Source: Blepharisma stoltei ATCC 30299
Lineage: Eukaryota > Protista > Ciliophora
NCBI GenBank assembly: GCA_965603825.1
Contig: CBFDEM010000057.1
Location: 434,001 to 498,000, forward strand
Direction of reading: 5' to 3'
DNA length: 64,000 nt
Position numbers and translations under genes: made by a program. Positions 1 to 64,000 of the stretch are shown here, one piece after another. Under the pieces are notes generated by a model. The model did no database searches, had not been told where the DNA came from, and saw only the letters and a list, made by a program, of their open reading frames with translations. The stretch's first letter is position 1. Each line of letters starts with the position of its first letter.

Positions 1-207
1 AGCAAACTCCCCGATGACAGCGTTGATTTAAGCAGTAATGTCCCTTATGTCCAAAGAAAAAGACCTAAGGTTTATAATTTAAGAAATAATTCAATCACAG
101 TTCGACACACAAAAACAAATGAAGTTGTTTCTAGCCAAAAAACCAGGTTTATCAGAATTCTTAAAAATTGTCCATCGCCTCAACCAACTGCTCAAGTGAA
201 AAATTAA
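1..207 (+). CDS. 3' end of a hypothetical protein (truncated by window start)
   Basis: Open frame 1 from base 1 (SKLPDDSVDLSSNVPYVQRKRPKV...) to TAA at 205-207, followed by AT-rich intergenic DNA. Confidence 0.6.
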   Translation, partial: SKLPDDSVDLSSNVPYVQRKRPKVYNLRNNSITVRHTKTNEVVSSQKTRFIRILKNCPSPQPTAQVKN

Positions 208-1085
208 TGTATTTTAAATTAATATAATTGAATTTCAAAAAAGCAGAAAATTTTAGTTATTTGAGATTTTCCTAGTTCTGTAGCTTTATGGTTATTCGCT
301 TTTTTCAATTTTACAAAACAAATAAATGGTGTCAGGTTTTTAATCTTTCAACTGATTGGGTTTTGCCATTATTTTATCTTAATTTCTCCAAATATCTCAA
401 CAATTTAATAAGGTACAATAAACTTGAAAGCTAGGTTCTTTGATGAATCTAAATTTAATAATTTAATTTTTTTCAATGAATTTTTTGTAGTATTTAGTCT
501 AAAATATTTAGAAAATATTTAAAAATCTAGATTAATAGTTCGAAGTAATATGGACTTGCAAGTAAATTATAAAATAACTCAAAAGAATTAATCAGATATA
601 CAGGTTTTATATAATTTTATTAGTCAAATTGCTCATTTACAATATTTATTTATTTATTTTATATTGTTATCGTCGTCATATGAAAGATCTCTAAAATTGG
701 ATTCTAATTTTTCTCCTGCGTTATACTAACTTTAATCATTACCTAAACAACATAAATATTTTATTTTATATGAATATTTTTAAATCTAACACTATGATGC
801 TTTTTACTAAACAGCTATAAGGATAGCTTGATGATAGAACTTTATTCATTATTTTTAAATCTCATTGACACTAGTATTTGATATTTCAATTATCATTTTT
901 ATTAATAATAACTAATATTTAAACAAAAAAGCTTTAGAAAGCATTAGTGGATCATATTATGAAATTTTAATTGATTTTTACATAATAAGTGAACTTGTCG
1001 ATTATCTAATTATAATCAACAAGAAACATCTAAAAGGCATAACTGCATAAGTAAATATAAATGTCTTTTTAATTAAAAATTATAA

Positions 1086-1619
1086 ATGAATGCTGTTCCC
1101 AGTAAAGAAATTTTACTACGAAAAAATGAAAATTCTCTGAGCCCAAACAAGCTGATTATTTTATCTCCCAAAGACCAAAAACCTCAACGAGTTAAAGTAA
1201 AAATTACAACTTATTACGCTCATAGAGATAGATTAAAATCCGATAAAATAATGTCATTAAATTCTAGTCCAAAATCATCTCAAGACAAATCAACTGGATT
1301 TTATAAATTATACAACAGCAATGAATCAACTCCTAAAGCAGCTGAAAAACCTTTTAAATTTCCAAATTTGCCTATCTCACTGTCGAATAAAGTTATAAAA
1401 AAGCATAAAAATTTTTTGTTCCAAAATGACGACAATATGCTTGCTAGAGGTGTAAGTTTAAAAATTCTCCCAATCATAGTGTCTCCTTTAAAGCCAAGAG
1501 TGGTTAAAAACGAAATTAACGATAGAAGTTTAGGAAATTCACCAAATAAAAGATGAATTTATTCAAATTTTTCTTCTGCAAGTTCTATTAAAAGGGCTGC
1601 AAAATTGCAATCAGGGTAA
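1086..1619 (+). CDS. Hypothetical basic, Ser/Pro-rich protein (177 aa)
   Basis: ORF 1086..1556 extended through TGA(W) 1554-1556 to TAA 1617-1619; no recognisable domain. Confidence 0.6.
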
Positions 1620-1847
1620 TTTAAGAGTCTTGTATAGAATAATATAAGCTGCATAACTAAGTTAATTATAATAATATATGATGGAAATAAAAGAAAATCC
1701 TATTGAATAGTTAATGTTAATTATTTGACCCTTCTAAGCTTTAGAAATGATTTTTCTACTCTTGATATCATTTTTGCTATTAAACTGTATTTTTAATAAA
1801 TTTATGATGAATTAATTTATGTTGTAGCAAATAAATAAATTATCTTT

Positions 1848-4610
1848 ATGGCTAAGGGAAAATTGCAAAAAAAGCTTATGTGCAAGACTCTTGGCCCAAT
1901 GATATTAGGAATGATTTGCACTGTCTTTATTTCATATATTCCTTTTTATTTCCAGTACCCTTCTTGGATAGATTCTATTACAGACAAAATGTTAAATGAT
2001 CAACAAAAAACTTTGCTTCAATTAACTAACAACTTAGCCTCATCCACAGGGTGATCTTTACAATATCCTGTAAATTTTGTTCTTTTAATGAAAACTCTTA
2101 TAGAAGAATACTACGGTGGAACCTTAAAAGTAAAATCAGATTTCAATTCTGCGAATAATTATGTTAATGCTAGATCATTTGCTTTTGGAGAAGTAGAAGG
2201 GTTTGACAATAAAAGTATTTATTATGATTATTCTATGTGATATCTAGGCCCGCATCTTTTAGAAACTAGTGAGCTCAACTCAGCGCAGCTTCTTGAGCTT
2301 AATACTTCAGGGGTTTTCGACTCGTTTTTGAAACCAATTGCCTTGCTCAAGGCAAATTATTCAGGAATTTTAGATGTGTCGTATATTGCTTGGGATCAGG
2401 AAGGCTTATTTTACATGCAGCCACTTGGGTGAGAAACATATTATGTGGATTTTGAGCAAAAAAATTGCTCCTATATAAATGAAACTGAATCCTACTATGA
2501 TCCAAGGTGTAGATTTTGATACAAGGCTCTTAAGAATAGCACAAATCAGAATTTAGCTGTTATTAATAAGCCTTACGTGTTCGCAAGTGGAGCTTTGGGA
2601 CAAACTGTATGTGCAGGCTACTACCCAAATAAAGAACTTGAAATTGCTGGCTGTATCGATTATTTACTAGAAAATATAAAAAAAATCCTGGAGGTTGTAA
2701 ACATCCCAGGCTCAAAATACGCATTTGCAGTAACTACTGACGCTGTCCCATTTATTCACCCTAAACTCAACACAAATGCTTCTGAATTGCCGTCTATCCA
2801 AGAACTTGAATTTGGTGCAGATAATCTTGATTCTTCTGAGTGCGGAAAATTCAACGATACTATTTTTATAGATTTGCAAGGAGATAGAGCTTTAACCTCA
2901 ACTTATGACGTTCAGCAGAAAAAATATTTAATCGCTATTTCACCAATTAATTTAACGATGGGGATGGATGGGACTATTGAAAGGATTGGAAGTATTGGCA
3001 TTCGGCTTGCTGAAGAGTATATGACAGCAAATTTTAATGATCTGAAGGACTCGTTGAAAAATATTATTTATATTGAAGGAATTGTGCTCATTTTTGTGCT
3101 CACAGGGATTTTGATTATGTGCTGGCTGCTGACACGATGAGTTACTGAACAGATCGTGAGGCCGATGGACGATTTATTGGAAATCCTTGATAGGATGATG
3201 AATGGAGATTTAGATGTAGACATCGAAGATCATTATCAAGTTTGCTCACAGGAACTGACCAGCTTGTACTCAGTTTTTGGAAAGCTGAAAGTGGTTTTGA
3301 GGTTTAGAGAAAAGGTGTATTTTTCTGAAGAGTCTAGAGCAGTCATGAACTATGCTCAAGCTTTAGCTTTATTTAACGAATTTCGGAATATAAAAGGTGC
3401 TGGAATCTGCTATAATAACCTTGGAACAATACACTTCAAAAACAAAAGATATTACCAAGCTGCTGAGTGTTTTGCCAAAGCTTTAGAATGCGCAGAAATG
3501 CTCAACCAAAGCAATGAATTGATAATAAAAAGAAAGCATCTTCTAGCCAAAGCATTACTGCATACAAAGAATAATGATAGAAGAGCCGTAAATTTATTGC
3601 TGGATATAGCAGACAGCTATAAAACTGACACAGACGATTACTCCAAGCTTGTGTCTTGTCTATTAGAAGTAGCAGAAGTTTTAATCAAAAATTGGGGAGA
3701 AGGTAGACATCAGCTTATAGAAGCTGAAGGTATTTTAGATCGAGAAGGGACGTTTTCGACTCCCAAAAATATATTATATGAAAGACTGCTGTACTGCAAA
3801 GGCTTATTGCTTGTGAAGCAAAAAAAGCTAAAAGATGCGTGCAAGACTTTCACAGAAGCATTAGAAATCAATGCAGATTATGACCCTGATGTTAGGAAAA
3901 GCTGCCTAGAAGAGCTGCTAAAAATTTTCAAAGAGCACAATCAGCCGACTTTTCAAATAGAAGAGCTTCTTGAAGACTTTGAAGACCCTCCAAAAGATAT
4001 AGTGTTTGTCTTGGATTACAGTCTTTCAATGAATGGTAGCCGAATCCAAAAAGCGCTAAACAGCATTATCAATGTGATTGATGAGCACGTTAGACCAATT
4101 GATAAAATCGGGTTCATTATTTTTAACAAACAATGTGAAGTTGTATTTAATCTCACCCATAGAGGAAATGATCCTTCTCACTTAAAATCTCAAATCATGA
4201 GATGAGACAGTCCGAAAGGTGGCACTGCATTTTATGATGCAATTATGTTGGCTTTGGAAGAATTCCAAGCTTATAGGACACAAAGCCTGTCAATTCTACC
4301 ATTCGAAGATGTATGCAAAAAAGTATCAAAGAGGCTACAATGGATCGTAGCACTAACAGATGGAGAAGATAATGCAAGCAAAACGCCTTATTTAAAGCTA
4401 AAGAAAAAGCTGAGAAAATCTAAAGCAAATTTGGTAACTATTGGCCTAAATTTAAGCAGAACTGTGATGCCAATTATTGCGAACTTGTGCGAAGCCACTG
4501 CAAAAGGAATTTTTATTGAAAGCGCATCACTGGCAGATTTAGACTTAGCGTTTAAAACGTTGATTTCTTTGGTGGCTTGCAATATGCAAACAATAGAAAG
4601 TCTGGATTAA
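1848..4610 (+). CDS. Membrane receptor-like protein: TM - dCache - TM - HAMP - TPR - vWA (920 aa)
   Basis: Four track ORFs are in one frame, separated only by TGA. YDPRCRFWY dCache motif; HAMP-like RPMDDL..RMMNGDLD..QELTSL; TPR GICYNNLGTIHF; vWA MIDAS DYSLS / GGT / LTDGED. Confidence 0.88.
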
Positions 4611-4625
4611 ATGTAATTATATAAA

Positions 4626-5978
4626 TTATGATCTGAGCCATTGCGCTATATAAGCTTTTATATAAGTCCTGGCTCGAGTTAATGAGGCTGGGTCTGTGGA
4701 GTTAGGAGTTTTAAAATCTATGCAGTGCCCACAGAAATCGCATTCAATTTTGAGGATAGGCCTCGCCTCAGTGCTTACTGCATTGTTACTGGCCCATTGC
4801 CATGGATCTTCACTTCCATTTGTATATACAATATTATTAGCTTTATAGCTTAGCCCAGCTGCAGTAATATTGGTGTTTGGCAGTGTTATCCCTCCTGGAT
4901 ACGAATAAATTTGTTGGCAATACCAGTTCCAAAACGTCATATTTAAATAAGAAGGCCTCATTTGATACTCTGAAGGAGTCTGAAGTCACCCGAATTGCTG
5001 GCATTGCTGCCACCACCATTGTCGATCCATTACATTTTGCGCAATGTTTAAATTCTTTAGTGCAGAAACTGCATAAGCATTAGGATTAGCTAGTCCATAA
5101 GTGTTTCCCACAATAGAAACTTGTTTTAGCTTGTCCCATGGACTTGAAGCTGAATTCAACGCCTGGCATAGCTCCACTCTTTTTCCATACTGAACCATTT
5201 CTGCCATAGTATCTGCAATATACCAAAGTACTGTGATTTGGTCAGGATCATTACTAAAAACACTTGTCGCATTAAAAAGATCAGTAATAACTGTCATATT
5301 TCCAGCAATATATTGAGATTGGATCAAGTTATTGACTGATTTTATAGAATCCACACAGTTTTGGCCGCTTTTTGCAGTAGATATATAAACTTGTTTATCA
5401 AAGTCTGAAAAATCCAATATTGGCCTTACAACTGCTGAGGATGCCCAAGCTGCTGTTGCTAAATTTGGGTACCTGGTGCGGAACCATGCACTTAATGCAC
5501 CTGCATAACTCCCCCCTATAACCACCCATTTGGGAGGGATGGTGGTTTTCCTTATTTCTTGCATTTGAAAATTCATGTACCTGATAAACTGAGCGATATC
5601 AGCTAAAGCTTGGTCTACATCGTGGTATTGGAAAATTTGTTGAAATAATCCAGTGTTGTTTATAGGGATTGATACTCCATAATAACGATGCTCAAGTGAT
5701 ATATATCTTGCGGCATTTTCTTTAGCCACCTGCAATGGGAATAAAGACTTAGTTGTAGAGGTTACACCTTTGCATTCGGACTCTCCACACAAATATAAAA
5801 ATATCGGTCCACTAGCCACATTCCAATAATCATCTATCACATAGTATCTTTGTGAGAAAACTCCAGCTTCTTGTACAGGAATATGGAAGTGATCTATAGT
5901 CTGATTATAATAAAACACCTTTTGAGTGAAATTTTGAGCGCCCACAAGACCAAGGATCACACAAAATAAAGGCACCAT
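4626..5978 (-). CDS. Serine carboxypeptidase S28 family protein (secreted/lysosomal, 450 aa)
   Basis: Signal peptide, QTIDHF, LEHRYYG, GGSYAGALSAWFR nucleophile motif, GHCID catalytic His; two track ORFs joined through TGA (QQFG-W). Confidence 0.93.
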
Positions 5979-5987
5979 TATAACAAA

Positions 5988-7307
5988 ATGGAATTTTACC
6001 CAAACTTATTAGTCAGGATCCTCAGTTTGCAAGATGTAAAAGCTGTAGAAAAAGAAAAATGCTATATTGTCTTAAAGCTGGGCGCACAAACTTTTTACTC
6101 AGGAACTTTTCAGATGAAAGAATATACAGAAATCAACCAAAACTTCGGTAACTTATATGTAGATGTCAAATTTACTCATTCGAAAGCTGTTCTTTTTATA
6201 TATCGCAAGTCTCTGCTAACTGCTGACTTTTTGGTAGGCCAAGGAGAAGTGCACTTGCAAGCAGAGCAATTCGGGAATCACATGGTAAAGATTTACAATC
6301 ATAATAATTGCGAATTTTTTGGGACTCTTTCTATACAGGTTACGCTGAAAACAGAAGGATCGGCAATAGATTCTTTATTTTCTATGGTAGAAGATAATAA
6401 AAAACAAGGATTAAGCCCAATTAAGATGGGAGACAACCTTAGACAATTTGTTTTTACGATTACCCCAATAGTGAATCTACATTATTTTATAGTTGATGTG
6501 TACACATGAAGGAATCCTTTACGGTCAGCATTTGTGTGTTGCCTCATTTATCTTTTAAACCAAAATTCGGCTTGAATTCCAGGGCTTTCTATTGTGCTAA
6601 TTTGACTATGAATGATGCATTCTGCCATGAAAAAGTATCATACTATCTCACATACTAATGACGCACAATTCGCAAAAAATTTATTGTTTATTCAAGAATT
6701 CATGGGAAATATCATAATTGTGTCCGAGGTAGTAAACAAATGAATTGAGAGAATCATTTATTGATCAGATCCAGAGTGTGCCAAAAAATTTCAAAAATTG
6801 ATAGAAATTCTTTTTATTCCGACACTTATATTTGGATATTGCTTTTCAGTTTTGAGTTTTATACCTTACATTTTGATATGATCAATTATTGTGAAAAGCC
6901 CTTTTCTTAATGCCGCTATAAATTTAGTGGTTTGTAGATTGAAAACTAAAGCTGATGTTATTATTAGTGCTTCGATAAATAAGCAGGAAGAAAAGCCCGA
7001 AGTTAAGCAAGAAGATCAAAGGGTCTATAGAATTTATGAAAACCAGAGACTATGACTTGGAAAATGGAAAGATTTTACATTACCCACTGAAAGAAAAAAT
7101 TGAAGCGATGCGAATGGCGAAGCAATGACTCGAGAATCAGTCATAGCACCCCAAGGCTGGAAATGGATAGATGAATGGCATATAGACAGCATTTTAATTA
7201 CAGATTGGGAGTATGCCACTGATTTTACCAAACAATTTCATCCACAAAAGGAATTCTTTGACTTAGTTAGAAGAAGGTGTTGGATACGCCATGCTGCAAA
7301 GGAATAA
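5988..7307 (+). CDS. C2 domain + reticulon-homology-like membrane region + DysF (Pex24/Pex30-type) protein (439 aa)
   Basis: Single frame with 9 TGA. N-terminal C2-like beta region (DFLVGQGEVHL); WRNP and YWSDP flank hydrophobic segments; DysF motifs IYENQRLWLGKW..LPTERKNWSD and WEYATDF..VRRRCWIR. Confidence 0.85.
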
Positions 7308-7324
7308 TTTAAATAAATGAATTT

Positions 7325-8953
7325 TTAATTTTCTCCTAACACTTTGAGTGCAGTTTCTATGATCTTTTTATTATACTTTGCTTCAGCTGGTGAAAACTGG
7401 GTTTCTCTGATCTCTTTCTCTTCTTTATCTTTCATTTGCTGGCTGAGTGCTTCTCTTAAGTCTTTTTGTTTTTGCATCCTCATACTAAGTTTTTCTCTTT
7501 CTTCATTAATAAATTCTATTTCTCTATCATTTATTTCTTTTCTTGCTTTTCGCAGACTTTCTTCTTCTTCCCGCTTTTTTAAAGCTTTTTCTTCCATATG
7601 ATGGCTAAGAATCTTCAAATCTTCCATTTTTTTCCTAATTTTTCTGTCCCTCTGTAGTAATTTTTCTCTAAATAATATTTACGAATTTTCTTCTTTTTGG
7701 TTTTTTCTTGCTTGCTCTTCTTCATGTCTTCTTATTTCTCTTTCATACTCAAGTAGGCTTATAGCAGGTCTGTGCTGCATATATTTTACCAGTTTGCTCA
7801 ATCTTTCTTCATCATTGGCTTTGTCCATAAATGTCTTCACAAAATCAGCTCTTTTATTTTCATTTTCAATGATTTTTTTGCATGACTGGTCCAGCAAAAA
7901 TTTTTCCATCTCAATTTCTTTTAGTTTCGCTTCCTTTCTTTTTCATTCTTTTTCTTCAGCTAAAATTTTTAATTCTTCTGCGTTTTTTCTCAGTCTTTCA
8001 GCTTTGATTTCTTTTCAGGCATTTTCTTCTAAAGTGTTGATTTCTCATGATTTTTTTATTTTTTCAGCATCAAGCTTGCTTTGATATATTCTCATTCTTT
8101 GCTTTTCCATTCCTTCTTTTATGATATTTTCATTTGCTGCGTTGTTTTCATTGATTAACTGCCTCTTGAAAATCCTTTTATCTCTTTCTGTCTTGTAGAA
8201 TTCGCCAACACTTTTATCAAGATCTTCTTTATAGCTCAGCAATTCTTGTTTTTCTTTTTCTTTAGCTTCTTTAACTATGTTCATCTGTTCTAAAAGCTCT
8301 TTAGAATAAGATTTTTTTAGCTCTTTATTTTTAATTTTTTTGAATTTTTGCTCGTTTTCAAACATTATTTGATCTGCCTTCGTAATTTTCTCTCATTGGT
8401 TGCTTAATCTTCTTTTTCTATGAGGGCTTTTGCTCAGACCTGTAAATCTGTCTTCCTCAGAAAAGCCTAGAGATAAAGGATTAGAAGTTTTAAAAGGGCT
8501 TGGAAACTTTTCAGCCTTTGAAATGCTTTGACTTTGATAAACAGATGTAAGATGCTCAGGCTTATTTACAGATACAACTGAAACTACTTCTCTGAATTTT
8601 GGGATAGATGGCGATTTTCTCATCAAAGATATTTCATTCATTGGGCTTTTAATAGGAATTAAAACTAGCTTAGGAGTCTTAGATGAGGGTCTAATTGATT
8701 TAGGAGTCAATTCTTGAGATAAAAATATTTTGTTTGTTGGAGATAAACTTAGCCTATGTTTTGATGCTGGAATTCCTAATCTCTCAGTGATTTTTCTTTC
8801 CAAATATTCTGAATCTTCTACGCTAAAGGCTGCTATGTTTTTGCAATAATTTCTAATTACATTGGAGATTATTTTGCGATGTGAAGCATTGTTTCCAAAT
8901 TTTTTCAACAACTTACTTAAAAACTCCTTTAAAGCTTCATCTTTGTTGCTCAT
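7325..8953 (-). CDS. Coiled-coil protein (possibly ciliary/cytoskeletal), one 15-nt intron
   Basis: Four track ORFs in one frame, joined through TGA codons and intron 7668-7682; E/K/R-rich C-terminal two thirds. Confidence 0.8.
7668..7682 (-). other. 15-nt spliceosomal intron
   Basis: gtaaatattatttag; removal deletes an in-frame TAA and keeps the frame. Confidence 0.88.
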
Positions 8954-9362
8954 TAAAATCGTTAATATAGTTCCTAATTACAAAAATCACAGTAAATTTT
9001 CAATATAATTTAATAGATGATACTAATATCTCTTACTGTTTTAGGCTCAATTTTTTGTGAATTTAAATTATCTTATATATCAAAATTAATTAATAATAAA
9101 ATGATTTTTAAATTATTAAAGTCATTCATCAAATAAATATATTTTTTAATCATTGACAAATTCTATTTAAAAAAAACTCGTAAGACTTGCAAGATTTCTT
9201 ATAACATTAACTTATATTTTACACGAGTATTTAATTTATTCTTTTGGTTTTTTAAAGCTATTAAATGCTAATAAAGCAATTCTATTACCAAAATTTTGAT
9301 TTATTGGTTTCATTCCTCAAATCTATACCCTACACTAAAAAATTTACTACTTAATATAATAT

Positions 9363-9896
9363 ATGGCAGACAAAAAAGAAATTCGTAGTATTGATGACAT
9401 TCCATCGCTAAATGAGCTCATAGATAAAAACGTACAAAAAGCACACAAGTTAGCAAGAATAGGGAAAACTGCAATGGAAATCAATTCAATTTTAGAAACA
9501 AAAAGCTCAATCGTCAAAAATTGCCTGTTTAAAAATTTTGTTTACCTTGAAGATTCAGATAAAATGCTTATAGATAATGCATGCTATAGGTATCTAGCAA
9601 TAGGGATAGGGACTCTTTCATTTTCGATAGGAGTAAACCTAGGATTAGGAAGGATAACTAAGGGGAAAATCTATAATTATAATAGGCTTTGGAGATGGGG
9701 ATTTCGAACAATTCTATTAACTGCGCCCTTGCTTGTGTTTTCAGATTATGCTTATTCAGCATATACAAGAGTTTCTTTATATTTGGAAGATAAATACTCT
9801 GAAAGAGTCAAGGAATATATGAAAACTGAGGATCCTTTATCTTTAAATCCAAAGTTTTACCAAGAAAATCCTGATTTTAAACAAAAAGCAAGCTAA
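9363..9896 (+). CDS. Hypothetical small two-TM membrane protein (177 aa)
   Basis: Clean ATG..TAA ORF with two moderately hydrophobic segments (YLAIGIGTLSFSIGVNLGL; WGFRTILLTAPLLVF). Confidence 0.75.
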   Translation: MADKKEIRSIDDIPSLNELIDKNVQKAHKLARIGKTAMEINSILETKSSIVKNCLFKNFVYLEDSDKMLIDNACYRYLAIGIGTLSFSIGVNLGLGRITKGKIYNYNRLWRWGFRTILLTAPLLVFSDYAYSAYTRVSLYLEDKYSERVKEYMKTEDPLSLNPKFYQENPDFKQKAS

Positions 9897-10077
9897 TTAA
9901 AATCCACATAAAAATCTTAAATCGCTAGTTTAACTAATTTTCGTATTAATAGCTGATTTATTCAAACAAAGGAGGCATTGTTTTAAAAATTTTGATAATA
10001 ATCTTATTAAATTTCAAGATAATTTGTAAGTAATAAATCTAAACCTCAAATGATTTGACAATAATTGTTTGGTCAAT

Positions 10078-10839
10078 ATGGAGGCTCAAGAAAATCAAGC
10101 TGGTGGACACACTGGAAGATTTGTCCAAAGAGATGGAAAAATCCTTAAAAAGGCTAAAGCTCCAGAAAGAGCGTTCTACGCTTTCCTTTATTCTCCTGAG
10201 CTCCAAGACGAGCACTTAATTGAATTCAGAAAATTCCCTCCAGCATATTATGGCACTGAAACAGTCAATGGCAAAACTCACATGATTTTAGAAGACCTGA
10301 CAATAAATTATCAGCATGCAAGCCTTCTCGACTGCAAATTAGGCAGAATCACCTATAGCAGAGATCAAGCTCAAATAAAAATCGACCATCAAATTGCCAA
10401 GCAAGCTACCACTACAAGTGGAAGTTTAGGATTCAGGATAGCAGGAATCTGTATAAAAGATGATGCTGGGAATATCACTGAATCTTGGTCTCACCACGGA
10501 AAGCATTTAAACATCAATAAAGACAATATTTATGAGCAATTCTTGAAAGCTGTCACCAGAAATGGCCAAGTTCAACCACACGTTATTAATAAGTTTATTG
10601 CTGATACTGAAGAAATCCTTGCTTGGTGGAGAAAACAAAGATCAAAGCACTTTATTACAACTTCTCTGTTATATATTAATGGGATTAATGGATGCCAAAC
10701 AAGAATTGTCGATTTCTCAAGAGTTTATGATGCAGAAGGGACTGAAGATAACAGTAATTTCTAATTAGATGTGATTGAAGGACTTGAAAATGTTATCAGA
10801 ATATGGCACCAAGTGAAGCAAGTAAGTGGCTTAGAGTAA
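10078..10839 (+). CDS. Inositol polyphosphate kinase (IPK/IPMK family), one 15-nt intron
   Basis: QAGGH, LEDLT, LLDCKLG, SGSLGFRIAG, TSLLY and IVDF motifs; C-terminal IEGLENVIRIW helix restored after intron removal. Confidence 0.9.
10754..10768 (+). other. 15-nt spliceosomal intron
   Basis: gtaatttctaattag; removes an in-frame TAA and restores the IPK C-terminus. Confidence 0.9.
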
Positions 10840-11182
10840 TTAAGTCTATTAATTAAACTAATGCATATCAAAATGAGGAAGAGATACTCATTTAACTATG
10901 CTTATTTTATATTAGATAAAATTTTTATGATTTTTAAAATTAAATCAACAAACCTTCACTCCCTCAAAAATTATTATAACTTTATAATTATAATTACAGA
11001 TATTTATATAATTTTTTAAATATAAATATAATTAACTTTATATATAAATGTATGTAATTTTATTGCTCTAAAAAACTTGGAATAATTTTTTAAATTTTAT
11101 CCCAGAATTTAGGTTAATTATATGGGGGCATATTAAGTTAATTTTAATAGGTTAATAAATCATTATAATTTCTTCAAAGAAG

Positions 11183-12523
11183 ATGCTTTTAGACTCAGAA
11201 TACTCTTCACAAACAACTGACACAAATGGAGATCCTATTTATAAATTTCAAGATGAAGATGAAGATGAAGAATGCCTTGTTATCAACACCACTTTTCCAA
11301 GCCAACCAGATCCAATCCCACCTCCAACAGATAATAAAGAAAATAAAGAAGTAAAGCATGCTGTCAAAAAATCAGCAACTAAAATTATTTTTGATTCATC
11401 ACAGCCCCAATTTAATGAAAATAAAGAAATTTTGGATTTTTCAAACGAAAAGATGGATCTAGATCAGGATTCTGGAAACAAAACAATTAAGCATGCTGTG
11501 AAAAAGTGTGCAACAAAGGTAGTTTTTGAAGAAGGGGAAAGCCAGATGAATGAGGGGAAACAGCAGAAAAGGAAAAAGAAAGGTGAAAGGGAAAGTTTTG
11601 GGATTTCGCAACAATCTGAGGAGAAAATAGGGAAAAAACGGGGTAGGAAAGGCAAGAAAGACGCAGATATTAATGATCCTGGCAAAAAGCAGAAAACTAA
11701 CAAAGAGTCAGCATCAGAACCAAAATCAGATGGGGAGACCGATAATAACCCTGATGGATTAGTTCTTAAAGTTAAGGGGACTAAGGAGCACGAAACAGTA
11801 GCGCATGAAGAGAGCGAAAACCCCGCTGCAAAAGAAAATCCCAGCAACAGTGAGGTATCAGTCCCTCAGCAGGAGAATAGACCAAATCCAGAAGATGAAG
11901 AAGCAATTCTTACAAAAAGCACAAGAGAAATTGGTGCTTTAAAGGTTTTTGATGATAAAGCAGCAAAAAAAAGATCAAAAGTATCAAAAAGACCTAAAAT
12001 ACAGCCATGACTTCCAAGGCCGTACAAAAAAATTTCTAAGCCACAGCCCAAGCCTCCACAAGAAGTCCCCTTGGTTGATAAAATATCGGCACTAAACCAG
12101 TTGAAAATTGGTTATATGAACAAGAAGAAAATTGCAATGGCAAAGCTAGAAAATATCAAGGGAGAATATAGCCAAATTAAAGGTGAAAACATTCAAGAGT
12201 CTCAATTAAGAATTTTCAATGAAGATATACAATTAAAAATGCAAAACAATGAGCCTGGAACGCTAAGCGATCTTTGCAGAAGGCTTAAAACTTTCCTTAG
12301 GGATAATGCTCAAGTTGGATTGAATTCTTACATACTTAAAAATAACGAAGATCTGTATATTCTATTCAACAAAAATGAAATTCCTTATGATGATTTGCCT
12401 AATATAGTGTTGAATAGGTCATCAATTTATAGAGAAGGAGATGCTAGAAAGAAAGCCAAATTAGATCCAGATACAACAAAAAGCGATGAAGTTGACTATT
12501 CGTTCAATCCAAGCAAAAAGTAA
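11183..12523 (+). CDS. Hypothetical low-complexity, probably nuclear protein (446 aa)
   Basis: Two ORFs in one frame joined through TGA 12008-12010; basic NLS-like clusters (KRKKK, KKRGRKGKK); duplicated KHAVKKxATK motif. Confidence 0.75.
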
Positions 12524-12963
12524 TAGTATATAAGATTTTGTAAGTATTTAATAGATCATTTAATTCAGCATATTTTTACACATCTTAAAATCATTTTTCG
12601 CTAAGTTTTTAAGTAGAATTGCAATTTGATAGTCAGAAACGGAAAAAGATTTTTTTCCATATCTTAATCACATAGGCAATATACATACAAGAATGAATTA
12701 AACCCGGATTTAAATATAGCAACTTAGGATCGTAATTTATGGAAAATAAAAATCAATTGCTAAACCAGCTCAAATTCAAACATAAAATTCAATCAAATCC
12801 CTGACATATAATCTAAATCTCTTTCTCTATTTTTACCTTTCTCAAATTTCCTTCAATTAACTCCCTTCAAATCTCCATTTATGATACAAACCTCCACATC
12901 CCATTAAAAAGAGCCACCGAACATTCTTATTTCAATTATTTATTAATTTTTCGAATAATAATA

Positions 12964-15558
12964 ATGAAAAGCGAACCAAAACTTATACTTAATTCAGAGC
13001 AAGATTTAGAACGAGAATTTACCATGATTAGCACTCAGCTCGCAGATATAAGTAAGCTCTAATTAGAGACTGATTGGAATATGCGGATAAATGCCTTAAA
13101 AAGAATGCAAGCCATCATCACATCCGGAGGTCCTTCATTCGAGAATTTTATTAGTTTGTTCTTAAAATTCATCAACCCTCTCTCAGTCCAGCTTAACGAT
13201 CTTAGGTCAGCCATAGTAAAAGAAGCTGCCAAAACAGCCTCAATTGCGGCTCAAACCTTAGGCGATTCCTTTGAAAATTGCGCTGAAAGGCTTGGTGATA
13301 CTCTTTTTCGAGTTCTTAACTCAGGAACCAAAATTATTGCAGACACCGGCCACCAGTGCTTACTAGAAATTATTGACGCGGTGACATGTTGGAGACTGAT
13401 TCCTAAAACAGTAGAGCAATATACAAATAAAAATGCAAGCATAAGGATAAGAGCTTCGCAGTATTTGAAAATGATGCTTGAAAAATACCCGGTGGAGTTG
13501 TTTGAATATGCCTGCTCAATAAAAAATGGGTTTATTGAAATGGTTGAGCAAGGGCTGACACTTGCAGTAGCTGATGCAGCTGCAGATGCAAGAGCGTTTG
13601 GAAGACAAGCGTTCTTGGCATATAGAAATCTGTATCCTGATAGAGCAAATAGGCTGTTTATAAGATTTGATAGTTCGGTGCAAAGGGCATTTGGGGATAT
13701 CCAAGGAGCAATCCAAGTTTCAGCTGCTTTGACATCGAATACTCCTAAGAGGTCTACATCAGCTAAAGGACCTAGAACATCATTAAAAAGTCCTGTAGTC
13801 AAAAATAAGCAGCCAAGAGAGCCAACATTTACAGAAGAATCCCCAAAACTGCCTGAAAAAATCATAAACTCCCCCAAACGAGTAAAATCAGCACTGCCAA
13901 ATGGTCTTCCAAAACTGAATGAAAAGAAAAAAGAAGTTGTCCTTAAAGCAGAAGCAGAAATGTCTATGAAAACTATGCCAGAATCAGCTTTTAAGACAAT
14001 ATCTGACTATGGGTCTACAGGTGGCAGTGCAAATATCGGAGATTTAATTAGACCTCCCCCTACAAAAGAAAGAAAGCCTGAACTAGAAATCCCTGAAAAA
14101 GCTAATATCGAAGACCCAATCACTAAATTTGAATTTATCATAGAAAAAACCTATCATGAAAATTGGTCAACACGGCTTAATTCTTTTGAAAGACTGGCAA
14201 AACAGTTTAAAGATACTGACCGAGACGTTTATATCGAGCTATTGTCTAATTATCAAGATTTATGGGAGAAATTCATTATGGCTCATATAGAGCATATAAA
14301 TGATTCAAATTTCAAGGTGTCTGTGGCTTCTTTGGAGTCCCTAAAAACAACTGTGGAGCTATTTCCTGAGAAAGTTAGCTTTTCACTAGAAAAACTTATT
14401 CCAAAGCTGATCGCTTGTATGGGAGATAATAACAATAATGTGTCTACTAAAGGAAATGAACTGATTGAATTGATTCTTGATATTTATATCCCAGAAGACC
14501 TATTAACTTTGCTGCTTCGATATTCTCCAGCAGAAATGAAGCCCCGCACAAAAGCAAAACTTATTGAATTCTACGAGACCTTAGCCAGGTCATCCACAGA
14601 TTTTTTTTCTTCCCAGCTTAATGCCAAGCAATTTATTACTCGGTTGATTGCTCTGCTTAAGGATAACACAAATAGGCAATCAATTCAACAAATTGTAGCA
14701 ACCATTGAGACATCAATTGAAGCTAACCCAAATACTACACTTAATGCAGTGGCCGACCTGCCTCCACAAGATCTGGCCTTCTTCAGAAGATGCTTGCAAG
14801 ATGTAGGGTCGAGTTTGGAAGCTGATATAAGAGCGTTTATGAGAAGATCGACACCTGTGGAAAATACCAAGCAGGAGGAAACTAAGCAAAACTCAGCAAT
14901 AAAAACAATTATAAACCAATGTCAAGCTTCAGGAGCGGTAAGATATGATGGATTGAAAAAAATCCAAAAACTTAATGAAACCAATAGTGATTCTTCAATA
15001 TGAACTGATAACTTAGGAAGCATAGTTAAAGCTTGCCTAGAATGCCTCAATGACGAAGCCTTATCTATTAGAGATTGTGCTCTACAAGTCCTTAAGGAAA
15101 TTTTCAGAAATCACAGCACAGGACTTGCTGACATCATAAAAGAGTGCTTAACATCTCTGGCCAAAGGTTTTTATTTCGAAGAAAGACATATGCTCCAAAC
15201 AACTGAAGAAGCTATAGAAGAGTTGATTTGCACCCAAAATCCTTCTATTTTAATTCCCATTCTCCTAGAATTTATTGCTAAAGAAGAAATCCCAGCGATC
15301 CAAGCGTTTATCAGACAGCTAACAAAAGCTGTAAAAAGATGTCCAGCAGATAAGCTGTCAGGGCTGATGAGAGTTGTGATTAATCAAATGAAAGAGTCAT
15401 TTAATCACAGCAATGCTGACGTAAGGAAATCTGTGGTATTTTGTCTTGTTGAAATTCATTATATTTTGAGAGAAGGGTTCGATATATATTTAGAAGAGCT
15501 GAGCCCAAGTCAGCAAAAATTGGTTACAATATATATACAAAGAAGGATTTTGACTTAA
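12964..15558 (+). CDS. CLASP: CLIP-associating protein (CLASP), TOG/HEAT domains, one 15-nt intron
   Basis: DWNMRINALKR, DLRSAIVKEA, ADARAFGRQAF, C-terminal ADVRKSVVFCLV..QQKLVTIYI; start recovered by removing intron 13052-13066; TGA(W) at 15001. Confidence 0.9.
13052..13066 (+). other. 15-nt spliceosomal intron
   Basis: gtaagctctaattag with an in-frame TAA; joins the ATG at 12964 to the CLASP frame. Confidence 0.9.
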
Positions 15559-15667
15559 TATTACCGTTAAGGATATTTAACATTAAAATAATGTGTAAAT
15601 TTCTATTTTTGTAAGAAATGCTACTAGTATCTTTGAATATGCTTCATTATTTACATAAGATCTGAGA

Positions 15668-16420
15668 CTAAGTATATCGCGGGAGGTTTATTTCGAAAGA
15701 AGTTTGTGATAAAGACTCTTTAGACGAACTTTTCGAGCCCGCAAGCATAGAAGAATTCTGGACATTAATTATTTTGAAATAATCTTTTTCTTCTTTTCTC
15801 TGTTTTTTATTTTTGCTATGAGCCTTCTCCTTCTTATTTGATGAAAAACTTAAGAGTTTATGTCTCGAAGAATTAAAATCATCATATGGGTTGCTATCAA
15901 TATACACATATTTTCCTAGTAAAGTCCTCTCTAGCTTTGGATTCTGCTGTACACGAGTGGAATAATGAGAAAAAGGTCTTGCTGATTGGTAGCTTTTTTG
16001 AGTTATTGAAGGAGCTTTCAGCTTTGATGTTCTGTCTGCTTTTTCACCTAAAATAGAAAAAGAGGGCTGGGAAAATTTGTGTGAACGTGGTATGTAATCA
16101 GGAGAAATGCAGGAAGATCTTGCTATTTTTACTGGAGAAGAAGGGCGAGATCTCAGCTTATTATAAAGGGTTCTGTATTTGGGCTGTGGGGTAGGAAAGT
16201 TGTAGCTTTGGGCTCTCTTGTGAGAAGGCTTAGGTTTGGGATCTAAGGTGATGTTTCTTGGGGAGCCTGAATTTGATGTGCATTGAATTCCGACTGATAA
16301 AGGATTTTGCTGGCTTTGAAAACTTTGCTTTAAGCTTGGCTTATAAGAAATAAATCAATCCAAAGTTTTGAGAGACTCGAAAACTGGCTTTTTAGGTGAT
16401 TTTTTCTGAAATGCTTGCAT
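15668..16420 (-). CDS. Hypothetical Ser/Pro/Lys-rich protein (250 aa)
   Basis: ATG at 16420 (MQAFQKKSPKKPVFESLKTLDW, W=TGA), open to TAG at 15668; the track shows only the last 79 aa. Confidence 0.7.
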
Positions 16421-16557
16421 ATAACCGCAATTTAACTCTTTTTATTTAAAGATATATAGACAAAGCCAGGATGGTCAAAGAAAGGAAGATCTATTTTTAT
16501 ATTTTATTATATTAAGATATTTTAGATATAAATACTAATTTAAATAATTATTTTCTG

Positions 16558-17169
16558 ATGCTAGATGAAATAACACTGCATGGATTTGAGACATTTGACT
16601 CTGCAGAGCCTGCCAGATTAATGTTTATCTATCATGGTACAAGCTTTATAAATGATCGGATCACTTTAGAAGAGTGGCCAGCTCTAAGAGACACAGGATT
16701 TTCAGAATTTGATTTAATTCCAGTTTTGAGCATGGACGGTCTTTCTATGGCTGGAGCTTATCCAATACTTCTATATATTTCCAGAAAACTAGGATATTAT
16801 CCTCAAAATGTGCAAGATGAATATTTTGTTGACTCTACATGCGAGTTCATTTCTCATATCTCGAAATTCTTCATTGAAATGAAAGAAAAAGATATGGACT
16901 GAATCACCAGATTTTCCCAAGAAAAGCTTCCTAATTTGTTGAAAAAGATAGAAAATACTATCACGAAGAATAATGATGGGAATGGGTGATTTCTAGGAGA
17001 TCATATCACTTTAGTTGATTTTGTGGTTTTTGATTTTATGTGGAATTTTCTGTTAAAACCAGGAAAAATAGAAGCATATGGACTACTTGTAAGCGAATCT
17101 TCTCCTAAAGTAATGGGATGGGCTTGCAGGATGATAAAAGAGTCTCCATCTTTAGCGAAATATATTTAA
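16558..17169 (+). CDS. Glutathione S-transferase-like protein (sigma-like, divergent; 203 aa)
   Basis: AEPARLMF, FINDRI..EEW, IPVLSMDG, YISRKLGYYP; C-terminal GNGWFLGDHITLVDF read through TGA. Confidence 0.87.
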
Positions 17170-17234
17170 GGGATTCCATAATGTCTTTATAATAAAATAA
17201 AATGAAAAATTAAATAGTTTAGAGAACGATTATC

Positions 17235-17999
17235 TTAAATCTTATTTCCCTTTCTTGCTTGGTGACCTCGGAAATTAGCTTGGATTCTTACTGCAGCTTG
17301 TGTTTGGCTGACTTCTACAGGCCTGAAGCTAGCCCACAAGTTATCAAAATAAGTGATATACTGCTGGCATATCTCAGGATCATGAACCACAACTAAATTT
17401 TCTTGATTTGCATTAACGGCTTGAACAGTCCAGTTGAAGCTTCCAGTAATCAAGATTTCTTTATCAATAACAACAAATTTATTGTGCATGTGAGCATCAG
17501 GATTTGTGTCAGTTTCTGTTGGAATTCCACGATCTCTGATGTATTGAATATCTGAGCCGATTTGCTTCATACATTCGTCATCTGAAATTACTTTAACGGC
17601 GACGCCTCTGTCATGAGCTCTTGTGACTGCATCTCTAAGATGATTATTTGTGATAGTAAAGACACACACGTATAATTCTCTCTGAGCTCTATCAAGCCAT
17701 TGAATTAACCTTTGTTCGCTGGCAGGGTCTGGGAAGAACAAAGCTTCTCTTGCTTTAGGAAGAGGGCGCATTAGGTTCTCTTGAAGGGCTAACACGTAAG
17801 CCTCAAGCCATCTCAAAGCTTCTTTGTCAGCATCTAACTGGACATGTCGAGATGCAACTTCAAAGATAGCTCTAGAGAGTCTGCTAAGGCCAGCTGAAGT
17901 GCCTGATGTGGATTTCAAACCTTGGACAAATTCCCTTAAAGTTTCTGGGGTGGCATTTCCGTATTTACTTTCAAGGAAGGTTTTGAAGGCATCAGACAT
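17235..17999 (-). CDS. PLD6/Zucchini/Nuc-type single-HKD phospholipase D/nuclease with C-terminal IQ motif
   Basis: HMHNKFVVID..ITGSFNWT..NQEN; C-terminal AAVRIQANFRGHQARK; start placed at the ATG at 17999 (AT-rich context), alternative ATG at 18056. Confidence 0.9.
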   Translation of the reverse strand: MSDAFKTFLESKYGNATPETLREFVQGLKSTSGTSAGLSRLSRAIFEVASRHVQLDADKEALRWLEAYVLALQENLMRPLPKAREALFFPDPASEQRLIQWLDRAQRELYVCVFTITNNHLRDAVTRAHDRGVAVKVISDDECMKQIGSDIQYIRDRGIPTETDTNPDAHMHNKFVVIDKEILITGSFNWTVQAVNANQENLVVVHDPEICQQYITYFDNLWASFRPVEVSQTQAAVRIQANFRGHQARKGNKI

Positions 18000-18560
18000 T
18001 TTAATTATAACCGGCCATTGTTTGGATGAATTAAAATGAGATTTTATTAGGCCCATGCTGTAGAGAAAATTAGTTTAATTTAAATACTTAGCAATAGTCA
18101 AATAATTCTTTTTTGGAAAAAACATAAAATTCGAAAAAATAAATTGGATAATTAATTTGGCGGATAATGTTGAATTTAGCGCTTTATCTGAAAAGATACT
18201 CAAATTTTATTTTTACATGAATTTAAGTACTCTAAACTATGATATTGTATAAAATTCTGCTTACTGGCACTAATTTGTGACGATCAAATATAACAGATAA
18301 TACCTCTATACTATTTTCACTCAAAAATTTAGACTCAACCTACTAGATGCAAGCACAAATATGCATTTCTTAAAGTGTAAGCTCAAATTTCTGTTAAAAG
18401 TTAAAAAATATCTTAAATCTTTTAACAATTTTTTAATTTTTGGAACATTTTCTTAGTCTTTTCTTTAATTTTTTCTGAAAGCACTTCTAATCTGCCCTGA
18501 CCTAATAGACAAATTATTTCTTTGTGGTGATTTCGTACGGAAAATCATTGGCTTAGATAA

Positions 18561-19475
18561 ATGGAAATATCGAATATCGAACTCCAGCTTAAGGATATCT
18601 TAGCCCACTTAGATTCGGATACAAGCTTACTCAGACTTCAGGAATTTCTCGCATCTCAGCATAATTTGAAGTTTACGTTGTCCAATCCAACAACCCGTGA
18701 CCTTCTCAATTTGATCTCCATTCACCTTAAAAAGCACATATTGCCTGCCAACCTTTTTCACTCAATACAAACATATCTTGCAAGAGATTCTGAAAACGCA
18801 GTAAATGAGAGCAAAGCAAGGTCAGTACACGACATCAGAGGGAATTTGATTTGGATGGATTCCAAATGTGAAAGCTTATTCAAATTAAATTTTCAACGAT
18901 TGAAAAAGTCGAATCTCTTCCAGCTCATGAGCCAAAACAGTCTGAATTACTTATATATGAAGCATGGGCAATATATAATGGGAGATGGTAAACCTAAGGT
19001 CATTACTTATGAACTTCAAGATACAGAAACCACACTGACGAGCCGATGTAGTCCTTTAATTTTCAAAGATAGTGCCGGTAACTTGACGTTTGGAGTTTTA
19101 CTGGAATCAAGAGAAGCCAGACACAAAATAAGCGACCAGCCAAAAGAAAACTTTAAATTGTCAAGTGCGTATAGAATCAGCAGAGATATGAATTCAGCTT
19201 CCCCTGGCTTTTATTATAATATTGGCTTATTTTCTCCATCAAATACCACTCCGTACGAAGACTCAGAATTATTTAAAAGACCAAATTTATCCCCAATTCC
19301 GACCCCTGGGCAGAATAATTGCCCAAATAAAATGGTTCCTTCCTCAGATATAAGTTTTGGCCCAGGTGAAATTGATAACGATATTTATAGTTTGACACCG
19401 ATTTTAGCAAATCAAATGCAGCTGCCTACAAAAAGAAGGAGAACGAATAATATTAAAATTACTGAGTTTATATAA
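18561..19475 (+). CDS. Hypothetical protein with PAS-like domain and C-terminal NLS-like motif (304 aa)
   Basis: SVHDIRGNLIWMDSKCESLF..LKKSNLFQLM resembles a PAS N-terminal half; PTKRRR near the C-terminus. Confidence 0.7.
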   Translation: MEISNIELQLKDILAHLDSDTSLLRLQEFLASQHNLKFTLSNPTTRDLLNLISIHLKKHILPANLFHSIQTYLARDSENAVNESKARSVHDIRGNLIWMDSKCESLFKLNFQRLKKSNLFQLMSQNSLNYLYMKHGQYIMGDGKPKVITYELQDTETTLTSRCSPLIFKDSAGNLTFGVLLESREARHKISDQPKENFKLSSAYRISRDMNSASPGFYYNIGLFSPSNTTPYEDSELFKRPNLSPIPTPGQNNCPNKMVPSSDISFGPGEIDNDIYSLTPILANQMQLPTKRRRTNNIKITEFI

Positions 19476-19724
19476 ATTATTAAAATGCGATTTTGAACTA
19501 AATTCAGAATTTATTTATAGAGACAGAAAATCAATAAATTTATCAAGAATTAACAATTTACTTTAGCAAGTAGAGAAGATTGAGCTATTTTCATGGACTC
19601 TTACTAAGTTTCTCTACTGTGTGGTTTGGGATTAAGCAACGCGAACATAATTTAATTCTTCAAAATGATAGACTTATATAAAGCTAATCCAACAATTTTC
19701 TCTATAAAAATACTGGTTATATAA

Positions 19725-19946
19725 TTATTCAACCCACGCGTAGATTGTTGCTGAGACTGTGCATAATGCGAGCCCCACTGCAAGAAAGATGCAAAAATAA
19801 TGCACTATATTCAGTTTTGTTTCGATTTCAAAGTCTTCGTCTATATCTGGCTCTCCTTTGCCTTCTTCATCAATCAGTAACCCTCTGATCTTATGGTTCT
19901 TTCCATTAGATAGCATATGCTCTCTTTGACTGTCTAGGCTGGACAT
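19725..19946 (-). CDS. Small tail-anchored membrane protein (73 aa)
   Basis: ATG..TAA ORF with an acidic N-part and a single C-terminal TM (IVHYFCIFLAVGLALCTVSATIYAW). Confidence 0.65.
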   Translation of the reverse strand: MSSLDSQREHMLSNGKNHKIRGLLIDEEGKGEPDIDEDFEIETKLNIVHYFCIFLAVGLALCTVSATIYAWVE

Positions 19947-20008
19947 TTATATTCTCATGTTTTATTCAACAGCCAAATCCTTTTGTGATTACACATAAAT
20001 AATTTAAA

Positions 20009-23000
20009 TTAATAATTTCTCTTCGATTTCTTCGGCTTGAATCCTCTAGACTCTTTGAGATTTTCATACGCATTGTCTTTGGGCATTAGTTTTTCGACTT
20101 CATTGATGTTTTTGAGCATTTCGGCAGCGGTTATTAGAGGTGGATTGTCCTCAGTAAGTCTTGTATTTAGTTTTTTAAATCCTGATCTCCCTTCTACTTC
20201 TCTTGAAGTCCCAAATCTCTTTGTTGAATTTGGCAAGTTTGCTATTTTATTCATGATATTTCTAGCTCTTATTTGCTTCCTACTCTTAACTTCTTCTTTG
20301 ACATCGAAATTTCAATCAGAAGGAACCCTTGAGCCTTGTTTGAGCACTCCTAAGCTTTCGCCGTTGATTGTCCAAAGTTTAGCCATATGATCTAGGCCAG
20401 TTGAAAATACTCCAGTTGTAGTGAGCTCACTTATATACGATAAATGCTTAATTGCGTCATTATGAGCTCTCCATTGAATGACTTGTCGTACATAATGGTC
20501 TTCTTTTAGAGGCTTCGCGACAAATTCAAGCTCATTTGAAGGCTGAGGATCTTCGGATTCTAAACTGCTTTCTGATGATTTTCTTTGCATAAAGGTAATT
20601 TTATGGGTTTTTTCTGTGTCTTGCATATCAAGATCAGCTAGCCGAGTGGGATTTCTGGATTTTAATTTTGGAGATTCTTTATGGTATGGACTTATATTAA
20701 GTTCTGTCAGCAAATCTTTGACTTCTAATAACCTTATCGTTCCTTTTTCATCACCTAGCACTATTCTTAAAGCATTATCTAAACAATAGTGAGTTGCTGC
20801 TGTGATGGTTGCAGTTTTTTCTAAAGTATGCATATTTCTCCACTTCACCAAACATTGGAATCTTGGCATATTTGGGCATGAAATTCCTCATATAGAAAGA
20901 TTTCCTCCTTGGTCTGAAACCAGAATCATAGGATAGGGGTCTAAAGACAGCACTATTAAAATATCTGAGTGGTGGCCTAATAAGACTGCTTCAAGTTTGC
21001 ATGTTTCATAGTCCCAAACTCTTATTTGGCAATCTCTTGACCCAGAATATATCAAGTCAAGAGTGCTAGAATAAGCGATGCAGGTGATGTCATTTGAATG
21101 GGCGTTTGAAATTGATCTAACTACACCTCGCCTTTTTTCTTTAAAGCCGCCTTTGAGGTTATCGTTATGGATCATAATTTTTTTATCCCAGGAACACGTA
21201 ATAAGCAGTCTATCTCCTGCAACATAAACCATTCCAGTCACCTCTTCACTATGGCTACAAAATTCTTTAAGAATTACTCCGCTTAGGCTGTCAACCATCA
21301 CAATCCTGCCTGAATGGTCTCCAACTATTATTTTTCTATCAGACTCATCAAGAATAAGCGACGTTATATCATTGATAAAAATATCGCTAATTAATTTTAT
21401 AGGTCTTCCGGTGATGCAGTTTCACACCTTTATTGAATGCTGCCCAGCGATAAAAATTTGCAGCTGCTGAGAACTGTATTTCGCGCAAAAAATAGGAGAG
21501 TCATCAGAAATTTCAGGAATAAAAGGCTTTTCATAGTCAAAAACTTGTAATTTCCTGGAAGCAGCGATTAGTCTTCTATGTTTAGGGATTGATTTTATAG
21601 CCTTAAGCTTTAAAACATTGACGTAAAATGTCTGGATTAAAGAATAATCTTTAATATTTCATATCTTAATTACGCCTTTGGAGTCTGCTGTAACAATCGT
21701 AGGATTTATTTCTGGGCATTCAACGCCAGTTAATGGTGATTCATGCCCTTTTAAGTGGCAAATTGGTTCTGAGACATAAGGATTTCATACTAATGCATCA
21801 AACTCAAACCCACAGGAAATTAGGAGATTGTAAGCGTAAGAATAGGCTAAATACCTAATTGCTTTAATGTGGCCTTGTAAGATTTTCCTTGGCTTAGTAT
21901 TGCTTTCCCATCTGATGTCCCAGATTCTGATTTTTTTATCAGCACAGGCTGCAGCTATCTGCTGCATAGCAGTAAGCTCAACAATATGAAAAATGCATTC
22001 GTCGCCATCCTTTCAAGGCATACCTTTAGCAATCACATCAAAATAAGGGATTTCTTCAGATTTTATGTCAGGGTTCAGAATTTCGTCTACATTCCAGCCG
22101 TAAATGGCCCCTTCCATTCCAGCTGAAAATAGAGTTTGGTGCTCATGGCTCCAGAACATGGTATGCTGGGAGTCCGGGACCATGATTCTTCTTAATAAGT
22201 TATGTGAGTCTGCATGAAAAAACAGCATTGACTTATCTGAGGAGCTCAATATAATCACATGAAATTCTTGTATATATTCCGATGCTAGTGCTATCCCAGT
22301 TTTCACCATCAAGGAATACTCACATCTCAAATTATTTGCATTGTAAATTTTTAATGCCCTCAAATTCTGCTCCATAACCCCAATCTTATCAATAGAGGGA
22401 AAATAAAATAGCTTATCAATATAGTTATCATGCCTAGATTCGTCAATAATTTGGCTCGGCCTATAAGTAAGGGTTCGGTCCTTGCCCATTTCCATCATAA
22501 TTTCTTGCTCGATTAGGTATGAAGACACCATATCAAATGAGACTTTCCCAGTGTTGTGGACGTCAATTCTGTAGAAGTTGTCAATTAATTGCGAAACCAA
22601 AATTTCGTCGTCAATTTTGATTTGGTCAGCTATAACTTCCTTCATAACAACAACAAAATCTTCAATCCCCAAAGCCTGGTCTGGGAATTTATCCATATCG
22701 AGCTTTAGCCTCATGAGTCTTCCCGAGTTCATAATATTGTTTAAGTCGACATTGTTGGTATCCGCCTGAATCTGAGATTCAATTGTTTCCTCTTCTTCAA
22801 AAGTTTCATCTTTGTATATGTTTTGGCGGATTTTTTTGGCAAAAACACTTTTGGATAAAATTGCTGAAGGCTGTAATTGCTCTATGTGGGACTGAGGCTG
22901 ATCATATTCTTCATAATCATCAGGCTCGTCCTGTAGAGGGAAAACAGTGTTTCCTCCTCTTCCTTGAGGGGAAAAGGTGAATTGTTCAATTATTTTGTTG

Positions 23001-23083
23001 AGGGTGTCGTTCATAGCAGGAGACCTTCCTGAACTGATAACGGAGATGTCGTTGAGAGAAGGCATGTCATAGCGTTTATCCAT
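20009..23083 (-). CDS. EF-hand-like + WD40 repeat protein (WDR49/WDR64-like architecture; 1024 aa)
   Basis: Five track ORFs in one frame joined only through TGA, several at WD-repeat W positions (ALVWN, IKIWN, IKVWN); FYRIDVHNTGKVSFD EF-hand-like motif. Confidence 0.88.
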
Positions 23084-23407
23084 TTAAATTTATTTGCATT
23101 TCATTATGAATTTTGCTCTTTTAATGAATTTCATCAACCATGATGCCTATAGAATTAATAATTCTTCTATAAGTGCTTACATTTCTCTTTTTATTTTCTA
23201 TCTAATTTGATATCATATTATTGATTGATACGTGAAATAAGGCGGCGAAGCAAATAAAATAAAACGAATTAGCATAGCTTTCAAAGAAATTTCGTAGAAA
23301 TTCAACTCTCATCTTTTAATATCCAAAGAGAATTAATATACTTAACTTAATATCATTATGCTACTTTTAAACCTTTAAGTAAATTATGAATTTCATTGAA
23401 GTTTATT

Positions 23408-23818
23408 ATGATAAAAAGAGTAAAGAATAAACGAACAGGCCCATATAATTATGAAGAAAAGAATGACATAGGAATGGTGACAGGACTGCTAATTACTAAA
23501 GCCTACAGTAGAGATCCGAAATTAACCAGTCTTGAAAGGGACTATGTTTGATTTTGCAGAAAAACCATTTGGTCAAGCACAGCATTGCCTTTATTAACAG
23601 GCTTGATTACTTTTGTGTTCATTGACTGACTCCCCTTTATTTCTATGTGTCATTTTTATGTCCGCTGACCCATTAAACTAGGATCTCTTCTCACATTTTG
23701 ATCACTAGGAGCAAGCGAAGCAAATAAAAGAATTTTGGAGTTCCCATTAATAGAAACAGTCACAGTAAACGGCCTTCTCAAATATAAAGAATGGATAGAT
23801 GTGACTCCCAAAGATTAA
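23408..23818 (+). CDS. Hypothetical two-TM membrane protein (136 aa), absent from the ORF track
   Basis: ATG 23408 (MIKRVKNKRTGPYNYEEK...) to TAA 23816-23818 with 4 in-frame TGA and no TAA/TAG; hydrophobic ALPLLTGLITFVFIDW and WPIKLGSLLTFWSLG. Confidence 0.72.
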
Positions 23819-23832
23819 GTAATAGAGATATA

Positions 23833-36161: not shown

Positions 36162-37670
36162 ATGAGTAATTATGCCATTGATGTGACAAACAATCGAGTC
36201 AAACAAATCATGGAAGAGCAAGGCATTGAAGAAGACGAGCTTCTAAATAAGTAATTCTTATGTAGGAACTTAGAAGATTTCGCTGATCCTCGAGTAACGC
36301 CTGAAATCCAGCAACTCAGATTTGAATACTACACCAATAAGCTTAAAGAAACAGTTAAGCGTATCCGTGATATCTTAAAAGACAGAACCATGACTATTAT
36401 AAGGCGTAACAGTCTTCCTGATCTTCACCAATCTCACAATAGCAATTCTATATCCACTGAAAGAACGACCCCAAAGTTTCAAGACCTTGCAAGAGCTGAA
36501 GAAGATCGTCTCAATAAACTAAAAGAAAAGCAAAAGAAGATGCTAATTACAACCTTATCAATGCTAGAAAAAATTGATGAAGTAGAGAAACCAATCAAAA
36601 ATAAAAGAAAAAGCTCATCACCTATTTTAAGTCCTCATGATATGAATAAAAGCTTGAAATTTAAAGAAAAAATCGAATCTTTTAAAAAAATACAAGAAGA
36701 AAAATTCAAAGAAAAGAAAAAAGAGCAGATGCAAAAGCAAAAAAACTTGTATGAGAAAATTATTATAGATATGAAAAACCACAGCGAAAGAGAACAAATA
36801 ATAGAGCAGCAGAAAAAAGAAGCAGCCAAAGAAAGAGATGAAGCACTGAAAAGAAAGCAAGAAGAAATAAAAGCTGTGAAAGAAGGAGAGGAGATTATGA
36901 ATGAACATCGAATTCAAGAAGAGTTGGATTTGATGCAAGAGAAGATTATGAAATCTGAAGAAAAATATGTTAATGAAAGAGAGCAAAAATTGTCAAAAAC
37001 TCTTGGCTTGCGGAAATTTTGGGACCTTGTACTGGGGAATTTAGATAAATTAAAGCAAACCCATGAAGTTGAAGATGTACTCAAATTAATTGAAAAACAA
37101 GAGAAAGTAAAAAAAAGAAGAGAAAAAATCCAGAAAAAGTTAGAAGAAGAAGTCAACAAAAGACGAGAAAAAATGGAAGCAAGAAAAAGAGCTGCCCAAG
37201 TAAAGGTAGCAAATGATGAAAAAGAGCTTTATAAAAAAGTGAATTATTTAGAAAAGAGACTAACAGCATCGCAGAAAAATTTAGCAATGAAGCAAGATGA
37301 ATGAAAAAAAGAAGTCATGCTGAGAAAAGAATTGCAAAGGCTAAAAGAACTGGATGGGATTACAAAAGTTGAAAGAGCCAATAGAAGACTGGTAGGAAAT
37401 ATTTAGAAACTCAAAAAAATGCAAATGCTTGAAAAGCAATTGATGACAAGCCAAAGAATTGACGCTCTGAAGCTAGAAAAAGAAATGATTTTGAATAAAA
37501 AGAGGTAAAAATTAGGAAGGGAAATAGCTACTAAAGAGATGATACAAAGAGAAAAAATGAAAGAAGTATTTGCCGTTGTATGCAGATCTCCGAAATCAAG
37601 AACAGCTCAAGAGCAGCTTAGAATGCTCGATATATTGAAAAAGAATTCTGATAGTGAAGAAGAAGCATAA
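36162..37670 (+). CDS. Coiled-coil protein with three 15-nt introns (487 aa)
   Basis: ATG 36162; introns 36251-36265, 37392-37406 and 37505-37519; TGA(W) 37302; TAA 37668-37670. Confidence 0.82.
36251..36265 (+). other. 15-nt spliceosomal intron
   Basis: gtaattcttatgtag with an in-frame TAA. Confidence 0.87.
37392..37406 (+). other. 15-nt spliceosomal intron
   Basis: gtaggaaatatttag with an in-frame TAG. Confidence 0.85.
37505..37519 (+). other. 15-nt spliceosomal intron (AAG acceptor)
   Basis: gtaaaaattaggaag; in-frame TAA; the 15-nt excision restores the downstream frame. Confidence 0.78.
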
Positions 37671-37694
37671 TTAATAGTTTTATAAATTACATTA

Positions 37695-39731
37695 CTAAGC
37701 TGCACTTCTGAAGTTTTTTTCATTGCTTTTTGAGTCCTTTCTACATTTCTTGAGAGTTACCAAAAATTCCCACAAATTATCATCAGGAAGATCCAAAACT
37801 TTTGGAGTTTCATACAAAATTGCTTTATTTTCTATAGAGAAAATTGCATCAACTGTTAGCTCCAGTGCATCATTTACCATTCTTGGGATTAACTGCTGCA
37901 GCAATGGCGAAGATAATTCTAAGCAAGGATTTGTGTTGCACTCAATAAGTCACACATTTAAGCTCGAATCAACTATAAAATCATATCCAAAAATCTCAAA
38001 GCAATGCTGCCTCATATTAGGATTTAATTTTCCTTTAGCAGAGATCAATGAGTGTGTAATTAATTCTTTGATCTTGAAAATTAAATCAGAGAATTTGATA
38101 TCTTTTTTCATATTGTCAATGAATTCTTCGAAAAACTGAAATGATAGTTGGTTTCCATCTTCAAATTTCCCATACGCTTTCCCTTCTTTTTGAACAGCAT
38201 TATTAGTGAGATGAACAAATTCTGATGATAAAGTCTCTTTATCTAGCGAAAAACTCTCTGAAGAAGTTCGTAAATAGCCTTGTGGGAAAAAATAGCAGTT
38301 TAAGTCATGGGTAATTAGCACCCAAACCCTTATATCAAATTTCCTGCTATTTATTAGTAAAGGACTTTCTATATATTTTTGTATCACAAACTTAAGTGAA
38401 TAAATCTTTCCTTTTTCATTTTGTTTCAAATTTTTTTTTAATCGTTTTATATTTGCGAATTCTTGATACTCTGTAAATAGATTTTTAAGCGTCTCCAAAT
38501 CATTGAAAACATGGATTCCTCTGCCTCTATTGAAACCGGAAGGTTTAAGAATCCATATATTTTCCCCTAAAAAATGTGTAGAGGGCGGCATTTTTGTCTG
38601 TGTGACTGAATCAAAACTAAACAGTTTTTGTTTAGTGAGAGTTCTTTTATTATCATCTTTTTGTAGGTTTTTGAAGTAACTCATAAATAGCATGAGCTGA
38701 GAATGGAAAACTTTAGATTCGATGTCAATTTCAAAAGTAATTGGCATGATTTCGGTAATATCTATATCTCGTAATAAGCAGTAATTTCGTAAATTTTTAA
38801 ACAAGTTTACTTTATTCGTGATTTCTGCGTGAAATTCAAAATGATTCGTAATTTGGGTTGGGAGGTATGAAAGTAGCCTGCCAAATTTAATGTGAACAGA
38901 AGTAGGATGCCATATAAAATGCGAAGAATTCGGCAAGGTGTAGTCACCTTCTTCTCAATCGCTCCTTAACTGCATTAATGTCTTTATCAATTTTGAATTA
39001 TTTCCTTTGTGTATAAGATATTTATATTTTTGCGGCTCACCAATTGGATTTTCGACAGGAATTTCTGTTTCAGGGTCTTCATTTTCATAATTGTGCAAAC
39101 TTGGCTGTGAACTTTTCAATTTTTCAAGAAGTTCTTTTCCTCTTATCATTCCATCAGAAAGCATAAAAATTTTCGGGAAGTCAATTGGTTTTTCTAGCTC
39201 TTTACTTTTACTTGATGATTTTGACAATCCAATGCCTTTAGCCATAAGGGTCCTTTCTTGGTAGTCAACTGGAAAATTCATAGAAGGGTTTCTCATATTT
39301 TCTTTTTTAGGGCGCGTTTGAAAAGGAGAAGACGATGGAACAGTTGCTAAAACCTTTTTTTCTTCTAGAAACAGATCTTTTAAAACCTTTTTCGAGCTCG
39401 TACAATTACAAAATTTTTTCTTGATTGGTAGTCCAGCATGATGATTAAATAATCTTTGTGGAAGCTTAAATTTTTTACAGTGTGGACATAGAAAAGGATG
39501 CCTTAATAAAGGACTTATCCCATTTCTCATTGGTTTTTGGGTCTGCATTAAAGGATCAAGTTTTACGTATTTGATTGCGTTTTCTTCATAAACTTTTTCT
39601 TTGGATTCTGGTATTAGTCGTTTTTGGTCAAAAGAAAATCCTATTAGGCAGTGCCTTGTGGATGTTGGAGCTAATTGTGGAATTTTTAGAGACAAGTCCG
39701 CTTCATTGTTCGACTCATTTATTTTGTCCAT
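37695..39731 (-). CDS. Tubulin-tyrosine ligase-like (TTLL) protein, probably glycylase-type (678 aa)
   Basis: WILKPSGFNRGRGI, VIQKYIESPLLI..RKFDIRVWVL, HLTNNAVQK, FEIFGYDF, VWLIECNTNP (W=TGA). Confidence 0.92.
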
Positions 39732-40269
39732 TTAATTACAATGTTTTTTAGGTTAGAAAAAGAAATACATGTTAAACAATACTATTAGAAATGTTTAGCA
39801 TTAAGAGGATTAATTTAGAAAATTTTAAAATTAAAGTATTTTATTTATTTTCTTAATTATCTGTTATTTTCTTCTTGTTAAAAATAGAAGTTAAAATATG
39901 TGAAATCTTGTTTCAACACTAAATATAATTGGGAAATTTATTTTGATTAAAATGATTATTTGAACAATAATGTTTAAAATAATTATTCTCATAAAGCTTT
40001 TATAATCACTTTTGATTGCTAAATTTCCATATAAATAGATTTTGGCAACTATAACTACGCTAATTAGTAAAATTTATATCCACAATTAATAATGGGAGGA
40101 TGAAATATCTTGATAAAGAAAAGATTTATATTTAAAGATTAATAGCTTCATCATCTATGTCCTTTATTGAAATTTTCTATAATAAATTCACATCACAAAT
40201 ATCATTGAGTAAAATCTACTTAAATTATGGCACTTCTAATACCCATTGAGTTATAATTGTAAATAAACA

Positions 40270-40515
40270 ATGAAGTCTCCAAGCGTTATGCCGCATCACG
40301 AAGGGCAAAATACCCCTGATAATGCTATTAAACTCAAGTCTATTCTTAGAAAATCAACAAAAGATCAGCCTCAAAGTTTCCGAGTCGTTACCCGAGCAAG
40401 CACAATGGATAAAAAAGTACTCTTTAGAGACCCCATCCATGAGTTGCATCTAGTCGAGCCTATCATATATAAAATGCCAAAAAAAGATACGAGCTGTACT
40501 TGTGCAATCTTTTAG
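40270..40515 (+). CDS. 81-aa protein with SILK-like and RVxF-like PP1-docking motifs and a C-terminal CaaX box
   Basis: KSILRK, KKVLF, C-terminal CTCAIF followed by TAG. Confidence 0.78.
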   Translation: MKSPSVMPHHEGQNTPDNAIKLKSILRKSTKDQPQSFRVVTRASTMDKKVLFRDPIHELHLVEPIIYKMPKKDTSCTCAIF

Positions 40516-40779
40516 AGCAATCATCATTTTTAAAAATGATCTTTGAGGCACACATCTGATAAAGCAAATAAGTGTATTTAATTCCTTATGTAAATTAATC
40601 TAATTTTCAAGCAAAATATATAAGTTTTCCACTAATAAAATTTCTAAAAATAAGCTTTTGTTTTAAAATTGATTTGAATTGTGCTTGGAGAAAATTATAC
40701 AGAAATAACTCAATTAAATTTGCGAGTTTTTCAAAATTATTTTATTTAAAAATTTATATAAATAAAATCTCATTATCTA

Positions 40780-42006
40780 TTATTCATCAAGCATGTTTGC
40801 AATAGTTTCATCCATTGACCCAGTCCTTTCGAGTTCTCTTCTGATAACCTCATGCGGAATGTGTGGCAAAATTTCTCTTACTTGCTCCACTTCTCTTTCT
40901 CTTTGTTCTCTCATACCAGCAGCGTTTCTTGAAAAGGAAAAATTTCACCATGATCTCTCTCTAACCATTTCTGGCTGTAAAAAAATTTGGTTGCAGAGAG
41001 GGCATTTTTTTTCTGTATTATTTAAAACCCAGGTTCTTATACACTCGACATGATGAATATGTCCACAAGAAATTCGACTGCACTTGCTCTGAGTCAAAGG
41101 CTCCCAACAAATGCAGCATTTTTCGTCTCCATGCTTGGATAGCTCAGCTTCTGTAAGTGGTGGGTATTTTTTAACAAAATTTCTCATAGAAATTTTATAA
41201 TGTCGATATCTTTTGCATATGGAAATTAAACTGATGATATATTTTTGTTGTCTCATGATAACTAAAATTTGGAGTGGGCTCGATAAGAACCATTCAGAAT
41301 ACCAAATTGCAAGATGAATCCATCTGCATATGTTTATTAAAATTTCTGCTGAGTTCACTGCTAAATCATGTCTTCTGCTTAAGGCTAAGTTATGCTTAAG
41401 CTGATACCATGTAATCACACTTTCCTTTAGCACTAATATCCCATCGTAATTTATCAATAAAATCAAGCTTGGACTTGCATTCGAGAACACGTAAGCTGTA
41501 AAAATAATAAAGCCTGCTGTCACCCCAATCGTAGTCATTATCAATTCTTGCAGGTTTCTAATATGATTATTTTGAAGTCTAGACTTTGCAATGATACTCA
41601 GAACTTTACATGAGGAGTAATAAACGAAGATAAAAGCCCAAATTAATATTTCAATGCTATTATTTGAGCTATCTCCAAGAGAAATAACTACGAATTGTAA
41701 TAGCATGGAATCATTTAATAGGTAATGCCCAATTCTCTTCCTTTCTGCAGAATTCAATGAATCAAGGAAAATGTAAAAAATAAGCTGTGTCGCATAAAAG
41801 CACCAGAACGAGACAGTAATGAATATGAGTAAGCATAAAGATGAGCTTGATTTTATTAAGTGTATTGTCGAGATAAGTCCTGATGTAAGTAATGATGGAA
41901 CTAATAAAGCTGCTAATAGTAGAGTATTGGCTGGCAAAATCCATAATGCTAGCTTTCATGCAGTTATTGATTCATAAATAGCATTTGCGATTTCTAATGC
42001 ACGCAT
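40780..42006 (-). CDS. Multi-TM RING-H2 + CUE E3 ubiquitin ligase (gp78/AMFR/RIN2-like ERAD ligase; 408 aa)
   Basis: TM helices; CCICWE..SCGHIHHVECIRTW..CPLC; after TGA a CUE-like VEQVREILPHIPHEVIRRELERTGSMDETIANML; ATG 42006. Confidence 0.87.
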
Positions 42007-42949
42007 TTTTATTTTTTTGGTTAAACTATAATGTAAAATTATGAATTACTATTTAGGAGGCTGATTATAATTTTTTTCAATATTAAAATTATTCTTTATT
42101 TTGGAGTGAGGTTCTAATTTATATTGAAGAAACTAAGCAATATTCATGGGAATCGTGGATTTAGGTAAAAGCCAGTATAATTGATTTTGATTCTTAAAAA
42201 ATATTGCTATATTGTTTCTAGCCTTGACAAAGAGATAGCTATATAAAAATCTAATCTAAATAATTTCTAAATCAAGCTTTGCTAAGTAATACAGTATTAT
42301 TTTTATTAAGCATTTAGAATTATTAGACTATTGAAGATTTTTAAGATAAAATAACCTTAAGGGATAAATTGCAAAAAAAATTAGATTCGAATATGATCTA
42401 TTACTATATAGAAATTATATTTTCTATTTTTTACACATCTGTAGCTATTTAAGCCTCAAAAAACAATTTTATCGAATTTATATTAATTAAGAATCATTTC
42501 ATCACAGACATGCTGATGTAATAAATTTTAAGCAGAATTTAATAAAAATGTCTTATCATTGTCTATTGTAATTTTCTTTTAAGGACTCCATAATTTAAAT
42601 TATTAAAATTTCATAAACAGCTACAAAACTTCAAAAATTATTATGCACTGACTTATATTTTCAAGTTATCAGTATGATTTTATAAGGAGCATGCATTCCT
42701 CATTATAATTTATGCGAGCTAAATACTACTTCTATTCATAAATCCTACTCTATTGCGCTTATCTAATCCTAAGAAATACTTTTTAAATTTTAAAGCTTAT
42801 TTTTCATTAAAAAATCATAAAGGTTTCAAAGCTAATTATCATTTAAAAAGTTTCTTTATGAGCGGAATTCATAGTCCAAATTTCAAGTTACAATGCTTTG
42901 TATGATATCCGTTTCTTCACCAAAATATGCTGTGGTTATAAAATAAAAA

Positions 42950-44194
42950 ATGCTTAGCCGAGCTCTCTTCAGGTTTATGTCAAGTGCCACAAAGGCCCCA
43001 TTTGAAATCACTGACATGGCTGCTTTGATGTTTACTCTTCCAAAAAACACCCCTGGCTCTCTCAATCAAGTTCTTCAAACAATCCTTGATAACAACCTCA
43101 ATTTAGTCCACATAGAGTCAAGACCAGCATCGCTGATTGATGCGGATAAAGGCTTTACTTTTATTGTAGACATAGAAACCCCGAATAATAATTCGTTGGA
43201 AAATGTATGCAAAAAAATCAAAAAAGTCTGTGGTGACGTCACAGTGCTAGGAAGCCTTGATGTGCCGTTGTTTCCAAGACGTTTTAGTGATATAGATGGA
43301 ATGCAACAGCTAGTTAGGCCTCTACACCATGATCATCCAGGGTCTATGGATCCGAATTACTGGGCAAGAAGGCAAGAATTTGGAATTATCGCAAAAAATT
43401 GTACTTTAAGTCAAGAACTCCCGAGAATTCAATATACAAGTGATGAAACTCAGACTTGGCAAACGGTTTATCATGCTTTGTCGCCTCTTTATAAGAAAAT
43501 TGCTTGCAGTGAATTTCTGCTTAATTTTAAGGAAATGGAAAACAAAGGGATTATTAAAGAAAATGAAGTGCCTCAAATAGCAGAAGTTAATAGATATCTA
43601 TTGGGGAAAACTGGATTTCAGCTTAAACCTATTTCTGCTATGGAAAAAGATAGAGACTTCTTAAATTGCTTAGCATTCAGAGTATTTCCCACTACACTCC
43701 ATATGAGACACCACTCTCATCCTTATTTTAGCATAGACCCAGATATTGCTCATGAAGTGATTGGCCATGTCCCTATGCTTGCTGATCCTGAATTCGCTGA
43801 ATTTGTTCAAGAAATCGGTCTTGCATCTTTAGGAGCTGCTGAAGAAGAGATACAGAAACTAATGAACCTTTATTTTTATTCAATCGAAATTGGTCTTATT
43901 ATGAATTCAGAAGGAGATAGGAAGGTTTATGGGGCAAGAATCTTAAGTTCAGTCGACGAAATTAATCATGCTCTAAGTATTCACCCTGAACTGAGACATT
44001 TCGACCCATTCCAAGCTTGCAATGTTAAATATCATCGAAAAGACTTACAAGGGTTATATTGGTTTTGCTCAGATTTTAGAGAAGCCAAGGTACTTATGCA
44101 GAGATACGCAAGCACTTTACAAAAACCTTTCAATGCAACTTATGATAGAGTTCAAAAATCGATTAAAGTTAGCCACAAGGTGAAGTCTTGGTAA
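42950..44194 (+). CDS. Biopterin-dependent aromatic amino acid hydroxylase with ACT domain (PAH/TPH family)
   Basis: LNLVHIESRP ACT motif; DHPG; PDIAHEVIGHVPML iron ligands; QEIGLASLGA; YGARILSS. Confidence 0.93.
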   Translation: MLSRALFRFMSSATKAPFEITDMAALMFTLPKNTPGSLNQVLQTILDNNLNLVHIESRPASLIDADKGFTFIVDIETPNNNSLENVCKKIKKVCGDVTVLGSLDVPLFPRRFSDIDGMQQLVRPLHHDHPGSMDPNYWARRQEFGIIAKNCTLSQELPRIQYTSDETQTWQTVYHALSPLYKKIACSEFLLNFKEMENKGIIKENEVPQIAEVNRYLLGKTGFQLKPISAMEKDRDFLNCLAFRVFPTTLHMRHHSHPYFSIDPDIAHEVIGHVPMLADPEFAEFVQEIGLASLGAAEEEIQKLMNLYFYSIEIGLIMNSEGDRKVYGARILSSVDEINHALSIHPELRHFDPFQACNVKYHRKDLQGLYWFCSDFREAKVLMQRYASTLQKPFNATYDRVQKSIKVSHKVKSW

Positions 44195-44507
44195 GGAAAA
44201 TATGAGTAATTAAAATTATTTAAAAAATTGACCATAATTTTCTATACAGAATAGAGCAAAAATTTCAACTGTTCCTTACTGAATTCTTCTCGTTATATGA
44301 GAAAATATGCAAATGTCTAAATTTACTTAAATGATTTAAAAAGAAGTTTAAATAATTGACGTTTATCAAATTTATACTGATGAGAAAGGATAAAATGCCA
44401 TAGGCATAATATTTATCTAATTATAATATGCAGGGTTTAAATAAAATTTTACTAGCCCAATTTAAAATTCCTTTGGGATCAGTTACTAAAACATAATTTA
44501 TTTTTAA

Positions 44508-47264
44508 ATGGCACGACCCGGAAGAATAAATTTACTTTTAAGACTCAAGCCTTCGAGCTCATCCACTCCTGATACTTCTTTTTATCGAATTTCCCCAAGC
44601 TTAACAGAATTTACTCTTATAACTCCTCCTAATAATCGAACCCCTTTCTATTTCTCCAATATTTTTCCATCAGACTCCACAATCACACCTATATGTGAGC
44701 TTGTAGGCTACCCTATGTCAGATCAAATCCTTGACGGCTGCAATGCAACTCTTATAGCACTAGGGGCAATAGGATCAGGAAAAACATATAACCTATATGG
44801 CGAAATGTCAAGGAGAGGGTTATCAGGAGGCCTGGTTCAATCAAGCATACAGTATTTATTTGGAAAAATCCGATCATTGACTGCTGAAAGGAATATTACT
44901 GTAATTGTAAGTTTATTTGAAATGTACAAAAATAAGGTCAGAGATTTGGGAATTGCATATAATAGCAAAGGAGAAGGCATTGAAGCTCTCTTAAAAATTT
45001 ATAATGAGCAAGACCTCGCTGTAAAGGATATTAGAGGGAAAGCTTATATAGAAGATGTGTCTTTAATTCAGGTCATGACAGCTGAAGAAATCTTTGAGAT
45101 CATTAACCTCGGCTTTAAAATGAGAGAACATGCTGAAGAAATCTCAGGAAGCATTGCCAATGACGCGACGACTATACTTTCTATAAATGTCACACAAAAG
45201 GATAAGCATGGTGATATAAATAGTACCAAAAGTGCAAGATTTAATATCGTAGATATAGCAGGTTCAGAGCACAAATTTACTGACTCAGGAACTGTTGAAA
45301 ACGAGTCAGAAACCGAGCTCAGCAACCTTTATGCACTTAAAAAGGTGCTGAACAAAGTAAACTTAGTCAAGCAGGGCGCAACTGTCAATGTAATTCCTTA
45401 CAAAATCAGCAAACTAACTCAATTTTTGCAGAGCGGGTTTTCAGGAAATTCCACAATTTCAATATTAACTGCAATAGATACAGACCCAATCAAATATAGC
45501 GAAACTGGGCATGTCCTTGCTTTTGTGAAATCAATAACAGAAATTGATAAAAATATCAAGAAAAACCTTATGCAGAGGCCTGATGCAGGGGCATTGATGG
45601 CTCATGAAATGGCCCAGAGGTTGGAAGAAGAAATTTATGAGCTCAATTCTATGATCAAAAAGAGCCAGCTTCAGCATGAAGAGAAGCTAAGACTTTTTGC
45701 TCGATTAGTTGGCATCGATGATGACTTAGAATCTATGGTACTAGCCAAAAAAGGAACAAAAGAATTCCAGCTTGCTATGAAATACAAAGAATCTTTTGAG
45801 ACTACAAAAAACTTAAACAGGAGAAATGCAGACTTAGAAAAGAAAAATAATGAAAATAAAAAGATCCTAGATCACATTAAAATTTTGCACCAGAATAATA
45901 AAGATAAGCAAAAAATTGAGCTGACAAATCTAGAAACCGAAATCAGGGACTTAAAAGACCTCATCAGCGAATACAAATACAAAAACGAAGAAATTGGCCA
46001 AGAGCAAACCTTTTCTAACTCAGAAGGACTCGAAAGAATGCTTATGCACAGCCACTTAGCTGTCGAAGAAAACTCAGCCACTCTCCACAACTTAAAGCTC
46101 CAAATGCAAAATAATACCACGGATTTAAAAAATCTATTTGAAATGAAAGAGCTTGGATTCAATGAAGCTGATCATGTAATGAAAAAATTAATTTACGACA
46201 ATGAGGAAAAACAAAAGGCAAGATTTGCGAATTTAGAAGAACAGTTTAAATATTTAATTGGAGACGATGAAGATTCGCACAGAGAATTTTTTGAGTCCCA
46301 GATGGAGATTAATACGTACTTGAGAAACTTAGAGTAACTTATATTTAGTGAGACTCTCAATGAGATTAAAAAAGAGACGGCTAGAATGCTTGAAATTGCG
46401 AATATTCAGAATGAAATTATTTATGATATTGAAGACGGAAAGTATAACAATGGTATTCGGCCTGTTTTGATCCCGACTAAGCACCACCCTCCAGCCCCAA
46501 GTCCTATTTTATTTCCTATGTAACGTTTATCTAGAGCTTGAAAGCTATTACCAAACCCTCCAAAGTTGTTAAAAAAGACCCAAAGCCTCACCAAACTTTC
46601 TCGCTCTCAGCAAGCTCGAACTTTCATGAAAACTGCTTTTGCCCAATCTTTTACTTCCCCAAAAGAAGAAGAATCCTTAACTTCTCAAGTTTCTTTAAAT
46701 ACTACAAACCTCGGCGATATGGATATAAATCTTGCCTTATCTGCAAGATTCCAAGGTTTGACACCTCTAGAAATCAAAAAAATGGGTTACACAATTCAGC
46801 AATCTATCAAAAACATGCAAAGCCAAATAGAGTCAGTTCAAGCTGAGTCACAAAATTCTTACAAGGAAATTGAGCTCCTTGAAGACGAATTTTCCCAAGT
46901 TTCTGAAGAAAGAAATGTATTTAAAGATGGTTACAGTAAAGAAGTAAGAAGCAGAATTGATATGCAAGATAAATACTACAGTGTTCCTAAAGTTGATGAT
47001 AGGTTTTTCTTTCTCACTGAAGCTTTTTCTCGGCCAAGTACCCAGTCAAAATCATCGAGAAATCTTCCTCTTAACAACCAATTTTCAGCCACATCTATCA
47101 CTAATGCTCCTTTTAATAGGAATCGCAACACAAGTTCAGCTAACCCAGGTCCAAGACTGTCAACGCCTTATAGCTTTCAAACATCTCCTCGTCCCAAAAC
47201 CTCGGTTAGAGTCCTTCGCCCTACATTTTCAGCTTCAGGATTTAATTTTTTATTACCTAAGTAA
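44508..47264 (+). CDS. Divergent kinesin-like protein with coiled-coil stalk, two 15-nt introns (908 aa)
   Basis: P-loop GAIGSGKTY, DIAGSE, IPYKISKLT; introns 46334-46348 and 46520-46534 plus one TGA join the two track ORFs. Confidence 0.87.
46334..46348 (+). other. 15-nt spliceosomal intron
   Basis: gtaacttatatttag with an in-frame TAA. Confidence 0.87.
46520..46534 (+). other. 15-nt spliceosomal intron
   Basis: gtaacgtttatctag with an in-frame TAA. Confidence 0.87.
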
Positions 47265-47282
47265 TGTATTTATAAGCCTTAG

Positions 47283-48818
47283 TTAAGATAAATCAAATTT
47301 AACGCCCTGTGATAAAGGAAGCTCTGATGAGTAGTTAATAGCACATGATGACCTTCTCATATATTGTTTCCAGGAGTCACTGCCACTTTCTCTGCCTTCT
47401 CCAGTCTCTTTTTCTCCTCCAAAAGCTCCACCGATTTCAGCACCAGATGAACCCATGTTAACATTGACGAGACCGCAGTCAGAGCCATTAGGCCCAAGCC
47501 ATTCCCACATGTGTTTTAAGTTGTTGGTGAACATGGAGCTGGCAAGTCCTTGAGGGACTTCATTATTAATAGCGACAGCTTCTTCAAAGGTAGAGAATGG
47601 GATCAAGTATAGAATTGGGACAAAAAGCTCTTCTTTTACTATTGGGGCATCATGAGCAATTTCTACTATTGTAGGCTCGACATAGAAGCCAGGTCCTTCA
47701 ATGACATTTCCTCCTGAAAGAATGTGGCCGCCTTGAGCACGAATGGTAGCAATCCCATCAGTGAATTCTTTGACAGCAGCTGCTGTATGAAGAGGACCCA
47801 TAAGGTTGGTAGGGTCTAGAGGGTTTCCGATTTTAATGTGCTTATAGGCTTCCACAAGTCTAGTTTTGACAGTATCATATTGTGAATTGTGGACTAAAAG
47901 TCTTCTGAGTGTGGTGCATCTTTGACCAGCAGTTCCAACAGCAGCAAATAAGCAAGCTCTGAGTGCAAGCTCAACATTGCCGTCGTCCATAATGATGACT
48001 GCATTGTTTCCGCCTAGTTCGAGAATGGTTCTTCCAAATCTGTTGTGAACAACTTGGCTTACGTGTCTTCCAATGGAGGTTGAGCCTGTGAATGAAATTA
48101 ATTTGACTCTGTGATCTGCCATTAAGGCTTCTCCTACGCTTCCGCCAGGTCCGACAACCATTGTTACCACTGCTGGTGGTATTCCATTTCTTACCAAGAC
48201 CTCTTCCATTACCTTAGTGAATGCTATTGATACCAATGAAGTCGAAGATGCTCCTTTCCAAATTACACAGTTTCCACAGACAAGTGCAATAGCTGCATTC
48301 CAGCCAAACACAGCAGCTGGGAAATTAAAAGCAGTGATGACTCCAACAATTCCTAATGGGTTCCATATCTCCAAGAGCATATGCTTGCTGCGTTCTGATG
48401 GGAAAACTTTTCCATCAAGCTGTCTTGATAAGCCAAGTGCATAGTCGCAGACGTCAATAAACTCTTGAACTTCTCCTAATCCTTCACTTAGGGATTTTCC
48501 CATGACAAGGGTAACTAATCTTCCTAAGGCTTCTTTTTTGGCACGTAAGGCTTCTCCTATCTGACGAATAATTTCACCTCTACGAGGAGCTGGGGTATTC
48601 CACCAAACCTTTTTAGCTGATTCAGCATTTGCCAAGCAAGTTTCTAATTCTTGTGGAGTGGCTTGCTTAACATGGGCTATTACACGACCATCATGCGGAT
48701 TTATAGCTGGAATTTCTGAGCCTTCTCCAGACCATGATCCGCTGAAGCAGCCGTGATTTGTTTTGTGAATACCTATCTCGGCTAAGAAGGAAAATTCGTC
48801 GTAGCTAAGATCGGCCAT
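47283..48818 (-). CDS. ALDH7A1: Aldehyde dehydrogenase family 7 (antiquitin / alpha-aminoadipic semialdehyde dehydrogenase)
   Basis: ITAFNFP, LELGGNNA, AVGTAGQRCTTLRR, SGAEIGGAFGGEKETG, GSDSWKQYMRR, LPLSQGVKF. Confidence 0.96.
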   Translation of the reverse strand: MADLSYDEFSFLAEIGIHKTNHGCFSGSWSGEGSEIPAINPHDGRVIAHVKQATPQELETCLANAESAKKVWWNTPAPRRGEIIRQIGEALRAKKEALGRLVTLVMGKSLSEGLGEVQEFIDVCDYALGLSRQLDGKVFPSERSKHMLLEIWNPLGIVGVITAFNFPAAVFGWNAAIALVCGNCVIWKGASSTSLVSIAFTKVMEEVLVRNGIPPAVVTMVVGPGGSVGEALMADHRVKLISFTGSTSIGRHVSQVVHNRFGRTILELGGNNAVIIMDDGNVELALRACLFAAVGTAGQRCTTLRRLLVHNSQYDTVKTRLVEAYKHIKIGNPLDPTNLMGPLHTAAAVKEFTDGIATIRAQGGHILSGGNVIEGPGFYVEPTIVEIAHDAPIVKEELFVPILYLIPFSTFEEAVAINNEVPQGLASSMFTNNLKHMWEWLGPNGSDCGLVNVNMGSSGAEIGGAFGGEKETGEGRESGSDSWKQYMRRSSCAINYSSELPLSQGVKFDLS

Positions 48819-49514
48819 TAAAATTATAATACGAATAATTTCATTCTTAGATGTGGCTATATATAGATATAATAGAAGAGGAAATTAAATTAGCAGAAAA
48901 TCAAGGCTTTGATGAGATTTTCAGATATGATAAAAATCGTTATTAGTAATTGTCCATAAATGCATTTTCGAAGGTTTGCGCTATGAAGATATGAAAATTA
49001 GCATGCACACAATAAAATATGAATAAATTATAAAATTGATCAAAGATTTTTAAATTATTAAAGGCAGAAATAATTAATGAGTTTTAACATATATTTAATT
49101 GCTACTTTCTTTCTATGCTAAAGGAAATATTTAGATAGAAACATGAAAAGAGATAGCTGAATAGGATTACTCATTAATAGCTAAATAAAGTTAGAGCTAA
49201 AAGATTCTACTTCTCCAAATCCGAATTGCTACTAAAAAATCAAGAGGCATTATTTTTCAGCTTGGATTTGTATGCTCCATATGGTGCGCCTTGAAGTCCG
49301 TTTTACGTCAGCATCGCAATTTTATTTTTCTTTAACCACATTAGGAATTATAAAAATGAAAGTTCTTTAGAATTAGCAATTTTTTAATTTCCACTACTCT
49401 TATCATGCACTACAAGTTTTTGGATATAAGAGAAAGTCATTAATAAATTCAAAATTGCATATTTTAACGTAAAAAATTTAGCTTACAAATTTGGAGATCC
49501 ATTACTAGCATTTT

Positions 49515-50384
49515 TTAATCATTTTTACTTCTAGACTTTTTAGGAGATAAATCTGGGAATTTTATAGAGCTTCTTAAAGTGATTGCCCATCGCCCTTCTT
49601 CAGAATCATGCTTATTAGGTAGCTGCTTTCATAGCCCATATTTCTCTAGAACTCTATTCGATATAGGGATAATTTCTTCTTTCGTTAGCGTGCTTGAAAT
49701 TATAGTGTTCCTATTATTTTCGTCATCTCCATTTATTCTCATCAGCAGTTTGTTTAGTTTTTCCTGCTTTTTCTTCTCTTTTAGTGACACTTTTTCTTTT
49801 GAAAATTTTAGACTTCCATGAAGATCCATTGCCATGCTTTCAATTTCTTTAAAATGCGTCTTAAAATGATAATAATCGAAGCTTTCTTTTCCTCCACTGA
49901 GTGTTTGCTTTGCTGAGCCGTCAAAATTTGTATAAAACGTTTTTGAATCTGAATTAGGTGGCAGAGAAGTATCAAATAAGCTTCTCTGGACTCTTCGCGA
50001 TTCAGAAATCCTTTCCCTTTCTGTATTAAAATTAAACTTCAATGGTGGCTGGATTTCTTTGTCTTTTTCTCTTGGTCGTAGCCTAAATATGCTTCTCTTT
50101 GAAGAGCTATCAAGTGACAGTTTTTTATCGAAATTTTTGAAGCTGTTTGTAAGCTTTGATCTTTTATTTCTTGATGGTGCTACGCTTATTGACCTTTTAG
50201 TGTTTTCCAAATCAACTTCTTTATAAAGCTGAAGAACAGTTTCATTCATTCTCATCCTGAATTTCTTTTCATATCGATCATCTATGATCTTTTTCTTTTT
50301 TTCTTCAATTATCATCTTCATCGTCTTTGAGTATCTTTCTTCGTTTTCTCTTCTGAGTTTATCATAGGCATATACATTATACAT
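49515..50384 (-). CDS. Hypothetical basic protein (289 aa)
   Basis: Track ORF extended through TGA 49629-49631 to TAA 49515-49517. Confidence 0.72.
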
Positions 50385-50412
50385 TTATATATAAATAAAT
50401 ATTAAACTAATT

Positions 50413-51744
50413 TTACTTAGAATCCTCAGCTTTCACTTCAATAGAATCAGCAGCATTCGAATCATTTTGATCGATTATAACTTGCCTGAAATCGTCGTTT
50501 CTCTTGCTATACGCTATACAGAAAATAACTGCCATCGCAATAAAAAATACATTTGATGACAAAATCGCATACGGCCCAAAAGTTGAACACATCGTGGGCT
50601 CTTCATGTACCTTTGCCGTACCTCTGCAATCAAAAGTCAGCTTCGAATTACTTAAGGTGAACCATATAATAGTAGCAACAAAATTAAACATTGCAACACT
50701 AATAGCCCAAATCTATATAAAGCTTACATAATTCATAAAAGGAATTCCATAGTCTTTTTTCGCTGCTATGTGAAAATATGTTTGTAAAAAGAAAATTGAG
50801 CACAGCAATGCAAAGCATTCAAGGACCGCATAGCTATTATAAGCATCATACAAGTGCTTATAGATCTGGCAAGTCCCTGTTGTGGAGTCAACTAAGCAAT
50901 AAAACGTTGCTAAGCAGCCCCAATTCATGTCAGTGAACTCTTCTTCACAATCTATACAGTTAGAAAGCCCACCTTCCCAATAGCTGTCAACTGAAATTCT
51001 TAACACCCATCGATTTACAATAAGCGCTGAAAATATAGTAATCATCCCGAGAACAAAGAGCCAGCCAACTGAGCCCATCCAACGATTGAATTTGTATCGT
51101 TTGGCAAGGCCGTCTAAAGAGATAGAATTTTCTATCCATTTTCTGTCTGGCTGCCTGTGTAAAACAATCGCTAATAATAAGAATGATAAAAGACACAGCA
51201 AGCAATTAATTTTAGCGATTTGAGGGCCATTTTTGGCCTCAAACGAGATTTCTATAGGATTTTCTTCAACGCCATATGAAATAAACTCTACTGGGTTTAA
51301 TTGATACCACGCTGATATGGCTATTATATGCCCAATCATCATAAAAAACGACAATACATATAGTGTTACGTTTTTACCCTGCCTTTTGTCGCTCATAAGT
51401 AGGATGAGCTTTTCCAGCAACACCAGCCCAATGATAAAGGAAAAAGCTTCTAGTGAAAAATAGGCGTAAGCCGACCTATTGTTGCTTGAGTAGATTTGGC
51501 AGTCTCCAATAATGTCTTTCGAGTCGCAAATATTTGAAAAGCACTGCCAGCTCCATCCATTGTACATTTCTTTACAATTTTGGCAATTAAAAAGGCTGAA
51601 CTGATACGACTCATCATTTTGGCTGAGGGTGGATCACTGAGGGTGAAAAACTGAGACCACCATGAGAATTAGACAGATAAAGGTTGAAAATACTGGAGCA
51701 AGTAGAGTCTTTTTCGGCCAAATTTTTTTGTCTTGGGTTTCCAT
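50413..51744 (-). CDS. Eight-TM protein of two tandem claudin/PMP22-like modules (paralogue 1), one 15-nt intron
   Basis: ATG 51744; each half has TM-W..(S/G)L..CxxC..W.C..C..C-TM-TM-loop-GP-TM; intron 50713-50727. Confidence 0.8.
50713..50727 (-). other. 15-nt spliceosomal intron
   Basis: gtaagctttatatag with an in-frame TAG. Confidence 0.88.
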
Positions 51745-52030
51745 TTTATTAATCTGTAAGTTCTTTGAATTTGTAATGGATGCAATACTGACAGAATAGG
51801 TTAATTTTTTTTTTATATCAGATTTCGAATATACATTCGATTAAAAGTTAATTTTAAAATATTTGAAAAATTGTTTTCTAGCCATAATATGGATCAAACG
51901 TTTTATAATTAAATTTATAACTGATAGAAAACATATATTTTTTATTAAAAAATGTAGATAAGCATAGTTTTTAACCAGCTGAAATATTGAGTAAATTTGG
52001 TTTTTTGATTAAAAAGTTGATAGGAAACTA

Positions 52031-53395
52031 TTAATCGCTTAATATTGTATTATTTTTAAAATCTTCAATGCGCGACTTTTCATGAAACTTAGAAATTCCC
52101 TGCTCTTGGCTTTCCTGAAGCTTAATTATAGATTTGTAATCATAATTCCGTTTATAAAATATATAGCAATACAGAGCCGTCATGAAAATAGAAAAAAAGT
52201 TTGATACCATAAGTAAATGAGGCCCTAATCTTGAACATGTAAAAATATGCTTATGCGGTTTAATTTTTTTTTTGTTACAGTGGGAATCCAATGCCACATC
52301 ACTCTCCATAAACCATAAAACTGTAGCAGTAATATGGAATACTGATAGCAAAATTGCGTAAATCTGCATAGGAATTACATATGTCATATAAGCTGAGCCA
52401 TAAATTTTTCGATTTAAAAAGTATATATAGGTTTGAATAAAGAAAACTGAGCAGAGTAAAGCCAGCCCATCAAAAAATATATAAAGCTTATAAGCATTAA
52501 ACATATGAGAATAAAGCTTGCAGCTTTTTGATGAAGGAGAAACGAAGCATTCACGAGCAACTAAGCACTCCCAATCAAAATCAGGGATTTTTGGTTCACA
52601 AGCAACACAAGATGAGAGTCCTCCTCTCCATAAGTTATCTTTAGTGTGCCGCTCTACTCACTCTTCATGATAAACAGTAAAAATTACTATAAGAAATAAA
52701 ATAAAAAATAATAGCCCAACAATTATCAATAATAGTTCAACTCTGATAAATCATATATACCGAGCAAGAGGCTCGCTATTTGATATATTTTCTCTTTGTT
52801 TTCATATCAGGATCATCAGCGAAATAAACGCGAAACTACAAATAAAAATATTAGCGAAAGCTAAAAATGGTCCATTTTCTGCATATACACATGGCTTTTC
52901 TATAGAGCACTCTTCATTAGATTTATACCAATTTGCATCATTTAATACTGATCATATATATATAGCCATCACATGAGCAATGAGCATGAAAGCAGCAAGT
53001 AAGCACAAAATAATTTTGCCTCCATAATTCTTATCAAAAATTACCAAAATTATCTTTTCAACTACCATCAGCCCAGAGATGATCGCAATAATTTCAAATG
53101 AAAAATAAAAGAATGAAGCTTTTGATCCGTTGTTATATGCTATGCAGTTTCCGGAACTGGAATCGTCATAATAACAATAGTCAGAAAAACATTTCCAGCT
53201 TCAATCCTTCAAATAATTCACACAATTTTTGCACCTATAAAGACTCATTTCGTTTGATATTTCACCTTGATCAAGGGTAGATCATTTCTTAGCAGTTAAT
53301 GATATAATCATTACCAAAACACTAGCAGAAAATAATGTTAAGGGCAAAAATAGTGTTTTCTTCGTAAATAGTCAGCTTCTATCAGCAGTTTGCAT
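52031..53395 (-). CDS. Eight-TM double claudin-like protein (paralogue 2), one probable 15-nt intron
   Basis: ATG 53395, continuous frame with many TGA; aligns with 50413..51744 (KKTL, WSTL, SL..C.NC, WSW.CF, W.GGLS.C..C). Confidence 0.8.
52364..52378 (-). other. Probable 15-nt intron without a stop codon
   Basis: gtaattcctatgcag; same position (after ..Y.TY/NY, before I) as the intron in the paralogue, with T9-A10 conserved. Confidence 0.8.
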
Positions 53396-53954
53396 ACTTG
53401 AGTTATATTTAATAGCGATATGTATGGAATTAGAATTATGGTTAATTTATGGTAACCTGAGCAGCTGTCTAGTTTATTTTTTAACTATTTTTATTTTATG
53501 AAACCGTGGCTACGCTGCTTGCTTTAAGTAAAGAAAAGCTTTCAAAATATAGCATTTTAGGAAAATTGTTTATAATTTTTAGCCAATTTTTACTTATTAA
53601 TAGAGAAAAAAATTATAATTCATCCTGTGTAGAATTGAAGGTTTTTAATTAAGTTTTACCATTTCTTTGTTTTTCTAAAAGTTCAATTAGCCATATAAAT
53701 AACCTATAATTCTTCCATTTAAATGTATAATAGGTATAAATTAAGATCTCATTTTTGATTTATACAGGATTTAAATTTTTACAATAAGTAAACATAATTT
53801 ATGATTTAGAAGCATGGATCGAATACGAGGTTGGATAAATGTTTTAATTTCCTATTAGTATATAAAGCAGATATTCATACTCTATATATAAAATGCAACT
53901 TATTTTAATAAGATTCATATTTAATTTATACATTGTTTTGCTAATTTTAATATC

Positions 53955-55265
53955 TTATTGGCTGCTCCTCAAAAACGATATTCTTTCGTCACAAACATTC
54001 ATCCTCACAATAGTAGAGCTGGTCACAAAACTCGGAAACTCCACATCTAGCTTATTGATTTTATTAATCCTCCAGCTTTCATACTGCCGCAAAAATTCCC
54101 TATTTTCTTCATTTTCTTCATTTCCTCCATTTTCCAGCTTTTCAAGAACCTCTCTAAACTGGTCAATCCTCATCCCTTGTGGGCCAACATGCTTAGCTCT
54201 TATACACATTGGATAATCGTAAGCTTCTATTTTATCAGCAAATTTCAGAATTTTTATTCTAAACCTCACATTTTCTTCATCATCAATTTGATAATTAAGC
54301 TCACAATAATCAGGGTGCAAAGGGTCGACTAAAACTGTATTTCTCATATATTCTCGCTGTTCAGCCTTTTTTTCTTCACTTAAGCCTGAATCTCCTAAAT
54401 AAATTGGTTTTTTTTCTAAATTAAAAAACACAAATTTATAGTTAGGATATTCACTAGGGACATATCCACAAATATCGCAAATTGCCATATGGACTTGGTG
54501 GAAGGTAGATAAATAGTCCATTTGGACAGTCCTCATAATAATCCTGGGAAGGTTAAGCATTTCAAATTTAAATTCAATAACGATTTTTTCATGAACAATT
54601 GAGGTTAGTTGACCTTTGATTTTTCGACGGTGGATTTTTTGGAAACTTTCAAAGAGGCATTTTGAGTGGGATTTTAATAATTCCTCTTCAGAAACTCGAG
54701 GTAAATCGTAAACTCCAGCTTTAAGACTTGTGTTTCTGCGAGGGTTTTTTAAAGGATCCCAAGGAAGTCTGCGGCCTCTATTACGCCGTGGAGGTGGGGG
54801 AGCTCCTGGTGAAGGTTCAGCCAAACTTCCAGTCATTCTTTCCATAAAGTGACGATAGCATCGAATATTTTGGCTAGTTGGTGGAGGCTGCGGCAAAATT
54901 TCTTTATTTGGTTTGAATAATAATATTGCGTCTTCTGGTTTTAGAATTGTGAGTTTATCGAGTTTCAGAATATCACCAAGCTTAACATCGTTAGGGGAAA
55001 TAATTTTATTCCTTTGCTTAGCTGTTAGGTCTACTAATTCTTGGATTTCTATATCTTCTTCTTTTACTGGGACAATTTCCATTAATTCATCTTTTATTGG
55101 AGTATTTTCTATGATCATTTCTATATCACTATCACATTCATCTTTTATTATGTGAGCATTGCTGTCTGGATCATAGTATGGATCAAAAATTTCTATATCT
55201 GATAGATCGTCAATTTCATAGACATAAAAATTGCCCTCGAGTACTGTTAGATCTTCAATTCGCAT
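53955..55265 (-). CDS. Hypothetical protein: acidic N-terminus, C-terminal pRiA4b ORF3/MM3350-like domain (436 aa)
   Basis: Clean ORF; PRIIMRTVQM..STFHQVHMAI..ICGY and LNYQID..YPMCIRAKHVGP resemble the PF07929 pattern (recalled, not searched). Confidence 0.7.
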   Translation of the reverse strand: MRIEDLTVLEGNFYVYEIDDLSDIEIFDPYYDPDSNAHIIKDECDSDIEMIIENTPIKDELMEIVPVKEEDIEIQELVDLTAKQRNKIISPNDVKLGDILKLDKLTILKPEDAILLFKPNKEILPQPPPTSQNIRCYRHFMERMTGSLAEPSPGAPPPPRRNRGRRLPWDPLKNPRRNTSLKAGVYDLPRVSEEELLKSHSKCLFESFQKIHRRKIKGQLTSIVHEKIVIEFKFEMLNLPRIIMRTVQMDYLSTFHQVHMAICDICGYVPSEYPNYKFVFFNLEKKPIYLGDSGLSEEKKAEQREYMRNTVLVDPLHPDYCELNYQIDDEENVRFRIKILKFADKIEAYDYPMCIRAKHVGPQGMRIDQFREVLEKLENGGNEENEENREFLRQYESWRINKINKLDVEFPSFVTSSTIVRMNVCDERISFLRSSQ

Positions 55266-55764
55266 TTGCTATATAAATAATAAAATATAAGCCCCCTTAT
55301 TTTTTAGTACAATATTTTTAAAGAACTTTATAAAATATTTATTTTACATAATTTTAGTTAAATAAAAATGTAAAACTTATAATATTTTTAGAATGATTAA
55401 AATTTATACAGCCTAAATGGGAAATCTATTAAAAACTTTTAATATTTTCTAGTATTAATGGTCCATCTGAATATATCGTTCAGCTCACGCTATTTAGTTT
55501 TATTTTTGGGTGTTCATTTACTTTTAAATTTTATATTATCTATATTAATAAGTATTATAGCAAAGCATAAAAAGTAATCTGTGAATAATTACAAATGATT
55601 TCTGTATGAATTTAATTTAATAATTGCTAAAACATCAAAAAAAAGCCTGACTAATAGCATAATAATTTACTTAATATAAAATAGCCATATATCTAAAATT
55701 ACATAACTCAACGATAATAAGAGTTTTCCACATTAAGGTATCAATAACCTTTTAAATATTTTAT

Positions 55765-56196
55765 ATGGAGCCATCTTATTTTAAAAGTCCTTTATATCGC
55801 TATTACACTCCTTTTACCTACAAGTACCAAGATGACCCACCTCTCTTAATCCGCATGCACACAAACAAACTATTTTTAGTATTTTTGTCAGAAAACCACC
55901 CCATTAAAAACGAAAATGTCCTCGAAGTGAAATTCATACACAACACAGATGGCTTGTCAGGTAAAAGAAAAAGAAACGCTCCATTGCTTCAGCCTGCCAC
56001 AAGACTTGCAGTTGTAAGAACAGAAAATTTCACCTATGTTATCAGAGCTGGCGTTGAGGGGAAATTAATAGAGCTAAATGAGCTTCTTTTAACAAACCCT
56101 AATTTATTAAAAGAGCCAGAAGGATATTTAGCAATAATGATGCCACCTCTACAAAAAATAAGTTCAATAGTGAAAAGGCTGACTGAGGATAAATAA
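55765..56196 (+). CDS. ABITRAM: Abitram / FAM206A (Simiate) family protein
   Basis: HTNKLFLV.L.ENHP, SGKRKRNA..LQP, IRAGVEGKLIELNELL..NPNLL..EGYLAI. Confidence 0.88.
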   Translation: MEPSYFKSPLYRYYTPFTYKYQDDPPLLIRMHTNKLFLVFLSENHPIKNENVLEVKFIHNTDGLSGKRKRNAPLLQPATRLAVVRTENFTYVIRAGVEGKLIELNELLLTNPNLLKEPEGYLAIMMPPLQKISSIVKRLTEDK

Positions 56197-56216
56197 TCCG
56201 CTAATTATCTTGAGAA

Positions 56217-56342
56217 ATCATATATTTTTAGTATTAATTTTAGTGAAATGTGCAGATGGAATAACTTCTTAAACAATATAATGGATTTATCATATATTTT
56301 TAGTATTAAGTTTGTAGATGTAATACTTAAAATGGATTTATC
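56217..56342. repeat. Degenerate tandem duplication spanning the start-codon region
   Basis: atcatatatttttagtattaa at 56217-56237 and 56289-56309; atggatttatc at 56281 and 56332. Confidence 0.75.
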
Positions 56343-57498
56343 CAATTTTGCTACAGTCTGAGGGAATTTTATTGACTCCAATGACCCTGATCTGCAGGAG
56401 AACACTAGACTTGCGCTATATTCCTTATCAACTCTTATGCTTGAGCAATCGCTTCCACCCAAATCAAAATTATTCTTCACAGATCTCCAATCGAGAACCT
56501 TAAACTGAGAAACATTTAACAAAAAAATTGGAAATGTGAAGAAGAGCGTTGAAAAATTGCATGATTTCTTTAAGCAGAGGCCATATGAAATGAACAGAAG
56601 GGCACCTCAGATCAGAGGAAGCAGATGAGGCTCAGATATGCCTGGTAATATGGAAAATTCTAGGGAAGATTATTCTGAAGAAAGAAAATTATCAAATTCT
56701 CAAGAACAGAAATTTTCAGGTGAGGGCCAAGTAAATAGAAATTCCCAAAATAGAAAAATAGAAGTTCAAAATATCTCAATATTAGATTCCCCAAGACCAT
56801 ATAGACCTGAAGAATCTAAACTAACTGTTCAGCCAAAATATTTAGAAATCACAGAAATTTCTCAGCCAAAGTCCAAACCTGTTTTAATCCCAATCTCTAA
56901 AGATATCAAAGTTTTACTAGGAAAACCTACATTTGAGGCATCAGACCACTTTATATCACATCCGTATGCTGCGAACACAGTAAGATTATTTGTAAGAGAC
57001 CAGAAGATTTTTGTATCTGAAACTGTAATTCCTCCTAGTAACCCCATAATAGATAGTATGAAAATACGCAAATCCTCAAACCTTATACAAGTAAAATCAA
57101 TGAGCCTCTCAATGGGCATGGTTTTTGTTTTTGGAAAGAATGAAATAGTGGTTAAAGCTACAAATTTTACCGGAGATCTTGTGCTGGAAATTTCAGGAGG
57201 TCCAAACCCTTTTACATATGAAAGGGTTATTACTAGCTATACTCGCATTGGATGCAATGCAAATTGTGAGTTGCAGCTTGATAGAGATGAAGAAATACAG
57301 CATTTTCACGCAAATTTAAAAAAAATAGAAAAAAGTTGGGTAATTGAAGCATATGCTGATAACATATGATTATGGATGGGAATGCATTTGAGAAACAGTG
57401 CTTCTGGGCGCAGAGATTCTAACGAATATCAAATTTATAATGACTCGTGCATAAGGATACATGACAGCAAATACCAGGTGCGCCTTGTTGCCGCCTAA
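56332..57498 (+). CDS. Hypothetical protein with C-terminal degenerate FHA-like domain
   Basis: Frame open from ATG 56332 (alternative in-frame ATG 56281) through 4 TGA to TAA 57496-57498; TRIGCNANCELQL..IQHFHANL..WVIE. Confidence 0.7.
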
Positions 57499-57561
57499 TC
57501 AAAAAGTTGCGTCTTGTATCCGCCAAGTTATTCAGGTGCGTCTTGCTACCACCTAGTTAAA
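57475..57561. repeat. Three degenerate 29-bp tandem repeats overlapping the stop codon
   Basis: caggtgcgccttgttgccgcctaatcaaa / aagttgcgtcttgtatccgccaagttatt / caggtgcgtcttgctaccacctagttaaa at 57475, 57504 and 57533. Confidence 0.8.
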
Positions 57562-57671
57562 CTTGGCTTACTTGGAAGTTTAGTAAATAGTAATATTCAT
57601 TGTTTAAAATGTTTGCAAGTTTAATGATAGCATATATATTATATACATATTTATATCTAAATAAACACTAT

Positions 57672-59189
57672 TTATGCTAACAATCCAATTCTAATCTGTT
57701 GTGTTGCCGTCTGCCTATGATTTTCACAGTATCCAGGTGTAAAACATTCTTTCCCTACAGGATCAAGCTCATCTATAATTTCTTGTGTGCACTCCTGGCT
57801 TAAGCATGAGTCACTTTTAAGCCACTTCTTCAAGTCACTACATGTAACAAGTGCATTTTCTCCATGTCCAAGCATTCTTAGTGCTTTTAGTAAATTTTCT
57901 TTGCAAAGAATTTCTTTGGGATCAATGCAAGCTCTTAAAAATTCATAATAGTCGATGACCCCGTTTTCATCGGTGTCAACCTGACTCATAATTTCTTTGG
58001 CAGCAACTTCTGGAGAACTTTCGATGAAGCAGCTTGCGAAGCTTTCGAGCTCTGACTGTGAAATCACACCGTCACAGTTGAGGTCTAATGATTGGAATGC
58101 TGATTGGATATTCATGAAATTCTTGTAACTCATAACCTGGCTAAGAATAAAAGTGCTTAGGGATTCGGTTAGTTTGGATGATCTTTGGTAATTTCTAAGC
58201 TTATTAAAAATGTTTGACAAGTCATCATCACTTTCTTTTTCTTTCCAATCTGCCTTAAACCAAGGATGTGCGCAAGCTTCTTCAGCAGAAATTCTTTGCT
58301 CAGGGTCTTTTTCCAATAATTTCCTTATTAGATCTTTTGCATCGTTTGACACATTTATCCAACGAGGACTTTCAATATTGAACCTTCCTCTCCTTATTTT
58401 CCTTATAGTTTCAGCATCACTTTTTCCTTGGAAGGGATTAAAGCCAGCGAAAAGGATAAACATAATAACCCCACAGCTCCACAGGTCAAACTTCTCATTA
58501 TAGGACCTGTCAAAAATTTCTGGAGCCATATATTCTAGAGTACCAGCAACCTGCTTCATTCTTGTCCCTTGAGGGCATTTAGCAGTTAAATCGAAATCAA
58601 TAATCTTCAATGTGATTTCGTCATCCTTTATATGACTAGCCAGCACAATGTTTTCAGGCTTTATGTCTCTATGGACTAACTTTTTCTTATGCAGATAGCT
58701 GACGCCTGACAAAATTTGTCTCATGATGCTTCTGATTATTTTTTCAGAAAAATGAAACCCGCTTGCTATTTTATCACATAAATCGCCACCGTCCATGTAT
58801 TCCAGTACTAAAAAGTACTCAGTTTTGCTATTGAAAAATTCATACATCCTAAGGATGTTTGGATGATCCAATGCTTTGAAGACATCTACTTCTCTGTGGA
58901 CGTTGGCATCTTCAAGGTAAATGCCGCTTTTGCATTCTTTCTTGATGATCTTGACAGCTCTGATGGCATCTGTCCCTTTGTGCCTACATTTTCGAATTTC
59001 GCCATGAAGGCCTGCGCCTAAAGGAACTGGATCTGTCTCATAAATGTCGTAGAAGGATTTGGAATTAGAGAAGATAAAATCGCCTGGAGAGTAAATGATC
59101 TCAGCGATGCTATCAACTGTCCTTCTGCTTATCGGCTTCATGTTAGTCGAGCTAATGAATTCAGGATGAGCCGAGCACAAACAACCCAT
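57672..59189 (-). CDS. Calcium-dependent protein kinase (CDPK), N-acylated
   Basis: MGCLCS N-terminus; LGAGLHG, AVK, HRDIKPEN, DFD, APE; junction followed by EF-hands DLNCDGVISQSE and DTDENGVIDYYE. Confidence 0.93.
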   Translation of the reverse strand: MGCLCSAHPEFISSTNMKPISRRTVDSIAEIIYSPGDFIFSNSKSFYDIYETDPVPLGAGLHGEIRKCRHKGTDAIRAVKIIKKECKSGIYLEDANVHREVDVFKALDHPNILRMYEFFNSKTEYFLVLEYMDGGDLCDKIASGFHFSEKIIRSIMRQILSGVSYLHKKKLVHRDIKPENIVLASHIKDDEITLKIIDFDLTAKCPQGTRMKQVAGTLEYMAPEIFDRSYNEKFDLWSCGVIMFILFAGFNPFQGKSDAETIRKIRRGRFNIESPRWINVSNDAKDLIRKLLEKDPEQRISAEEACAHPWFKADWKEKESDDDLSNIFNKLRNYQRSSKLTESLSTFILSQVMSYKNFMNIQSAFQSLDLNCDGVISQSELESFASCFIESSPEVAAKEIMSQVDTDENGVIDYYEFLRACIDPKEILCKENLLKALRMLGHGENALVTCSDLKKWLKSDSCLSQECTQEIIDELDPVGKECFTPGYCENHRQTATQQIRIGLLA

Positions 59190-59953
59190 TAATTTAATTA
59201 TAATAGAATTAGTCTATGACTGGATAATATGTACAAAATATTAATCGTTTTAATACTAAGGCTTCTTTTGCAGAATTTTTTCAACTTGACGAAAGGAGTA
59301 GTTACGTCATATTTAAACTATTTTTATGAATATGAAGGCAACTTCCGAAAATGGTGGTTTTTTTCAATTGACTGGAAATAGGTTAATTTGCTTGAAAATG
59401 AAGGTATTGGTATTTAATATTTTTGAAGCTAAAGGATAAGCATATTTAATTTTATATAAGATAATTACAGTGTTTTCTTAGATTTTTTAAGATAATTATT
59501 AGATAATAATTTTTATTGCCCATGATGCATTATGTGAAATTAATATTAAAATCATTTTTATAAAATTCAATGCTTCTAATGATTATAAGAAATATCTGGA
59601 ATCGAGTTATTAAAATTTTAAAAATACAGATTTGCCTTCCTTATCTTTGCCTTTGCACATTTATTACATTTTTATTTTAATAGCCAAATTTCAGAATATA
59701 AATTCTTATCCGAATTCTGCTTCAAAAAAGGCGCAGATTATGCGAGATTGGCAAAATTAGCTAATATGGATAGCTTATTTTATGGTGATGACTTTTAAGA
59801 CCAAATCGATAAAATCATGATCGTGATGAAGCTGATGATAGCTAATATGAGTTCCTAGAAATTCTTTGAGGTTAAAACCACTTTAAACAAGAGAATTACC
59901 ATCGTTGCAAAGGTATCTTAACCATAAGTGAATGTGGCAATTATCCATTAAAA

Positions 59954-60685
59954 TTAAAGAGAATCATTAGTTTTATCTGAAATCACAGTTTGCGACAGCA
60001 CAAGCTCAGCAATTTCATTTACAAGCTCTATGTCAGTAGATCCGCTTTTCTCAAATTTTCCTGTCAGTCCTATCGCTCTTGAGAGCAAAAGCGAAATCTT
60101 TTTGTCTGGCTGCTTCCTTCCTGCATTTATTTCTTTTGCATAAATTTTGCAAGCAGAGACTAATTCTTGTATACTAATTCTTTGCTTTGATAAAATATTT
60201 AAAGGCTCTGTTATGATTTTTGTTGGCAATGCTTCGAATAATGCAAGAGAGCCTATACGCATTCTTGCAAGTTTGTAGCATTGAGTTTGTATTCCTTTGC
60301 TAGAAAGCTGGAGGTTTAGCAAAATTAAATTATTCCCAGGGAACATTTTTTCGTAAGTAAGAATTGAGGTGACTGCAATATGATTCAGATCTCCAGTTCT
60401 ATAAGCACCAATTAGTGAGCATTTAGGATAGGCTTCGATAACATGGTTGAAATGAGCAGTTGCAAGAGGCTTTGCAAAGTTTAAGGTGTTATCTTTGACC
60501 ATATGATGGAGAGGGATTGCATGCTTAATGTGAATTAGGCCTTCAGATTGAGTGCCCAACAAAAGCCCTATAACTTCTTGGTCTTTGTTTGGGCGTCTCA
60601 TATAGTGTTGAAGAATGGCCATAGGTACTGCTGGATGAACTTCGCAGGAAAAAGATTTGATATCGCCTAGCCAGAGACTAGCCAT
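59954..60685 (-). CDS. EIF3F: Translation initiation factor eIF3 subunit F (MPN domain)
   Basis: VHPAVPMAILQHYMRR..EVIGLLLG..AIPLHH and IGAYRTG, typical of inactive-MPN eIF3f. Confidence 0.8.
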   Translation of the reverse strand: MASLWLGDIKSFSCEVHPAVPMAILQHYMRRPNKDQEVIGLLLGTQSEGLIHIKHAIPLHHMVKDNTLNFAKPLATAHFNHVIEAYPKCSLIGAYRTGDLNHIAVTSILTYEKMFPGNNLILLNLQLSSKGIQTQCYKLARMRIGSLALFEALPTKIITEPLNILSKQRISIQELVSACKIYAKEINAGRKQPDKKISLLLSRAIGLTGKFEKSGSTDIELVNEIAELVLSQTVISDKTNDSL

Positions 60686-61436
60686 CCTATTATATTAATA
60701 AGAAGTTCATATTAGAAATACTTATAAGAATATTTTATAAATTTTTAAATTAAAGGAAGTAATTTTATCGGAAATAGGTCTAACAAGAATTTAAATTATA
60801 AACAAAATCCTGATATACTTTCATGATGAAAATACTTTCAACAAATTTTAAGAATTTGATTCTTTTCTTAGCTCTTTGAGCATTATTATTTTATTTTTAA
60901 TTCTTAGAATATCTTACTAGCACCCATTTAAGAACGAGTGAAATGGTTTTAAGAGCCCTATTTAAGATAGAGTTAATTTATTTGTATGAACATTCTTGGA
61001 ATAAAATAGTTTGGGAAATTATGATTCTTATGATGAGATTTTTAACGGATTTTATTAAATTTAGATATTTGCATTCTAAAACTTAACAAAATAATTAAAT
61101 TAGATTTTTCTATTTTGATATTTACCAATTGTGATTAAAAAAATGTTTTTATTCCCCTTTAGGAGAAACAAAAAGTCTTGCAAGTTCTTAAAGGGCAAGG
61201 AAATTAGCACTAAAACTATGCCAACACAAACTATATATTTCCTATAGCGATTATTCACTGAATTGTAAGTCATTTACCCAACATTCTCAACATAAACAGA
61301 TCAATGCGAATAATGACAAGAAAATTAATTGCTTTGTATGATTAGTTAATTAATAATTTTTATGGCAAAGGATTATTGCTGCAGCCTAGTGCATTTTCAC
61401 ACAATTATTTGTAGGGGGCCTCTATAATAAATAAAA

Positions 61437-64000
61437 ATGAATAGCGACCAAGACAGCTCCAATTATGATCAAGCCCTAACTGATGCAAACTCATGATTCG
61501 AACTTCTAAAAGACCTTTATGCATGGTTAGAGATAGATCCTAAAGACGCAGTCTTCAAAAACGCCAAGAAAAGCAAAACCACCCTTTATAATTTATATAA
61601 AGAAGTATTAGAACATGGAGGATGGAGCAACGCGATAGGCTCAAATAGCTGGTCCAGCATAGACAAAAAGTTAACAATCACTGATTCCCGCTCAATGTAC
61701 GAAAATTTTCATTTAGTAGTATTAGAAAAGAAGCATAACCCTTCAACGAGATATTCAACAGGGGACATTTCCTTACTGAAAGAAATTATTCCTTCTAACC
61801 TAAAAGCAGTCCCAATTGTCACCCCATCTCCTGATGGAGCTTATGACTGGGATACATGGCTGGAATATGATTTACTTATCCTGAGAAACTATGTTTATGA
61901 TGTCTGGAAAATCGACACAAAATTAATGAGCATGAGATCTTTGGAAGAAGATCATAGCGATTTCCCTGTAGACATTTTAACTCAGGGCAACAGTGAATTA
62001 GACTTTAAAGTGAAATCAGCAACAAAAGAAACTGTCCCTATGATAGATTATTTGAAAATAATGAAGCAGGCTTCAGCACAAAAAGAAATGAATAATAAAA
62101 TAAAGTTTGCCGTTAATGTTGATCTTGGGAGCTGGGAAGAAGAAATTGATGAAATGAGACGAAAGCTGCCTGCAAAGATTTTATGGGACTCTAAATATGA
62201 TTCACTCAAATACACTCGCCAACATATATTAGGCATGACCCTTCCTCAGGCTTACTTAAAAATTAAAGGATGCTGGACTGGAGGCCACGAAGAAAATCTA
62301 CGCTTTTGTGCTGCAAATATCAACCATGGGCCAAGCGATGTTGAATGGTGGACTCTCAAAACTTCAGAAAACTTAAAATTCAGAGATTGCGTAATGAGAG
62401 ACTATAATATTGACATTTATATAACAGAAACTTTGTGGTGGCCTGATTTAATATACTGCCTATCTAAAGGATTTACTGTCTATCATGTTGTGCAAAAGCC
62501 AGGAGACTTAGTTTTAGTTGGTGCAAGCGCAATTCATTGGGTGAAAAGTTGCGATGTTACTGTTAATACAGCTTGAAATTTCGGCCCAAAAACACTCAAA
62601 AATTTTCAACTTGCTTTTGAAAGATATGATATAAATTTGAAAATTAATTACAGAAACCTAGTGCCGATGCATATATTGGCATTGGATTTGCTTAATCATG
62701 AAATGTCTACCTTGCCGGCTGACTTAGTGGAATTTTTATATCAAAAAATCAATGAAGCATATATAGAAGATAAAAAAAGCTTGGAGAAGCTTCCAAAAGC
62801 TAATATATCATTAAATCAAGTTGACAACGCTTTATGCTGTGAAAGCTGTTACGTTGAGCTTTTTTGGATTTATTATCGCTGCAGCAAATGCTACAAAAAC
62901 CGACTTAAGAATAGATCAGATCAAGAGTGTGTCTTTTGCAAAACGTGTGCGTATAAAAATCATAAGCCAAAGTGCAAATCTACTATCGAAGTAATTCAAA
63001 AATTTACATCAGATGACTTCAAGAGGTTTCAGGAAAGGGTACAGAATGTATTAAATAAACAAGAATTCGAATCTCCGTTACAGCAAGAGTTGCTTTATCC
63101 TTATGATAAATTTACGATGGAAGGAGTCTATAAGAGCTCGTTTACTGGAATAGAAACTGATGGAAGTTCTGAGGAAAATGTTAAAATTCGAGAAGAAACA
63201 AAATCTCCTGTAAAAAAATCATTAAAGGCTAGAAAAGGAAAAAATAAAGCTATGTCATACTCTACCAGTGAAAACAAAAGTACGGAAAAAGAAGACTTTG
63301 CATTTCCAGAAATTAAAAGCGATAAAGCTAAAAAATCTAAGATCATCTTGCCTCCAATTGAAAATATAATGAGTGTTGAAGAGAATAAAGAGGAAAGTGA
63401 AAATGAGAGAATGGACATTGAAGAAGAAGATAAAGCACCAGCAAAAAAGACAAATAAATCGAAGCAAATAAAAGAAGAAGTCTCAAAGAAAAAGGATAAA
63501 TCGCAAGTATATAAAACTTCTCTACAAAAAGATGAGAAACCAATAGGTAAGAAGAAAGCAAAAGATGATAAATCTATTGAACCAAAAAAAGATAGCATAT
63601 CTGATCAAAAAAAGGCCTCAAAAATTGGTGAGAATACTCAGAAAAAATCTAAGTCTTCTAAGAAATCTGAGCAAAATCTAGAAGAGCCTGAAGCAAAACT
63701 TCCCAAATCTTCATCAAAGAAAGAAAAAGTTGAAATTACCCAAGAGAATTCTGAAGAAACATTAGAGACCCCAAAAGATCTTAAAGCTAGAAATTCCTCA
63801 GAAATTGCGGATGAAGATATAATAGAGTCCAAAGAAAAAAATTCAAGCAATCGAAGAAGATTAAGAACTAGAAAACCTCCCAAAAAATACAATCAGACTT
63901 CTTTACCTTTACAAGCTTATCAAAATTTAGCCCAGAAAAGTAATAAATATAATGAGGAAGAGAACGAAGCGAATGAAGAAGAGGAAATAAAAGAAGAAAA
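61437..64000 (+). CDS. ARID + KDM6(UTX/JMJD3)-type JmjC histone demethylase with Zn-binding domain and charged tail (truncated by window end)
   Basis: ATG 61437; ARID-like LYNLYKEVLEHGGW..SWSSI..RSMYENF; ILGMTLPQAYLK..TGGHEEN..NINHGP..WWPDL..QKPGDLV..HWV..NTAWNFGP (W=TGA); CESC..CSKC..CKTC; frame open to the window end. Confidence 0.9.

Follow-up and report, generated by a model that had tools for sequence, protein, structure and literature searches.

A ciliate dCache–HAMP receptor with a TPR–vWA output shared with Asgard archaea, predicted to sense amino acids

An intron-less gene of Blepharisma stoltei, at positions 1848..4610 of the 64,000-nucleotide stretch of DNA analysed here (the window), encodes a transmembrane receptor of a type shared with Asgard archaea. 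The best reading of it, and one we regard as fairly probable, is that it senses amino acids and signals through MIDAS- and TPR-based protein interactions. In prokaryotes, dCache–HAMP receptors are classic sensors whose signals go to kinases, cyclases or chemotaxis arrays; the output of the family described here, the long receptors, differs in being a predicted non-enzymatic arm of TPRs and a MIDAS-bearing vWA domain. Beyond what an initial annotation of this DNA had noted, we found that the family ranges across Asgard archaea, that it has a short partner gene and decarboxylase-type neighbours, and that a C-terminal Glu accompanies an intact MIDAS. In literature joining dCache with ciliates, or dCache with Asgard archaea, we found no paper describing this receptor family.

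The gene and its sensory half

The coding sequence, like every feature located below, lies on the + strand and is complete, comprising 920 codons and a terminal TAA when TGA is read as Trp. Its translation is identical to database protein P0158, the full-length entry that we took from the database after reaching it via a 77%-identical fragment. UGA encodes Trp in B. stoltei according to the genome paper (10.1101/2021.12.14.471607), and six in-frame TGA codons (at 2052, 2238, 2430, 2517, 3138 and 4203, spanning 2052..4205) cut the standard-code frame into seven pieces, five of them open reading frames of at least 50 aa, rather than the four into which the gene had first been described as split. 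Pfam matches on the seven TGA-free pieces, which are too short for such a search, comprised TPR, half of the vWA domain and a weak HAMP, with no dCache. The TGA at 2517 specifies W224, the Trp of the amino-acid motif described below, a position occupied by Trp in 35 of 52 aligned relatives. Readings of TGA as Gly or Cys were ruled out by this alignment and by a TGG/TGA polymorphism at 3695. That the window is bacterial or comes from a mollicute was rejected on account of eukaryotic rRNA and of relatives named B. stoltei. Contigs from four public runs, guessed to be RNA, are colinear across 1851-4604 without joints and end at the gene boundaries, with intergenic positions 1707-1813 uncovered; the gene is probably transcribed.

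The protein has the chemoreceptor topology that had been proposed for it, with two transmembrane segments by hydropathy and a HAMP domain after the second by family profile. TM1 (aa ~15-35; 1890..1952) is preceded by a Lys-rich stretch with 5 K within the first 13 residues, and the N-terminus is therefore predicted to lie inside. An extracellular double Cache (dCache) domain (aa ~36-405; 1953..3062) follows, and then TM2 (aa ~406-428; 3063..3131), which has a hydropathy peak of 2.6. The ectodomain contains nine N-x-S/T sequons and four family-conserved Cys residues (207, 221, 255 and 269); heterotrich ectodomains are ~120 residues longer than those of the Asgard proteins and carry two presumed disulfides.

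As modelled, the ectodomain has a genuine dCache fold. The AF2 monomer model (pLDDT 94.7, pTM 0.90) has the expected layout, in which a long N-terminal helix leads into a distal and then a proximal PAS-like module, all set between the two transmembrane segments. The best 50 Foldseek matches listed for it all contain dCache, led by PctA (5ltx, E 5.7e-11), with a probability of 1.00 and TM-scores by target of 0.5-0.69 against isolated ligand-binding domains. The family profile of the ectodomain, searched against the PDB, likewise matched PctA (E 4e-22), CACHD1 (2.8e-21) and alpha2-delta-1 (7e-13). The double Cache fold on which the initial annotation had staked its reading is thus borne out by model, structural matches and profile. 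The Pfam dCache_1 profile (PF02743, gathering score 45 bits) gave no match on P0158 at E <= 0.1, and among the 11 loci listed in a genome-wide PF02743 scan of Blepharisma the 1848-4610 locus does not appear; with this profile, orthologues reach 20-22 bits and paralogue P0001 reaches 30 bits, and relatives from Asgard archaea and the virus group clear the cut-off with 57-66 bits.

The distal module carries a predicted amino-acid-binding motif (2496..2660), placed by aligning the family profile with PctA and by conservation. It reads Y217-D-P-R-C-R222-F-W224-Y225, then 17 residues to Y243 and 27 residues to D271, the start and spacing first reported for it. Residues Y217, R222, W224, Y225, Y243 and D271 are equivalent to PctA Y121, R126, W128, Y129, Y144 and D173. 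The published AA_motif is defined by PctA Y121, R126, W128, Y144 and D173, and its two parts lie 13-17 residues apart (PMC8915833); in P0158 every residue of the dCache_1AA motif is present, and the interval from Y225 to Y243 is 17 residues.

The cytoplasmic output and the C-terminal tail

HAMP domains sit on the cytoplasmic side of TM2. That of P0158 (aa ~429-486; 3132..3305) was located by profile and model and comprises an AS1 helix with the conserved P439, a G-D-L connector and AS2; P439 is nearly invariant across the family, and in the AF2 monomer model helices 427-451 and 468-485 are joined by the connector. Family profile A3 matched the Af1503 HAMP in the PDB at E 8.9e-6, and its best 24 matches all contain HAMP. 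On P0158 itself the Pfam models were sub-threshold, with HAMP (PF00672, gathering 25 bits) at 13.9 bits and HAMP_2 at 14.7 bits; the relative P0040 passes Pfam HAMP at 29.8 bits.

Downstream of HAMP lie a TPR solenoid of ~12 helices (aa ~495-709; 3330..3974), recognized by Pfam TPR_1, TPR_2 and TPR_12 and by the AF2 model, and a vWA domain (aa ~716-909; 3993..4574) that scores 44.1 bits with Pfam VWA (PF00092, cut-off 23.8). Of the four domains called from the letters alone, TPR and VWA therefore passed Pfam cut-offs, whereas dCache_1 and HAMP fell below theirs and were seen by family profile and model. The MIDAS is intact, formed by D723-x-S725-x-S727 (4014-4028), T793 (4224-4226) and D838 (4359-4361), and Foldseek matched the vWA model to ITIH1, TFIIH p44, ANTXR2, integrin I, the BatB vWA and the alpha2-delta vWA. 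MCPsignal, HATPase_c, kinase, GGDEF/EAL and cyclase domains were all absent from P0158 in Pfam searches at E <= 0.1. Pfam, the AF2 model and the MIDAS columns accordingly agree with the earlier proposal of a cytoplasmic TPR and MIDAS-intact vWA output in place of a kinase, cyclase or MCP domain, and because this predicted cytoplasmic arm comes without an enzymatic domain, a non-enzymatic output through protein interactions, as also proposed, is the most economical reading of the domain content.

The protein ends in a tail, I-E-S-L-D (4593..4607), whose family-conserved Glu917 is a candidate intrinsic ligand of the MIDAS. A tail motif of the form [VILMF]-E-x-[LFYIM] occurs in 82 of 97 MIDAS-intact relatives vs 3 of 16 MIDAS-lost relatives, an association that reflects few independent losses, mostly in one heterotrich subclade. 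In the AF2 model the tail is undocked and has a pLDDT below 50.

Distribution, partner gene and possible ligands

The full dCache-HAMP-TPR-vWA architecture is abundant in Asgard archaea and occurs as well in Stentor, Fabrea, a jakobid and giant-virus MAGs; our database searches found no bacterium with it at full length. P0158 is collinear with the Asgard-type long receptors over its full length and in the same domain order, and the amino-acid motif (YRWYYD) and MIDAS (DSSTD) residues are co-conserved in the Asgard proteins, the virus group, the jakobid group and the orthologues of Stentor (SteCoe_21925) and Fabrea, which at 41% identity are the closest to P0158. In the ESM Atlas the closest cluster is an archaeal one, with a features score of 0.98 and a structural TM-score of 0.57 across residues 4-917. 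Asgard long proteins formed their own clade (100) in a tree that, as a quick LG+G4 search, is less safe against long-branch artefacts. Viral contigs scanned with the single protein P0060 gave no match; with alignment A6 they did. From these sequence comparisons the full architecture is neither a ciliate nor a eukaryotic invention. Given a range of Asgard archaea, scattered protists and giant viruses, and with no bacterial full-length member found, the family is a candidate for a signalling system shared between Asgard archaea and eukaryotes. The eukaryotic distribution of the long receptor is patchy.

The long gene adjoins a short dCache-HAMP gene at 16 archaeal loci, at 3 giant-virus loci and on the P0081 contig, with the short partner directly downstream of the Asgard long genes. 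Blepharisma has eight short dCache-HAMP genes, none adjoining this long gene, and its short class groups with the Asgard short partners (SH-aLRT 100 in a quick LG+G4 tree that carries a long-branch warning). The adjacency in archaeal and viral loci, together with the presence of both classes in Blepharisma, suggests that long and short chains may form a two-subunit receptor; since the two classes are unlinked in Blepharisma, the idea of a heteromer is carried over from other genomes.

Under the favoured reading of an Asgard-shared, amino-acid-sensing receptor, the membrane-distal pocket would bind an alpha-amino acid or a compound very closely derived from one, and the signal would travel via TM2 and the HAMP bundle, and therefore through a dimer, to alter the binding repertoire of the TPR-vWA arm. 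There the MIDAS metal site would capture an acidic residue, either of a cytoplasmic partner or the receptor's own Glu917, which could serve as an intrinsic, switchable ligand. The receptor may work as a heteromer with a short dCache-HAMP protein of the same genome, from the class whose gene constantly adjoins the long gene in Asgard and giant-virus genomes. A bolder version, which we think possible but doubtful, holds that a two-subunit Asgard amino-acid receptor (long dCache-HAMP-TPR-vWA plus short dCache-HAMP) was handed on to early eukaryotes and persists in heterotrichs, jakobids and giant viruses, that it signals free of enzymes by a metal-dependent vWA switch with its own C-terminal Glu, and that it may even be the root of the dCache-vWA pairing of alpha2-delta and CACHD1.

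The receptor and output could be the same and the ligand something other than an alpha-amino acid, for instance an amine, a polyamine or a different small carboxylate. The specificity of dCache_1 pockets shifts with few substitutions, and amine sensors have arisen from amino-acid sensors (10.1101/2023.04.06.535858); the carboxyl-binding Arg is replaced by E or D in many Asgard relatives and short partners; and 4 of 6 Asgard pairs are flanked by arginine/ornithine-decarboxylase-type genes, whose products would make amines. P0158, however, retains the whole amino-acid motif including R222 and D271, and the corresponding PctA substitutions, R126A and D173A, cripple amino-acid binding (PMC8915833), so that for this protein we consider a different ligand class unlikely. 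Gene-neighbour support for amino-acid metabolism comes from the Asgard archaea, not from the ciliate.

Still less probable, to the point of being very unlikely, is a role as receptor for gamone 2 (blepharismone), a mating pheromone derived from Trp that had been put forward as a possible ligand. The sequenced strain responds to gamone 2 (10.1101/2021.12.14.471607), the literature found reports no receptor for it, the pheromone bears a carboxylate and an aromatic ring, and Blepharisma has several paralogues. By its name in the same paper, however, blepharismone derives from lactate and lacks an alpha-amino group, whereas the conserved motif binds alpha-amino and alpha-carboxyl groups; moreover, Asgard archaea share that motif unaltered with Stentor and Fabrea, which hold the closest orthologues, and this constancy argues for an old, general ligand. 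P0158 is the sole Blepharisma paralogue that retains both ancestral sites, the amino-acid motif and the MIDAS; if any copy has switched ligand, paralogue C2a is the likelier one, because its motif reads Y-T-W-F-N-K.

That the gene is a decaying or functionless relic of gene transfer, a reading to which the patchy eukaryotic range and the Blepharisma paralogue interrupted by a TAA (C4:695769-697463) might lend themselves, is highly improbable given 27 synonymous vs 7 non-synonymous variants within the gene, a full-length frame with the two functional motifs preserved, the existence of orthologues in Stentor and Fabrea, and run coverage confined to the gene body.

For the favoured amino-acid receptor, the ligand class is predictable from sequence, and the long-short gene pair and the C-terminal Glu provide two concrete, falsifiable ideas of mechanism. 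Cell-level tests are feasible in Stentor and Blepharisma and are not yet so in Asgard archaea.

Comparison with known systems

The nearest counterparts are uncharacterised Asgard proteins of ~880-950 aa that are annotated as 'tetratricopeptide repeat protein' or 'VWA domain-containing protein', for example P0206 and P0225, both on CP070760.1, and, from Candidatus Hodarchaeum mangrovi, P0222. Like P0158 they run TM, dCache_1, TM, HAMP, TPR and vWA and have the same motif, MIDAS and C-terminal Glu, but they are only ~20-25% identical to it. The dCache_1AA chemoreceptors PctA, PctB, CtaA, Mlp24, Mlp37 and Tlp3 share the TM-dCache-TM-HAMP front, the fold and the ligand-binding residues; whereas PctA-type receptors continue into an MCP signalling domain that acts on CheA, P0158 has TPR and vWA without MCPsignal.

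In integrin I domains, a MIDAS-bearing vWA binds an acidic side chain, including that of an 'intrinsic ligand' Glu located after the last helix. The P0158 vWA matches the integrin I-domain fold, and we use the intrinsic-ligand Glu as an analogy for Glu917. Integrin I domains, however, are extracellular and driven from their C-terminal helix, whereas the P0158 vWA is predicted to be cytoplasmic, downstream of HAMP and TPR.

Alpha2-delta and CACHD1 resemble P0158 in combining, within one protein, a MIDAS-type vWA and a dCache_1 domain that bears the amino-acid motif. The parallel drawn with alpha2-delta in the initial annotation is only partial, because the alpha2-delta vWA is inserted within dCache, outside the cell; alpha2-delta and CACHD1 are extracellular throughout and have neither HAMP nor TPR. 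That P0158 might itself be such an auxiliary, with vWA and dCache both facing outward and acting on a channel or surface protein, draws on the profile matches to CACHD1 and alpha2-delta-1 and on the alpha2-delta match of the vWA model, but is barely plausible for a protein with two transmembrane segments, a Lys-rich N-terminus, a HAMP domain placed on the cytoplasmic side of TM2, and a dCache that is uninterrupted, with the vWA following only after TM2, HAMP and TPR. All eukaryotic dCache_1 proteins have been said to carry a vWA insertion (PMC8915833); the long-receptor family contradicts this published rule and is an exception to it.

Gene, code and domain architecture

The gene at 1848-4610 (+) forms a single frame of 920 codons that ends in TAA and contains six in-frame TGA codons read as Trp, as reported with the 41-Mb, 64-contig Blepharisma stoltei MAC genome (UGA = Trp; 10.1101/2021.12.14.471607). 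Its product is identical to P0158, a protein in the public collection, and its relatives include proteins named Blepharisma stoltei; the assembly that contains the gene has eukaryotic rRNA genes. Contigs from four public runs, guessed to be RNA, are colinear over 1851-4604 without joints, and none of the four runs covers the intergenic stretch 1707-1813; the gene therefore lacks an intron and is probably transcribed. Across it these contigs carry 27 synonymous and 7 non-synonymous variants, showing purifying selection. One of the variants is a TGG/TGA polymorphism at Trp616 (window position 3695), where contigs of two runs differ from the assembly; it shows directly that TGG and TGA are synonymous in this genome and confirms the code. 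The convergent neighbour at 4626-5978 (-) has a single in-frame TGA (4988), and its 450-aa product belongs to the serine carboxypeptidases of family S28 (Pfam 183 bits), an amino-acid-releasing enzyme whose adjacency counts for little in a ciliate.

A Pfam search of P0158 found no Cache domain, and the locus was not among the matches of a PF02743 scan of Blepharisma's own genome. A profile built from 52 family ectodomains, with P0158 as first row, matched the PctA ligand-binding domain (E 4e-22) and CACHD1 (E 2.8e-21), alongside CtaA, Mlp24, Mlp37, PctB, PctC and alpha2-delta-1. The AlphaFold model of aa 36-405 (pLDDT 94.7, pTM 0.90) adopts the dCache fold that the initial annotation had proposed: the best 50 Foldseek matches listed all contain dCache, with amino-acid chemoreceptors on top. 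The annotated motif coordinates and spacings were correct, and in the profile alignment Y217, R222, W224, Y225, Y243 and D271 fall on PctA Y121, R126, W128, Y129, Y144 and D173, the amino-acid motif positions defined by Gumerov et al. (PMC8915833). The ectodomain is ~120 residues longer than bacterial dCache domains and carries four conserved Cys and nine sequons, features that fit what would be expected of an extracellular eukaryotic domain.

A family profile of the 69 residues after TM2 matched the Af1503 HAMP at E 8.9e-6, and its best 24 matches were all HAMP-containing proteins; Pfam HAMP on P0158 alone fell below threshold. TPR and vWA both exceeded Pfam cut-offs, so that Pfam upheld these two of the proposed domains, and dCache and HAMP were recovered with family profiles. 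The model of aa 426-920 (pLDDT 89.8, pTM 0.76) comprises a helix-connector-helix, ~12 TPR helices and a vWA fold resembling the ITIH1, TFIIH p44, ANTXR2, integrin I and BatB domains. All MIDAS residues are present in this vWA and no enzymatic domain was found in P0158, bearing out a TPR-vWA output without an enzyme. Two TM segments together with an N-terminus rich in Lys predict that the vWA lies on the inner side of the cell, in agreement with the annotated topology. The code-corrected frame, the dCache model and profile, the HAMP profile and the Pfam domains thus confirm the original observation and support the structural part of its interpretation.

Distribution and paralogues

At a limit of E <= 1e-3, an exhaustive profile search returned 549 cluster representatives, of which many measure 850-950 aa. 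Among the members with names are one from the jakobid Stygiella and one from an 'uncultured virus', the latter encoded on a 650-kb contig. Full-length copies of the long class also occur in three giant-virus MAGs. When the HAMP-TPR-vWA part of a canonical member served as the query, ~70 full-length proteins sharing the dCache-HAMP-TPR-vWA architecture came up, named at NCBI as Heimdallarchaeota, Hodarchaeales, Candidatus Hodarchaeum mangrovi, Kariarchaeaceae, Odinarchaeota, Promethearchaeota or 'Asgard group', two of them on one 3.16-Mb contig. Among species-representative bacterial and archaeal genomes, near-full-length matches were archaeal in 17 of 17 cases and no full-length bacterial member was found, bacterial matches covering vWA only or Cache only. 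The MAG labels of the full-length archaeal matches include Bathyarchaeia for one and Thorarchaeota or Odinarchaeota for several, and these labels may be imprecise (L037, DATKZI010000011.1; L047, CP070761.1). The ESM Atlas cluster nearest to P0158 is 100% archaeal (features 0.98; structure TM 0.57 over residues 4-917). A quick LG+G4 tree placed Asgard proteins in one clade and heterotrich proteins in another (support 100 each), with P0158 beside its Stentor and Fabrea orthologues (99); because the tree is unrooted, it does not separate vertical descent from old transfer.

The nearest of these orthologues, from Stentor coeruleus (OMJ78293.1) and Fabrea salina, share 41% identity with P0158. Blepharisma full-length paralogues number four: contig C50 carries one, C2 a tandem pair and C12 a divergent copy. 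A further long-class copy (C4:695769-697463) is broken by TAA into two ORFs (350 and 415 aa) and is possibly a pseudogene or carries a tiny intron. The Asgard, virus and jakobid groups and the group of Stentor/Fabrea orthologues retain the amino-acid motif and the MIDAS together. In another heterotrich subclade, which includes the three other aligned full-length Blepharisma paralogues, the MIDAS is lost and the sensor motif mostly retained. Because it keeps both sites, the window's gene is, judged by sequence, the ancestral-type copy among the Blepharisma paralogues aligned. In the tandem paralogue C2a (P0017; L010:588-3638), which has lost the MIDAS, the motif reads Y-T-W-F-N-K versus Y-R-W-Y-Y-D, with three ligand-contact residues changed, making it a candidate for recognizing a different ligand. 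A C-terminal hydrophobic-Glu-x-hydrophobic motif occurs in 82 of 97 MIDAS-intact members versus 3 of 16 MIDAS-lost ones, suggesting the tail Glu as a candidate MIDAS ligand; with few independent loss events, this is no more than a lead.

Candidate short partner genes

At seven loci with called genes—six from named Asgard assemblies and one metagenome contig—the next gene after the long one, no more than ~15 bases away, encodes a dCache(+HAMP) protein of 459-544 aa. ORF and HMM scans found the same adjacency at nine further archaeal loci and at all three giant-virus long-gene loci (IMG/VR MAG contigs; L021, L022, L023), and a similar short neighbour adjoins the long gene on the contig of family protein P0081. 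Blepharisma has eight short genes in two subfamilies (L013-L019 in its genome, G000; a tandem pair at C4:947.7-950.9k and one each on C30, C13, C24, C11, C45 and C18), encoding TM-dCache-TM proteins of 505-534 aa that have a HAMP-like tail but lack an output domain; only the C4 pair has the motif Arg. These proteins cluster with Asgard short partners (SH-aLRT 100) in a sensor-half tree that carries a long-branch warning. Since HAMP domains function as dimers, it is reasonable to propose that long and short chains form a heteromer, and P0158 possibly works with a short partner.

Ligand and relation to known sensors

Genes with an Orn/Arg decarboxylase N-terminal domain (~600-640 aa) directly adjoin the receptor pair in four of six Asgard loci (L026, L027, L029, L030), and aminotransferase genes lie beside it in a fifth (L025). 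The carboxyl-binding Arg is replaced by Glu or Asp in most of the short partners and in several of the Asgard members, resembling the step by which amine sensors arose from amino-acid sensors (10.1101/2023.04.06.535858), whereas P0158 retains the Arg. The initial suggestion of a mating-pheromone receptor is unlikely for this copy; P0158 is best explained as an amino-acid-type sensor whose metal-dependent vWA site would mediate a protein-interaction output.

Our literature search found no paper describing a dCache-HAMP-TPR-vWA family or joining Asgard archaea with dCache. According to Gumerov et al., every eukaryotic dCache_1 protein carries an inserted vWA (PMC8915833), a generalization with which this family conflicts. 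The likeness to alpha2-delta subunits drawn in the initial annotation holds for the parts but not for the whole: alpha2-delta and P0158 have domains in common, arranged in different architectures.
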